A stretch of DNA of 64,000 nucleotides from an uncultured Desulfobacter sp. (lineage in GTDB: Bacteria; Desulfobacterota; Desulfobacteria; Desulfobacterales; Desulfobacteraceae), in the NCBI GenBank assembly GCA_963665095.1, contig OY762069.1, positions 6,816,001 through 6,880,000 of the forward strand, in the 5' to 3' direction. The position numbers were made by a program, and so were the translations under genes. Positions 1-64,000 of this stretch are shown here, piece by piece. Within the stretch, counting starts at the first letter, position 1. Every line of letters starts with the position of its first letter. The notes under the pieces were generated by a model. That model did no database searches. It had not been told where the DNA came from and saw only the letters and a list, made by a program, of their open reading frames with translations.

Positions 1-1
1 G

Positions 2-220
2 GAGCAGGTGGAGAAAAGTGCGGCAACACTTCATCCCCATGTGATTTTTACCTATCTGATGGCCCTTGCGTCTGCATTCCACGCCTATTATAACCATCAT
101 AAAGTTATCACGGATGATAAACCGCTGTCTTTGGCACGGTTATCCCTGGTACTGGCGGTTAAAAAGGTTATCCGGAACGGACTTGGGCTTTTAGGGGTGT
201 CTGCCCCTGAAAAAATGTAA
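2..220 (+). CDS. argS: Arginyl-tRNA synthetase, C-terminal anticodon-binding end (5' truncated by window)
   Basis: [20 protein letters not shown]...ARLSL...[13 protein letters not shown] is the typical ArgRS DALR C-terminus; followed by a SPOR gene as usual. Confidence 0.93.
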
Positions 221-272
221 GGGGGTTCAGATCCGCGGAATCGGGGCATACGGCAGATATATTCTGATTGGT

Positions 273-995
273 TTGTGGATGTTTGCACTGGGTATGTTTG
301 TCGGCAGGAACAGCGGTCCTGTCTGTTTTGAGACCCGGCCCTTTCAGGAGCGCATCGGCAAGATGGTGATGGCTCTGGCCGACAAAAGACCCGACGAAAA
401 AAAAATGGAACTGGAGTTTTATAAAGACCTTGCAGAACCGGTCTATCATCCCATCAAAGGTCGAGACGAAGATTCAACGCAAACGGCCTCTGCTGCGGGT
501 TTGCCGGAAAATGCAGACAGTCCGGAAAACAGATCTGAAGCAGCTGTGATCCCGATGAAACACAGTAAAAAGCTGGCAACGCTGAATTTGCTGCCGGCTG
601 AAAGTAAGGCCCCAAAAGTTGCATCGGGAAAAAAGAGTATACCGCCGGAACAAAAGCTTCAACGCTCTGGTATAACTAAAAATACCGCTATCAAACCATC
701 ATCACCTGTCGGCGGTGAATCTCTGAATACAAATGCAGGCGGACAAGCGACACAGGCCGCACAGGGTGCATATACCATTCAAGTGGCCTCATATAAAAAT
801 TTTAATGACGCTGTAACCCAGATGACCATCCTGGAAAAAAAAGGAATTTCTTCATACCGGGTGCGTGGAGAATTGGACGGCACAACCTGGTACCGGGTAA
901 GAACCGGATCTTTTGCAGATTATAAAGCCGCCCAGGCGGGTCTGGACGCGCTTGGGCGCAACGGTGTCAAAGGAATGGTTATAAAAAAGGAATAA
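273..995 (+). CDS. SPOR domain-containing cell-division protein (FtsN-like)
   Basis: N-terminal hydrophobic segment (WMFALGMFVGR), low-complexity linker, C-terminal YTIQVASY...WYRVRTGSF SPOR domain; frame is open upstream to about 195 so start uncertain. Confidence 0.85.
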   Translation: MWMFALGMFVGRNSGPVCFETRPFQERIGKMVMALADKRPDEKKMELEFYKDLAEPVYHPIKGRDEDSTQTASAAGLPENADSPENRSEAAVIPMKHSKKLATLNLLPAESKAPKVASGKKSIPPEQKLQRSGITKNTAIKPSSPVGGESLNTNAGGQATQAAQGAYTIQVASYKNFNDAVTQMTILEKKGISSYRVRGELDGTTWYRVRTGSFADYKAAQAGLDALGRNGVKGMVIKKE

Positions 996-997
996 GC

Positions 998-1285
998 ATG
1001 AAAATATCACAGCAGGAAGTCGAAAAAATAACCCATCTGGCCCGGCTGGATGTGGCGGACGATCTCAAAGAGACCCTGGCCGGTCAGTTAAGTGACATTC
1101 TTGACTATATAGATACTTTAAAGGATGTAAATGTGGAAGGGGTTGCACCGGCATCCGGGGCGGCGTTTATAAATAATGTACTCAGGGAGGACACGCCTGC
1201 ACCATCTCCGGGGCCTGATGTCACCCTGGCCAATGCCCCGGAACGCGACGAAGATTTTTATGTGGTGCCCAAAGTAGTGAAATAG
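998..1285 (+). CDS. gatC: Asp/Glu-tRNA amidotransferase subunit C
   Basis: EVEKITHLARL...NVLRED...ANAPE...VVPKV; directly upstream of gatA. Confidence 0.95.
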   Translation: MKISQQEVEKITHLARLDVADDLKETLAGQLSDILDYIDTLKDVNVEGVAPASGAAFINNVLREDTPAPSPGPDVTLANAPERDEDFYVVPKVVK

Positions 1286-1303
1286 GTATAAAAAGGAAGC
1301 AAA

Positions 1304-2776
1304 ATGAATCTGCACACCCTGACCATTGCACAGGCCCGGGATCTCTTGGTCAAAAAGGAGATCTCTTCGGTTGAACTGACCAAAGCCTTTCTTGAACGTA
1401 TTGAAAAATTTGATGGCGGCATTGGTGCCTTTATCACAATGGACCCTGATTTTGCCCTGGCACAGGCCCAAAAGGCGGACCAGGTGATCGCCAAAGGTGA
1501 ACAAAAGGAATTCACCGGGATTCCGGTGGCATTAAAAGACCTTTTGTGTACCAAGGGCGTAAAAACCACCTGCGCGTCAAAAATTCTTGAAAATTTTGTT
1601 CCCCAGTACGATGCCACAGTGGTGGAGAAGTTTAAGGCCCAGAATGCCGTACTTATTGGCAAAACCAATATGGATGAGTTTGCCATGGGCTCTTCCACGG
1701 AAAATTCCGCCTTTTTCGCCACCCGCAATCCCTGGAATGCTGATTGTATCCCGGGTGGCTCTTCAGGCGGGTCTGCTGCCGCTGTCGCTGCTCAGTTCTG
1801 TGCCGGTGCGGTGGGGACCGATACCGGCGGATCCATACGTCAGCCAGCCTCCCACTGCGGGGTGGTGGGGCTTAAGCCTACCTACGGCCGAGTTTCCCGG
1901 TACGGGGTGGTGGCCTATGCATCTTCTCTGGATCAGGTGGGGCCCATTACGCGGGATGTGACGGATGCAGCCATGATGCTGAACCTGTTGGGCGGTCATG
2001 ATCCCAAAGACTCCACCAGTGCGCCAGAGGATATGCCGGATTTTACTGACGGCATTGCCATGTATAAAGACAAGGGGCTTTCCGGCATGACAGCCGGCAT
2101 CCCTAAAGAGTTTGCAAGCCTTGATGGTGTTGATCCTGAGGTCATGGAGATGTTTGAGAATGCCAGGAAGACCCTGGAGGGATTGGGCGTAACAATCAAA
2201 GAGATCTCTTTGCCCCACACCAATTACGTGGTGGCTGCCTACTATATCATTGCCCCCTGTGAAGCCAGTGCCAACCTTGCCCGGTTCGACGGGGTGAGAT
2301 ACGGATACAGGGATATGGGATCCAACGACCTGATTGATATGTATAAAAAGACAAAGTCCAAGGGTTTTGGCCTTGAGGTCCAGCGCAGGATTATTATCGG
2401 CACCTATTCCCTGTCTGCCGGATATTATGATGCATATTACGGACGTTCCTCCCAGGTTCGGGCCCTTATTATGGATGATTTCAGGCGCGCCTTTGAGGTG
2501 TGTGACATTATTCTGTCTCCTGTGGCGCCGACCCCGGCGTTCAAGATCGGGGAGAATGTGGAAGATCCTTTGACCATGTATTTAAGCGATATTTTTACCC
2601 TGTCTGCAAATATGGCAGCCGTGCCCGGCCTTTCCGTGCCTGCCGGTATCAGCAGCAAGGGGCTTCCCATGGGGCTTCAGATGATGGCCCGGCATTTTGA
2701 TGAGGTCTCCCTGATTCGGGCAGGGTTTGGATTTGAGCAGGCCGTGGGAAAAAAATTCGGATTTCCCGAACTGTAA
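1304..2776 (+). CDS. gatA: Asp/Glu-tRNA amidotransferase subunit A
   Basis: Amidase signature [37 protein letters not shown]. Confidence 0.97.
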
Positions 2777-2789
2777 GTGTTTGAGTCAG

Positions 2790-2860
2790 TCCTGCCCGGG
2801 CATGATGCAGGCGGCGTGGTGTAAGAGTATCACTGCGTTACCTGCTGCAACCCGGCAGGA
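2790..2860 (+). other. Long imperfect intergenic hairpin
   Basis: TCCTGCC/GGCAGGA, GCAGG/CCTGC and GGCGTGGTG/CACTGCGTT nested pairings; no U-tract. Confidence 0.5.
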
Positions 2861-2892
2861 ACAACACGCAGGATCACACAAGGAGAAGACCT

Positions 2893-3084
2893 ATGTCCAC
2901 CATCATGCCCCAAAGTGATCGTTTAAAAAAAGCCATTGAATGGATAAGCGAGCAGCGTAAGGCCGAATCTGACCGGAATTTGACGGCCCTGGCCGATGAG
3001 GCGGCCTTTCGTTTTGATTTGAGCCCCAAAGACGGAGAGTTTCTGCTTCGTTTCCTTAAAGAAGGACCGGATAATATGCCATGA
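2893..3084 (+). CDS. Small hypothetical protein (63 aa)
   Basis: AAGGAG RBS upstream; ATGA overlap with mutL start; helical-looking sequence LKKAIEWISE...FDLSPKDGEFL. Confidence 0.8.
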   Translation: MSTIMPQSDRLKKAIEWISEQRKAESDRNLTALADEAAFRFDLSPKDGEFLLRFLKEGPDNMP

Positions 3085-5054
3085 GCCGGATCCGTATTCT
3101 GCCCGATATCCTCTCCAACCAGATCGCTGCCGGCGAGGTAGTGCAGCGGCCGGTGTCGGTGGTTAAAGAGCTGGTGGAAAATAGCATGGATGCGGGTGCT
3201 GACCGGATTATGGTGGAGATCGAAAACGGCGGGAAGTCTCTGATACGGGTGTCTGACAATGGCGAGGGATTATCACGGGATGAAGCGGTGCTGGCCCTGG
3301 AACGGTATGCAACATCAAAAATATACACCAAGGACGATCTGTTCTCCATCACCACATTCGGGTTCAGGGGCGAGGCGCTTCCTTCCATTGCATCGGTGTC
3401 TAAGTTTTGCCTGGTTTCACGGACCCGGGGGAGTGACACCGGAACAAACGTGGCATTGACCGGTGGCAAACTATCCGGCGTGACCGATACCGGAGCGCCT
3501 CCCGGCACCATGGTGGAGGTCCGGCAGTTGTTTTTCAACACACCTGCCCGCAGAAAGTTTTTAAAAAGTGAGAATACCGAATCCGGCCATATTTCCGATG
3601 CCCTTGCCGGACTTGCCATGGGAAACCCGCAGGTGGGATTTCGTCTTGTTGTCAATCGTAAGCTGATTAAAAATTTTCCTCCGGGACAGACTCTTTTCCA
3701 GCGGGCGCAGATGGTGCTTGGAAAAGAGGCCTCTGGACATCTATATGAGATGCAGTGGCCCCGGTTGTCCGAAAGAAGCGGACCAGACGGCATACAAGAC
3801 GATCTTGTTATTCACGGAGTGTGCGCCAATCCAAACATTTCCCGGAGTACATCCGGCCGGATTTATCTTTTTGTCAACCGGCGGCTGGTGTATGACCGGG
3901 GGCTGGTTGCCGCCATGTTTCAGGGGTACCGGGGCAGGATTATGAAGGGACGGTATCCGGTGGGAGCGGTTTGTGTGGAGTTGCCCTGCGACCAGGTGGA
4001 TGTCAATGTGCATCCGACTAAACGTGAAATTAAATTTATCTCCCCTGCACCTGTATATCATGCCCTGACCCGGGCCGTATCTGACGCCTTGGCCAAAGGC
4101 CAGGAAGATAAAATGTCTTATTCCCGTGCGGTTATACAGGAGCGGCAAGCCCCGGTGCCGGTTAGAGATGCCTTGGAAGCGGATGTACTGTCTTATAAAA
4201 AGGAGACGCCGGATTTGTTTGGCAGAGCACAGCCAAAGGAGTCCCCGCCGGTCTATGGGGCTGAGGATCGTGATTCTCAGACTCTGCAAGTCAAAGAGAC
4301 CGTGCAGACAGGTACCGCCCTGTACGGTCAGTGGGATCTGGAAAAAGAAAAAGAGGAACGTCCTGCTTTTTCAGCTAATGAAAAAAACACATTAGAGTCT
4401 GAGGGCGGGGTGCCGGTGGGGCGCTGTCCGGAAACAGATTTTCCTGCATCTTCAGAATCGTTTTTAAATTCATCCTCCCTTTTCAGGGTCATCGGTCAGG
4501 TGTTAAATACCTATATTGTGGTAGAAAGAGACAATCACCTGATTCTTGTAGATCAGCACGCTGCCCATGAACGTATTATGTTTGAAGAACTCGAACGTCG
4601 TTATCGCAGCCTGGATGTTCAAAGCCAGACACTGGCCGTTCCTGAGGTGCTGGATCTGACGCACAAGGAGGCTGTGCTGCTTGAGGCCATTATTGATGAA
4701 CTGGCCTCCTTTGGTATTGGAATTGAACCCTTTGGGGGGACTTCCTTTGTGATAAAATCGGTACCCGTGCTGGTGGAAGAGAAACAGGTGGGGAAAATGG
4801 TTCAGGAGATCGTGGAAAAAATAAGCCGGGATAACGGCACAGGGCTCAAAGATCAGTGGCTTGAGGATTGCCTTTCTACCATGGCCTGTCACAGAGCGGT
4901 CAGGGCCAACCAGGCCATGGACAGCAAGGAGATGACCGCTTTAATAGAAGCACTGTTTCAGTGCAGCAATCCAATGCACTGCCCGCATGGCCGTCCCATC
5001 ATTGTTTCCTTTGATGCCCGCCGGCTTGAAAAGCTGTTCAAAAGACTTGTGTGA
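3081..5054 (+). CDS. mutL: DNA mismatch repair endonuclease MutL
   Basis: NQIAAGEVV, GFRGEAL, VDVNVHPTK; C-terminal endonuclease motifs DQHAAHERIMFEE and CPHGRP. Confidence 0.97.
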   Translation: MSRIRILPDILSNQIAAGEVVQRPVSVVKELVENSMDAGADRIMVEIENGGKSLIRVSDNGEGLSRDEAVLALERYATSKIYTKDDLFSITTFGFRGEALPSIASVSKFCLVSRTRGSDTGTNVALTGGKLSGVTDTGAPPGTMVEVRQLFFNTPARRKFLKSENTESGHISDALAGLAMGNPQVGFRLVVNRKLIKNFPPGQTLFQRAQMVLGKEASGHLYEMQWPRLSERSGPDGIQDDLVIHGVCANPNISRSTSGRIYLFVNRRLVYDRGLVAAMFQGYRGRIMKGRYPVGAVCVELPCDQVDVNVHPTKREIKFISPAPVYHALTRAVSDALAKGQEDKMSYSRAVIQERQAPVPVRDALEADVLSYKKETPDLFGRAQPKESPPVYGAEDRDSQTLQVKETVQTGTALYGQWDLEKEKEERPAFSANEKNTLESEGGVPVGRCPETDFPASSESFLNSSSLFRVIGQVLNTYIVVERDNHLILVDQHAAHERIMFEELERRYRSLDVQSQTLAVPEVLDLTHKEAVLLEAIIDELASFGIGIEPFGGTSFVIKSVPVLVEEKQVGKMVQEIVEKISRDNGTGLKDQWLEDCLSTMACHRAVRANQAMDSKEMTALIEALFQCSNPMHCPHGRPIIVSFDARRLEKLFKRLV

Positions 5055-5198
5055 CATCAGGGGATGGGATATAAACCGGGGACATTTATGTCTGGATTTT
5101 CATGCCATGAAGGCAGCAGAAAATCGGAAAAAAGTGAGCGGACCTGATGCACAGCCTTTAAGGTCCGGCAAGATTAATCTGACAGGAGTTAAAATTCC

Positions 5199-6851
5199 AT
5201 GCAAAAATTTACGCGAACCAGGCTGCATCCCACGGCAGTTGTCTCTGCCATTGTTCTTTTACTCTTTGCATTATTATCTGTTTTTTCAGTTAATCAAGGA
5301 TTCTGCGACGCACCTAAAACCGTGGCTGTCTTTCCCTTTGAGATGAATTCTTCCCAGGATTTGACCTTTTTGCAGAAGGGGTTGGTTTCAATGCTTTCCT
5401 CTCGCCTGTCTGATGCAGGAAAGGTTGAGATTCTGGGCCGGGAAACCATTGACCAGGCCCTTGCTGACGCAAAGGCTCAAGGGCTTGTTAAAGACAGCTT
5501 CACTGAAGCGGCGGCCAGAGAGATAGGGAAAGATCTGGGCGTGGATTACGTACTTTTCGGGAGCCTGACTCATTTTGGAGAAAGTGTCAGCCTGGATGCC
5601 TCCATGGTTGATGTTACAGGCCAGCAGGAGACCCTGACTTTTTTTGAGCAGAGCAACTCCATGGGGGATGTGATCCCTTTGGTCAATACCTTTGCCGGGG
5701 ACATCAATATGAAGGTGTTCAACCGCAATATTGACAATAGATTGTATGCCGCGCCCCAGAAAAAACCGACAACATCTGGCGGGCTTCAACCTGTCGGCGG
5801 TGCCGGACTTCATGGGGGCGGAATGATGGCTATGCAGGCAGCCCAAAGTTTTAGCACCCATCTTAAGGTGGATGACGTGATCAGGGCCATGGCCATCGGA
5901 GATCTTAACAAAGACGGACGGACCCAGGTGGTTACAGCAACGGATTCTGCGCTGCAGATTTACCACTATGACAGCGGTCTGCTGACCCTTGAAGAGAATA
6001 TTACCTATCAATCCTATCTGAGAATTATCGGCCTGGATGTGGCAGATATCAATGGCAATGGATATCCGGAGATTTTTGTCACCGCCATGACTATTAACCG
6101 GGAGACCCTGTCCTCTTTTGTTGTGGAATATAATGGATCTTCCTATGCCTCGCTGGTTGATGGACTTTCCTATTACTTCCGGATCATTGACTCCGGGGAC
6201 GGGACTCCGGTGCTTTATGCGCAGGATAAGGGCCGGGGGCCGTTTGCCGGCAAAATTTACATCATGAATCCAGCCGGCAATGGGTATGAAGAGAGTAAAA
6301 AGGTTCGCATGCCCAGGGGGACTTGTGTCCTTTCCCTTGCCAGGGGGGCGGTCCGGGAAGATGCTGCCAATGATTTTCTATGCATCAATCAGCATAACCG
6401 CCTGATTCTCATCAGCGACACAGGCAAGGATGAGTGGGAAAGTACAGATAAATATGGAAAAACGAATAATTACTGGTTGTTGGATGCTTCCGGCGGAAAT
6501 GATGGCTATCAGGAGCGGGCATACCTTAATCCCAGGATAAAATTTTCTACTATGGGTGAGGAAAAAAAGAATAAAGCATTTATTGTGACCAATACTGAAG
6601 CGGGGGGGGGATCCATCGGGCGAATTAAGCGGTTTAAGGAGGGACGCATCGGGGTCATGTCCTGGAATGGGATCGCAATGGCGCCGGTTTTTGAGACAAT
6701 GCCGCTTCAAGGCTGGATATCTGATTTTGACATTGCCGACATAGACAATGATGGGAAAAAAGAATTAGTGATTTCAGTTGTCAGCGGCAGCAAACTGGCG
6801 ATAATTGCCAAGGATAAGGCCTCAAACATTATCTCCTATAAACTGGAGTAA
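5199..6851 (+). CDS. Secreted protein: TolB-N/CsgG-like alpha-beta domain plus FG-GAP/VCBS repeat propeller
   Basis: Signal-like N-terminus; VAVFPFE...DYVLFGSL domain; repeats GDLNKDGRTQVV, ADINGNGYPEIFV, ADIDNDGKKELVI. Confidence 0.8.
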   Translation: MQKFTRTRLHPTAVVSAIVLLLFALLSVFSVNQGFCDAPKTVAVFPFEMNSSQDLTFLQKGLVSMLSSRLSDAGKVEILGRETIDQALADAKAQGLVKDSFTEAAAREIGKDLGVDYVLFGSLTHFGESVSLDASMVDVTGQQETLTFFEQSNSMGDVIPLVNTFAGDINMKVFNRNIDNRLYAAPQKKPTTSGGLQPVGGAGLHGGGMMAMQAAQSFSTHLKVDDVIRAMAIGDLNKDGRTQVVTATDSALQIYHYDSGLLTLEENITYQSYLRIIGLDVADINGNGYPEIFVTAMTINRETLSSFVVEYNGSSYASLVDGLSYYFRIIDSGDGTPVLYAQDKGRGPFAGKIYIMNPAGNGYEESKKVRMPRGTCVLSLARGAVREDAANDFLCINQHNRLILISDTGKDEWESTDKYGKTNNYWLLDASGGNDGYQERAYLNPRIKFSTMGEEKKNKAFIVTNTEAGGGSIGRIKRFKEGRIGVMSWNGIAMAPVFETMPLQGWISDFDIADIDNDGKKELVISVVSGSKLAIIAKDKASNIISYKLE

Positions 6852-6977
6852 ATGAAAAAAGATTTGACAAAGACTGAAAAAAAGAATTAAGTAGGAAACT
6901 GATTCGGTGTTTGGCTTTAAAAGGAGGCTTGATACTGAATCTCAGGCAGTTTGTTTTAATTTTAAAAGGAGAAAAAG

Positions 6978-7997
6978 ATGAAAAAATTGATAGTTGCTGT
7001 AGCAGCCCTTGCTCTGATGGCAGGTTCTGCATATGCAGCAGAGTGGAATTTCTACGGGAATGCCCGTGTACAGACTAGTTGGTATAATTGCGATGTGATT
7101 GACGGTGCCTCTGGGGATACCGTTTATTCTGAAGGCCTTTTGAGCACAGCCAGAATTGGTGCCAAAGTTAAAGTATCTGACGAACTGAGCGGCCGTTTTG
7201 AGTACGGTGCAAGTGGCGGGAATGCTAATGTTCGTCATTTGTACGGGACCTGGGATTTCGGCGGCGGTTCTCTGACGATTGGTCAGACTGACACTGCTCT
7301 TAACATCACTTACTCCAGCCAGATTGCTTTGTCCAACTTCTCCACTGAAAACGGTCTGGGCGGATTTGGTGATTGCGATACCGGTCGTGCTCCTCAGTTG
7401 ATGCTGACCTTTGGCGGATTCAAAATTTCTGTGCTTGCAACCAGCACTGATAACAATTACAGCGTAGATACTGAAGCTGTTATCCCTAAAATTGTTTTAA
7501 GCTATACATTTGGATTTGACATGGGTGAAGTTACTTTGGGTGGTGGTTATAATACTTTTGATGCTGCCGATGAAGATATTACCTCCTATGTCGTTGGTGC
7601 TGGCACCAATCTGAATTTTGGCCCGGCCGGTTTATTTGCCACTGCTGTATATGGTCAGAATACCGGCAACATTGTTGGACCGACATATACCGGTATAGGA
7701 GCTATTGCTGGTACTACCGTCACTGGTGAAATAAATGATGTTGAAACTATGGGTTTCACTTTTGGTCTTCTTTTTACGGTTAACGATATGTTCGCCCTTG
7801 AAGCCGGTTATGGTTATGTTGTAGACGAATATGACGAAGGTGGTGCCAAAGATAAGGCCGAATCTTACTATATCCAGGCTCCCATCACACTTGCCCCGGG
7901 CGTTGTTGTGGTTCCAGAAGTTGGTATCGTGGATATGAAAGAGACCGCCCAGAACGAATGGACCTATTTTGGTGCCAAATGGCAGATCAACTTCTAA
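6978..7997 (+). CDS. Outer-membrane beta-barrel porin-like protein 1
   Basis: AAGGAG RBS, signal peptide ending AYA, amphipathic strands, C-terminal BAM signal-like YFGAKWQINF. Confidence 0.82.
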   Translation: MKKLIVAVAALALMAGSAYAAEWNFYGNARVQTSWYNCDVIDGASGDTVYSEGLLSTARIGAKVKVSDELSGRFEYGASGGNANVRHLYGTWDFGGGSLTIGQTDTALNITYSSQIALSNFSTENGLGGFGDCDTGRAPQLMLTFGGFKISVLATSTDNNYSVDTEAVIPKIVLSYTFGFDMGEVTLGGGYNTFDAADEDITSYVVGAGTNLNFGPAGLFATAVYGQNTGNIVGPTYTGIGAIAGTTVTGEINDVETMGFTFGLLFTVNDMFALEAGYGYVVDEYDEGGAKDKAESYYIQAPITLAPGVVVVPEVGIVDMKETAQNEWTYFGAKWQINF

Positions 7998-8035
7998 TTT
8001 AGAAGTTACCCCAAATATTAAAGCTGCCTGATTTT

Positions 8036-8076
8036 AACGGGCTGCTGGTCATAGTGACCAGCAGCCCGTTTTTTTT
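8036..8076 (+). terminator. Intrinsic terminator after porin 1
   Basis: Perfect stem AACGGGCTGCTGGTCA-TAG-TGACCAGCAGCCCGTT followed by T run. Confidence 0.9.
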
Positions 8077-8350
8077 ATTGTTCTTGTTTTTTTCGGGTAA
8101 TTTTACTGCTTTTCATCAGGGCGATAACAGTAAACGGTATTAATTTTTTTTATTTTATTAATTTATTTTTTAAAATGTAAAAAAATGTTTACAAAATCAT
8201 TGACAACAGGTCTTGGTTTCTGATTTAGTGAGGCATGCGTTAATTTGAGTACGGTCTTTCCCTATATATAAACAAGCGTTTGAAAAGGAGCGTTTGTTTT
8301 TTTTCAGGCGGGAAAACCAAAGTATCAATCCCTCAACAAAAGGAGAAAAG

Positions 8351-9676
8351 ATGAAAAAGTTATTTGTGATCGCTGTTCTACTTGTTTTTTCGTCAGGTTT
8401 TGCTTATGCCGCTGCTGAATGGGACTTTTACGGATCTGCCCGTGTCTCCACGTTTTATACCAAGTGGGATCAGAATATGCTGGATGCTGCTGGTGGCGGG
8501 AATCCTGTTTATGGCACGGGTCCGGATACAGAAGCGTATGAGGAGGCTCTGTATGGAAACGCCCGTATTGGTGCCAATGTAAAGGTCAGCGATGCCCTGT
8601 CCGGACAATTTGAATACGGTACAACAGGTGGTGTGGCAAATCTTCGTATTCTCTGGGGCGAATGGAATTTCGGAAGCGGTTCTTTAGGGGTTGGTCAGAA
8701 CTATACGCCGCTGCTGTTTCCATACTCTAACCAGGTTTACGATATTAACGCCCTGGGGTTGGGTGACACCAACATGAGTCTCATGGGAATGCTTTACGGC
8801 AAAAGAGAGCCTATGGTCCGTTTAAAATTCGGAACCTTCCAGGTGGCCCTTGTTAAACCTAGACTTTGGGTTAACAATTGTTTCACAAACTCAGGGACCG
8901 CAGCTGAGAGAGATGCTGCTGCGACTTCGGCTTTTTATGCGGAATATGCCAGTAGCGGCGATATGGCTGCTGCACAAGCAGCTGGGCAGGCTGCAGCAGT
9001 AGAGTATATTACCAATACAACCGGCTTGGTAGATTCCCCTGACACGGATGTTAAATTTCCAAATATTCAGCTAAAATACAGGCTTGATTTTAGCTGGGGG
9101 CATTTGAATTTTGCCGGTGGATATCAGAAATTTGATATTACAGATGCCGGTGAAGATTTTGATGTGACTTCATATGTCCTTGCGCTTGGAAGCCGTGTGA
9201 ACCTAGGCAAGGCTTATTTCAAGGCAAGTATTTGGGGTGGGCAGAATGTTGGCAACCTGGCAGATATTCTTGTCAGTGGCCAGCTTTGGTCCAGTACAGG
9301 CAATTTGGGTACTGGTAACACAGATGGTGCAGGCATGGGACTTGCCCAGTGGAGCGACGGAACCCTATACAATATCAGCAATGGTGCCAGCGGTTATGAA
9401 AAAGGTATTATAGATAACGATGCACTAGCCGGTCTGTTTGTCGCTGGTTTGGAAATTAAACGTGGTCTTTACCTTGAATCAGGAATTGGTTACACCCGTA
9501 CCAAACTGGATATGGATGGTGCTGAGAAAGACGATTGTCTGACCTGGTATGTTCAGTCTACTATCTTCCTGGCCGAAGGTGTTTTCCTGACACCGGAAAT
9601 TGGTGCGCTTGATGCCAGGCAAGAGGGGCAGATGGAAATCTTTTATGCAGGTATTAAATGGCAGATTAATTTCTAG
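8351..9676 (+). CDS. Outer-membrane beta-barrel porin-like protein 2 (paralog of porin 1)
   Basis: AAGGAG RBS and ATG at 8351 (not the TTG at 8294); AYAAAEWDFYGSARV, ARIGANVKVSD..SGQFEYG and KWQINF match porin 1. Confidence 0.82.
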   Translation: MKKLFVIAVLLVFSSGFAYAAAEWDFYGSARVSTFYTKWDQNMLDAAGGGNPVYGTGPDTEAYEEALYGNARIGANVKVSDALSGQFEYGTTGGVANLRILWGEWNFGSGSLGVGQNYTPLLFPYSNQVYDINALGLGDTNMSLMGMLYGKREPMVRLKFGTFQVALVKPRLWVNNCFTNSGTAAERDAAATSAFYAEYASSGDMAAAQAAGQAAAVEYITNTTGLVDSPDTDVKFPNIQLKYRLDFSWGHLNFAGGYQKFDITDAGEDFDVTSYVLALGSRVNLGKAYFKASIWGGQNVGNLADILVSGQLWSSTGNLGTGNTDGAGMGLAQWSDGTLYNISNGASGYEKGIIDNDALAGLFVAGLEIKRGLYLESGIGYTRTKLDMDGAEKDDCLTWYVQSTIFLAEGVFLTPEIGALDARQEGQMEIFYAGIKWQINF

Positions 9677-9716
9677 CTGAGTATACTATAACAATTTAAA
9701 TCCCGCCTGAAAGCTA

Positions 9717-9753
9717 AAAAGGCCCTGCAAGAAAATTGCAGGGCTTTTATTTT
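9717..9753. terminator. Bidirectional terminator between convergent genes
   Basis: AAAAGGCCCTGCAA-GAAAA-TTGCAGGGCTTTT with A run before and T run after. Confidence 0.8.
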
Positions 9754-10389
9754 TTAGAACAGATATTTCCAGACTTTCCAGCCGATCTTTTTTTCAGATT
9801 TCCAGTCAGCAGGGACCTGCATGAGATTTTCAGGATTCTGGTGTTTCTGATCGTTGAGTTGTTTCTGCTTTTGCTGCTCCATCTGCTCCCAGGTAACAGT
9901 GGAGCGTTGAAACACTTTATAGTTTATGGCCGCAGCAATGCGGTCCACCTGTTTAATGAGATCATCTGCATTCTGTGATTGTTCATAAAAAGAGATGTAT
10001 TGTTTTTCAGTTGTATCAAATATTTTTGTATCAATGCTGAAGGCGCCGGAGAGGCTGGTGATGGTCCCAAAAACAACATAGCGGCTGCCAGTTTTTTTTG
10101 CTGTCTGCCGGACAAGCTCATTCTCAGATAAATCGCTCAATCCCGCCTTAAGCGCTGCCATTTGTTTGGGCGGCACCACAGCCACCTTATCCGGCCAGGT
10201 CAGTCTTGAATATAGCATGGTTGAGATTCCTGCCTTTATATATTCCATATCTTTGTCGGCATTGACGGCAAAGGGGAGGACTGCAATGGTCTCCAGGGAG
10301 GAGCTGGCAGAACTGTTGCACGGAAAGACAAACACGGACAAAATGAAAATCGTCACAAGGGATTTTGGTAGCACAGCTGAAACTTTCAT
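9754..10389 (-). CDS. Secreted protein with TolB-N/CsgG-like domain, paralog of the N-terminal domain of 5199-6851
   Basis: Signal-like N-terminus; IAVLPFAVN...LYSRL...YVVFGTIT...FYEQS...INYKVFQR aligns by eye with the 550-aa protein. Confidence 0.78.
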   Translation of the reverse strand: MKVSAVLPKSLVTIFILSVFVFPCNSSASSSLETIAVLPFAVNADKDMEYIKAGISTMLYSRLTWPDKVAVVPPKQMAALKAGLSDLSENELVRQTAKKTGSRYVVFGTITSLSGAFSIDTKIFDTTEKQYISFYEQSQNADDLIKQVDRIAAAINYKVFQRSTVTWEQMEQQKQKQLNDQKHQNPENLMQVPADWKSEKKIGWKVWKYLF

Positions 10390-10401
10390 ATAACCCTTCC
10401 T

Positions 10402-11826
10402 CTACAGTTTTGATTTGAGCATAGGAGTGACTACTTTGGGGTCTGCCTTGCCCCGGGTTTTTTTCATCACCTGCCCCATGAAAAAGCTGAACAGTTTGGT
10501 TTTCCCCTCTCTGTAGGCCTGTACCTCATCGGGGTTTTCCTTTAGAACCGCCTCTACTAACGCCTCAAGCTCTCTCTGGTCTGATACCTGCTCCAGGCCT
10601 TTTTCCGTGACAATGATTTCAGGGTCTTTCCCGGTTTCTGTCATCTCCTCAAATACAGTTTTTGCGGCATTGGCATTTATTTTGGACGATTCAAGAAGAG
10701 CTAAAAGCCTGGAAAATGCATCTGCTGAAACCGGTGACTCACAGACATCTATCCCCCTGGCATTGAGCATCCCCATCAGCGTGGTCATGGTCCAGTTGGC
10801 CGCCTGTTTAATATCTTTTAAGGGTTTAATGACCTGTTCAAAAAAGGTTGCCATATCCAGGCTTGCGGTAAGCACCCCGGCATCGTAATCGGACAGGCTG
10901 TAGTCACTCATGAACCGCTGCTTTTTTTCATCCGGCAGTTCAGGCATGGTGGTACGGACATCATTGATCCAGGTGTCATCTACAATCAGGGGCACAAGAT
11001 CCGGATCCGGAAAATATCTGTAATCATGGGCCTCTTCCTTTCCGCGCATGGATGCGGTGCGGTGGTTGGCAGGATCCCACAGCCTTGTTTCCTGGATCAC
11101 CTGCCCGCCTTCTTCCAGTACATAGGTCTGGCGCTGGATTTCATAACGGATGGCTTTTTCCACATTTCTAAAGGAGTTCAGGTTTTTTAATTCGGTACGG
11201 GTGCCGAACGCTTCCTGGCCCACGGGGCGCAGGGAAACATTGGCATCGCATCTGAACGAGCCCTGCTCCATGTTTCCGTCACACACATCAATGTATTTGA
11301 GAATGGCATGCAGTTTTCTTAAATATGCACCGGCTTCTGCTGCGGTCCGGATGTCCGGTTCACTGACGATTTCAATCAGCGGGACCCCTGTCCGGTTGAG
11401 GTCAACCATGCTTTTATCCCGCAGGTCGTCATGGATCAGCTTGCCGGCATCCTCTTCCATATGAATGCGGGTGATGCCGATACGTTTTTCAATTCCATCG
11501 GCTTCTATATCCAGAAAACCGTGTTCGGAAATAGGTTTGGCATACTGGGAGATCTGATACCCTTTGGGCAGATCCGGATAAAAGTAGTTTTTCCGGTCAA
11601 AGCGGCTTTCCCGGTTGATAGTGCAGTTGGTGGCAAGGCTCGCTCTGATGGCAAAGGTGACTGCCTGTTTGTTTAAAACGGGCAGAACGCCGGGCATGCC
11701 TGTGCACACCGGGCAGGTATTTGCATTGGGAGCCTTGCCAAATGCGGTTGAGCAGTTGCAGAAAATTTTTGTCAGTGTTTTTAACTGGGCGTGGACCTCA
11801 AGTCCGATAACAGGTTCAAATGCCAT
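10402..11826 (-). CDS. gatB: Asp/Glu-tRNA amidotransferase subunit B
   Basis: [45 protein letters not shown]. Confidence 0.97.
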
Positions 11827-12086
11827 GGGTTGTTTTTATTCCTTTAGGTGCCCGGCGTATGAAGGCATTCATACCCGGGGTTCAGTTCTTACCAGCCTTT
11901 CTTTATAGCCTTGATATTTTTAATTATCAAGGGTACCAAAAGAGAATTACTTGCAAAAGATGGCTCAAACCGATAAAACAATTGTCCTTTTTTACAGGTG
12001 GTGTCTGTCCGGAAATTGAGAAAAAAGCTAAAGGTGGATAGACGCCGTGTAAATGAATCAGGGATGATGAAAGGAATCCCTTTAAT

Positions 12087-12278
12087 ATGAAATTTTTTTT
12101 CTGTGTGATAGGCATGGTAATGATCGTGGAAGGGCTGCCGTATTTTATCGCCCCTCACAGGATGCGGGAGATGGTCACCGTGATTTTACAGATGCCGGAA
12201 GCAACCCTGCGCCGGTTTGGATTCTTTCTGATGGCGGCAGGGCTGGCTGTGGTGTATCTGGCCATGGGGGCGCATTGA
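12087..12278 (+). CDS. DUF2065 family small membrane protein
   Basis: GMVMIVEGLPYFIAP...LRRFG pattern with two hydrophobic segments; stop overlaps queA start. Confidence 0.8.
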   Translation: MKFFFCVIGMVMIVEGLPYFIAPHRMREMVTVILQMPEATLRRFGFFLMAAGLAVVYLAMGAH

Positions 12279-13357
12279 TGTATCAGCTTTCCGACTATTA
12301 TTATGATCTGCCTGAAGCCCTTATTGCCCAGGCACCCTGTGCACACAGGAGCGAGTCACGCCTGTTGCATCTGCAAAGGGCAACCCATGAGATTTTCCAT
12401 CACAGGTTTCTTGATCTGGAACAACTGCTGCACCCGAGAGACCTTCTGGTGGTCAACGATACCCGGGTGGTGCCGGCAAGGCTTTTGGGGCGTAAAAGCA
12501 CCGGCGGCCGGGTGGAGGTGCTGATTATTGATTATGCAGCCGGCATGAAGCACCTGGCTGAAAGCGGAACGTTTCAGTGCGACTGCCTGATCCGGGCCTC
12601 GCGAAGGCCTGCCCCCGGTACCGTGCTTGAACTGGACCCGGGTATCCGGGCAAGGGTGGTGGCCCACCGGGACCGGATATCTGAAGTGGCTTTCGAGGGT
12701 GAAAAGACATTTCTGGCGCAGCTGAAAAAAGGCGGCAAGGTGCCTTTGCCACCCTATATCAAACGGTCCCAGGCCGACGGCCCCATGTCCGAAGCCGATG
12801 AGGAAAAAGACCGGCGCAGTTACCAGACTGTATATGCAAATGCCGACGGGGCTGTGGCTGCGCCTACAGCAGGGCTCCATTTTACCGAAGCGCTTCTATC
12901 AAAATTGGGCGCTAAAGGGGTTGAGGTGGCCAGGATTACCCTGCATGTGGGATACGGCACCTTTGTCCCGGTGAAGGTGGCAGATATCCGGGACCACCAG
13001 ATCCATTCAGAGTATTTTATTGTAAGTGACAGGACCGCTCAGCAGATCAACCAGGCCCGTGAACAGGAACGCCGGATCATTGCCGTGGGTACCACCTCGG
13101 TGCGGACCCTGGAATACTGTGCCGATGATCACGGCAGGATAACCCCCGGTCAGGGCCGGTGTGATCTGTTTATCTATCCTGGCTACCGGTTTAAATGTGT
13201 GGATGCCATGATTACCAATTTTCATCTGCCCGAATCTACACTTCTCATGCTGATATCTGCCTTTTATGACAGGGAGAAAATACTTGAGGCGTACAGGACG
13301 GCTGTGGCAGAAAAATACCGGTTCTTCAGTTACGGGGATGCCATGTTTATTGAGTAG
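12278..13357 (+). CDS. queA: SAM:tRNA ribosyltransferase-isomerase
   Basis: LPEALIAQAP, PLPPYI, AAPTAGLHF, TLHVGYGTF, TNFHLPESTL, YRFFSYGDAM. Confidence 0.97.
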   Translation: MYQLSDYYYDLPEALIAQAPCAHRSESRLLHLQRATHEIFHHRFLDLEQLLHPRDLLVVNDTRVVPARLLGRKSTGGRVEVLIIDYAAGMKHLAESGTFQCDCLIRASRRPAPGTVLELDPGIRARVVAHRDRISEVAFEGEKTFLAQLKKGGKVPLPPYIKRSQADGPMSEADEEKDRRSYQTVYANADGAVAAPTAGLHFTEALLSKLGAKGVEVARITLHVGYGTFVPVKVADIRDHQIHSEYFIVSDRTAQQINQAREQERRIIAVGTTSVRTLEYCADDHGRITPGQGRCDLFIYPGYRFKCVDAMITNFHLPESTLLMLISAFYDREKILEAYRTAVAEKYRFFSYGDAMFIE

Positions 13358-13416
13358 CCGGAGCGTATATAATGAGTATAGATTATGATAACCGTTTAAA
13401 TTATGTGTAAGATTAA

Positions 13417-14550
<1,134 letters not shown>

Positions 14551-14556
14551 ACGTCT

Positions 14557-14907
14557 ATGCACGAGATGGGTATTGCCCAGCAGCTTGTTACAATAGCCTT
14601 GGATGCCATTCCGGATGACATTGAGAACCCGCGGGTGGAAAAATTAAATTTAAGAATTGGAAAACTGGCCTCTGTGGTGGAGCACAGCCTTTCCTTCTGC
14701 CTTGAGATTATTACGAAAGACACCCCCCTTGAAGGTGCTCAGATGGTGATTGAGGCCGTGCCGGTGCAGCTTCGCTGCGAAACCTGCAACCACCTATGGC
14801 AGACAGATGAACCGGCCTTTGGATGCCCGCAATGCAGGGACGGAAAAGTCACCATGATTTCAGGCCGGGAAATTGAAATATCGTCCATTGAACTGGCTGA
14901 TGACTAA
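14557..14907 (+). CDS. hypA: Hydrogenase maturation nickel metallochaperone
   Basis: MHEM N-terminus, two CxxC motifs (CETC, CPQC), SGRE. Confidence 0.95.
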   Translation: MHEMGIAQQLVTIALDAIPDDIENPRVEKLNLRIGKLASVVEHSLSFCLEIITKDTPLEGAQMVIEAVPVQLRCETCNHLWQTDEPAFGCPQCRDGKVTMISGREIEISSIELADD

Positions 14908-15028
14908 CCGGCATCCTCAAAACAGCCCCTGGATCCAGTTGTTTTATTTTGAAATATGTTTAACGTTAAAGCTGGTATTATCAGGCACAGCCAAAGGGAT
15001 AATAATAAACTATAGTTGAGGAGTACCC

Positions 15029-15694
15029 ATGGAAATCAATATTCAGAAAAGAATTCTGGAAAAGAATGAAACCGAGGCAGACAGAAACCGGGCATTTTTT
15101 AATGAAAAAAAAGTATTTGTACTGAACATGATGTCCTCGCCGGGCTCCGGTAAGACAGAAACCCTGTGCCGGACCCTGGAGCAGCTGATGCCCGATATCC
15201 GGGTGGGGGTGATTGTGGGCGATGTTTGTACCACCAACGATGCAGACCGCCTTCAGGTCACGGGTGCCAAAGTGACCCAGATCAATACAGACCAGTTCGG
15301 CGGGGACTGCCATCTGGCGGCCCATCTCATTGACGCTTCCGCAAAAACACTGGGGTGTGACGATATCGACCTGCTCATTGTGGAAAATATCGGCAACCTG
15401 GTCTGTCCGGCTGAGTTTGATATTGGCGAAGATGCGAGAACCGTGGTGTTAAGTGTTACAGAGGGCGAGGATAAGCCTCTTAAATATCCGCTTATGTTCC
15501 AGGTGGCGGACTGTGCCATTCTCAATAAGATTGATCTTTTGCCCTATCTTGACTTTGATGCGGCCCTGGCCGTGGAAAATATGGGAAAGGTACATCCGGG
15601 AATGCCGGTGTTTGAGCTTTCCGCCAAAACCCGGGAAGGGTTTCAGCCCTGGCTTGCCTGGTTGCGCGCCAAGGTAAGAGAAAAGCTGGGGTAA
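15029..15694 (+). CDS. hypB: Hydrogenase nickel incorporation GTPase
   Basis: SSPGSGKT, CHL, ENIGNLVCPAEFDIGE, EGEDKPLKYP, NKID. Confidence 0.96.
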   Translation: MEINIQKRILEKNETEADRNRAFFNEKKVFVLNMMSSPGSGKTETLCRTLEQLMPDIRVGVIVGDVCTTNDADRLQVTGAKVTQINTDQFGGDCHLAAHLIDASAKTLGCDDIDLLIVENIGNLVCPAEFDIGEDARTVVLSVTEGEDKPLKYPLMFQVADCAILNKIDLLPYLDFDAALAVENMGKVHPGMPVFELSAKTREGFQPWLAWLRAKVREKLG

Positions 15695-15731
15695 CTTTCA
15701 TATCTGCGCAGTGCACAAGAAAGAGGTGTAT

Positions 15732-16673
15732 ATGCAGTTAAAAAGAGCCGCATTTGCCGGTTCCTGGTATCCGGGCGACAGGCAGCAATGCCGATCCGCC
15801 ATTGAAGGGTTTTTAAGAGACCTGGACAAAAAAGGTGCCGGACGAAAGGAAATTTCGCTGCCGGAAAATTCTGTGGGCGGCATTGTGCCCCATGCCGGGT
15901 GGATCTATTCAGGTCACATCGCCTGCCGGGTGTTTGCCACATTGGCTCTGTCTGAAAAATCAGAAGATACTGCGGCGAATCGTCGGACGGACGCCCCCCC
16001 GATCACTTCAGTCGACACCATTGTTCTGTTCGGCGTTCACATGCATGCCTCGTCTCCGGCTATGGTATTATGTGCGGGTGCGGTGGATACCCCGTTAGGG
16101 GAGATTCCGGTGGACAAGGTACTCACTGACACAGTGTATAAAGATCTTGCATCGGCCGGTGAAAATATTCAAACCCTTCAACCTTCCCGGTTTCCTGAGG
16201 AGAATACTCTGGAGGTGCAGTTTCCGTTCATCCGGTATTTCTTTCCTGAAGCGCAGCTTTTTATCTGTGCGGTGCCGCCATCGGATATGGCTGAAAAAGC
16301 AGGGCATGCTGTGGTGGATGCGGCAGGCCGGCTTCGGAAGCGAATCATTGCGGTGGGGTCCACAGATATGACTCATTATGGCCCAAGATTCGGGTTTGAG
16401 CCAGCCGGTTCAGGAAAAGCGGGACTTGACTGGGTAACCAGGGAAAATGATGCTTGTGCCATCCGTGTACTTCAGACCATGGATACGGCAGATATTATCC
16501 ATCAGGGGGTGACCCGGCATAATATGTGCTGTTCCGGCGCTGCCTGTGCGGCTGCCGCTGCTGCAAAAAAAATGGGCGCCATCAAAGGCGTCTGCCTTGA
16601 CTACGCCACAAGTTTTGAACAGTCAAGGGCGGCTGATTTTGTGGGATATTGCGGGGTGGTGTTTGGCTCCTGA
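15732..16673 (+). CDS. amrB: MEMO1-family protein (AmmeMemoRadiSam protein B)
   Basis: AFAGSWYP, PHAGWIYSG, STDMTHYG, FVGY; ATG at 15732 follows a GAGG RBS. Confidence 0.88.
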   Translation: MQLKRAAFAGSWYPGDRQQCRSAIEGFLRDLDKKGAGRKEISLPENSVGGIVPHAGWIYSGHIACRVFATLALSEKSEDTAANRRTDAPPITSVDTIVLFGVHMHASSPAMVLCAGAVDTPLGEIPVDKVLTDTVYKDLASAGENIQTLQPSRFPEENTLEVQFPFIRYFFPEAQLFICAVPPSDMAEKAGHAVVDAAGRLRKRIIAVGSTDMTHYGPRFGFEPAGSGKAGLDWVTRENDACAIRVLQTMDTADIIHQGVTRHNMCCSGAACAAAAAAKKMGAIKGVCLDYATSFEQSRAADFVGYCGVVFGS

Positions 16674-16705
16674 ATAAAAATAAAACAGTGTCATTGATAA
16701 AACAA

Positions 16706-16742
16706 CACGGCCCGTTTGAATGATTAAATCAAACGGGCTGTG
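16706..16742. terminator. Hairpin between convergent amrB and gltX
   Basis: CACGGCCCGTTTGA...TCAAACGGGCTGTG. Confidence 0.7.
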
Positions 16743-16765
16743 CGTTAATTCTGATCAGTATACAA

Positions 16766-18169
16766 TTACGCCTGAGTGGCACAAAATGTCGCGGCCTTCC
16801 TGATGCGCTGAACAGATTTTTCTTTCCCCAGAGCTATCAGCATTTCAAACATACCCGGGCTGACCGTAGTGCCGGTGACCGCCACCCGGAGCGGTTGTGC
16901 AATTTTACCGAACCCAAGTCCGGTATCTTCCATGATCTGTTTGAATACCTCTTCCTGAGCGGGCTGGGTGAATTCTGTGAGGGCATTCAGGGCGTCTGCA
17001 CACCGGTTGAGCAGATCCTGGGTACCGGGCTTCAGAAATTTTTTGGCAGCCTTCTCTTCAAACTCAATGTCATCCTTATAGTAAAACGCTGCACCCTGGG
17101 CCATCTCCACCATGGTTTTGCTGCGGGGCTGCAGGGTTTCGATCACCCCGTGGGTAAATGCATCGTTTTGAGCCTCAATGCCCAGTTCGGCCAGATGGGG
17201 CAGAAGGTCGTCTGCCAGTTCGGCCGGGCTTTTTTTCTGGATATGCTTGGCATTCAGGGCGTGGAGTTTATCCATGTCAAACATACCGGCCGAACGGCCC
17301 AGATGTTTGAGGTCAAATTTTTCAATCAGCTCCTGCCGTTCAAAGAACTCCTGGTCACCATGGGACCAGCCCAGACGTACCAGATAATTGATCAGGGCGT
17401 CGGCCAGAAATCCCATTTTTTTGTATTCACCCACGGACATGGCGCCGTGGCGTTTGCTTAACCGGGACTTGTCCGATCCCAGCACCATGGGGACATGGCC
17501 GAATATGGGCAACGGCGCCCCCAGCGCTTTATATATCAGGATCTGCTTGGGGGTGTTCACCAGATGGTCATCTCCTCTGATGATGGTGTTGATGCCCATG
17601 GTGATATCGTCCACCACCACGGCCAGGTTGTACATGGCCATGCCGGAACTGCGCTGGATGATAAAGTCATCAATTTCTGCATTCTGGAAAGCAGTATCCC
17701 CTTTGACAATGTCCTCAACCACAGTAACGCCTGTGTCAGGGGTTTTTAAACGTACCACGGTGTTGTCAGATTTTTTAAGTCCACGGTTCCGGCACTTGCC
17801 GTTGTACATGGGTTTAAGGCCTTTGGCCTTGGCCTCCTGCCGCATGGCCTCCACCTCTTCAGGGCTGCAGTCACAGTAATAGGCATGACCTTGTTCCACC
17901 AGGCGGTCAATGTGCTCGTTGTAAATGTCATGGCGCTGGGTCTGGAAGTAGGGGCCTTCATCCCAGTCAATCCCCAGCCACGTCATGGATTTCAGAATGG
18001 CATCCACTGATTCTTTGGTTGAGCGGTCAACATCGGTATCTTCAATGCGCAGCACAAACCGGCCGTTATTTTTTCTGGCCCACAGCCAGTTGAAAAGCGC
18101 TGTTCTTGCTCCTCCGATATGCAGGTAGCCTGTGGGGGAGGGCGGAAAGCGGGTAATAACAGTATCCAT
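16766..18169 (-). CDS. gltX: Glutamate--tRNA ligase
   Basis: RFPPSPTGYLHIGG, LRIEDTD, RGDDH, RLSKR. Confidence 0.97.
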   Translation of the reverse strand: MDTVITRFPPSPTGYLHIGGARTALFNWLWARKNNGRFVLRIEDTDVDRSTKESVDAILKSMTWLGIDWDEGPYFQTQRHDIYNEHIDRLVEQGHAYYCDCSPEEVEAMRQEAKAKGLKPMYNGKCRNRGLKKSDNTVVRLKTPDTGVTVVEDIVKGDTAFQNAEIDDFIIQRSSGMAMYNLAVVVDDITMGINTIIRGDDHLVNTPKQILIYKALGAPLPIFGHVPMVLGSDKSRLSKRHGAMSVGEYKKMGFLADALINYLVRLGWSHGDQEFFERQELIEKFDLKHLGRSAGMFDMDKLHALNAKHIQKKSPAELADDLLPHLAELGIEAQNDAFTHGVIETLQPRSKTMVEMAQGAAFYYKDDIEFEEKAAKKFLKPGTQDLLNRCADALNALTEFTQPAQEEVFKQIMEDTGLGFGKIAQPLRVAVTGTTVSPGMFEMLIALGKEKSVQRIRKAATFCATQA

Positions 18170-18442
18170 TTAAATCTCCAATCAATAGAAAGCCTGAAAG
18201 AAATTTCCTGCAGACTTTCCAAAAGGGTGTAAAATCGACGCTTTATCTACCATAACGGCGGATTGAAGGCAATACAGAGGCAAGACAAAATTTTAAAGTT
18301 TTCTTTTTAAAAAAAATCAATTCACCACGCTTCAGGATTTATCTTATTGACTTCACAGGAAAACTGAGGTATTTAAATGTGTTTTAAATCTTGATGAAGA
18401 TTAATTGAAAACCAAATAAAATAATATAGTTAGGAGAAACCC

Positions 18443-18631
18443 ATGGCCGTACCAAAGCAGAAAAGCTCCAAGGCAAGAGGAAGAAAAAGACGTACCCATT
18501 ATAAAACCCAGGCACCCACAGTCACCCTGTGTCCTGAATGCCAGGAACCCCGGTTGCCCCATACCGCATGCCCTGAATGCGGTGCTTACAAAGACAGAAA
18601 TGTAAAAGCCGATATGGATGCGGACGATTAG
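18443..18631 (+). CDS. rpmF: 50S ribosomal protein L32 (Zn-ribbon type)
   Basis: MAVPKQKSSK, CPEC...CPECG; AGGAG RBS. Confidence 0.95.
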   Translation: MAVPKQKSSKARGRKRRTHYKTQAPTVTLCPECQEPRLPHTACPECGAYKDRNVKADMDADD

Positions 18632-18665
18632 TCCGGCAGCCTGCAGAAATTCAAGGAGTCAGGAC

Positions 18666-18899
18666 ATGACCATTGAAACCAAAGTACAAAAAGTGATTGC
18701 TGAAAAAATTCCGGATATTGATATTGATGATGTTGTGCCTGAAGCCTCGCTCATTGAGGACCTTGGGGCTGATTCTCTGACGATCGTGGAACTTATCATG
18801 TCCATGGAAGAGGTGTTTGAAATCGAGATCGATGATGACGAGGCCGAAGGCCTGGTTACTGTTAAAGATGTCATAGATTTCATCAAGGCAAAATCATAA
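18666..18899 (+). CDS. acpP: Acyl carrier protein
   Basis: DLGADSL phosphopantetheine site, acidic; ATG at 18666 after AGGAG. Confidence 0.93.
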   Translation: MTIETKVQKVIAEKIPDIDIDDVVPEASLIEDLGADSLTIVELIMSMEEVFEIEIDDDEAEGLVTVKDVIDFIKAKS

Positions 18900-18933
18900 A
18901 CATTTTGTCTTGGGCAAAGGGGCCGGATGAAAA

Positions 18934-19374
18934 ATGGATAAGGACAAAAAAATCATTATCGGCAGTGATCATGCTGCATTTGGATTAAAAGAGAAGATAA
19001 AGAAGCAACTCTTTGATCTCGGCTATGAGGTTGAAGATGCAGGCACCCACAGTGAAGCGTCCGTGAATTATGCTGATTACGGTAAAAAGGTGGCCAAAGC
19101 GGTTGCTGGCGACAGTTTCCCTCGTGGTATCCTTCTGTGCGGTACAGGTCTTGGCATGTCCATGCAGGCCAACCGGTTCAAAGGAGTCCGTGCGGCACTT
19201 TGCTCTGATATTTTTTCGGCCCGGATGAGTCGGCTGCATAATGATGCCAATATCCTGGTCATGGGTGGCCGGGTTGTGGGTGATATTCTTGCCTTTGAAC
19301 TGGTTAAAGAGTGGCTTGCCACGGATTTTGAAGGCGGACGCCATCTGGATCGGATTCGTACCCTGGATGACTGA
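18934..19374 (+). CDS. rpiB: Ribose-5-phosphate isomerase B
   Basis: GSDHAA, CGTGLG, HNDAN, FEGGRH. Confidence 0.95.
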   Translation: MDKDKKIIIGSDHAAFGLKEKIKKQLFDLGYEVEDAGTHSEASVNYADYGKKVAKAVAGDSFPRGILLCGTGLGMSMQANRFKGVRAALCSDIFSARMSRLHNDANILVMGGRVVGDILAFELVKEWLATDFEGGRHLDRIRTLDD

Positions 19375-19495
19375 CACACAGGATAAATATCACTACTGAA
19401 ATTAATCGCTACTGGCTGAGCAGATCACTACCATGCAACTAACGCTGATAAACGGATCGGTCAAATAGCGCAGATCCCTGATAAAGACTGAAAGA

Positions 19496-20734
19496 ATGCA
19501 ATACATAAAATCAATTGACCCGCAGATTGCCTCTGTGATTGAAAATGAAGCAGCCCGCCAGGAATTCGGCCTGAATCTCATCGCCTCTGAAAATACAGTG
19601 AGCCGGGCAGTGATGGAAGCGCAAGGGTCCATCATGACCAACAAATATGCTGAGGGGTATCCTGCCAAGCGATATTACGGCGGGTGCCGGTATATGGACC
19701 AGGCGGAAAACCTGGCCATTGATCGGGCAAAAAAACTGTTTGGTGTAGAATTTGCCAATGTTCAGCCCCATTCCGGTTCCCAGGCCAATATGGCAGCTTA
19801 TTTTTCCCTGCTTTCACCTGGAGATGGAATCCTTGCCATGGATCTCTCCCATGGCGGACACTTGACTCATGGGTCCGGGGTCAGCTTTTCCGGCCGTCTG
19901 TTTAACTTTTCCCATTATGGCCTGAATCCTGAAACTGAAACCATTGACCTGAATCAGGTGGAGGATCTGGCCCGAAAAAACAAACCCAAAATGATCGTGG
20001 CAGGTGCGTCTGCCTATCCCAGGATTATTGATTTTAAAGGATTTTCCCAGATTGCCAAGTCTGTGGGGGCATTGTTCATGGTGGATATGGCCCATATTGC
20101 AGGTCTGGTAGCCGCAGGGGTCCATCCCACACCTGTGGGACATGCTGATATCATCACCTCCACCACCCATAAAACCTTAAGAGGTCCCAGGGGTGGTTTA
20201 ATTTTGACTTCCGAAGCGCATGGAAAGAAGGTAAATTCCCAGATCTTCCCGGGCATCCAGGGCGGGCCGCTCATGCATGTGATCACCGCCAAGGCAGTGG
20301 CCTTTCAAGAAGCTCTGACGCCTGAATTTAAACAGTACCAGCAGCAGACGGTTAAAAATTGTTCTGTTCTGGCAAAAGTCCTGATGGAAAGAGGGTATAA
20401 GCTGGTATCCAATGGAACAGACAACCATATGGTACTTGTGGATTTCTCCGGCCTGGATATCACAGGTAAAGATGCGGAAGACCGCCTCGGTCAGGCGGGT
20501 ATTACGGTGAACAAAAACACCGTACCCAATGAGAAAAGAAGTCCCTATGTGACATCCGGCGTTCGTATCGGCGTACCTTTGATTACTTCCCGGGGAATGA
20601 ATGAAGATGCTGTCACTGCTGTGGCAGGCTTTATCTGTGATGTGCTGGATGATGAGGCCAATGTATCCCGGGTGGCTGACCAGGTTAAGGCGCTTTGTAC
20701 TCAGTATCCCTTATACGGGAATGAATCTAACTAA
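19496..20734 (+). CDS. glyA: Serine hydroxymethyltransferase
   Basis: [33 protein letters not shown]. Confidence 0.97.
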
Positions 20735-20736
20735 TT

Positions 20737-21219
20737 ATGACTGTTTTTCCTGATCCGCCGGGCAAAAATGGCGAAGATCGTCCGTCATGGGATGAATATT
20801 TCATGGCCATTACGGATCTTGTGGCTTCCCGGGCCACCTGCATCCGACGCAAAGTTGGGGCCGTGCTGGTCAAGGAAAAACGCATTTTATGCTCCGGTTA
20901 TAACGGCGCGCCCTCCCAGGTTCCCCACTGCAGTGAGACCGGATGTCTTCGGGAACGGCTCAATGTGCCTTCCGGGGAAAAACATGAGTTGTGCCGGGGC
21001 GTTCATGCTGAGCAGAATGTGATCATCCAGGCCGCTTTTCACGGCATCCCCGTGGCAGGTGCCTATCTTTACTGCACCACCCAGCCCTGTTCCATCTGCG
21101 CCAAGATGATTATTAACGCAGGGATTGTAAGAGTGTATTACAAGGAGGGATACGATGATCCCCTGTCTTTGGAGATGTTTGACCAGGCAGGGGTGGAACT
21201 GATCTGGATTGGCGCCTGA
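20737..21219 (+). CDS. dCMP deaminase (ComEB family)
   Basis: [23 protein letters not shown]. Confidence 0.92.
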
Positions 21220-21239
21220 ATTACATAAAAGAGGCTGAC

Positions 21240-21743
21240 ATGAAGTGCCCTTATTGCGGAGAACTGAACACCCGAGTGGTGGACTCTAGACCCGGCAAAA
21301 TCGAATTTGAGGTCCGGCGCAGAAGAGAATGCTTAACCTGTGCCAAGCGGTTTACCACCTATGAACGGGTGGACCAGGTTCCTGTCATGATTGTTAAAAA
21401 AGACAGTCGCAGGGAAGAGTTTGACAGGGATAAAGTGCTTAAAGGTATTCAGAAAGCCTGTGAGAAACGGGCCATCAGCGTGGATCAGATCGAAGAGATC
21501 GTGGACGGCATTGAAAGGGACTTGCGGGAAGGCCGTGACCGGGAAGTCTCCTCCAAGGTGGTGGGAGAAAAAATAATCAATGCCCTTAAGGACCTGGATG
21601 ATGTGGCATATGTCAGATTTGCCTCTGTCTACCGGGAGTTTAAGGATATCACGGATTTTATCCAGGAGCTTGAGCGCCTGCTTCCCCGACAAATTTCCAA
21701 TTCTGCATCCGAACCGGATAAGGACCCCGGACAGCAGCAATGA
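21240..21743 (+). CDS. nrdR: Transcriptional repressor NrdR
   Basis: MKCPYC, VVDSR, RRRRECLTC..RFTTYE, ATP cone, AYVRFASVY. Confidence 0.96.
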   Translation: MKCPYCGELNTRVVDSRPGKIEFEVRRRRECLTCAKRFTTYERVDQVPVMIVKKDSRREEFDRDKVLKGIQKACEKRAISVDQIEEIVDGIERDLREGRDREVSSKVVGEKIINALKDLDDVAYVRFASVYREFKDITDFIQELERLLPRQISNSASEPDKDPGQQQ

Positions 21744-22870
21744 CAGATCACGATTATATGGCAAAAGCCTTGGCACTGGCAGCCCAGGGTAAAGGCTATA
21801 CTTCTCCCAATCCCTGCGTGGGCGCTGTGGTGGTTAAAGATGGCCAGATCATCGGCCAGGGCTTTCATCCCAAAGCAGGCGGACCCCATGCCGAGGTGGT
21901 GGCCATTGATGATGCTGCGGCCCATGCCCCTGAAAAGCTAACCGGATCTACCATCTATGTGACCCTGGAACCCTGCAACCATTTCGGCAAAACCCCGCCA
22001 TGTACCCATAAAATCCTTCAGGCTGGAATCCGCCGGGTGGTAGTGGCCTGCAAGGACCCCAATCCCAATGTCCTTGGCGGTGGCAGCGATTTTTTAAAGG
22101 AAAAGGGGGTTGAAGTGGTGTCAGGTATCCTGGAGGCGCAGGCCAGGGATCTGATTGAAGAGTTCATCTGGTATACCCTGAACAATAAATCTGCTTTTGT
22201 GACATTGAAATGTGCCGCCACCCTTGACGGATATATTGCCACAAGAACCGGCGATTCCCAGTGGATTACAGGCCCGGCTGCCAGGCAGTTCGGACACGAG
22301 CTGCGTCACGAAAACGATGCCATTCTCATTGGATCCGGCACACTGCATGCCGATAATCCCAGCCTTACCGCAAGAGTCCCCGGCAAACAGACCCGTGATC
22401 CGGCCCGGATTATTCTGGACAGTCGTTTGAGTGTCCGGGAAGATGCCAAAGCTATTGTTCAGGCATCTGGTTCCCCAACCATTATTGTAACGGCCCCGGA
22501 CCCGGATCCGGAAAAAGTTGCCCGTCTCAAGAAAAGAGGGGTGCAGATAGTTGAATGCCGCCAAAAAGAAAATCTGCTTGATTTAAATGACCTGATGATT
22601 AAGTTAAAAGGGTTGTCCATTACCAGTATCCTTGTAGAAGGTGGCGGAAAGGTGGCTGCATCGGCCCTTTCAGCAGGTATTGTTAATAAGGTCTGCTTTT
22701 TTTTAGCCCCGAAAATTCTAGGTGGAAATGATGGGATTCCGGTGTTTAAAGGCAGGGGTCCTGAGAAGATAGATGAGGTATTTGAGCTGGCCCGGGTTGC
22801 CACACGGCACCTTGACAGGGACATTTTGATTACAGGCTACCTTGCCCGCAAAGGGGTAGAGAGGTGTTAG
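21740..22870 (+). CDS. ribD: Riboflavin biosynthesis deaminase/reductase
   Basis: SPNPCVG, HAEV, TLEPCNHFGKTPPC, SQWIT, VEGGG. Confidence 0.96.
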   Translation: MTDHDYMAKALALAAQGKGYTSPNPCVGAVVVKDGQIIGQGFHPKAGGPHAEVVAIDDAAAHAPEKLTGSTIYVTLEPCNHFGKTPPCTHKILQAGIRRVVVACKDPNPNVLGGGSDFLKEKGVEVVSGILEAQARDLIEEFIWYTLNNKSAFVTLKCAATLDGYIATRTGDSQWITGPAARQFGHELRHENDAILIGSGTLHADNPSLTARVPGKQTRDPARIILDSRLSVREDAKAIVQASGSPTIIVTAPDPDPEKVARLKKRGVQIVECRQKENLLDLNDLMIKLKGLSITSILVEGGGKVAASALSAGIVNKVCFFLAPKILGGNDGIPVFKGRGPEKIDEVFELARVATRHLDRDILITGYLARKGVERC

Positions 22871-22892
22871 TCTTCTGGCAGGAGCGTGAAAC

Positions 22893-23561
22893 GTGTTTAC
22901 GGGAATTATAGAGAGTCTGGGTATCATCCGGCGCATTGAGACCAAAGGTGAGGGACGGGTGATGGTCATTGCATGTGACCTGGATCTTTCTGCCACAGGC
23001 ATCGGGGACTCCATTGCCGTGAATGGGGCCTGTCTGACAGCCGTCAGTCTTGGAAAAAACGAATTCAAAGTGGACATGGCCCCGGAAACCGTCTCCCGGA
23101 CAACCTTTACCAGCCTCGGGCCGGGATCCCGCGTGAATATTGAACGGGCATTAAAACTGTCAGACCGCATTGACGGCCATCTGGTATCCGGTCATATAGA
23201 CGGTACTGGCGTGGTCACCTCTATTCAGAATCAGAGCAACGCCGTGATTGTTGATATCGAGGTACCGGAAGTGCTGGCTTATGAAATGATCGAAAAGGGG
23301 TCAGTAGCTGTGGACGGGATCAGTCTGACCATCAATCGCTGCTGGATGAACGGCTTTTCCGTGAGTATCATTCCTCACACCGCCAAGATTACAACCATTG
23401 GGTTCAAAAAGGTGGGGGACCGGGTTAATATTGAAACAGATATGCTGGGAAAATATGTAAGAAAGTTTTTAGCCGGGCAGGGGAAAAGTGCCAATGATGC
23501 AGGCGCCGACGAGCGCAACGATATCAGCATCTCATTTCTTGCCCAGAACGGTTTTTTATAA
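22893..23561 (+). CDS. ribE: Riboflavin synthase (alpha chain)
   Basis: MFTGII (GTG start), SIAVNGACLT, GHLVSGHIDG, VNIETD. Confidence 0.95.
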   Translation: MFTGIIESLGIIRRIETKGEGRVMVIACDLDLSATGIGDSIAVNGACLTAVSLGKNEFKVDMAPETVSRTTFTSLGPGSRVNIERALKLSDRIDGHLVSGHIDGTGVVTSIQNQSNAVIVDIEVPEVLAYEMIEKGSVAVDGISLTINRCWMNGFSVSIIPHTAKITTIGFKKVGDRVNIETDMLGKYVRKFLAGQGKSANDAGADERNDISISFLAQNGFL

Positions 23562-23668
23562 CAGCCACGGACTGTCCTGGTTTTCACCCGGAACAAGCCC
23601 GCTGCAAAGATGGAAACTCGTTATCAAGTGTCAGTGGAACAGAGTTTCTTATAGAAGAGGATGGAGAT

Positions 23669-24874
23669 ATGTCGCACTTAACCATTGAACAGGCAATTGA
23701 AGATATTAAGAACGGAAAAATGGTCATTCTGGTAGATGACGAGGACAGGGAAAATGAAGGGGATCTGACCATGGCGGCAGAAGCGGTAACCCCGGAGGCC
23801 ATCAATTTTATGGCTAAGTATGGACGGGGGCTGATCTGCCTTTCTCTGGATTCAACGATTGCCGATAAACTTGATCTGCCCATGATGGTGGACCACAACA
23901 CCTCACAGTTTGGCACAGGGTTTACAGTCTCTATCGAGGCAAAACGCGGCGTGACCACAGGGATCTCAGCTGCTGACCGGGCCACCACCATATTAACAGC
24001 TGTTGCCGATGAAACAAAGCCGTCTGATATTGCAAGGCCTGGACATATTTTTCCTTTACGTGCCCGGGACGGCGGCGTGATGGTGCGTGTGGGTCAGACG
24101 GAAGGCTCGGTTGATTTAGCCCGTCTTGCCGGACTTAAACCGGCAGGCGTTATCTGTGAGATCATGGATGACGACGGTACTATGGCCCGGATGCCTTCCC
24201 TTGAAGAGTTTTCAGAAAAACACGGAGTGGGCATCTGCACAGTGGCTGACCTTGTCCAGTACCGTCTGAAAACGGAAAGTTTTGTGAAACGGGCCGCTGA
24301 AACAGTGATTCCCACCCGAATAGGCGGAGAGTTCAGGATCATTGCCTATGAAAACGATATTGACAATCTGACCCATATTGCACTGGTCAAAGGTGACATT
24401 GATTCGGAAAAAGCCACTCTGGTCCGGGTACATTCTGAGTGCATGACCGGTGATATTTTTTCCTCTTTGCGCTGTGACTGCCAGGACCAGCTCTATCGGG
24501 CCATGAAAATGGTGGATGATGAGGGAAGCGGGGTTATTTTATATCTACGCCAGGAAGGCCGGGGAATTGGACTTGTCAACAAGTTAAAGGCTTATGAATA
24601 CCAGCGCCAGGGGCTTGACACCGTGGAGGCCAATGAAAAACTTGGCTTTGATGCAGATATGCGTGATTACGGGGTAGGTGCCCAGATCCTGGTGGATTTA
24701 GGCGTTCGTAAAATGCGTCTGCTCACCAACAATCCCAAGAAAATGGTTGGTCTGGAAGGGTACGGATTGAGTGTCGTGGAGCAGGTGCCCATTGAGGTGC
24801 CGCCCAACAGTTACAACCAGGGCTATCTTAAATGCAAGCAGGCCAAGATGGGACATTTACTACATATTAAGTAA
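23669..24874 (+). CDS. ribBA: Bifunctional DHBP synthase / GTP cyclohydrolase II
   Basis: [43 protein letters not shown]. Confidence 0.97.
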
Positions 24875-24888
24875 CAAAGGAAACGATT

Positions 24889-25356
24889 ATGCCTAAAATA
24901 ATTGAAGCCAATCTGGATGCCAAGGGGAAGAAATTTGGCATTATTGCCTCCCGGTTTAATGATTTTATTGTAGATAAACTTGTGTCCGGGGCTGTGGATG
25001 CTTTGGTCAGAAGTGGTGCCAAGGACAATGATATAGCCATCCTTAAGGTGCCGGGCGCATTTGAGATCCCCTTGGCTGCCGCCAAAATGGCCGACCAGAA
25101 AAAATATGACGCCATTATATGCTTAGGTGCCGTGATTCGTGGTGCTACTACCCATTATGATTATGTGTGCGCAGAAGTATCCAAGGGAATTGCAGCCGTG
25201 AGCCTGGATGCAAAAGTGCCGGTAATGTTTGGTATCCTGACCACCGAAACCATTGAACAGGCCATTGAACGTGCAGGCACCAAAGCCGGGAACAAAGGTT
25301 TTGATGTGGCGCTAGGGGCTGTTGAGATGGCAAATCTTTGTAAAAATATGGAATAG
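24889..25356 (+). CDS. ribH: 6,7-dimethyl-8-ribityllumazine synthase
   Basis: [40 protein letters not shown]. Confidence 0.96.
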
Positions 25357-25359
25357 TAC

Positions 25360-25773
25360 ATGGGTAACAGGCGCAAATCCCGGGAACTGGCCCTTCAGGC
25401 CCTTTTCGCCCTGGATCTGAATAAAACCGTTTCCAAGCTGCAGCTGGATGAATTTCTTGAACAGCATGGAGAAGATATCAGTGACCCTACCCGTCAGTTT
25501 TTCCAGGAGCTTGTGGATGGCGTGCAGACGGACCGGGAAAAGATAGACAGCCTGCTGGATCAATGGGCCAAAAACTGGAAAATATCCCGGATGCCGGCAG
25601 TGGACAGAAATATCATGCGCATTGCTGTGTTTGAAATGCTGAACCGCCCGGAAATCCCTGCGTCCGTATCCATTAATGAGGCGGTTGAAATCGGTAAAAA
25701 GTTCGGCACCCGGGATTCCGGGCCGTTTATCAACGGGGTGCTGGACCGGATCAGGTCCATGCAGGATCTATAA
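25360..25773 (+). CDS. nusB: Transcription antitermination factor NusB
   Basis: RRKSRELALQ, VDRNIMR, INEAVEIGK, FINGVLD. Confidence 0.96.
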   Translation: MGNRRKSRELALQALFALDLNKTVSKLQLDEFLEQHGEDISDPTRQFFQELVDGVQTDREKIDSLLDQWAKNWKISRMPAVDRNIMRIAVFEMLNRPEIPASVSINEAVEIGKKFGTRDSGPFINGVLDRIRSMQDL

Positions 25774-25788
25774 ACTAAGGAGGACGGT

Positions 25789-26409
25789 TTGATTATACAG
25801 AAACTGGAAGTCGGTCCCATTATGGCCAATTGTTTTATTCTGGGATGTGAGGATACCAAAGAAGCCGCAGTTATTGATCCGGGAGATGATGCAGACCGCA
25901 TATTGATGGTCCTTGCCAAAGCTGAGCTTAAGTTGAAGTACCTGATTAATACCCATGGCCATTTTGATCATGTGGGGGCAAATAAGAGAATGAAGGATGC
26001 CACTGGTGCCCAGATTGCCATTCATCCGGATGATGAGTCCATGATAGTGGACCTGTCCCGCCATGCTGCCATGTTCGGGCTTGCTGCTGAAAATTCTCCG
26101 CCTGCAGATATTTTTCTGAATGACGGCGATAAGATATCCTTTGGCAATATAACCCTGGAAGTTATCCACACCCCGGGTCACTCCCCAGGTGGCGTCAGCC
26201 TCTACACATCCGGCCATTTGTTTGCCGGCGACACCCTTTTTATGGGGTCCATCGGCCGCACGGACTTGCCGGGTGGAAATTACGACACGCTTATTTCGAG
26301 CATTAAGAGCAGGCTTCTGACCCTGGATGAAGATACGATGGTATATACAGGACATGGCCCGGAAACCACCATTGGCAATGAAAAACGGATCAACCCCTTC
26401 CTTAGATAA
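25789..26409 (+). CDS. MBL-fold metallo-hydrolase (glyoxalase II/YcbL-like)
   Basis: THGHFDH, TPGHSPG, GDTLF, GHGPET; TTG start after AAGGAGG. Confidence 0.92.
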   Translation: MIIQKLEVGPIMANCFILGCEDTKEAAVIDPGDDADRILMVLAKAELKLKYLINTHGHFDHVGANKRMKDATGAQIAIHPDDESMIVDLSRHAAMFGLAAENSPPADIFLNDGDKISFGNITLEVIHTPGHSPGGVSLYTSGHLFAGDTLFMGSIGRTDLPGGNYDTLISSIKSRLLTLDEDTMVYTGHGPETTIGNEKRINPFLR

Positions 26410-26421
26410 TGCCCTTACATA

Positions 26422-26477
26422 TTTGTACCCTGGATCATAAATATCTGGCTGTGATATTTATGATCCGGGGTGCGAAA
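26422..26477 (+). terminator. Long hairpin at the end of the rib/nusB operon
   Basis: GTACCCTGGATCATAAATATC-TGGCTGT-GATATTTATGATCCGGGGTGC; 14 perfect bp extended by G:U pairs; weak U-tract. Confidence 0.6.
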
Positions 26478-26690
26478 TTTCCCTTCCTGTCTTTGTGTGT
26501 CGGTGCTCCTTAATCAATTGGTAATCATAATTTCAGGAACCAAACTTGTATTTGGGAACGGGATGAGATACTTTTATTCGATTATAAACCGGCCTGAATT
26601 TTGGGCATCAATCTTTCCCGAAATTTGAAGTCTGTTTTTATTAAATCCATGGAGCACCAAGAGGAATATACAAAATAATTGGATGCACCA

Positions 26691-27407
26691 ATGAAACAGA
26701 TCAATTTAATATTTGCCATACTTTTACTGATGCTTGCCCTGGCTGTGCCTGTAAATGCTTTAGCCGGGCCTAGAGCGGTGCCTGTGGCTCCTTCTTATAA
26801 TTTTGAGGCGGTGCCTGAAGGACAGCATATTTACCATGATTTTGTTATAAAGAACGAAGGTGATGCGCCTTTGAACATCACCAAGGTTCAACCTCCTTGA
26901 GGCTGCGATAGCAAAGCCTATGACAGGCAGATTCCCCCGGGCGGGGAAGGTAAAATCACCATTGGTTTTAAGACCGCTGGATATGGCGGCCGGCAACTTA
27001 GCAAGAAAATTATGGTTTATACCGATGATCCTGGCAATAAAAAAATTTACCTGGTCATAAGTGGGACTGTTAAAGATATCATCAAGGTCGCGCCGCGCAC
27101 TGTCAGTTTAAGCGGTGCCCCGGGCCAGACGCTGAGTGCCGTGGTTAATATCGAGGCCGTTGAAGGCAATGAACTCAATATCCTTGATATCCGTCAAAAG
27201 TTCAATAAGCAGATCAAATCCGAACTTGTCCGGCCTGTTAAAGGTGAAAAAAAATGGCAGGTAAAGATATCTTGCCATTCAGACCAGCCGGCGGATCTCT
27301 ATGATTTTATTACGCTAAAAACCGACAATCCTGATAAACCGTTATTGAAAATCAGGGTGTATGCTATCTATGACCGGGTCACTGGATCGGGTGCATCAGG
27401 GTCTTAA
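26691..27407 (+). CDS. Secreted DUF1573-type (Ig-like) protein, probable selenoprotein with UGA readthrough at 26898-26900
   Basis: ORFs 26679-26900 and 27012-27407 are one frame broken only by TGA; reads FVIKNEGDAPLNITKVQPP*GC...IPPGGEGKI...GYGG...KKIMVYTDDP, with TGA at the first Cys of the family CGC motif. Confidence 0.8.
26901..26948 (+). promoter_or_regulatory. Candidate bacterial SECIS element
   Basis: Hairpins just 3' of the UGA: GGC-TGC-GATA-GCA-AA-GCC (26901-26918), GCCT-ATGAC-AGGC (26916-26928), TTCCCC-CGGGC-GGGGAA (26932-26948). Confidence 0.5.
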
Positions 27408-27453
27408 AGATTTTAAAGGACAACAGCGAAAGCCAAAAAGGAATATAATTATT

Positions 27454-28095
27454 ATGGACGCAGCCCAGATCAAAGCTGTTGTATTTGACTGCGATGGCGT
27501 GATGTTTGATACAGCCCAGGCCAACCGGATATTTTATAATGAAATTCTGGCTGCCTTTGGCAAGCCCTGCCTCAATGACGAGCAGTTCATCAATGTGCAT
27601 ATGATGACGGTTAAGGCGGCTGTGACGTATCTTTTCCCCGAACTGGATGATGTTGTGCCTGTGTATAAGAAGATCAAAAGTATCGGGTATGACACGGTTG
27701 TGCCGTACATGCAGATGGAAGCAGGCCTGACCGAACTTTTAGCCGATCTTAAGGCTGCCGGCATGATCCGCGGTGTGGCCACCAACCGGACCAATACCAT
27801 GGAAAATGTACTTGTTACCCATCATCTTTCAGACGCCTTTGAAATTGTTGTCACGGCATCTGATGTGGTGAACCCGAAACCGGCGCCGGACCAGCTTGAA
27901 AAAATCATGGCTGCGTACGCCCTTCTGCCTCGTCAGATCGTGTTCATAGGGGACTCTGTATATGATCAAAGGGCAGCTGAATCAGCCGGTACCTGGTTTA
28001 TTGCATTTAAGCAGCCCGGGCTTGATGCTCATGCCCATGCTGTCTCCATGAATGAGATTAAAGAACTGTTAAAGATAAGCGAATATAATTCTTGA
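27454..28095 (+). CDS. HAD-family hydrolase (phosphoglycolate phosphatase-like)
   Basis: FDCDGVMFD motif I, ATNR, KPAP, IGDS..D; ATG 27454 avoids overlap with the upstream gene. Confidence 0.9.
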   Translation: MDAAQIKAVVFDCDGVMFDTAQANRIFYNEILAAFGKPCLNDEQFINVHMMTVKAAVTYLFPELDDVVPVYKKIKSIGYDTVVPYMQMEAGLTELLADLKAAGMIRGVATNRTNTMENVLVTHHLSDAFEIVVTASDVVNPKPAPDQLEKIMAAYALLPRQIVFIGDSVYDQRAAESAGTWFIAFKQPGLDAHAHAVSMNEIKELLKISEYNS

Positions 28096-28120
28096 CAAAT
28101 CTGTCAATCATCATTAAATC
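28092..28120 (+). promoter_or_regulatory. Candidate sat promoter with palindromic operator over the -35
   Basis: TTGACA-AATC-TGTCAA perfect inverted repeat; AT-rich TTAAAT follows 16 nt after TTGACA. Confidence 0.55.
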
Positions 28121-28216
28121 TTACGAGATTTTTAAAAAAAATTGAAGTCGGTTGCCGGGTCAAGGCATCTGACACGTTATAATGGCAGTTAACCATAGAT
28201 AAGGAGAATGACGTAT

Positions 28217-29494
28217 ATGTCTAAATTAGTTGCACCCCACGGTGGTAAAGGTCTTGTATGCTGCAAGCTCGAAGGCGCAGAACTGGAAGCTGAACTGAAA
28301 AAAGCCGCAGGTCTGAAAAAAATTGAAATTTCTTCCCAGGTTAAAGGCGATCTGATCATGCTGGGCATTGGTGGTTTCTCTCCGCTGAACGGCTTCATGA
28401 CCAAGGCTGACTGGAAAGGCGTTTGCGAAGACTTCCTGATGGCCGACGGTACTTTCTGGCCGGTTCCCGTTATGCTTGACGCTGCTGCTGATGATGCAGC
28501 AGAGATCAATGTTGGCGACGAAATCACCCTGGAAAGAAATGGTGAGATCTATGCTACCATGAAGATCGAAGAAAAGTTCGAGATGAGCGAAGATGAGAAG
28601 AAATGGGAATGCGAGAAAGTTTACAAAGGTCATGGCGAAGAGTCTGCTGACGATTGCTTCTGGAAAATCGCTATGGAAGATCATCCTGGCGTCCAGATGG
28701 TAATGGCCAGAAAAGAGTTCTGCCTGGCAGGTCCTGTAAAAGTTCTCTCCGAAGGCGAATTCCCCGAAAAATTCAAAGGCGTTTACCTGACTCCTGCTGA
28801 AACCCGCGCTATCATGGATGAAAAAGGCTGGGCAAACGTTGCTTCCATGCAGCTGAGAAACCCCATGCACAGATCCCACGAGCATCTGTGCAAGATCGCC
28901 CTTGACGTATGTGACGGCGTTCTGATTCATTCCCTGATCGGTAATCTCAAACCCGGCGATATCCCTGCAGAAGTACGTATCAAATGCATCGACACCCTGA
29001 TCAAGGGTTACTTTGTACCGGAACACGTTATCAACGGCGGATATCCTCTGGACATGAGATATGCTGGTCCCCGTGAAGGCCTGCTGCATGCTACCTTCCG
29101 TCAGAACTACGGTGTTAACAGAATGATCATCGGCCGTGACCATGCCGGCGTAGGTGACTTCTACACCCTGTTCGAAGCACAGGAAATTTTCGACACCATT
29201 CCCATGCCGGAAGAAGAAGGCAAACGCCTGCTGTGCGAGCCTCTGAAAATTGACTGGACCTTCTACTGCTACAAATGTGACGGCATGGCTTCCATGAGAA
29301 CCTGCCCCCATGGCAAAGATGACCGCGTAATCCTCTCCGGTACCAAACTGCGTCACGCCCTGTCCAACGGTGAGCCCGTTGTTGATCACTTTGGCCGTGA
29401 AGAAGTTCTGGTTATCCTTAGAGAGTACTATGCCAGCCTGACCGAAAAGGTTGAGGTTAAACTGCAGAGCCATGCAGAAGGCACCAAGATGTAA
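28217..29494 (+). CDS. sat: Sulfate adenylyltransferase (dissimilatory type)
   Basis: [55 protein letters not shown]; strong codon bias. Confidence 0.97.
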
Positions 29495-29533
29495 GCTGGC
29501 CTTCCCCGGCTGACATCAGCTTAATTTGAAGTC

Positions 29534-29570
29534 AAAGCGGCGCTTTCCCTGGTGGGGAAGCGCCGCTTTT
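29534..29570 (+). terminator. Intrinsic terminator after sat
   Basis: AAAGCGGCGCTTTCCC-TGGT-GGGGAAGCGCCGCTTTT. Confidence 0.88.
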
Positions 29571-29647
29571 GGTCTTTACTCTTAACACTGTTAAACGATT
29601 ACAAACATGCAAATCAAAATGAATCAACCCAAAGTGATGCGGGGCAT

Positions 29648-29883
29648 ATGCAATTCAAAATTCTTGTTTTTTTTCTAATGATAATCCTTGTTTGTTGCCC
29701 TTCAGCTTTTGCATGTACCAGCTTTGCTTTATACGCAATCAAACGTTTTACGGTATGAATTTTGATTATTTCTCGACTCCCATTAAATTTCTAATCGAAT
29801 CCGGGTTGGGAATGAATATATTTCATCTGTCCTTCTTATATGACCAAACCGTTAAGAATTCTGAATATAAGGGATGCGTTTAG
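29648..29883 (+). pseudogene. Frameshifted, truncated relic of a secreted Ntn hydrolase (choloylglycine hydrolase-like)
   Basis: Signal peptide then CTSFALY in one frame; NQTFYGMNFDY continues in another after a 1-nt loss near 29735; stop at 29883. Confidence 0.65.
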
Positions 29884-29989
29884 TATTATAATAGATCAGG
29901 CGATCTGCATATATGAAGTAGACACGATTCTTTGTGGCAACTTTTTTAATAGAAGCAGCCTTTGAATCAGTTCAATCAATAAAAATTGA

Positions 29990-32266
29990 TCAATCCAGAC
30001 GCAAATCCCTGCAAGCGTTGGTACCGTCTGCCATGGGCAGGGCCTCGTTAAATATTTCCAGCAGTTTTACCGTCTGTTTAGCCATCATGACGCAGTTGCC
30101 GGAGATGGCATAAAACATGATGCTCAGACGGGTTTTTGAGGATTCCTCACGGATTCTGGCAATCTGGTTGGCATTGTATTCATCCACAAGATCCCTGAGA
30201 TAGTGAAACCTTGCAGCAATATGGTTGCAGTCTACAATATCTTTTTTTGTAAACGCGGTTTCCACCTGTTCAAGGATGTAAAAAATTTCTGTTTTTATCT
30301 CTTTCAGTTCTCTGATCTGAGAAGGCAGAAGGCCTTTGTGGCGGTTGGCCACATGCATGGTACAGCGGATGACGGTATCCCTGTGGCCGTCAGTCAGTTT
30401 TTGAATGCGGCGTATAATCTGGTAATAGTTGAAGGAGCCTTTATGGTCAGTACGCTGCAGGAGCCTTAGCACCTTAAAAATATTTGCTATAATGATATTA
30501 CCGCTTAGCTGAAACTGTTTTGTCTTTTTACGCTGGGCCCGAAGAGTTTCCAAATCTTCTTCAAACAGGGCATCAAACCCGGTTCCTAAAGATTCCCGAA
30601 TTCCTTTCAACAGAAGGGCTAAGTGATCAAAGGTGGCTGTTACTGATGATTCAAAATCTTCCACTTTTTCCAAATGATAGATGGTGATCTCTTCTTTTGT
30701 TTTTTCATTGCCTTCGTGGCGTTTTTTGTTTCTTCTGATCATCAGGAAAACAAAAATCATAAGGCAGACTACCCCTGGAATCCGGAAATAATGGATAATA
30801 TTGCCGCAGGTAAAGGAGACCACAAAGGCAATCAGCGCGGTCATAAACCAGCCGCCTACCACGGTTAAAACGCCGGTGATCCGGTAAACAGCACTTTCTC
30901 TACCCCATGCCTGGTCGGAAAACGAAGACCCCATGGCCACCATAAAGGTGACATAGGTGGTGGACAGCGGCAGTTTCAGGGAGGTTGCAAAGGATACAAC
31001 GGCAGATGCCACCATCAGGTTGACAGATGCCCGCAAGAGGTCAAAGGAGGGTTTCTCTTTCACGCTGACATGGGTGTTTTCAGGCACCGGACTGATTCGT
31101 CTGGCCACAATTTTTTTAATTCCAGGCGGGGTGATTGTGTTAATTGAACTGAACAGACTGTGGAAAAGATTGACAATGCGTCGGGAAAGCCATACGGATT
31201 CAAACCGCTCCATGCCTTCGTCCTGCTGTCCAAGGCTGATCTCTGTTTCAGTGACTGTTTTTGCCTTTTTGGACACCCACAGGGTGGTCACCATAATGGC
31301 ACCCGCGATCAGCATAATCCAGGTCTGGGAGTGAATAGGCCGGCTTAACGCCTCCATGGTGATAGTCATGGGATCTGCTGATGCAATGGCTGTCCTGAAG
31401 GCGCTGAGGCCGGCTAAAGGAACCCCGATGAAGTTGACCAGATCATTTGCAGCAAATGCCATGGCTAAAGCAAATGTTCCTACAAGCACAATAAGTTTGA
31501 GTATGTTGACTTTGAACGCGCTGATAAGGACTTGCAGGATAACAGCAGACACAACAAAAAGAGCACCCATGATGACAAAAGAGTGGGTTTTTATCCATAA
31601 TACCGTCTGGTTATCCATAAACGTGGCGCCTTTGGAACCTTTTACCAGAATAAAGAAAGTGATGACTGTCAAAGCCACACCGCCCCAAATAGCACCGTAA
31701 TACCGGAGGCGTTTTTCATACTCAAAGGTGAAAATCAATCTGGAAATGAACTGAACAATCGCCCCGGAGGCAAAGGCCACCACAATGGATAAAAGTATTC
31801 CGCCGATAATGGCAATGGCTTTGGATGTATTGATGTAATCCATAAGCCCGAGAGTACTGTTCGTCTGGGCGGCAATTTTCACCACAGATAAGGCCACGGC
31901 GGCACCAAGAAGTTCAAAAACAATGGATACTGTGGTGGACGTGGGCAGCCCATAGGTGTTGAACAGGTCAAGCAATAGTATGTCTGTAAGCATGACTGCC
32001 AGAAAGATTGTCAGAAGTTCGGGCATGGTGAAAAATTCCGGATGAAAGATGCCTTTCCTGGCGACTTCCATCATACCTGCGGAAAATGTGACACCGAATA
32101 GGATGCCGAGACTGGCAATGATCATGATTATTTTGAAGGGTGCTGCCTTTGATCCGATGGAGGAGTTTAAAAAGTTGACAGCATCGTTAGTAACACCGAC
32201 AATCAGATCAAAAATGGCAAACAGGATCAGCATCCCTGCGATGGCGTAGCATATTTCAATGCTCAT
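29990..32266 (-). CDS. Inorganic phosphate transporter (PiT/PHO4 family) with long helical C-terminal domain
   Basis: GVTNDAVNF, LPTSTT, AANDLVNF, LPLSTT signature pair; many TM segments; hydrophilic C-terminus. Confidence 0.9.
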   Translation of the reverse strand: MSIEICYAIAGMLILFAIFDLIVGVTNDAVNFLNSSIGSKAAPFKIIMIIASLGILFGVTFSAGMMEVARKGIFHPEFFTMPELLTIFLAVMLTDILLLDLFNTYGLPTSTTVSIVFELLGAAVALSVVKIAAQTNSTLGLMDYINTSKAIAIIGGILLSIVVAFASGAIVQFISRLIFTFEYEKRLRYYGAIWGGVALTVITFFILVKGSKGATFMDNQTVLWIKTHSFVIMGALFVVSAVILQVLISAFKVNILKLIVLVGTFALAMAFAANDLVNFIGVPLAGLSAFRTAIASADPMTITMEALSRPIHSQTWIMLIAGAIMVTTLWVSKKAKTVTETEISLGQQDEGMERFESVWLSRRIVNLFHSLFSSINTITPPGIKKIVARRISPVPENTHVSVKEKPSFDLLRASVNLMVASAVVSFATSLKLPLSTTYVTFMVAMGSSFSDQAWGRESAVYRITGVLTVVGGWFMTALIAFVVSFTCGNIIHYFRIPGVVCLMIFVFLMIRRNKKRHEGNEKTKEEITIYHLEKVEDFESSVTATFDHLALLLKGIRESLGTGFDALFEEDLETLRAQRKKTKQFQLSGNIIIANIFKVLRLLQRTDHKGSFNYYQIIRRIQKLTDGHRDTVIRCTMHVANRHKGLLPSQIRELKEIKTEIFYILEQVETAFTKKDIVDCNHIAARFHYLRDLVDEYNANQIARIREESSKTRLSIMFYAISGNCVMMAKQTVKLLEIFNEALPMADGTNACRDLRLD

Positions 32267-32339
32267 GATATATTTCCCCTTTGTGAATTGGGCGTGGACA
32301 GTATTTGAGAATCACAAACCTGTCGTTAAATAGGTTGTC

Positions 32340-32372
32340 CTAACAATTTACTCATAATTTGCTAATATTTTG
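32340..32372. promoter_or_regulatory. Three tandem 11-bp repeats upstream of the PiT gene (Pho-box-like)
   Basis: CTAACAATTTA / CTCATAATTTG / CTAATATTTTG. Confidence 0.45.
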
Positions 32373-32499
32373 ATCCCTTTATAAGGCTTTTGACGCTGGT
32401 TTGGCAAGGGGTTTATGGCCAATTTAAAGGGTCTTTTCCTGATGCCGCGAATGCCAGGTGTGACAAGGGCATAAAGATAATAAATTGGGGGTGAAATTT

Positions 32500-33342
32500 T
32501 CAGGATAGGTTGTTTTTGATTCTCAGGATCATGTTGTAAATCAGGGGTTTATGCGAGTTGGTTACTTCAGCGATTTTTTTTGCCAGTTCTGCAGTTTTCA
32601 GACCCTGGCCCAGCCCTTTTACAATCATGGCTTCCAGTTGTTCTGTACTGAAAAGTTCTGGTTGTTCATCCCTGCCTTTAATAAACAGGGCACATTCACC
32701 TTTGATGGCTTCCCGGGCTTCAAGGGCGGATAAGATAGAGGAGAGAGGCCCCCGGATGAACTCCTCAAACTGTTTGGTCAATTCCCGGGCCAGACAGGCC
32801 TGGCGATCTCCTAATATTGCGAGAGCTGACTTCAAAAGACGGATAATTCGTTTGGGAGATTCATAAAATACCAGAGTGGTGCTGTCAGCCGCTACATCAC
32901 TGAGGAAATTGTCAAGCCTGGCCTGCTTTTTGGGTGGGAACCCGAGAAAACGAAAGGAATCAGTGGGCAGGCCTGCGGCACTTAAGCCGGCAATGGCAGC
33001 ATTGCATCCCGGAATGGGCACCACTGGAACGTCTTGCTTACTGGCCCGGCTGACTATCCGGTATCCCGGATCTGAAATCAGCGGGGTACCGGCATCACTG
33101 ATCAATGCGATATCCGTTCCGTTTTTCAGGCGGCTGATAAAATCATCCAGCCGAACTGCCTCATTGTGTTCATGGCAGGCGGTGACAGGGGTGGTTATGC
33201 CGTAATGCTCCAGAAGTTTTCTGGAATGCCGGGTATCCTCCGCCGCAATAAGATCCACCTGTTTTAAAATGCGTACTGCCCTGAAAGTGATATCCTCCAG
33301 GTTACCTATGGGTGTTGCTACAATATATAGGGTGCCTGGCAT
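32500..33342 (-). CDS. rsmI: 16S rRNA C1402 2'-O-methyltransferase
   Basis: LYIVATPIGNLEDIT, AAEDTR, SDAGTPLISDPG, FYESP, ARELTK. Confidence 0.96.
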   Translation of the reverse strand: MPGTLYIVATPIGNLEDITFRAVRILKQVDLIAAEDTRHSRKLLEHYGITTPVTACHEHNEAVRLDDFISRLKNGTDIALISDAGTPLISDPGYRIVSRASKQDVPVVPIPGCNAAIAGLSAAGLPTDSFRFLGFPPKKQARLDNFLSDVAADSTTLVFYESPKRIIRLLKSALAILGDRQACLARELTKQFEEFIRGPLSSILSALEAREAIKGECALFIKGRDEQPELFSTEQLEAMIVKGLGQGLKTAELAKKIAEVTNSHKPLIYNMILRIKNNLS

Positions 33343-33716
33343 CAGTACCCCAGGAATGCATTTTTAATCAAGGTAATATCACTTTTTTGCAGGAACGAAT
33401 CCAGGTACCGGACTTCCACCACATCAAAACGCAGCCGGGTATTACTGATTTTTTTCTGCTTCAGGTAGTACTGGGCGCCCATAATTATTTTTTGTTGTTT
33501 GGCGAAAGTAACCCCCTCCCTGGGCAGGCCTTTCTTATCACTGGCCCGGGTTTTCACCTCGATAAAACATAGGGTCTCTTCGTCCCGGGCAATAATATCG
33601 ATTTCAAACCGGCGGGTTGAAAAGTTTGTTTCCAGAACCCTGTAGCCCCGGGATAAAAGAAACTGACAAGCCGCTTTTTCTCCTTTTGCACCCAGCTGTT
33701 TTGTGCCCGTACTCAT
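33342..33716 (-). CDS. YraN family (UPF0102) protein
   Basis: LGAKGEKAA..L...GY, EIDIIA, FIEVKTR, RFDVV. Confidence 0.92.
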   Translation of the reverse strand: MSTGTKQLGAKGEKAACQFLLSRGYRVLETNFSTRRFEIDIIARDEETLCFIEVKTRASDKKGLPREGVTFAKQQKIIMGAQYYLKQKKISNTRLRFDVVEVRYLDSFLQKSDITLIKNAFLGY

Positions 33717-34306
33717 AAGTCTTTGACCCCGCGAAAACTCTTTCGGTGAACAGGGCAGGGACCATGATCCAGTATGGCTTGTTTGTGAGCCCGGGTGGGG
33801 TACCCTTTGTGGCGGTCAAATCCGTACTCGGGATACTGGACGGCCAGGTCTGTCATGATTCTGTCCCGGGTCACCTTGGCCAGAATAGAGGCGGTGGCTA
33901 TGGAAAGACTTCGGGCATCCCCTTTTATTACCGGCAGCTGGTGAATGGGGCTGTCAATGGAAAATTTGCCGTCAATAAGCAGAAAATCAGGAGCAGGGGA
34001 TAGTGCCGTTACAGCCCGTTTCATAGAGAGCAATGAAGCCTGCAGAATATTAATTCTGTCAATTTCTTCATGATCCGCCATGCCAATGCCAAATGACAGC
34101 ACCTGTTCTTTTATCAACGGAAAAAGTGCGGCCCTTTTTTTTTCACTGAGCTTTTTTGAATCATTGATGCCAGAGACACAAAAATTTTGGGGCAGCACCA
34201 CAGCCGCAGACACGACAGGGCCGGCAAGGGGACCCCTGCCGGCCTCATCAACACCTGCAATTATTTTATACCCGTGCAGCAGGGCCTCTTTTTCAAAGGC
34301 CAGCAT
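33713..34306 (-). CDS. rnhB: Ribonuclease HII
   Basis: GVDEAGRGPLAGPV, DSKKL, ASILAKVTRD, HKGY.T; alternative GTG start at 34360 would overlap rplS. Confidence 0.95.
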   Translation of the reverse strand: MLAFEKEALLHGYKIIAGVDEAGRGPLAGPVVSAAVVLPQNFCVSGINDSKKLSEKKRAALFPLIKEQVLSFGIGMADHEEIDRINILQASLLSMKRAVTALSPAPDFLLIDGKFSIDSPIHQLPVIKGDARSLSIATASILAKVTRDRIMTDLAVQYPEYGFDRHKGYPTRAHKQAILDHGPCPVHRKSFRGVKDL

Positions 34307-34319
34307 GTCCGCATTGGAA

Positions 34320-34673
34320 TCAGGCAAAACGTTTTTCTTTGATCCTGGCTGCCTTTCCACGCAGGTTTCTCAGGTAATAGAGCTTAGATCTTCTGACGCG
34401 GCCCCTGGTGACAACTTCAACTTTGTCAATGGCAGGGGAGTAAAGCGGGAAGATTCTTTCCACACCAACGCCGCCGGAGATTTTTCTTACGGTGAACCGG
34501 GCACTGGAAAGCCCCTTGGTTTTTTTGATAACTACGCCCTGGAATACCTGGATACGCTCTTTTTCACCTTCTTTGATTTTTACATGAACCTTTACGGTAT
34601 CTCCGGAATCAAAGTCCGGAATGTCAAGGCGCATCTGTTCTCTTTCAATTTTCTGGATTAGGTTTGCTGTCAT
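34320..34673 (-). CDS. rplS: 50S ribosomal protein L19
   Basis: [40 protein letters not shown]. Confidence 0.97.
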
Positions 34674-34693
34674 GTCTTATTCCTTCCTTATTT

Positions 34694-35359
34694 TCAGCCA
34701 TTTATTAATCTGTCTAAATATATGGATGCCGCTGACCGGACACTTAAGTGATTGTATGCGCTTAGGCCCTGAATGGGTTCAAGGGTGTAATCGCACTGGC
34801 TGATCACCTCTGGTGCCAGTCCCCATGCTGTGCCGAATACCAGCACATAGGGGGCATTGTCCTTCATTTCCTGCCGAAGCCTGCTGCAACTCAGTGTGGG
34901 ACCATCTGCATTGGCGCTGGTTGCCACCTTCAGCGGCGGTCGGCCCTGCTCTTTTTCAATGTCAAGGCAGACTGCCTCAAATGTATCTGTTACCCTTACC
35001 CTTTCAAGGGCGGATTTCCGGGCCGGATTGGCCTGCCCGCCTTGGCCTGAAGTCCAGTGGTCCATAATCTGTCCGGCCAGAGTTTTCTGGTCCTCATAGG
35101 GTGTGACTGCATAGAAGGCTATCACTCCAAATGTACGGGCGGCCCTGGCAATGTCGTGCAAATCCAGGTTGGTCAGAGCCGAACTGGTAATCAGACCGTT
35201 TCTATTGACCACAGGATAATGGATCAGTGCCAGATACAAAGGGCTTGTTGGGGCCACTTCATTGTCCCGGGCTTCTTCATCTGCAATGCTTGATTTATTC
35301 ATTGGGCCTGTCTTTCTGTTCCGCACATCGGCCTTGACTGTTTTTTTTGCCCTGATCAT
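34694..35359 (-). CDS. SPOUT-class RNA methyltransferase, standalone
   Basis: LIHYPV, DLHDIAR, FGTAWGL, YNHLSVRSAA..LDRL; start may be ATG 35302. Confidence 0.88.
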   Translation of the reverse strand: MIRAKKTVKADVRNRKTGPMNKSSIADEEARDNEVAPTSPLYLALIHYPVVNRNGLITSSALTNLDLHDIARAARTFGVIAFYAVTPYEDQKTLAGQIMDHWTSGQGGQANPARKSALERVRVTDTFEAVCLDIEKEQGRPPLKVATSANADGPTLSCSRLRQEMKDNAPYVLVFGTAWGLAPEVISQCDYTLEPIQGLSAYNHLSVRSAASIYLDRLING

Positions 35360-35364
35360 CAGCC

Positions 35365-36117
35365 CTACTCATTAATTAAGGCCTCAAGCTCCTTGCACCA
35401 CTGCCGTAAAATTTGTTTTTCGCTGTCATCCGGTTTTCTTTGTTCAAACAGGTCCGGGCGTTTGATAAAGGTCCGTTCCAGGGCTGAGCGCTGGCGCCAT
35501 TGCCGGATTTTTTCATGGTTACCGGACAGCAACACCCCGGGTACGGCCATCTCTTTATACAGCTCTGGCCGTGTATATTGGGCATATTCAAGCCGGTTGT
35601 CCATGAAAGAGTCCCTCTGAGACGACTCACAGCTGCCAAGCACGCCGGGAATCATCCGTACAACTGCATCAATGACTGCCATGGCTCCAATTTCACCACC
35701 GGTCATGACAAAATCACCCACACAGATCTCTTCATCCACCTGGCGGTTATATACCCGCTCATCAATGCCTTCATACCGGCCGCAGACCAGAATCAGATCC
35801 CTGCCGGAAGCTGCCAGTTCACATGCTCTCTTTTGTGTGAACGGGGCGCCCTGGGGGCTTAGGGCAACGACCTTTGCGTCCGGAGTAACCTTTCTTGCAT
35901 TCTCAATGGCCATTTCCAGAGGGCCCGGCATCATCACCATACCGCTTCCCCCGCCATAGGGCCTGTCATCCACGCTGTTATGCCGGTCTTCGGTAAAATC
36001 CCGGATATTGACGGCACAGGCTTTAAAAAGGTTCCGGTCCAGAGCCCGAGCCATGATGCCGTTGTCAAAAAAGGCCTGAATGAATTCCGGAAAAAGTGTA
36101 AGTACCGTAAACTTCAT
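35365..36117 (-). CDS. trmD: tRNA (guanine37-N1)-methyltransferase
   Basis: TLFPE, VDDRPYGGG.GMV, CGRYEGIDER, GDFVMTGGE, YTRP, LLSGNH. Confidence 0.97.
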   Translation of the reverse strand: MKFTVLTLFPEFIQAFFDNGIMARALDRNLFKACAVNIRDFTEDRHNSVDDRPYGGGSGMVMMPGPLEMAIENARKVTPDAKVVALSPQGAPFTQKRACELAASGRDLILVCGRYEGIDERVYNRQVDEEICVGDFVMTGGEIGAMAVIDAVVRMIPGVLGSCESSQRDSFMDNRLEYAQYTRPELYKEMAVPGVLLSGNHEKIRQWRQRSALERTFIKRPDLFEQRKPDDSEKQILRQWCKELEALINE

Positions 36118-36686
36118 AATTCAGGTCTATCTGGAAGAAATCCTTCGGGCAGTTGCGTTCTGATGACCTTTTCCGTAAGGTCAACTTCTGTGACAAACCG
36201 GGCATTCATGGGAATCAGTACTTCCTTCAGTTCCGCCCTTTCACCGCCCTTTACTACCAGTATGTCATCCGCGCCTGTGGGAAAAAGCTGCACCACCTTC
36301 CCAAGAACACCAGATGTCTCATTCACCACGGTAAGCCCGATGAGATCCTGCCAGTACCAGGTATCTTCTTCCAAGGGGGGCAGCTGGGCTTTGTCAATGA
36401 GGATCAGTTTTCCCACAAGGGCTTCGGATCCTTCCCGGGTATTTACCCCCTCAAGGGTCAGCAACACCCCTTTTTTGTACCTCCCGGTCCTGGAGATGGT
36501 ATATCTCTTCCCGGGATCTGCTTCCTCTGGATCCTTTAGTACCACGGTCAGGCCCTTGGCAAAAGAATCAGAGGATTCTGCCCAGGACCAGACCTTAAGG
36601 TTGCCTGCCAGACCATGTACGCCGGTAATTTTGCCGATGGTCAGCCAGGTAGTCTTCAAAGAATCCGGTTGACCCGGTTGCTTCAT
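36114..36686 (-). CDS. rimM: Ribosome maturation factor RimM
   Basis: IGKITGVHGL.G, YWQDLIGL, GADDIL, LIP; position between KH gene and trmD. Confidence 0.94.
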   Translation of the reverse strand: MKQPGQPDSLKTTWLTIGKITGVHGLAGNLKVWSWAESSDSFAKGLTVVLKDPEEADPGKRYTISRTGRYKKGVLLTLEGVNTREGSEALVGKLILIDKAQLPPLEEDTWYWQDLIGLTVVNETSGVLGKVVQLFPTGADDILVVKGGERAELKEVLIPMNARFVTEVDLTEKVIRTQLPEGFLPDRPEL

Positions 36687-36695
36687 GGGCGGCCC

Positions 36696-36926
36696 CTACT
36701 CGATGATTTCCAGCACCGTACGTTTTTTCAGTTTGGTGGCTGCGGCACTCAGGATGGTTCTCATGGCTCTGGCGGATCTGCCCTGTTTGCCGATAACCTT
36801 GCCTAGGTCTTCCTTTGCCACCTTAAGTTCAAGCACGGACGTCTGGTCTCCGGTCACTTCTGATACCAGGACCTCATCAGGATTGTCTACCAATGCCTTT
36901 GCAATGTATTCAATCATATCTTTCAT
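36696..36926 (-). CDS. khpA: KH-domain RNA-binding protein (KhpA/YlqC family)
   Basis: [26 protein letters not shown]; between rpsP and rimM. Confidence 0.9.
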
Positions 36927-37006
36927 CAAATCATCTCCTTTTCACTGGAATAAAGGCAATACGGGCGATTTGTCCCTGGTGGGGCGGTCCTTGCCGTTGC
37001 GACTCC

Positions 37007-37261
37007 TTACGCTGGAACGCTGGGTGTTTCCTGTTTTTTAAGAATGCTTTTAACTGTTGTGGTCGGCCTGGCACCCTGTTCCAGCCAGTATTGAACCCGG
37101 TCCTGCTTCAGGGTGATGACGACAGGGTCCTGCATGGGATCATAGGTTCCTATGGCTTCAAGAAATTTGCCATCTCTCGGGGCCTGCACATCAGCGGCAA
37201 CGATTCTGTAAAAGGGTTTCTTTTTGGTGCCTTTACGGGTAAGTCTTAATTTTACTGCCAT
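37007..37261 (-). CDS. rpsP: 30S ribosomal protein S16
   Basis: [32 protein letters not shown]. Confidence 0.97.
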
Positions 37262-37277
37262 GGTCTTTGTTGTCTCC

Positions 37278-38603
37278 TTAAAACGGCAGCATGCCCCGAA
37301 GGGATTTCATGCCGCCTTTATTAAATTTCTTCACCATTTTCATGGACTGGGTATAGCTTTTAAGCAGTTTATTGACATCCTGAACCGTCGTTCCGGAACC
37401 CGCCGCAATTCTTTTTTTACGTGACGCTTTGATAATTGCGTGCTTGGTTCTTTCCTCCGGGGTCATGGAGTTAATAATTGCTTCAATTTTAACAAATTCC
37501 TTATCACTGATGTTCAGATCCTTGAGCATTTTGTTGTTTACCCCGGGCAGCATACCTAAAAGATCCTTGATGGATCCCATTTTTTTTACCGACTGCATCT
37601 GATTTTTAAAATCTTCCAGGGTAAACTGGTTCTTTCTCAGCTTTTTTTCAAGGGCCTGGGCCTCTTTCTGGTCAACGGCCTCAACGGCTTTTTCAATAAA
37701 GGAGAGCGTATCTCCCATCCCCAATATCCTTGAGGCCATCCGGTCCGGATAAAAGGGTTCAAGTGCCGTTGTTTTTTCACCCACACCAATGAACTTCAAC
37801 GGCTTACCGGTAACAGCTTTGATGGAAAGCGCCGCTCCACCGCGGGCATCACCATCCATTTTGGTCAGAACAAAGCCTGAAAGATCCAGGCGTCTGTCAA
37901 ACTCACCGGCAATGTTCACTGCATCCTGCCCGGTCATGGCATCTGCCACCAGCAGAATTTCGGCCGGGTTTATGCCCTTTTTGATCTCATCAAGCTCACT
38001 CATGAGCGCATCATCTAAATGAAGCCGGCCTGCCGTATCAAGCAGGATGGTATCGCATCCCAACTCTCTGGCGGACAGTTTAGCATCCTGGCAGATTTTT
38101 AACGGTTTCATGTCGGTTGTAGATGCAAATACCGGCACCTCTATCTGTTTGCCAAGCTTGGTCAGCTGGTCAATGGCGGCCGGTCGGTATACATCCACAG
38201 GCACAAGATAGGGTTTTCTGCCAATTTTACGTAAAAAGCGCGCAAGCTTTCCGGCAGTGGTGGTTTTACCAGACCCCTGCAAGCCCACCAGCATGATTGA
38301 TGTTGCCCCGGTGGCGGCGAAGTTCAATTCCTGGTGGCTTGACCCCATCATTTTTGTAAATTCTTCATTTACAATTTTGATGACCTGCTGGCCGGGTGTC
38401 AGGCTCTGCATGACCTCCTGGCCAAGGGCTCGGGTCTTTATATCTGAAATGACATTTTTTGCAACCTTATAATTGACATCCGCTTCGAGAAGTGCCATCC
38501 TGACTTGTTTTAAGCCGTCTTCAATGTTCTTCTCTGTAAGGGTTCCATGCCCTTTCAGCTTTTTAAAAACAGAATCCAGCCGGTCACTTAGGTTGTCAAA
38601 CAT
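37278..38603 (-). CDS. ffh: Signal recognition particle protein
   Basis: [32 protein letters not shown], Met-rich M domain. Confidence 0.97.
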
Positions 38604-38685
38604 ATCCGAAATCAGCCTTTCAGTGTCAAATCAAATCATTGAATTTAAAAAATAATCCGTGTAATGTCAAGAAAATAATAAAAAA

Positions 38686-39741
38686 ATGCAGGTGCCTGAC
38701 ATGGAGAATATACTTGATTTTTCCCGGGAAGAGCTGGGTAAATGGTTTGAAAATAAAGGGATTCGACGGTTCAGAGCTGACCAGGTGTTCAAGTGGCTCT
38801 ACCTGAAACTGGCAGGTGAATTCGATGAGATGACGGATCTTGGCAAGGAGTTGCGCCGTGTGTTGAACGAGCATTTCTCCATCGGATCTCTTTGTCTTGA
38901 AAATATGGAGCGCTCCCGAGACACCACCGAAAAATTTTTACACCGGCTTTCCGACGGGGAGTATGTGGAAAGTGTGCTTATTCCGGAAAAGGATCACTTT
39001 ACCCTGTGTGTCTCCTCCCAGGCCGGATGTGCCATGAACTGTCAATTCTGCCTGACGGCAAAAGGCGGGTTCAGGCGGAATCTGACCACAGGGGAGATTG
39101 TCGGCCAGGTCCGGGATGCCCGTCGCCATGTCAAACAGATGGGGATAGATCCCTTGAAGCTGTCCAATATCGTTTTCATGGGCATGGGGGAACCTTTGGC
39201 GAACTATAACAATGTACTGCGGTCTCTGGAGGTGATCCTTGATCACGATTTTGGACTGAAGTTTTCCAATCGCAGGGTAACGGTCTCCACCTCAGGGCTT
39301 GTGCCTCAGATTATTCAGCTGGGACGGGATTCGGACGTAAACCTTGCGGTCTCCCTGAATGCCACGGACAATGACCTTCGGTCAACGCTTATGCCTGTCA
39401 ACCGTACCTGGTCCATTGAAACCCTTCTGGATGCCTGCAGGCAGTTCAGCATGAAGCCCCGGGACAAGATTACCTTTGAATATATTCTGATGAGCGGGAT
39501 AAATGACAGTGATGCCCATGCCAAAAGGTTGGCACGCCTGCTTGCCCCCATCCGGGCGAAAGTGAATCTTATTCCCTTTAACGAACACGCCGGTGCGCCG
39601 TTTAAACGCCCGTCAAAACAGAGAATCGATGCATTTTTAACCATTCTGTTAGACCGGAACATGACCGCCATTGTCCGCAAAAGCAAGGGGGATGACATCT
39701 CTGCTGCCTGCGGGCAGCTTAAGGCCGCCCAGAAACAGTGA
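38686..39741 (+). CDS. rlmN: 23S rRNA/tRNA m2A methyltransferase (radical SAM)
   Basis: CVSSQAGCAMNCQFC, MGMGEPL, NLIPFN, DISAACGQL; start could be 38701. Confidence 0.96.
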   Translation: MQVPDMENILDFSREELGKWFENKGIRRFRADQVFKWLYLKLAGEFDEMTDLGKELRRVLNEHFSIGSLCLENMERSRDTTEKFLHRLSDGEYVESVLIPEKDHFTLCVSSQAGCAMNCQFCLTAKGGFRRNLTTGEIVGQVRDARRHVKQMGIDPLKLSNIVFMGMGEPLANYNNVLRSLEVILDHDFGLKFSNRRVTVSTSGLVPQIIQLGRDSDVNLAVSLNATDNDLRSTLMPVNRTWSIETLLDACRQFSMKPRDKITFEYILMSGINDSDAHAKRLARLLAPIRAKVNLIPFNEHAGAPFKRPSKQRIDAFLTILLDRNMTAIVRKSKGDDISAACGQLKAAQKQ

Positions 39742-39767
39742 GCCCATGCGTATACTGAAATTGAAGT

Positions 39768-40778
39768 TCAGGGTGTCTGTATTAAAAGCGGATGAAATGT
39801 GCCGGGTTCAGGGACCACTACCTCTATTTCCCGGAGATCCTGATCATTAAATATGCAGATTCTGGAAAGGCTTCCCGGGGCAGCCTTGGTGTAGCCCGCC
39901 GTGATCCTGGCTGCCGTGTGGATAGCTGTTTCAGATGCCTTGCCTAAAAACAGGGCATCCGGCCCCGGCAGATGGGCGCTTCGCAGCCGGATATGGGTTT
40001 TGGGGTCATAAAGATTCATGATTCGTTTGTTTTCCCCCTTGTTCCGCCCTACCGTCAACTTGGATGTGCTGTCTATCCTGAAGTGCCGGCCATACCTGAG
40101 CAGGTGGAGCTGGCTCGGTTCTTCACAGTTTTGAATAAATAAAAGATCCCGCAATCTCTGGGAATACCCCTTGTCCGTCAAAAGACAGCCGCCCGCAGGG
40201 GAGGGGAATTCTTTGATGCCATACTGTTTTGCCATCTCTGTCTGGATCTTTCTGCCCCGGCCGGAGATGGTAAGAAGTCTGCTTCTGTCCACCAGTCCTT
40301 TCTGTTCTGCCATGGTTTCGGGCAGAATACCTGCGCTCAACGGCCGCAGGATATACCCGTCAAATCCGGAGTTTTTTTCCACATACCGCAATGCATTTTT
40401 GGTCTGGGATTTAGGGCGCTGGCCCGCCACTTCCCCTGAAAAAAGAAAGTCTGCCCCAAGTTCCTGCATCATGGCCCCGGCTGTTGCAAACATCATGGCA
40501 TGGCAGTCCATGCACGGGTTCATGTTTTTTCCAAATCCTGCCTTTGGGGCTTTCATCATCTGCATATAGGTGTCAGTGATATCCTTTACAATCAAAGGAA
40601 TCCCAGTTTGTTCAGATGCTTTCCTGGCTGCTTTGGCATCAAAAAAAGGGGTCTCAAAGCTGACCCAGATCACATCAATATTCTGATCTTTAAGCACCAG
40701 GGCTGCCAGCATGCTGTCCAGTCCACCTGAGCAAAGCCCTAAGGCCCTGACCTGTCTTGAGGTTTTATCTGTGTTCAT
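39768..40778 (-). CDS. PP-loop tRNA sulfurtransferase-like protein (ThiI/MnmA-related)
   Basis: SGGLDS PP-loop, NPCMDCH, GEVAGQRPKSQ, PAGGCLLTD, GRHFR. Confidence 0.85.
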   Translation of the reverse strand: MNTDKTSRQVRALGLCSGGLDSMLAALVLKDQNIDVIWVSFETPFFDAKAARKASEQTGIPLIVKDITDTYMQMMKAPKAGFGKNMNPCMDCHAMMFATAGAMMQELGADFLFSGEVAGQRPKSQTKNALRYVEKNSGFDGYILRPLSAGILPETMAEQKGLVDRSRLLTISGRGRKIQTEMAKQYGIKEFPSPAGGCLLTDKGYSQRLRDLLFIQNCEEPSQLHLLRYGRHFRIDSTSKLTVGRNKGENKRIMNLYDPKTHIRLRSAHLPGPDALFLGKASETAIHTAARITAGYTKAAPGSLSRICIFNDQDLREIEVVVPEPGTFHPLLIQTP

Positions 40779-40793
40779 ATATAACTTTACGGT

Positions 40794-41432
40794 ATGGAAA
40801 ATGACTCCAAAAAAATTGAGTTGCTCATCAAGAGGCTAAAGGCGCACTATCCGGTTGTCAATACTCAGCTTCAACACAACACACCGTTTCAGCTCCTGAT
40901 CGCCACCATCCTGTCTGCCCAGTGTACGGATAATCAGGTAAATAAGGTGACAAAAGAGCTGTTTGTCCGCTATCCGGACTCGGCTTCCCTTGCCGCAGCC
41001 TCTCTGGAAGATATAAAAAAAATAATTTTTTCCACCGGCTTTTACAACAACAAGGCCAAAAATATCAAGGCCTGTGCTATAAAAGTTGACAAAGAGTTTA
41101 ATGGTGAGGTGCCCCGGGGTATTGATGACTTAACCGGACTTCCCGGTGTGGGGAGAAAAACCGCCAATGTGGTCAGATCGGTGAGTTTTGGCATGCAGAC
41201 CATTGTGGTGGACACGCACGTTCACAGAGTTTCAAGGCGTTTGGGACTTACGGATCAGAAAGATCCGGTGAAAGTTGAGTTTGAATTGATGGAAAAACTG
41301 CCCCAGTCTGTCTGGAATGATATCGGACTTCAACTCATCTATTTGGGCCGGCAGATCTGCCATGCCAGAAAGCCTGAGTGTGAAAACTGCTTTTTAAGGG
41401 ATCTGTGTCCGGTTAAGGATTGCCTTTGTTAG
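40794..41432 (+). CDS. nth: Endonuclease III
   Basis: LSAQCTD, LPGVGRKTANVV, VDTHV, C-X6-C-X2-C-X5-C Fe-S motif. Confidence 0.96.
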   Translation: MENDSKKIELLIKRLKAHYPVVNTQLQHNTPFQLLIATILSAQCTDNQVNKVTKELFVRYPDSASLAAASLEDIKKIIFSTGFYNNKAKNIKACAIKVDKEFNGEVPRGIDDLTGLPGVGRKTANVVRSVSFGMQTIVVDTHVHRVSRRLGLTDQKDPVKVEFELMEKLPQSVWNDIGLQLIYLGRQICHARKPECENCFLRDLCPVKDCLC

Positions 41433-41734
41433 AAAAAAAGGACATTGTCGCAGCCCAGTGGGGCAATCGGGTGGCAGGGAAATCAGTGGATTCGGCCAAG
41501 ATCCGCCCCGAGATTTATAGGTCCTGGATCCAGTGCCGGACAAGGGACGTTGATCCCTTTGGTGACATTACCCGTAATCCTGACGTTGACGGGCTTCGTG
41601 CTCGTTCAACCGAGCTTGTGGAAGCCATGCAGGGCTTTCATGCCGGATGGAGAAAGTCAGGTATTGGCGGAGCTGACGGCAAGCACGGGTTGATGGAGTA
41701 TCTCCAGACCCATGTGGCCTATATTCAGTATTAA
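41420..41734 (+). pseudogene. Chimeric relic: AcoR-like activator N-terminus fused to aldehyde dehydrogenase (AldA-like) C-terminus
   Basis: IRPEIYRSWIQC...VDP then EAMQGFHAGWRKSGIGGADGKHGLMEYLQTH, which matches my recollection of the E. coli AldA C-terminus. Confidence 0.7.
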
Positions 41735-41772
41735 ATATCAGTTTGCTTAACGGTTTACCTGCTGCACGTTGT

Positions 41773-41915
41773 TAGTGTCTGAACGAAAACTAACATGTTT
41801 TGTGTTTGGACGAAAAGTTGCCCAGATGCAAGGCACGCAAGCGTACTTCAGTACGTGAGGATTGCAGCTTTGTGCAGCAACGGCCGCAGGTGGGTGACTT
41901 TTCGGTCAAACACTA
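41773..41915. mobile_element. Palindromic MITE/REP-like element, copy 1
   Basis: Ends TAGTGTCTGAACGAAAA / TTTTCGGTCAAACACTA (15/17 inverted match); inner arm GTGTTTGGACGAAAAGTTGCCCA also pairs with the right end. Confidence 0.65.
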
Positions 41916-41925
41916 TTTAAACTGC

Positions 41926-41959
41926 GGGGCCTGTCCCGGGGCAGGGGGCAGGCCCTTTT
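41926..41959. terminator. GC-rich hairpin between convergent units
   Basis: GGGCCTGTCCC...GGGCAGGCCC followed by TTTT. Confidence 0.65.
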
Positions 41960-41982
41960 ACTCCATCGCAATATAACCAGAT

Positions 41983-44900
41983 CTATTCGTTGTGTGTTTT
42001 CTGCTTCTTGATTACCTCAAGGGCTTCCTTGAACTGGTATTTTTCAATCAGCGCTTTGAGCATCTCTATCAGGTTGCGGTCCTCGGGATTAAGCCGTGCA
42101 TCGTCAAGTACTTCAAGTACTGGGTTGATTTTCTGGGGCCGGCGTTTTTCAATGGCGGCTGTCAGGTCTGCCAGTAATTTGTCCCGGGCTTCAGTTGATA
42201 TGGTCTTTTTATTGATATAACTGTCCTGGTCTTTGTATATCGGACTGCTCTTGATTTCAGCAAGGATCTTTTTGAGTTCATGTTCAAGGGGCTGCAGGAG
42301 CAGGTCATCCAAAGTTTCATTGAACTGTTCTGCAATTTTATGAAGGGTATGTGCCCCAATATTGGCAGACAATCCTTTGAGGGTGTGTGCGATACGTTCC
42401 GCTTCTTCTTTGTCGGTGTCAAGCAGGGTGTAAAGTGTTGCCGGGATGTTTTCGTATTCGGAAACAAAGTTTCTGAGCACCTTGGCATACAGAACCCTGT
42501 CCCCCATCATGTGCCGCAGACCGGCGCGAACATCTAAGGTCCTGAATTTCGGCAAAGGCTCCTCTGAATGGTTCTCGGCCTCTAAATCCCTTGCCCGGCA
42601 TTTTTTCGGAATGTACTTCAGCAGATTTAAAAACAGGCTGTCTACATTAATAGGTTTGGCGATATGTTCGTTGGCACCGATTTCAAGGGCTCTTTCCACA
42701 TCTGTGGCCATGGCATTGGCTGTCAGTGCAATAATAGGTACATCCGAATCCTTTTCCCTGATCAGACTGATTGCCTCATAGCCGTCCATTACAGGCATCT
42801 GGATATCCATCAGGATCAGTTCGTATTTATCTTTGGACTGTTGATGCAGGTTCACCGCCATCTGTCCGTCACAGGCCTCATCAATAACAATGCCACTGTG
42901 CTCCAGCATCCCGCATATGATTTCCCGGTTGATGGGATTGTCCTCCACGAGCAAAATGGTGGAACCCGAAAGGCTTGTCAGCTCATTTTTGAGTTTGACC
43001 GAATCAACATCCTTCTGGTACTTGTTTTTAAAGCCCACGCCGGAAAATATTTCCAAAAGAAGGTTATATAGGCTGGAGGGATTGATGGGTTTGGTCAGAA
43101 AGGCTCGGATCTCTTTTTCCGTTGCCTCGCTCATCACCGTTTCCTTATGGTAGGCCGAAACCATGATAATGGTTGCAGGCTGGTGTCCTTGGCAGCAGGC
43201 ATTAATGGTTTTTGCCGTATCAAGGCCGTTGAGGTCAGGCATGTGCCAGTCCATAAGTATCAGGTCATAATTTTCATGGTCCCGGCAGATTTTGGCAATG
43301 GCTTTCTGGCCGTTACTCATTACCTCGGCTTTAATGCCGAACTGGTGTATCATCCTTTGCAGAATGGCGCGCCATGTGGCACTGTCATCGACAATTAATA
43401 TTTTTTTGTTGCTGAACGGCGCGATTCCTTCCGTCTGGCTGGACTGCTCTCCAAGCCTAATTTCAAAAATAAACGACGTGCCTTTGCCGAACTGGCTTTC
43501 CACCCAGATTTTTCCGTCCATCATCTCCACCAGGCGTTTGGAGATGGTCAGTCCTAAACCGGTACCGCCATATTTACGGGTGGTGGACAGGTCCGCCTGG
43601 GAAAAGGATTGAAACAGCCGGGCCTTTTGTTCCGGCGTCATACCAATTCCGGTGTCTTTTACCTCAAAACGGAAAAAGCTGTTTTCAAGCTTCTGGATGT
43701 AAATGCCCACTTCGCCTTTTTCAGTGAACTTAACGGCATTATTGACCAGGTTGGTCAGGATCTGGCCGAGCCGCAGGGGATCACCAACCAGTTTGACCGT
43801 TACAGGATTTTCATAGGATACAATGAAGTCGAGATGTTTTTCAGCCGCCTTCATTTCCACCAGGGTGGTGACATTATCGATGACTGCTGTCAGGTCAAAA
43901 TCAATATGTTCCAACTTAAGCTTGCCGGCTTCAATCTTTGAAAAATCAAGGATATCATTGATAATGCCCAAAAGGGAGTTGGCTGATATTTCAATTTTTT
44001 CAATATAGCCTTGCTGGGCCGGGGTAAAGGTTGTCTGCTTCAGCAGATAGATCATTCCGGTGATGGCATTCATGGGGGTGCGGATTTCATGGCTCATATT
44101 GGCCAGAAACGTGCTTTTCGCTTCATTGGCTGCTTCGGCAACCTGGCGTTTTTGTTCTGCTTCGGATCGTTTGATTCGTTCGGTAATATCGATGAGATAG
44201 CCGCCGATCGCGTAATGCTCTCCATTATCATCCAAAATGGCTCTTGCCGAAACAGATATCCATAGAATTTCTCCGCTTTTATGTTTCATCTGTACATGAA
44301 CGTCTGTAACAGTGCCCTGGGCGGTCAGCTTATCAATGATCCGCTGTCTGTCATTCGGATTGGCAAAAATATGGGCGGGAATATCCGTGGCGCCGTCAAG
44401 CAGGTCGGTGGTTGTCTCATATCCGAATATACGTGCCATTGCTGGGTTGACTTCGGTATAACCCCCTTTCAAGGATGTCTGGAAAATTCCCTCAAATGCG
44501 TTTTCAAATAAAGATCGGTATCGTTTTTCGGCCATCCTGGACTGGGCCAGGGTCTCCTGCTGAAATTTAACCATGTCGAAGAAGGAGGTGTAAAGGAGTC
44601 GGATCTCTGTGCTCGCATCAGCGTTTATCTCAATTGTATCCTCGGGTACGGCACGTTTACTGCGTATCTGGTTCGCCATGTCCGCTAATTTAAGCACAGG
44701 TTCAACCATGCTGGCGTTGACATACCGGGCAAAAACCAGCATGGCCAGGATAAAAAATCCCATAATAATGGCAAAAATCGTCAGAAAAAATTGAAAGGGC
44801 TTTCTGGCTGCCTCCAGACTTGAAAGCAGTATACAGGTAAACTGGTGGCTGTTGACAGACTGGGGTAGCTGAATATCAGCGGCCATGTAAGTTGCTGTTT

Positions 44901-45606
44901 TTTGATCAATTTTAAGGGAAATTTCCCGGATAATGTTATCCTGATGGGAGATTGGCGGATATACAACACCTTCAAGCCAGGTTGATGCGGCCACAACCTC
45001 CTCTGGTCCGAGAATGGCAATGCCCAGCTGGCCGGGATTGCTCATTTCCACAACAGAATCGACTGGAGGGAACGCGGCGCTGGTGATAAGGGTTCCCACC
45101 TGCGTTTCATTGTCGGTGATCAGGGCTGTATTGACCACGAACAAGTGGCCCCGGTAGGTCATGTACGCCGGTGTATGGCTATTGGTGGGTATAGGCGGTG
45201 GTGGGTTTGAGTGATTCTCGGGAATGGCCGTGACGATTTTACCCTTTGCGTCCAAAAGCCAGATATGATCAAAGCCGCCGTCAGATCCCATACTTTTTCG
45301 TAATATCCGGCTGGCCTGGGCCGGCAGGTCCAGATGCAGCACCACCCGTAATGCGTTCTGTTCAGCTATTTTTCGGGTCTGGTATTGCAGAAAAGCAAGA
45401 TCCCGGACCATCATACTCTCAACAAAGGAGGCAGTCTGTCGCAAGTTGGAGAGAATAGACGTACGCAGCATATGTGCGCCGGAAAAATATGCAATTAGCA
45501 GCCCCACGGCACTTACGGCACACGCAAGCCCCAGGCTGGCAAGCAGCCTGTAACGAAGTGATTTGCTATGCATGTTGCCATTAGAAAGGGGGTGTGAGCT
45601 GCTCAT
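41983..45606 (-). CDS. Hybrid sensor histidine kinase (TM-periplasmic-TM, HAMP-like, PAS, HisKA, HATPase, 2 REC, Hpt)
   Basis: FLANMSHEIRTPMN, NLVNNAVKFT, DTGIGM, GGTGLGL, LMDWHMP, LMDIQMP, AHTLKG. Confidence 0.95.
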   Translation of the reverse strand: MSSSHPLSNGNMHSKSLRYRLLASLGLACAVSAVGLLIAYFSGAHMLRTSILSNLRQTASFVESMMVRDLAFLQYQTRKIAEQNALRVVLHLDLPAQASRILRKSMGSDGGFDHIWLLDAKGKIVTAIPENHSNPPPPIPTNSHTPAYMTYRGHLFVVNTALITDNETQVGTLITSAAFPPVDSVVEMSNPGQLGIAILGPEEVVAASTWLEGVVYPPISHQDNIIREISLKIDQKTATYMAADIQLPQSVNSHQFTCILLSSLEAARKPFQFFLTIFAIIMGFFILAMLVFARYVNASMVEPVLKLADMANQIRSKRAVPEDTIEINADASTEIRLLYTSFFDMVKFQQETLAQSRMAEKRYRSLFENAFEGIFQTSLKGGYTEVNPAMARIFGYETTTDLLDGATDIPAHIFANPNDRQRIIDKLTAQGTVTDVHVQMKHKSGEILWISVSARAILDDNGEHYAIGGYLIDITERIKRSEAEQKRQVAEAANEAKSTFLANMSHEIRTPMNAITGMIYLLKQTTFTPAQQGYIEKIEISANSLLGIINDILDFSKIEAGKLKLEHIDFDLTAVIDNVTTLVEMKAAEKHLDFIVSYENPVTVKLVGDPLRLGQILTNLVNNAVKFTEKGEVGIYIQKLENSFFRFEVKDTGIGMTPEQKARLFQSFSQADLSTTRKYGGTGLGLTISKRLVEMMDGKIWVESQFGKGTSFIFEIRLGEQSSQTEGIAPFSNKKILIVDDSATWRAILQRMIHQFGIKAEVMSNGQKAIAKICRDHENYDLILMDWHMPDLNGLDTAKTINACCQGHQPATIIMVSAYHKETVMSEATEKEIRAFLTKPINPSSLYNLLLEIFSGVGFKNKYQKDVDSVKLKNELTSLSGSTILLVEDNPINREIICGMLEHSGIVIDEACDGQMAVNLHQQSKDKYELILMDIQMPVMDGYEAISLIREKDSDVPIIALTANAMATDVERALEIGANEHIAKPINVDSLFLNLLKYIPKKCRARDLEAENHSEEPLPKFRTLDVRAGLRHMMGDRVLYAKVLRNFVSEYENIPATLYTLLDTDKEEAERIAHTLKGLSANIGAHTLHKIAEQFNETLDDLLLQPLEHELKKILAEIKSSPIYKDQDSYINKKTISTEARDKLLADLTAAIEKRRPQKINPVLEVLDDARLNPEDRNLIEMLKALIEKYQFKEALEVIKKQKTHNE

Positions 45607-45624
45607 GCGGTCTGTTAAATGGAT

Positions 45625-46707
45625 TTAAGGTTTATCTTTAAGCTCTATTTTTGTAAAAACAGAGTCCGATGCAAGCAGAACATGTTCCGGAATGAACAAT
45701 CCAAGCTCCCTGGCACGGGCAAGATTGAAAACAATGGCATAATCAGGGGCTTCCACAATGGACAGATTACCCGGGGGCTCGCCTTCCAGAATGGCGACCA
45801 CCTGTATACCGGCATGCTTTCCCATGCTTTTAAAGTCCACGGATGCCCCGCCAAACAGCCCCAGTTTGCAGAAAAAATGGTTCAAAGGGATTTCAGGCTT
45901 TTTTGAGTGGCCCAGGGTCCAGCGGAATATGCCCGGCGCTGTCACCCTGGAGCCGTCTTCCGTGGGCAGGGTCAGGGCCACAGGATAGATGGCCTGGACC
46001 GAAGCATCCTGATTCAGTTCCGTGATGAGCTTTTTGTATTCCAGAAAGGTTTTTACTCTGTGAACTTCCCATTTTACCGGCAGGCCATCGGCCGATTCAA
46101 GTTCGAACTGTTTGGTAATGGCATTGCCTGTAGGGGAGTAATCCGTGATGCCAACAACCTTGTCAATGTTTGACAGGGTGTTCTTTATAACGGTAAGTGC
46201 CCGTTTCAGATGGAGCTTTTCGTAAACACCCGTGACGTTGTGCCCTGGATGCTCTCTTGTTTCCAAAAATTTTTTTTGCTTGTCATAATCTTCCGGCTGG
46301 CCGTTTAATCCGCAGAAAACTACTGCCATGCCGGGTCTGTCAACCAGTTCCAGGCCCACAACACGAAACGCATTGTCATCAAGGAGGACAACTACCTGGG
46401 GGCGAAGCGCGTCTATCTCTTTTAATGCGCGTCTGCCCCGTTCCACCACAGCCTCAGGGGATGTGTAGGTCTTTTTGGTGTCCATGTAAAATTCTTTTAC
46501 CGTCACCTTTTTAGGGTACAGGCCCGCATTTTTAAGCGCTTCAACCACGCCGTCCGCCTGTGGCTGGCCGCATACATGGTTTCTTTCGTAACTGTGTACG
46601 ATAAGTACCAGGGGAACATCTGCACTTAAGCACAAGTCGGCAGGCAGTATCAGTGCTGACAGGATAAAGGTCAATAGAATGGGGATGAACAATTTCACAT
46701 GACCCAT
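45625..46707 (-). CDS. Periplasmic ABC-type substrate-binding protein without adjacent transporter genes
   Basis: Signal peptide; IVHSYE, DDNA, VVFCGLN, NVTGVYE, FNLARARELGL.IP as in the ABC_sub_bind family. Confidence 0.85.
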   Translation of the reverse strand: MGHVKLFIPILLTFILSALILPADLCLSADVPLVLIVHSYERNHVCGQPQADGVVEALKNAGLYPKKVTVKEFYMDTKKTYTSPEAVVERGRRALKEIDALRPQVVVLLDDNAFRVVGLELVDRPGMAVVFCGLNGQPEDYDKQKKFLETREHPGHNVTGVYEKLHLKRALTVIKNTLSNIDKVVGITDYSPTGNAITKQFELESADGLPVKWEVHRVKTFLEYKKLITELNQDASVQAIYPVALTLPTEDGSRVTAPGIFRWTLGHSKKPEIPLNHFFCKLGLFGGASVDFKSMGKHAGIQVVAILEGEPPGNLSIVEAPDYAIVFNLARARELGLFIPEHVLLASDSVFTKIELKDKP

Positions 46708-46793
46708 CTAAGTCTCCTTTAGTTAAGATAATTACATATTAAAGATCAGGCATTGGTTGAGAATAAAAAGCAAGTATGTTGTGTGAATGATCC

Positions 46794-46958
46794 GGGCCTC
46801 AATCGTTCGCCGCGATATACAAAGCTGACAAAGTGAATTCCTGTTAAAATTTATAAACAAATGTCAATGACATGTCAACAAAACCCTTTTCCGGTTCTAA
46901 AACCAGAGACAAGAAAGGGGGCAGCTCTATTGGACTATCAGGTGAACGATTGGGGCTT
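46794..46958. repeat. Extended imperfect inverted repeat in the intergenic region
   Basis: GCCTCAATCGTTCGCC (46796-46811) / GGTGAACGATTGGGGC (46941-46956), nested AGCTG/CAGCT and CCCTTT/AAAGGG. Confidence 0.6.
46850..46878 (-). promoter_or_regulatory. Sigma70-type promoter for the binding protein-kinase pair
   Basis: Minus strand TTGACA (46878-46873), 17 nt, TATAAA (46855-46850); second TTGACA 11 bp downstream. Confidence 0.6.
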
Positions 46959-46997
46959 TTGTTTGGTATCGGTATTGTTTATACAGACAAACCATAA

Positions 46998-47336
46998 TCA
47001 ATTAAAATTGTTTATGAATTCAAGGACGAGACTGCACTGGGTTTCAAGGTCTGTGAATTTATCTGTCAGCCCTTCATCTATTTTGTTTCTTCCTGCCTGC
47101 TCCAGGGTTGCGGCTGCCTGGACAGCCGGCCCTGCAGCCAGATAGCTCAGAACGCCCTTAAGTTTGTGGGCGCCATCATCTATTTCCTTGAAATCCTCGG
47201 CATCAACGGCAGCTTTTAATTGAGCCATGATGTCGGGAAAATCAATGCTAAAATCCTGGAAACACTCTTTAATAAGCTGTTTGTCCGAATTCATGATCTC
47301 GTTAAGTTCGTCAATATTAATTGGGTCAGATGACAT
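46998..47336 (-). CDS. Standalone Hpt phosphotransfer protein
   Basis: AHKLKG..SYL Hpt motif, AATLEQAG; 112 aa. Confidence 0.9.
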   Translation of the reverse strand: MSSDPINIDELNEIMNSDKQLIKECFQDFSIDFPDIMAQLKAAVDAEDFKEIDDGAHKLKGVLSYLAAGPAVQAAATLEQAGRNKIDEGLTDKFTDLETQCSLVLEFINNFN

Positions 47337-47347
47337 AGATAAGTCCT

Positions 47348-48079
47348 TTATGAGCCTTTTTTCTGTTCCCAGAAATCGCGGCTTTCCTTGAGGATATCAC
47401 TGATATCATCATCTTCCTGATCCTGTTCAGGATTCAGGGCCGCAGTATCATCCTCGTCAGGATCGGATTCAAGGGCCGGCAGCCCATCCATGCCAAGCGG
47501 ATCATCAAAATCCTGTGTAAGGCTGTCAAGCAGTTCGTCACCGTCATTTTCTTCCAGGATGGCTGTGTCATCTTCATCGGCGGCCGCGCCATATTCAAGG
47601 TCTTCACTTTCAAGGCCCGGGTCTGCAGCCTGGATGCCGGAACCTTCTGCATCATCCGGAATTTTTTCGTCCTCATCTTCGGTATCCTGGGAATCCTGAT
47701 CATAATCCGGCAGGTTAATGGCTAAATCCTCTTCCGGATCATCTTCTTCCAGGGCGGATTCTTTGAGGTCTTCTGCAGCCGGGAGATCCTCGGAAGGCAT
47801 CGTCTCTGCCTGTGCTTCAGGCATATTCTCGTCTGCTTCCCGGATCAGGTCTCCATTTCGGTCAAACAGCAGACTGCCGTTGAGGTTGACTGAAAAATCC
47901 AGCCTGAACGCCACTTGATCGTTATGAACAACAATCTGTCCGCCATTGGAGGTCAGGGCGGCAACAGACAAACGTTCTTTAAGCAGTTCTTTCACCGCAT
48001 TCTGGTCCAGATCTTTTTGCAGGGATGCAATGAGATCCTTTTCTCCGTTCAGTATGACTTGAGGGTCTGTTATTTTCAT
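47348..48079 (-). CDS. Hypothetical protein with long Asp/Glu-rich region
   Basis: Ordered-looking N-terminal ~80 aa, very acidic linker, C-terminal DISDILKESRDFWEQKK; short gaps to both neighbours. Confidence 0.8.
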   Translation of the reverse strand: MKITDPQVILNGEKDLIASLQKDLDQNAVKELLKERLSVAALTSNGGQIVVHNDQVAFRLDFSVNLNGSLLFDRNGDLIREADENMPEAQAETMPSEDLPAAEDLKESALEEDDPEEDLAINLPDYDQDSQDTEDEDEKIPDDAEGSGIQAADPGLESEDLEYGAAADEDDTAILEENDGDELLDSLTQDFDDPLGMDGLPALESDPDEDDTAALNPEQDQEDDDISDILKESRDFWEQKKGS

Positions 48080-48094
48080 GCCGAATGTCCCTTT

Positions 48095-49468
48095 CTATCG
48101 ATTAAAAGCAATGTTGGCAAAGCTGGGTTCAATGAATTTTTCAAGATCAATGATTTTACCTATTTCCATGACGTCGTGCATGTATCTCTGGATTTTATCC
48201 AGATCAGCCGCTTCAGGGTAGAGGCCGTCCCAACGGATGGCCATGGGCTGGGAGAAGACATTTTGAAGTACCTGGGGATTTAAGCCCATTTTTTTTTCAG
48301 GATCCAGGAAGCTGACAGCAATGTCCGCGGCCCTGGCTTTGTCATTTTCAATATACTCCCCGGTATCCACCAGCAGGGATACAAATTCCTGGGCAGCTTC
48401 CGGATGTTCCTGAATAAAGTCTTTCTGCATGGCCACAACACAGCAGGGATGGTTTTCCCAGCGGGAAGCCGAATAAAATTCCAGGTTGCCGATCTCGCCT
48501 TTAATGGCTTTGGTGGCCACCGGTTCTGCCACCATGAAGCCGCCCACATCTTCATTCTCCTTCATAATGCCAGGCATCTTGATGGGCGGAACCACCTCGA
48601 AGCGGACATTGATGGCCTTTTCCCCGGGGACACCCGGTTTAAGTCCTAATTCTTTTAAAAACTGGTGGGCCAGCATATGATGGACAGACATCTTATGGGG
48701 GATGTCCACGACTTTGTATTTGTAGAAACTTTGCAGGGAGTCAAACCTGTGGTCGTAATGTCGGGATCGTACAAAGGTGGAACCGTTTTTATGGGCAAAA
48801 AGCACCAGCTGAATAGGTGAATCATAGGCAAACAGGTCCATGGAGATGGGGGCCAGCACAAAGGCGCAGTCCAGCTCCCCGCTTTCCAGGCCTTCCTGAA
48901 TGGGGTTCCACCCGCCCATCAGCTGGGTGGAGAGATCAAAATACTGGGGCTCCACATCACCCTGGGCGATTCTGTGTTTCAAGGCCCCCAATGCCAGGTG
49001 GTCCGTGATCTGGATGTGGGCAACATTAAGTTCCACCCGGCCGCCGATAATGCTCCTCTCTTTTTTGACCCGTTCCTCATCGCCTCCGCCTGAAAAGGCT
49101 TTTTCAATGGCCTTTGTGATCTCTTCTTCGTTAAAAGGCTTGGGACAGTGTGCATTGCCCCCGGCTTCCATGATGACTTTCTGCTGCCCCTTGTCTGATT
49201 GGGCGGTGGCCATGATAAAGGGCAGTTCCTTAAATTCGTCCGAGGCCCTTAATCCTTTGAGAAACCCAAGGCCGTCCATCGTAGGCATATTCCAGTCTGA
49301 TATGACAAGATCAGGTTTTTCCGCCTTAACTTTTTCTAAACCGTCCACACCGTTCACGGCCATGACAAGATTGGTAAATCCGGCTTTCCCCAGGATTTGT
49401 TTAAACATCATCCGCATGGTTCCTGAGTCGTCTGCCACAACAATTTTAATATTCTGATCTACCGCCAT
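48095..49468 (-). CDS. CheY-like receiver fused to an NrtA/CmpA-like (NMT1-type) binding domain
   Basis: VADDS, ISDWNMP, TA, KPF receiver residues; then HIQITDHL, AHKNGS, SVHHML, VAEP, WENHPCC; no signal peptide. Confidence 0.85.
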   Translation of the reverse strand: MAVDQNIKIVVADDSGTMRMMFKQILGKAGFTNLVMAVNGVDGLEKVKAEKPDLVISDWNMPTMDGLGFLKGLRASDEFKELPFIMATAQSDKGQQKVIMEAGGNAHCPKPFNEEEITKAIEKAFSGGGDEERVKKERSIIGGRVELNVAHIQITDHLALGALKHRIAQGDVEPQYFDLSTQLMGGWNPIQEGLESGELDCAFVLAPISMDLFAYDSPIQLVLFAHKNGSTFVRSRHYDHRFDSLQSFYKYKVVDIPHKMSVHHMLAHQFLKELGLKPGVPGEKAINVRFEVVPPIKMPGIMKENEDVGGFMVAEPVATKAIKGEIGNLEFYSASRWENHPCCVVAMQKDFIQEHPEAAQEFVSLLVDTGEYIENDKARAADIAVSFLDPEKKMGLNPQVLQNVFSQPMAIRWDGLYPEAADLDKIQRYMHDVMEIGKIIDLEKFIEPSFANIAFNR

Positions 49469-49546
49469 AAAATGCTCCTTGTGTCTTACTATAAGGTTAT
49501 TTTTATGAAAAATGTAATATGTATGTCCTGTTTAAATATTGCTGTT

Positions 49547-50368
49547 TTATGACCAGCTGAATTTTTGTTGCAGTTTCTGGAAAATTCTGTCCAGAACAAA
49601 TCCCAGTATGCCTATGGCTATGATGACAGCCATCAGTTTATCGTACTCCATGGTATCCCTGGCATCGTTGATCAGATAGCCCAAACCCGATGATACCCCT
49701 AAAAATTCAGCCGGAACCAGTACAATCCAGGCAATTCCCAGAGCCAGCCGCAGGCTGGTCATCATATGGGGAACAGAATATGGAATAACAATGGTTCGAA
49801 TTAGCTGAAAGTTATTGGCCCCCTGATTCAGAGCCATTTTTATCCATTGGGGATTGATATCCATGACACCCACTGCTGTGTTCAATATTATAGGGCAAAT
49901 TGTGGCCATTACAATCAAAAAATGCACTGAAGATTCAAAGCTTTGAAATAAAAGCAGGGCAATGGGCATCCATGAGAGCGGGCTGATCATCCTTACGAAC
50001 TGAATCGGCGAATAGGTAAGCTTGCGAAGTTTGCCATAAAAACCGATGAGTACGCCAAAGGGAAGACCAATGGCTGACGCAATGGCAATACCTAAGACAA
50101 TTCTTCGCAGGCTTGCAAATACAGACATCCAGAACCGGTAATCCTGGAAGGCCTCCACCAGGGCGGCAAGGGTGGGGCCGGGAAGAAACCCTGAAAAATG
50201 GGAAAGTTCGGCCCGGGTGAAGATAAATTGCGTAACAGCAGCCCAGAGGCAGGCAAACAGGGCAAATCCTGCCAGTTCATATTTCCAGCCTGACAATATC
50301 CTGGTTAAAAGGGAAGGCATCCCCAGTTGTCCAAGACTGGTCTGAGAGTCTATATTAGTTAATTTCAA
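49547..50368 (-). CDS. ABC transporter permease (NrtB/SsuC/TauC family)
   Basis: SLRRI, ISPLSWMP, LRLALGIAW..LVPAE, GLGYLI. Confidence 0.92.
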   Translation of the reverse strand: MKLTNIDSQTSLGQLGMPSLLTRILSGWKYELAGFALFACLWAAVTQFIFTRAELSHFSGFLPGPTLAALVEAFQDYRFWMSVFASLRRIVLGIAIASAIGLPFGVLIGFYGKLRKLTYSPIQFVRMISPLSWMPIALLLFQSFESSVHFLIVMATICPIILNTAVGVMDINPQWIKMALNQGANNFQLIRTIVIPYSVPHMMTSLRLALGIAWIVLVPAEFLGVSSGLGYLINDARDTMEYDKLMAVIIAIGILGFVLDRIFQKLQQKFSWS

Positions 50369-51557
50369 CGGTTTCTTCCCTGGTAAATTTTTCTGTTACA
50401 TCACACTGGCAAAATCCCTTCATGCCGCCCATGTCATCCAGCGCTTTCCTGACAAAACTGTCATCCACAAGAGTTGCGGCAGCTGCGCCAATATCAAGGG
50501 ATGCCAGAAAATCTGCGTTTCCCTCAACCTTGGTTTTTTTCATCTGTTCCAGGATAAACCGGGTGGCACTTGGAAACGGAAACGGCTGAAATCCGATCCG
50601 TTCCACACCCCATTGGGGATGAACCAGCTCTTTATCAGGAATGGAACCAAATACCCTGGCAAGAACTGATTCTTTCACCGGCAGATAGCCTTCGCCATCC
50701 CTGCTGAGCAGATGGGCGGTTTCTTTAGGATTCTGCAGACACCATGCCTGGGCACGGACAATGGCGTTGACTGCTTTTTGAATCATGACTGGATGCTGCT
50801 GGATCTGATGTTCATTGGTTACGATAACACAACAGGGATGATTTTTCCAAATATCTCCTGAATATCGCATAATTTTTGCTGAAAATTTTTCCTGGGCCAG
50901 GGCGTTGAACGGATCTGCCACGATAAATGCGTCTATTTTTTTCCCCAAAAGGGCCTGGGGCATGTCCGGTGGTGGCAGAATGAACAGATTGACCTCATGG
51001 GGGGCTAAGCGGGAATTAGGCGGTTTGATCACAGGCGTAAGTCCCTGGACCTGCAATCCCAACTGCATGACCAGATTGTGCATGGAGTACCATGAGGGTA
51101 CAGCCACCTGTTTGCCGCCCAGGTTGGCAAAGCGGTCGATGCCGCTATCTGACCTGACCGTAACCGCGCTGCCGTTGGTGTGGTCCCAGGCAAGCACTTT
51201 CACCGGCATTTTTTGCCTGAAGCGCATCCATATAGGAATGGGAAAAAGCATATGGGTCAGATCAAATTTTCCGGTCAAAAAGGATTCCGTAAGTATCTTC
51301 CACGACCGGACCATAACAGGCTGCTTGACATCCAGCCCTTCCTGGGAAAAATAACCAAGGCTGTGTGCTGCCAGTAATGGCGTAGCATCAGTAATGGGCA
51401 GATACCCGATTTTCAAAGGGTGTTTCCGGGCTGCGGCCAAAGACGGCAGGGCCAGTGAACTGCAGGCCGCAGCGCCTGCGGCACAGGCAGTGGTTTTTAA
51501 AAACTGTCGCCGTGACATGTCAGGGCTTGTCATCAAGCCGGCATTGTTCAGATTCAT
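50355..51557 (-). CDS. Tat-exported ABC substrate-binding protein (NrtA/CmpA-like)
   Basis: SRRQFLK Tat motif; IGYLPITDA, HTNGS, SMHN, PPPDM, WKNHPCC. Confidence 0.9.
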   Translation of the reverse strand: MNLNNAGLMTSPDMSRRQFLKTTACAAGAAACSSLALPSLAAARKHPLKIGYLPITDATPLLAAHSLGYFSQEGLDVKQPVMVRSWKILTESFLTGKFDLTHMLFPIPIWMRFRQKMPVKVLAWDHTNGSAVTVRSDSGIDRFANLGGKQVAVPSWYSMHNLVMQLGLQVQGLTPVIKPPNSRLAPHEVNLFILPPPDMPQALLGKKIDAFIVADPFNALAQEKFSAKIMRYSGDIWKNHPCCVIVTNEHQIQQHPVMIQKAVNAIVRAQAWCLQNPKETAHLLSRDGEGYLPVKESVLARVFGSIPDKELVHPQWGVERIGFQPFPFPSATRFILEQMKKTKVEGNADFLASLDIGAAAATLVDDSFVRKALDDMGGMKGFCQCDVTEKFTREETVEIN

Positions 51558-52324
51558 CAGTGCAGGCTCCGTTTCACTATATATGCATTTTTAAAGCGGT
51601 CGAGAATGGTGGTTCGAAGCGCCTTGATTGCCGGGTTATTCTGCTGCCTGGGGTAGGGTTCTTTGATATCAAATATCTGCGTAATACCGGCGGGGTCACC
51701 TGCCAGCAGAACAATTTTGTTGCCAAGCCTGATGGCCTCGTCAATGTCATGGGTAACAAAAACAGCTGTGAAGCTTTCTGACATCCACAGATTCACCAGT
51801 TCCTCCTGGATGTGGGCCTGGGTAAAGGTGTCCAGGGATGCAAATGGTTCGTCCAGCAGCAGAACCTGTGGATGCCCTACCAGTGCCCTTGCCAGACATA
51901 CCCGCTGGGCCATGCCCAGGGACAGATGGTCTGGTTTTGCATCTGCCGCGCCGGTCAGTCCCATGATTTCCAGAAACTGGCTTACCCGGTAATCCAGATC
52001 CTTGACATCTTTTCTGATCCGGCAGCCATAGGCTACATTTTCCTTAACACTGAGCCATGGAATCAGTGCAGGCTGCTGGAAAAGCATGGAGCGGGACGGA
52101 TGAATCCCTGAAACAGGCTCCCCGTTCACCCGGATCTGTCCGCTGGTCGGGGCCTCCAGCCCTGCCAGAAGGTTGAGCAACGTTGTTTTTCCACACCCGG
52201 ATTCGCCAAGGATGATGACAAAATCTCCGGGATCTATGGAAAAAGAGATATCCTTGAGTATCTGCTGCGGCTTTTGACCCGGGCTGTAATAAAATTTATT
52301 TATTTTTTCAATTTCTATTTTCAA
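51557..52324 (-). CDS. ABC transporter ATP-binding protein (NrtD/SsuB family)
   Basis: GESGCGKTT, LSLGMAQR, LLLDEPF..LD, VTHD; TTG start 52324 preferred over 52357, which overlaps the upstream gene. Confidence 0.93.
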   Translation of the reverse strand: MKIEIEKINKFYYSPGQKPQQILKDISFSIDPGDFVIILGESGCGKTTLLNLLAGLEAPTSGQIRVNGEPVSGIHPSRSMLFQQPALIPWLSVKENVAYGCRIRKDVKDLDYRVSQFLEIMGLTGAADAKPDHLSLGMAQRVCLARALVGHPQVLLLDEPFASLDTFTQAHIQEELVNLWMSESFTAVFVTHDIDEAIRLGNKIVLLAGDPAGITQIFDIKEPYPRQQNNPAIKALRTTILDRFKNAYIVKRSLH

Positions 52325-52328
52325 TATT

Positions 52329-53273
52329 TTACAGTCCCGATATAGCTGTCTGGGCAAATTCCGGCGTAATAAAGCCCTTGAAGTCCGTATCAGCCGGCAT
52401 TACTTCCATGGCTGTGCTCATATAGCCCTGAACAGTGTTTAATATATTTGGGTCCGGGATCAGCAGAGCAGGAGAGTAACTGACCCCAGATGTGCTGACA
52501 GTATTGTGGACTTGGTTTGCCTGCAGTTTTAAAAATGCGGCACAGCCGGCGCCAATATTTCCGTGGGCAGTAGTATTATCATGCATTGACTGCTCCAGCT
52601 GTCTGGCTGCCTGGAAGAAATATTTCATTAATATCGGTATGACTGCGTCTTTATTTCGGATCAGGTCCTGCTTTATCACAAAGACCGATCCCGGGTGATC
52701 TTTCCACAGATCCCGTGACACAAGCAGTTGCTTAAATCGTTTGGTCTCCAGCAGGTTTTGCCCAAAAGGCGCCGGAGTGATAAATGCTGCGATATCCGCA
52801 TCCCTGTCTGAATCTGCCAGCTCCGGCATCAGTGCGGGGGGGACAGCCTCAAGTTCCACACTATGGTCACGATTGAAGTTATCGCCTGTTTTGAGCTGCC
52901 TTGCCGTCAGCAGTTGGTGTACAAGCATATGCTGGACAGACACTCTGTGGGGGATCAAAACGCTTTTGCCTTTGAAATTCGCCATTTTCTGAATGGCCTC
53001 AGAGGCAATGACCCTGCTGCCGCCCCGGTGGGTAAACATAAGCATAGTGATATCCAGACCGCTATCATATAAATACATGGCATGGGCCAAATCCATGAAT
53101 GCCGCATTGATCTCACCGGATGCAAGCCCTGCTTCAATCTGTTCCCATGAACGCATGGCAAAGGGCAGAATATCCGTGCCGGAACCGGGTTCCCTGTTTT
53201 GAATATATAACGGCAGGGCGATTCCGAGTATCAGATGATCAACACAGCTAAAATGTCCGATTCGGATAGTCAG
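52329..53273 (-). CDS. Signal-less NrtA/CmpA-like binding-domain protein, probable CTG start
   Basis: Frame open 39 codons upstream of ATG 53156: LTIRIGHFSCVDHLILG, homologous to LNVAHIQITDHLALG of 48095-49468; GAGG 5 nt before the CTG. Confidence 0.78.
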   Translation of the reverse strand: MTIRIGHFSCVDHLILGIALPLYIQNREPGSGTDILPFAMRSWEQIEAGLASGEINAAFMDLAHAMYLYDSGLDITMLMFTHRGGSRVIASEAIQKMANFKGKSVLIPHRVSVQHMLVHQLLTARQLKTGDNFNRDHSVELEAVPPALMPELADSDRDADIAAFITPAPFGQNLLETKRFKQLLVSRDLWKDHPGSVFVIKQDLIRNKDAVIPILMKYFFQAARQLEQSMHDNTTAHGNIGAGCAAFLKLQANQVHNTVSTSGVSYSPALLIPDPNILNTVQGYMSTAMEVMPADTDFKGFITPEFAQTAISGL

Positions 53274-53411
53274 GGCAGCCTCAATTTTTCAACATTTGCT
53301 GAAGTTTTTTGATTTTTTTCGAATCAAACTTTAACACAGCCTGGAACGTATTGGCAAGCTTGCGGGTACAATTTAAAACCGGTCAATCCCTGCCTGACAA
53401 GCCTTAGGTTT

Positions 53412-55094
53412 TTACAGCCGTCCCCGCTGGATAATGGCCACCAGAAGCCAGATACCCATAACTGCCGCAGCAAGGAAGCCGGCAATGCCGATGATGGAGA
53501 CGCCAAAGATCATGGGCGGAATCTGTGAGTTGAGAACAATGGCTGATCCCAGGATCAATGCCGCTATGATGATGGCAAAGGAGATCCGGTTGGATGTCTG
53601 ATCCTGGGTCATCATCAGGCGCTCCAGCCCCTCTATTTTAATAATGGCTTTCAGCTTGCCCTGTTTGATCTGGGTGATGATCTGGCTTGTATCCGAAGGC
53701 AGGGCCTGCATCAGGGCAAAGGTATCCCTGGTAATACCGGCCAGCTCCCGGGAAAGACGGGGTAAGGAATATTTTTTCAGGGTGGCGGCCCTGACATAGG
53801 GACGGGCATGGCCGAGCATGTCAAATTCCGGGTCAAGTTGGCGGGCCACCCCTTCAATGCTGATAAAGGCCTTGATCATTAAAAACAGGTCCGGTGAAAT
53901 TCTTAATCCGTGCCGGGCGCACAGCTCAAGAAACTGGTGTACCATTCGGCTGGGGCTGATCTCCTTGAGTTTTTTAGACAGGTATACGGCAGAGAACTGG
54001 GCTATATCCTTTTCCAGTGCCTCCATATTGACGGAATGATCGGATTCTGTCAGGCGGCACAGCAGCCGTGCCGTGTTCTGATTGTTTTTTGCGGCAAGAC
54101 TGTGGAGCAGGTCAATGAACGCCTCACGGGTGGCCTGGTTTACAAATCCGGTCATGCCAAAATCAATGACACAGATGCGCTGGTCTGTCAGAATTAAAAT
54201 ATTGCCGGGGTGGGGATCGGCATGGAAAAAACCAAACTCAAACACCTGTCGCATGATAAAGTCGGCGCCCATCCGGGTAATTTTTTTTCGGTCAAGGCCT
54301 GCCCTGTCAATGGCGTCAATGTCATCGGCCTTGATGCCTTTGATAAACTCCATGCTCAACACCCGCTGGGTGGAATGGGACCGGTAGACCTGGGGGATGT
54401 GAATGTTGGGATCCCTGGCAAACTGGTCTGCCATCTGTTCCATGCTGGCCGCCTCAACCGTGTAATCCAGTTCCTTTTCCAGGGAATCGGCAAATTCTTC
54501 AACAATCTTCACCGGCCGGAATATGGCCATATCCTCCAGATTCTTTTCCATGACCTGGGCCAGGTAGTGAATGATTTCCAGGTCCACCTCTATTGTTTTG
54601 CGGATACCGGGCCGTTGGATTTTAACGGCCACCTGTTCGCCGGATGACAGCGTTGCCTTATGTACCTGTCCGATTGACGCCGAAGCAAAGGGCTTTTCCT
54701 CAAAAGAGTGGAATACCGCACTGATGGGCCTGCCGAATTCTGCAAGGATGATCTGCTTGACCTGTTCAAAGGCAAAGGCAGGCACTTTGTCCTGCAGTTT
54801 GGCAAGTTCCCGGGTAAGGTCCAGGGGGATCAGGTCCGGACGCGAGGAGAGAACCTGGCCCATTTTAATGAAGGTCGGTCCCAGTTCCTCCAGCACCATC
54901 CTGATCCGCTGGTTTCTGGACATTTTTTCGTGGGGTTTTGAAAACGGGATAATGGTGTCAAGATAGTGATCAATCTTCATGGCATCAATAATATTCTCAA
55001 ACCCGTATTTGAGAATGATGCCGATGATCTGCTGGTACCGGACCAGATGGCGGTAGCGTTTGGTGACCTTTGAAATGGTCTTGAAACTGAGCAT
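53412..55094 (-). CDS. ABC1/AarF/UbiB family atypical kinase
   Basis: LGPTFIKMGQ, ASASIGQVH, VAVKIQRP, FHADPHPGN, IDFG; two C-terminal TM helices. Confidence 0.93.
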   Translation of the reverse strand: MLSFKTISKVTKRYRHLVRYQQIIGIILKYGFENIIDAMKIDHYLDTIIPFSKPHEKMSRNQRIRMVLEELGPTFIKMGQVLSSRPDLIPLDLTRELAKLQDKVPAFAFEQVKQIILAEFGRPISAVFHSFEEKPFASASIGQVHKATLSSGEQVAVKIQRPGIRKTIEVDLEIIHYLAQVMEKNLEDMAIFRPVKIVEEFADSLEKELDYTVEAASMEQMADQFARDPNIHIPQVYRSHSTQRVLSMEFIKGIKADDIDAIDRAGLDRKKITRMGADFIMRQVFEFGFFHADPHPGNILILTDQRICVIDFGMTGFVNQATREAFIDLLHSLAAKNNQNTARLLCRLTESDHSVNMEALEKDIAQFSAVYLSKKLKEISPSRMVHQFLELCARHGLRISPDLFLMIKAFISIEGVARQLDPEFDMLGHARPYVRAATLKKYSLPRLSRELAGITRDTFALMQALPSDTSQIITQIKQGKLKAIIKIEGLERLMMTQDQTSNRISFAIIIAALILGSAIVLNSQIPPMIFGVSIIGIAGFLAAAVMGIWLLVAIIQRGRL

Positions 55095-55119
55095 GGGTTT
55101 AAAAGACGATGCCGGCAGC

Positions 55120-55437
55120 TTAGTCTTTGTTTTTCAGCTTTTCGGAAAGCTCATCGATGCGGGCGTTCAAGTTGTTGATGTCAGCCCGGGTCGGCAGGTC
55201 AAGGCGCTTGAGCACGGATTCCACAATTGTTTCAATTTTTTTATCAAGATTGGTTTTCGCGTCATCATATCGTTTCTTGCAGTCATCCAGGAACTCTCTG
55301 GCTTCCTGCTGGTTCATTTCCGACTGTTCGGCAAATTCTTTGGCCAGGGCTTCAATCTCTTTTTTGGACCGAAGGGCCATGCCCACACCGGTAAGCAGGC
55401 TGTTTTTTATGGTTTCAAGCATGCTGTTTTCCTCCAT
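55120..55437 (-). CDS. Phasin/PHA granule-associated-like coiled-coil protein
   Basis: LLTGVGMA...LDLPTRADI..L..RIDEL pattern; directly upstream of the AarF kinase. Confidence 0.75.
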   Translation of the reverse strand: MEENSMLETIKNSLLTGVGMALRSKKEIEALAKEFAEQSEMNQQEAREFLDDCKKRYDDAKTNLDKKIETIVESVLKRLDLPTRADINNLNARIDELSEKLKNKD

Positions 55438-55460
55438 GGTAATTTTTAAACCAGATAAAC

Positions 55461-55492
55461 AGGCCCCGGAGCACTTCAGCGTCCCGGGACCT
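55461..55492 (-). terminator. Hairpin after acyl-CoA dehydrogenase
   Basis: Minus strand AGGTCCCGGG...TCCGGGGCCT followed by GTTTAT. Confidence 0.5.
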
Positions 55493-55517
55493 TTAAAAAT
55501 ATCAGGATCAGGGCTTA

Positions 55518-57365
55518 CTATTTTGATCCAAAAGAGACATCCTGGATCTCTTCCACACAGGTGTCCCCCTCAAGGATGGCATCCATTTTACCATAGGTGG
55601 CCGGCAAAAGTGTATTAATAAAAAATTTGGCTGACGCCATCTGACCGGCATAGAAGGCCGCATCCTTATTGGAACCTGCTTTGGCCGCCACAGTCTCAGG
55701 ATCAAGAGATCCCGCCTTTTTGGCCAGTTTGGGGGCAGCAATCATTGCCCGCCACAGATGCATCCATGCAAAGGTAACATCTCCGGTCACTTCCAGGAAG
55801 GGGTGGGCAAAGGCATAGGCGTTGAGGAAGTTTGCCGATCTGGAACGGGTGCCAATATCCTTGGCAAGCGCCTCAAACCGGGACAGGGCATGTTCCATTT
55901 TTTCGGCAAGAACCGTGACGCCTTCCACCTCTTTGGCTTCAGTTATCGTTTTTCTGATCTGGTCAAGGAAATGGGCAAAGCTTTGACCCTTGTTCATGGA
56001 AAGCTTTCTGCCGATAAGATCCATGGCCTGAATGCCGTTGGTGCCTTCATAAATCATGAAGATCCTGGAGTCGCGCATGAGCTGTTCTGCCGGATATTCT
56101 TTGCAATAGCCGTATCCGCCGTAAACCTGGACGCCGTGGGAGCATACTTCAAGGGCCTTGTCCGTGACATACCCTTTGACTATCGGGGTGAGAACCTCAA
56201 TCAATGCAGCTGTTTCCGCTTTCAGATCGGCATCATCCGTGGTGTGGACAATGTCCTGGCACTTGGCATAGTAATAGTGCAGGGAGCGCATGCCTTCGGT
56301 AAACACCTTCATATTCAGCAGCTGGCGTTTGACATCGGGATGGTTGATAATCGTTACGTTTTTAGCGGTGGCATCTTTGCCTGCACTCAAGTGCCGGCCC
56401 TGAACCCTGCTCCTGGCGTATTCCAGGGCATTCATATAAGATGCTGAGGCCACGGCAAAACCCTGCAGTCCCACAAAGGCCCTGGCTTCATTCATCATTT
56501 TAAACATTTCGGGCATGCCTTTGTTCTCTTCACCTAAAAGGGTGCCGATGGACGGTGCTTTGTCTCCGAGAGAGAGCGTGCAGGTGGCGTTTCCGTGGAT
56601 GCCCATTTTTTCTTCAATGCCGGTGCATACCACATTGTTGAATTCTCCTAGGGAGCCATCCTCATTAACCAGGTATTTAGGTACCAGAAATAGGGAAATT
56701 CCCTTAGTACCGGCAGGTGCCCCTTCAATACGCGCCAGAACCGGATGGATAATGTTGTCGCAAAGGTCGTGTTCCCCTGCGGAGATAAAAATTTTGGTCC
56801 CCTGGATGGAATAGGTGCCGTCGTCGTTTAACGTGGCCGTTGTGGTCAGTGCTCCTACATCAGAACCGGCTTCGGGTTCAGTCAGCAGCATGGTGCCGCC
56901 CCAGGTGCCGGCAAACATTTTTTTCATGTACAGTTTTTTCTGGGTGTCGTCGCCAAAGGCTTCCACCAGTTTGGCGGCTCCGTGGGTCATGCCGTAGTAA
57001 AGCATAAAGGCGGAGTTGGCGCCCACCATATATTCCAGGGCCGCACATCCCACGGTTTTAGGCATGCCCTGGCCGCCGACTTCGGGATCATCGCACATGG
57101 CCAGCCATTCGCCCTCGCAGAACAGCTTCCAGGCCCGCTTGAAGGATTCAGGCGTCGTGACTTTTCCGTTGTCAAGGGTGCAGCCGATCTCATCACCCTC
57201 TTTGAAGGTGGGAAGGATCTCTTTGATGGATAAAGATCTTGCCTCTGAAACAATCAGGTCAATGGTTTTTTTGTTGAATTCTTCAAACAACTCATGATCA
57301 ACCGTTCCGATCTGTTCATGCAATACAAAGTCGACGTCGCGTCTGTCTGCGATAGCCTGTGCCAT
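55518..57365 (-). CDS. Acyl-CoA dehydrogenase (long, ~600-aa type)
   Basis: GTMLLTEPEAGSD, GTKIFIS.GEHD, EEKMGIHG, YGGYGY, IYEGTNGIQA. Confidence 0.95.
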   Translation of the reverse strand: MAQAIADRRDVDFVLHEQIGTVDHELFEEFNKKTIDLIVSEARSLSIKEILPTFKEGDEIGCTLDNGKVTTPESFKRAWKLFCEGEWLAMCDDPEVGGQGMPKTVGCAALEYMVGANSAFMLYYGMTHGAAKLVEAFGDDTQKKLYMKKMFAGTWGGTMLLTEPEAGSDVGALTTTATLNDDGTYSIQGTKIFISAGEHDLCDNIIHPVLARIEGAPAGTKGISLFLVPKYLVNEDGSLGEFNNVVCTGIEEKMGIHGNATCTLSLGDKAPSIGTLLGEENKGMPEMFKMMNEARAFVGLQGFAVASASYMNALEYARSRVQGRHLSAGKDATAKNVTIINHPDVKRQLLNMKVFTEGMRSLHYYYAKCQDIVHTTDDADLKAETAALIEVLTPIVKGYVTDKALEVCSHGVQVYGGYGYCKEYPAEQLMRDSRIFMIYEGTNGIQAMDLIGRKLSMNKGQSFAHFLDQIRKTITEAKEVEGVTVLAEKMEHALSRFEALAKDIGTRSRSANFLNAYAFAHPFLEVTGDVTFAWMHLWRAMIAAPKLAKKAGSLDPETVAAKAGSNKDAAFYAGQMASAKFFINTLLPATYGKMDAILEGDTCVEEIQDVSFGSK

Positions 57366-57682
57366 ATTGTCATCCCCTTTTTAAAACTGTTCATGGTTGA
57401 GTTTAAACACGTCTGCTTATATATTAGGCAGACATGCCCTCTATGACGATTAGTCTGGGTATATTTAGTACGAAAAGTTTGATATTTTCAAACCTTTTTT
57501 GAAAACAAGTGATATAAAATTTAAAAAGAATTTATTCGTTATTGTTTTTCGTATTTAAAACACGGTTTAAATCCCGTTAAATATCTGCTAAAAAAAAGTT
57601 GTTTTTTAAAGTTAGATTCATATGAGCCTGTGGCGGCGGTCTGAAAATTTTGATTTTTTCACATTATGAATGCAGGTAACAC

Positions 57683-58522
57683 ATGCGAATAAAATGTTGG
57701 GGTTCAAGAGGATCTGTTTCCGTATCCGGGAAGAAGTATTTAAAATACGGCGGAGATACCACCTGTTTTGAGGTTCAGGCCGATTCCGGTCAGACGGTGA
57801 TTCTCGATGCGGGCACCGGTATCAGGCGCCTGGGTAAATCCATTGTGAAAAGGCAGATCAAAACATGTTATCTGCTTTTTACCCACGCCCACTGGGACCA
57901 TATTCTTGGGTTGCCCTTTTTTCATCCCATGCTCAGGGCGGATACCACTCTCTATTTCCAGGATCGCACCTTTGGAGGTTTTTCCACGCAGCAGGTCATT
58001 GACCGGATCATGCTGACCCCTTTTTTCCCGGTCAACCTTGAGGATTTTCAGGCTGATATCCGGTTTGATGCCGCGTTGAATGGCCATTTTTCCATCGGCA
58101 GTCTGGACATTGAGACCATTGCCACCTCCCATTCCCAGGACAGCATGGGATACAGGTTCAGGGAAAACGGAAAAACCTTTGTGTTTCTGACTGACAATGA
58201 ACTTGGGTTTGCACATACACAGAGCAAAAATTTTCAGGATTACATTGATTTTGCCAGGGATGCGGATATCATGTTTCATGACACAGAGTACACCGATGAC
58301 GAGTACGACGGGAAAATCGGATGGGGGCACTCCCGCATTTCCGATGTCCTGGACCTGGCAACCAAAGCCGGGGTAAAACAGTTGGGGCTGATTCACCTGA
58401 ATCAGGACCGAAGCGATGATCAGGTGGACCAGATGGCGGACCTTTGCCGCAGCTTTTTTCAGAAAAATAATTTAGCCACAACCTGTTATGCAGTTCCCGC
58501 CGATTTTGAAGTTGCCCTGTAA
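57683..58522 (+). CDS. MBL-fold metallo-hydrolase (phosphodiesterase/RNase Z-like)
   Basis: WGSRGS, YGGDTTC, DAGTG, THAHWDH, TDNE, GWGHS. Confidence 0.9.
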   Translation: MRIKCWGSRGSVSVSGKKYLKYGGDTTCFEVQADSGQTVILDAGTGIRRLGKSIVKRQIKTCYLLFTHAHWDHILGLPFFHPMLRADTTLYFQDRTFGGFSTQQVIDRIMLTPFFPVNLEDFQADIRFDAALNGHFSIGSLDIETIATSHSQDSMGYRFRENGKTFVFLTDNELGFAHTQSKNFQDYIDFARDADIMFHDTEYTDDEYDGKIGWGHSRISDVLDLATKAGVKQLGLIHLNQDRSDDQVDQMADLCRSFFQKNNLATTCYAVPADFEVAL

Positions 58523-60062
58523 CGATACCATTAAAGCCTTTTTTCATCCCAGGGTGGTCACCATGCTGTTCTTCGGATTCAGTGCGGGGCTGCCCATTCT
58601 GTTGATTTTTTCCTCCTTGTCGTTATGGCTTCGGGAAGCCGGGGTTGAACGATCAGCCGTGACCTTTTTTTCCTGGGCGGCTTTGGGCTACTCTTTTAAA
58701 TTTGTCTGGGCGCCTCTGGTGGACCAGATGCCCATTCCGTTCATGACAAAGGCCCTGGGTCGTCGCCGGGCCTGGATCCTTTGTGCCCAGATGTTGATAG
58801 CGTCTGCCATTTTTGCCATGTCCATGGTTGATCCGGCAAAGGGGCAGGACTATTTGTCCCTGATGGCGCTTTTTGCTGTGGCTCTGGGCTTTTCCTCCGC
58901 CACCCAGGATATTGCCATTGATGCGTACCGGATTGAGTCGGTAGGCCCTGAGCTTCAGGCCCTGATGGCATCTGTTTATATCGCCGGTTACAGGATCGGC
59001 ATGCTGGCAGCCGGTGCCGGTGCCCTGTTCCTTGCCCAGATCAAAGGGTCTTCCCCGGGGGCCTATGATTACGCGGCCTGGCGTACGGCCTACCAGATCA
59101 TGGCGGCGATGATGGCCGTGGGCATGGTCACGGTGTTTCTGGTCCCGGAGCCGGATGTGACGGCAAATGACTCACCTTCCGCCCGAACCCTGGACCATGC
59201 CCGGTTTTTTATTCTGTTTCTGATATCAGCAGTTGCTTTTGCCGGCTGGTTTTATTGGTCATCCGGGCCTGCCGGAGCATTGAAACAGGTGCTTTCTTCT
59301 GGGGGAAAACATATGGCGGTTGCGGGTCTCCTTGTGGAGGCCGTCCGGCTTGCCGCGGGTATTGGCGTGGCCCTTTGCTGTGCCCGCATGATGGTGGTTT
59401 TAAGGATTGCAGATATGGGGATGATCCGGTCAGCCTATTTTGATCCGGTCTCTGATTTTTTTTCCCGTTACGGAATGGGCCTTGCCTGGCTGCTTTTGGC
59501 CCTGATCGGCCTTTACAGGATTTCAGATATTGTCCTGGGCGTGATTTCCAACGTGTTTTACCAGGACATCGGATTCTCAAAAATTCACATTGCCAGCATT
59601 GTTAAAACCTTTGGGCTGTTCATGACCATTGCCGGCGGTTTCCTGGGAGGCACCTTGTCCATTCGGTTCGGTGTCATGCGCATCCTTTTTGCCGGGGCAC
59701 TTTTGTCTGCATTGACAAATCTTTTGTTCGTACTGATGGCCTATACCGGGCCTGCCCTGCCCATGCTTTACCTGGTGATTTCTGCGGATAATCTTGCAGG
59801 AGGCCTTGCAGGGGCTGCCTTTGTAGCCTTTTTGTCCAGTCTGACCAATGTGCGGTTTACTGCCATTCAATATGCGGTGTTTTCCTCCCTGATGACCCTC
59901 ATACCTAAAGTCTTTTCGGGGTACTCCGGTACCATGGTGGACAGTCTTGGGTACCCAGTGTTTTTTACGGTGACTGCCGTGATGGGCATCCCCGTCCTGG
60001 TCCTGATTCTGATATGCGATAGGCGGCTGGACCCTGAAGGAAAATCCAAAATATCTGTTTAG
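58488..60062 (+). CDS. ampG: AmpG family muropeptide MFS permease
   Basis: GFSAGLP, KFVWAPLVD, GRRRAW, SATQDIAIDAYRIE, FTAIQYA; exact start uncertain. Confidence 0.92.
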   Translation: MQFPPILKLPCNDTIKAFFHPRVVTMLFFGFSAGLPILLIFSSLSLWLREAGVERSAVTFFSWAALGYSFKFVWAPLVDQMPIPFMTKALGRRRAWILCAQMLIASAIFAMSMVDPAKGQDYLSLMALFAVALGFSSATQDIAIDAYRIESVGPELQALMASVYIAGYRIGMLAAGAGALFLAQIKGSSPGAYDYAAWRTAYQIMAAMMAVGMVTVFLVPEPDVTANDSPSARTLDHARFFILFLISAVAFAGWFYWSSGPAGALKQVLSSGGKHMAVAGLLVEAVRLAAGIGVALCCARMMVVLRIADMGMIRSAYFDPVSDFFSRYGMGLAWLLLALIGLYRISDIVLGVISNVFYQDIGFSKIHIASIVKTFGLFMTIAGGFLGGTLSIRFGVMRILFAGALLSALTNLLFVLMAYTGPALPMLYLVISADNLAGGLAGAAFVAFLSSLTNVRFTAIQYAVFSSLMTLIPKVFSGYSGTMVDSLGYPVFFTVTAVMGIPVLVLILICDRRLDPEGKSKISV

Positions 60063-60225
60063 ACAAGTAGTTCAGCGGATCTTTTTTGCTTCTTATCCCA
60101 ATTCGTTGCCAGTTGGTTTTTAAATGGGCAGGGAAGAAAATCTCTTTACCCTGGTCTGGTTTTTTATTATGAGATACTCTGAGCTTTGAAGATCTTAAAG
60201 TGGTAACCCGGTTGAACCCTTAAAA

Positions 60226-60396
60226 CAGCGCCTGAATTTAAAGCCCTTGTTTGGGCGAAAAGTTACCCGGATGAAAGGCTATAAAAAATTTGCAACCGGC
60301 GCAATCATTTCGGTTGTAGAGGGTGCAGAATTTTTCTGCAATGCAGCAGGCGGGTAATATTGTGGGATATACCCCTTAAAGAACCGTTCAAACACA
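60226..60396. mobile_element. Palindromic MITE/REP-like element, degenerate copy 2
   Basis: TGTTTGGGCGAAAAGTTACCCGGATGAAAGGC matches copy 1 at 28/32; also GCAGGCGGGT and terminal TCAAACAC. Confidence 0.6.
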
Positions 60397-60443
60397 AAAT
60401 GAATATCCCTTAGGTTAACGATTTATATTCTCGAGGAGATAAA

Positions 60444-60845
60444 ATGGCTGTAATCGTCCAATTTATTGTTGTCAGGGATGGAGATGAAAAGATGACATTT
60501 GCGACAAAGAAAGAAGCAGACGCCTATGACAAGATGCTTGATATTGCCGACCATTTGTTTGATTTTCTGGGCCAGTCCGATCTTGGCCTAAACGAAACCG
60601 TCCAGGAAGAGGTTTCCCTGCTGTTAGCTGAAAAACGCGAAGAGGTGATGCCGATTTTAAGGGGAATCTCCCCCAAGGCTCAAAAGCCTTCAAAAAAAGC
60701 CGCACCAACTTCTAATGCCAATCCGGCAGACAAGGGGCCGGCCAAGCCGGCGGCTGCCGGTTCAAATCCTGGCACCCCGGCACCTAAAAAAACGGCCAAG
60801 GCCACTCCCCGTACAAAGGCAGCTAACGCCCCAAAGAACGGGTAG
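60444..60845 (+). CDS. yebG: YebG family protein with Lys/Ala/Pro-rich tail
   Basis: MAVIVQFIVVRDGDEKMTFATKKEADAYDKMLD matches my recollection of the YebG N-terminus; GAGGAG RBS. Confidence 0.8.
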   Translation: MAVIVQFIVVRDGDEKMTFATKKEADAYDKMLDIADHLFDFLGQSDLGLNETVQEEVSLLLAEKREEVMPILRGISPKAQKPSKKAAPTSNANPADKGPAKPAAAGSNPGTPAPKKTAKATPRTKAANAPKNG

Positions 60846-60881
60846 GGAGCATTAATTTTCAGGCTTTAAGGAAGAACAGGT

Positions 60882-62168
60882 ATGTCGTCATTTTTGTTTC
60901 GATTGGTACGGGTGATTGTAATTATTGCCATTGGTGCGGCCGTGGCATTCTGGCTGTTTGTCTCCAGGGAAAAACCCGAGAAAATAGCCGTGGTTCAGGC
61001 CCCGCCAAAGGTGCAGTGTGTTAAAGCGGTTTCCGGCAATTCTGTTATGACTGTTGAGGCCTTCGGCACAGTAACCCCCCGCAACAGCGTAAAGCTGGCC
61101 ATGGAAGCAGCCGGCAGAATCGACTACATTCATCCCGGGTTTCGGGAAGGGGCACAAGTAAAAAAGGGCGACACCCTTTTAGGCATTGATCAGCGCACCC
61201 TTGTCCTTAGTGAGAAAAATGCCCGTGTCCGGGTGGAACAGGCCAGTGCGGACATCCGTCTGCTTGAACAGGAGACCAAAAATCTGAAGGCGGATGCACA
61301 GCTTGCGGAAAGCAATATGAAACTCAGCCTTAAAGAGCTGGAACGGGTCAAAGCATTAACCAAAAACCAGTTTGCATCCAAAAACAGTCTGGACAAGGCG
61401 GAACAGCAATCCCTGGCTGCAAAGACTCAACTGCAGGCCGTAACCAATGCAATGGAGCTGTTGCCTGCGCGCATGGCATTAAAGCAATCGGTCCTTTCTG
61501 CAGCACAGGTGGCCCTTGACCAGGCCATTCTCATGCTTGAGAAGTCAGAAATTAAAGCCCCTTTTGACGGCTTTGTTCTGGCCAGGCAGGTGGAGATTCT
61601 GGAATTTGTCAATCCGGGGCAGGCCCTTGGGGTTATTTATGAAAAAGATGCACTGGATGTAGATGTGCGTATCCCCTTGGAAGAGCTTCAATGGCTGGGT
61701 GCTGTATTTGAGAACGGAAATCAGCCCAAGGTTCTTGTGACCATAGCAAACCTGGATGACTTTACCTCACCTGTGTGGCCGGGTCGTGTGGTACGCATTA
61801 AAGCTGCCATTGATGAAAAAACCCGAACCATGCCCATGACGGTTGAAATCGGCAGCCTTGAAATCAGGGATCCTTTACTGGCCCTTAAACCCGGCGTCTT
61901 TGTCAAGTGTCGTATTAACGGTGAGAAAAGAGTTACCTTTCCGGTGCCAAGACACCTGATGCGCTCGCCTGATACGTTGTTTCTGGCTGTGGACGATTGC
62001 CTGGTAATTCGAAAGGTACAGGTAATCCGCCGGTTTGAAGATACTGTGTTTATCGCAAAAGGGCTCAGCGACGGTGATCTGATTATCCAGTCACCACTTC
62101 CCGGTGCCGTTGACGGCATGGCCTTAACTGTCACCCAGGCCGTCAAGCCGGCCGGAGAAACTAAATGA
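60882..62168 (+). CDS. RND efflux periplasmic adaptor (membrane fusion protein)
   Basis: N-terminal TM, long coiled coil, IKAPFDG, IDEKTRT, LKPG.FV. Confidence 0.92.
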   Translation: MSSFLFRLVRVIVIIAIGAAVAFWLFVSREKPEKIAVVQAPPKVQCVKAVSGNSVMTVEAFGTVTPRNSVKLAMEAAGRIDYIHPGFREGAQVKKGDTLLGIDQRTLVLSEKNARVRVEQASADIRLLEQETKNLKADAQLAESNMKLSLKELERVKALTKNQFASKNSLDKAEQQSLAAKTQLQAVTNAMELLPARMALKQSVLSAAQVALDQAILMLEKSEIKAPFDGFVLARQVEILEFVNPGQALGVIYEKDALDVDVRIPLEELQWLGAVFENGNQPKVLVTIANLDDFTSPVWPGRVVRIKAAIDEKTRTMPMTVEIGSLEIRDPLLALKPGVFVKCRINGEKRVTFPVPRHLMRSPDTLFLAVDDCLVIRKVQVIRRFEDTVFIAKGLSDGDLIIQSPLPGAVDGMALTVTQAVKPAGETK

Positions 62169-64000
62169 AAGCGATTGGCAAATGGTCGGTGGAGCACCGG
62201 GTTACCGTAAACCTTATTATGGTGTTTCTGATTGTGGCCGGCATGTTTACGGCCATAAACATGAAGCGCGAGATGTTCCCGCAGTTCTCCTTGGATATGA
62301 TCAGTATTTCTGTGAAATATCCGGGGGCTTCTCCCGAGGATGTGGAAGAGGGCCTCTGCATCAAAATTGAGGAGCAGCTCAAAAGCCTGGAAAACATTAA
62401 AACCATGTATTCCACGGCGGTTGAGGGATACGCTTCCGTGGTTCTGGAGTTGGACGCCGGCACAGATATCAGTGACAAGCTCAATGAGGTCAGAACCGAA
62501 ATCGATTTGATTGATTCTTTCCCCACCCAGGCCGAAGATCCGGTGGTGGTGGAAATTAAGAACAATGAACCCGCCATTTATGTGGCAGTTTACGGCGATG
62601 TACCGGAACAGACACTTAGACAGACGGCTGAAAAGATCAGGGACGATCTGGTGGCTTTTGATGAAATTTCCCTGGCCAGTCTGATCGGGGTCCGTGATTA
62701 TGAAATCTCAGTTGAAATCTCAGAGGAAGCGCTACGCAAATTTTCCCTGTCATTTAATGATGTGGTGCGTGCAGTGGGCACCGGCAGTTTAGAGCTGCCG
62801 GGCGGACTGATCAAAACCCCGGGCGGGGAATTTTTGATCCGGGCCAAGGGTAAACGGTATACCGGACTTGAGTATGGGCAGATTCCCCTGGTTACAAAGG
62901 CAGATGGTACCGTGGTGCGCTTAGGCGATGTGGCCCGGGTGGTGGACGGGTTCGAGGATCTGGATCTCAAATCACGGTTTAACGGGGCCCCGGCCGCCAT
63001 GGTGGCGGTAAAACGTACCGACGCCCAGGACACCATTGCCATTTCCAACCGGGTCCTGGAATATATGCAGGCCATTAAAAAAGATCTGCCCAAAGGGGTC
63101 AGTTTAGGCCACTGGTACAACATGGCCGATCTGGTTCAGGACCGGATTGATCTGCTCCTTAAAAATGGAATTCAGGGAATTCTTCTGGTGTTTGTTGTTC
63201 TGGCCCTGTTTCTGGATCTGGGCCTGGCCTTCTGGGTGGCTTCAGGCATCCCCATTACCTTCATGGGCTCTTTTCTGGTTCTGGAATATATTGGTGCCTC
63301 CGTGAACATGCTCTCTTTGTTCGGGTTTATCATGACTTTAGGCATCCTGGTGGATGACGCCATTATTGTGGGAGAAAATGTATATACCCACTATTCCGCA
63401 GGCAAATCACCCAAAGATGCGGTCATGGCGGCTATGGAACAGGTGGGTGGCCCTGTGGTTATGGCGGTGTCCACTACCATTGTGGCGTTTGCCCCCCTGA
63501 TGTTCATCACCGGAATCATGGGAAAATTTATTGCCGTCATGCCCCAGGCGGTGATCTGTATTTTGTTTATTTCTCTGCTTGAGGCCTTTTTTATTCTGCC
63601 GGCTCACCTGGAAGGGACTCTGACCCCTGGAAAATCAGTTAAATCAAAGCCTCGTAAATATCTCTTTTTCTGGCTGGACTGGCTGAAGTCCGATATCTTA
63701 TATATCCACGGGGTGCTGAGGGTGAGGGTGGAGAGATGGCTGAACCGCGTCATTTATTCCTTTTATCTGCCGGTGCTCAAGTTTTGTGTCAAAAACAGGT
63801 ATTTTACCCTGAGTATCGGCCTTGCCTGTCTGATCATGAGTTTAGGGCTGATAGCCGGCGGGCATGTGCCATATACCTTTTTCGGGAAAAGTGATTCCAA
63901 CTGGCTGGTGTCAGATATTGTCTATCCCTTGGGAACCCCGTTCGAGACCACTGAAAACACTATCAAGCAGCTGGAGACTGGCGCTTTTAAACTCAACGAG
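62165..64000 (+). CDS. RND efflux permease (AcrB family), 3' truncated by window; missing from the ORF track
   Basis: ATGA overlap with adaptor stop; translated by hand: NLIM, EMFP, YPGASPEDVEE, GILVDDAIIVGENV; open to window end. Confidence 0.93.
   Translation, partial: MKAIGKWSVEHRVTVNLIMVFLIVAGMFTAINMKREMFPQFSLDMISISVKYPGASPEDVEEGLCIKIEEQLKSLENIKTMYSTAVEGYASVVLELDAGTDISDKLNEVRTEIDLIDSFPTQAEDPVVVEIKNNEPAIYVAVYGDVPEQTLRQTAEKIRDDLVAFDEISLASLIGVRDYEISVEISEEALRKFSLSFNDVVRAVGTGSLELPGGLIKTPGGEFLIRAKGKRYTGLEYGQIPLVTKADGTVVRLGDVARVVDGFEDLDLKSRFNGAPAAMVAVKRTDAQDTIAISNRVLEYMQAIKKDLPKGVSLGHWYNMADLVQDRIDLLLKNGIQGILLVFVVLALFLDLGLAFWVASGIPITFMGSFLVLEYIGASVNMLSLFGFIMTLGILVDDAIIVGENVYTHYSAGKSPKDAVMAAMEQVGGPVVMAVSTTIVAFAPLMFITGIMGKFIAVMPQAVICILFISLLEAFFILPAHLEGTLTPGKSVKSKPRKYLFFWLDWLKSDILYIHGVLRVRVERWLNRVIYSFYLPVLKFCVKNRYFTLSIGLACLIMSLGLIAGGHVPYTFFGKSDSNWLVSDIVYPLGTPFETTENTIKQLETGAFKLNE

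Follow-up and report, generated by a model that had tools for sequence, protein, structure and literature searches.

A DUF1573-family gene whose internal UGA is very likely read as selenocysteine, possibly with a two-hairpin recoding signal

Does an in-frame TGA in the first third of an Ig-like protein gene end translation, or is it read as an amino acid, and if so, what might the uninterrupted protein do? In the window (the whole stretch of 64,000 nucleotides from an uncultured Desulfobacter sp. that was analysed here), a single frame runs from an ATG at 26691 to a TAA at 27405-27407, spanning 239 codons including the stop and encoding 238 residues, with one internal TGA, codon 70 at 26898-26900. 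Here, we argue from comparative sequence analysis that this UGA is very likely decoded as selenocysteine (Sec), and we discuss how it may be recoded and what the protein may do.

Reading frame, family and decoding of the internal UGA

The plain list of open reading frames splits the gene into an upstream piece at 26679-26900 (73 aa, TTG start) and a downstream piece at 27012-27407 (131 aa), separated by 37 open codons. The protein database entry for this genome is only the downstream 131-aa piece (P0002), and relatives are represented there by comparable downstream pieces of 131-154 residues; the readthrough frame corrects this annotation. A first-pass annotation of this DNA had proposed one 239-codon frame with a lone TGA, cut in two by gene callers, in which 37 stop-free codons continue the domain, and all of this is borne out, the last by a domain match that spans the TGA.

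26691..27407, + strand: coding sequence of a predicted OS_HP2/DUF1573 selenoprotein, 238 aa, Sec at codon 70 (frame reading, family models, TGA conservation)
26898..26906, + strand: U70-G71-C72 motif, TGA at 26898-26900 (frame, orthologue columns, protein alignment, contigs of public runs)
26793..27071, + strand: DUF1573/NF041425 domain, residues 35-127, PapD/ASH-like Ig fold (Pfam, NCBIfam, predicted model, fold matches)

The readthrough protein scores 134.8 bits against the NCBIfam model NF041425, "OS_HP2 family (seleno)protein" (cut-off 100), and 72 bits against DUF1573 (PF07610; cut-off 26.1) over residues 35-127, across the TGA. The upstream piece alone reaches 24.9 bits on DUF1573, below the cut-off, and the downstream piece gives no match. 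Zhang and Gladyshev (2007; PMC1976440) introduced OS_HP2 as a new family of selenoproteins, and a "DUF1573 domain-containing protein, UGC" is tabulated with the 2007 reference in PMC9312934; we equate the two, because both models match the same residues and the Atlas cluster so named carries PF07610 at 100%. PMC13188914 places the DUF1573 UGC entry under "predicted with high confidence", not under "experimentally verified". The gene is a further member of a predicted-selenoprotein family listed since 2007, and the family itself is not new, which settles against novelty a question that the first-pass annotation had left open. The entries for DUF1573/OS_HP2 in the reviews PMC9312934 and PMC13188914 are silent on location, fold, SECIS layout and function, and our literature search found no functional study of DUF1573.

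Several lines of evidence support the decoding of the UGA as selenocysteine. The genome encodes tRNA-Sec (selC) together with selA, selB and selD, all three above cut-offs, and its selD itself contains an in-frame TGA. A match to the protein was found in 59 of 61 relatives' genomes, and in 57 of these 59 the best match contains a TGA; the TGA lies at codon 70 in all 40 of these TGA loci that were checked, and the same column is TGC or TGT in each of the 12 stop-free homologues fetched. Across a phylum-wide sample, NF041425 matches 62 of 151 genomes, and the 29 loci listed at this level have either TGA (18) or TGC/TGT (11) at the motif. The protein alignment shows an invariant C72 and C or U at position 70; a third cysteine (195) is not conserved. 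Purifying selection acts on both sides of the TGA, with dN/dS among 24 same-genus genes of 0.20 over codons 26-69, 0.18 over codons 71-107 (the 37 linker codons) and 0.21 over codons 71-228. Every test run of those that the first-pass annotation had proposed for Sec recoding (orthologues, Cys/TGA correspondence, sel genes, downstream selection and SECIS criteria) thus came out in its favour.

Could the UGA instead be read as tryptophan or cysteine, by an altered code or leaky readthrough, or be a true stop that yields two short proteins? Three database proteins (P0001, P0003 and P0004) do have W at the position-70 column, and many databases list downstream pieces of 131-154 aa. However, the W forms sit on contigs of about 1-1.4 kb, which suggests that the W is a gene-caller artefact of code choice. 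TGA is moreover a normal stop in this genome, where it ends 656 of 1972 frames of at least 400 codons, and the scan for tRNAs found 45, of which tRNA-Sec alone has a UCA anticodon; stop use and tRNA set together rule out a genome-wide reading of TGA as Trp. A true stop would halve the domain, and selection acts on the 37 codons that separate the pieces. We consider all these readings very improbable. A nonsense mutation or assembly error, for which no support was found, is refuted by dN/dS of about 0.2 downstream of the TGA and by the TGA being shared by 40 of 40 orthologue loci and by the contigs of four out of four public runs, which come from four studies at most and show no alternative letter at the TGA (one run is possibly the window's own source, and the other three differ from the window at 2-3 other bases).

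Cysteine forms occupy the conserved position of the gene, next to a HAD hydrolase gene, at three loci (L043, L045 and L084), probably as Sec-to-Cys replacements; genomes G048 and G025 retain selA. Genomes G048 and G049 contain selA, yet have only the Cys form among their matches. A Sec-to-Cys change by way of machinery loss is unsupported, as selA was present in all five genomes tested, including both Cys-only ones.

The gene follows that of an MBL-fold hydrolase and is separated by 46 bases from a HAD-IA hydrolase gene, beyond which lies the gene for sulfate adenylyltransferase (sat).

27454..28095, + strand: HAD-IA family hydrolase gene, downstream, a conserved neighbour across the order and probably on the same transcript

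In the relatives' sample the HAD gene lies downstream in 40/40 TGA loci, at one of them beyond a Cys paralogue, versus 3/12 Cys loci, and sat falls within the fetched flank in 29 of the 40. This linkage identifies the TGA-bearing genes as positional orthologues and does not indicate function; a functional link to the HAD gene was set aside as inherited gene order, since only 4 of 29 phylum-level loci have HAD nearby. A promoter/terminator scan found no + strand promoter upstream of the gene. The sulfate adenylyltransferase gene of the window (28208-29494) contains a long antisense ORF at 28226-29473 (415 codons), probably a shadow frame.

In-frame TGA codons at known Sec motifs also occur in the genome's selD, in two MvhD/FlpD genes and in five formate-dehydrogenase-like genes. 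Besides the window's gene, at least eight TGA genes, all on contig G000:C1, have canonical SECIS-like hairpins: selD at 6745510, MvhD-like genes at 1447671 and 753902, and five molybdopterin genes. The genome also contains tRNA-Pyl (G000:C1:900717-900790) and pylS (896260-897006 on the same contig); decoding of pyrrolysine as well as selenocysteine is thus likely, a pairing that PMC1976440 reports in a related symbiont.

Hairpins downstream of the UGA

How is the UGA recoded? SelB-tRNA-Sec would almost certainly insert Sec here, guided by a hairpin at 26932-26948 and possibly with help from a second hairpin at 26916-26928.

26916..26928, + strand: proximal hairpin, 4 bp at -4.9 kcal/mol, with the first two loop positions lacking G (weak in the window, strong in distant Sec homologues)
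26932..26948, + strand: distal hairpin and candidate SECIS, 6-bp stem, G at position 2 of a 5-nt loop, -8.9 kcal/mol, 37 nt from UGA to loop (folding and comparison)

The distal hairpin is the TTCCCC-CGGGC-GGGGAA element that the first-pass annotation had pointed out among several, and the proximal one is weaker. The consensus bacterial SECIS is given in PMC13188914 as a loop of 3-9 nt, a stem of 4-16 bp, a G in the first two loop positions, a spacing of 16-37 nt and an energy of -7.5 kcal/mol or lower. Checked by hand, the distal hairpin lies within all these bounds, with its spacing at the upper limit of 37 nt. Folded as a single sequence, the region is no more stable than its shuffles (z -0.4 to -1.2), and against synonymous recodings p is 0.09; single-sequence folding was therefore dropped as evidence for a SECIS, and the evidence for the hairpins is comparative only.

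Codons 79-86 show fewer synonymous differences among the 24 same-genus genes, 0.16 versus 0.55-0.59 elsewhere. Pairing in the distal hairpin stands at 91% across 39 distinct Sec genes, and four of its six pairs have changed on both sides, by a control that ignores kinship; RNAalifold favours a shifted register, with weak covariation. Contigs of other organisms in the public runs align to the window's gene chiefly over 26910-26965, a peak of DNA-level conservation at the hairpin region.

We compared the hairpins over 57 Sec and 22 Cys genes, leaving out one duplicate and the Cys locus L084, which the pattern had missed. Across this set, the start of the distal loop ranges from +38 to +42, and its spacing exceeds 37 nt in 27 of the 57 Sec genes. 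In the genome's other Sec genes, a G-containing loop starts at +19 to +24 in all eight checked, versus +38 in the window's gene. A G stands at the first or second place of the distal loop in 56 of 57 Sec genes and 19 of 22 Cys genes have it too, owing to the conserved Pro-Gly encoded there; the proximal hairpin, which lies at the canonical distance, has such a loop G in none of the 57 Sec genes.

Outside the window's own family (27 Sec genes; 16 Cys genes, one of them the Cys paralogue from this genome), Sec genes have the more stable hairpins, at -9.5 versus -3.2 kcal/mol for the proximal and -10.8 versus -6.9 kcal/mol for the distal one. Their excess over synonymous recodings is 5.8 (proximal) and 4.2 (distal) kcal/mol in Sec genes versus 1.0 and 0.4 in Cys genes. 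The window's family (30 Sec, 6 Cys) shows a weak contrast: p is 0.03 for the proximal hairpin and 0.15 for the distal one, which is thus not more stable in Sec than in Cys genes there. The p values exaggerate significance, because kin are not independent. One locus holds Sec and Cys paralogues in tandem (L046; G041:C37:14664-16232), and there the Sec copy has two strong hairpins (-11.3 and -15.8), the Cys copy two weak ones (-3.1 and -8.8). Three distant Sec homologues (L098, L100 and L101) have one extra codon, which shifts the window's distal hairpin to +41; it is identical to the window's in L100 and L101 and has one changed loop base in L098.

Possibly, then, the unusual point of an otherwise ordinary selenoprotein is a recoding signal made of two hairpins. 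We offer a two-part SECIS as a testable suggestion and not as a result, given the weak contrast within the family, a proximal hairpin of only -4.9 kcal/mol in the window and the kinship among the genes compared; a narrow literature search for tandem or two-part SECIS elements found nothing relevant. More speculatively, the G-less proximal hairpin might fold out about 13-20 bases, so that the distal G-loop hairpin, 37-41 nt from the UGA, could reach SelB. The signal would then make up a SECIS class of its own, overlooked by consensus searches, and the protein would act as a periplasmic Sec disulfide catalyst built on an Ig rather than a thioredoxin fold and found almost throughout this order of sulfate reducers, a combined picture that we hold only tentatively and judge rather doubtful as a whole. 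Should the two-hairpin signal prove real, the bacterial SECIS model would become broader and missed selenoproteins easier to find.

Export, predicted structure and possible function

The N-terminus carries a predicted signal peptide, and a second domain follows the DUF1573 domain.

26691..26765, + strand: predicted signal peptide, residues 1-25, with a basic start, a hydrophobic core, an A-L-A cleavage-like site and no lipoprotein Cys (sequence, hydropathy)
27081..27371, + strand: second all-beta Ig-like domain, approximately residues 131-227, no Pfam match (predicted model, fold matches)

Hydropathy places a hydrophobic stretch at residues 3-25, ending in A-L-A, and homologues have signal-like N-termini, as judged by eye. 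One homologue in the Sec form is fused behind an OmpA-family domain (L057:979-2097), and in this genome's Cys paralogue (L002:931-2127; G000:C1 near 2737400-2738600) a cytochrome c554-type heme domain is fused to a DUF1573 domain with C-A-C. Both partners are envelope-type domains, so that a periplasmic location fits. Hydropathy and fusions alike support the export that the first-pass annotation had proposed, and the signal peptide is quite probably cleaved after residue 25 to leave a soluble periplasmic protein. The Cys paralogue also has a signal-like N-terminus and a further Ig-like domain, and its heme part resembles a UshA-like (seleno)protein model, with a score below the cut-off.

AlphaFold2, run on a 30-sequence alignment, predicts two all-beta domains with a pLDDT of 95, in which U70 sits in a loop and C72 at the start of a strand. 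The best fold matches of the first domain are ASH/HYDIN/PapD-like Ig domains (Z 9-13), and the pilus chaperones YadV, EcpB, CupB2 and FaeE match at Z 9.0-9.4. The protein has no Pfam match to the PapD family, and the gene lies in no usher/pilin operon, its neighbours being the two hydrolase genes. It also differs from the thioredoxin alpha/beta fold with U/CxxC, as the model is all-beta and helix-free and the motif is UxC. Among solved structures, a single-sequence search returned none and a profile search only 2qsv (E 0.0006), a two-domain protein of P. gingivalis whose matched domain is without the cysteines.

What could such a protein do? The first-pass annotation had conjectured a redox or metal-binding role. 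We favour, with a probability of roughly 0.6, a putative periplasmic selenol/thiol-disulfide catalyst, either a redox chaperone or a disulfide isomerase/reductase, in which U70 would attack client disulfides, C72 would resolve the mixed bond and the PapD-like Ig domains would serve as the protein-binding surface. Against it speak a fold that is not thioredoxin-like, the lack of cysteines in the matched domain of 2qsv, and neighbouring genes that encode no redox partner.

Selenolate/thiolate pairs also bind soft metals, and Ig-fold periplasmic copper carriers exist. The protein might accordingly be a true selenoprotein in which U-G-C is a soft-metal site (for Cu, Hg, Zn or an Fe cofactor), acting as a periplasmic metal carrier or scavenger, and several of the selenoprotein families tabulated in PMC13188914 are metal-binding. 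However, the invariant columns include no conserved His or Met beside the motif, inspection by eye of the flanking ORFs of the 25 loci listed revealed no metal transporter, and metal carriers are absent from the top 50 fold matches, although this last is a weak absence. We regard a metal site as unlikely. Slightly less likely still is a true but non-catalytic selenoprotein, either a scaffold or a chaperone that binds unfolded envelope proteins in a PapD-like manner, in which the bond between U70 and C72 has a structural or regulatory role. The fold matches, which are interaction domains and pilus chaperones, would suit this role, as would the occurrence of the domain in two to three Ig repeats and in fusions, and the lack of cysteines in the matched domain of 2qsv. 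On the other hand, it would be costly to keep Sec, with an RNA signal in the coding region, across a phylum, and the characterised selenoproteins covered in PMC9312934 place Sec in redox sites. A match in 59 of the 61 genomes sampled makes this predicted selenoprotein close to a core gene of the order, and so a reasonable target for a first biochemical test.

Comparison with known systems

The protein resembles the NF041425/DUF1573 UGC family in its score above the cut-off, its PF07610 domain, its UGC motif with one Sec, its Cys homologues and its broad lineage, and at the family level we see no difference. The window's branch has U-G-C-D-x-K where the family has U-G-C-T after the motif, and adds the second Ig domain. 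With PapD-like and ASH/HYDIN-VesB-CFA65 Ig domains and 2qsv it shares the fold of the first domain (Z 11-13, rmsd of about 2 A over about 100 residues), and with 2qsv also the presence of two such domains; identity is however 9-18%, the matched domain of 2qsv lacks C/U-x-C, and a shared fold shows no function. The distal hairpin is like the consensus bacterial SECIS of PMC13188914 in loop size, stem length, loop G and energy, and differs in a spacing that just reaches the limit here and exceeds it in 27 of 57 Sec homologues, and in the G-less hairpin that precedes it. Finally, a Cys-Gly-Cys peptide is described as a mimic of PDI (10.64898/2026.01.27.701630), and MauE as forming disulfides by means of a CXC site in this phylum (10.64898/2026.03.05.709764). 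The U-G-C protein resembles these CXC redox catalysts in its pair of reactive chalcogen residues, spaced by one residue, in an exported setting, whereas sequence and fold are unrelated, so that the analogy is one of chemistry only.
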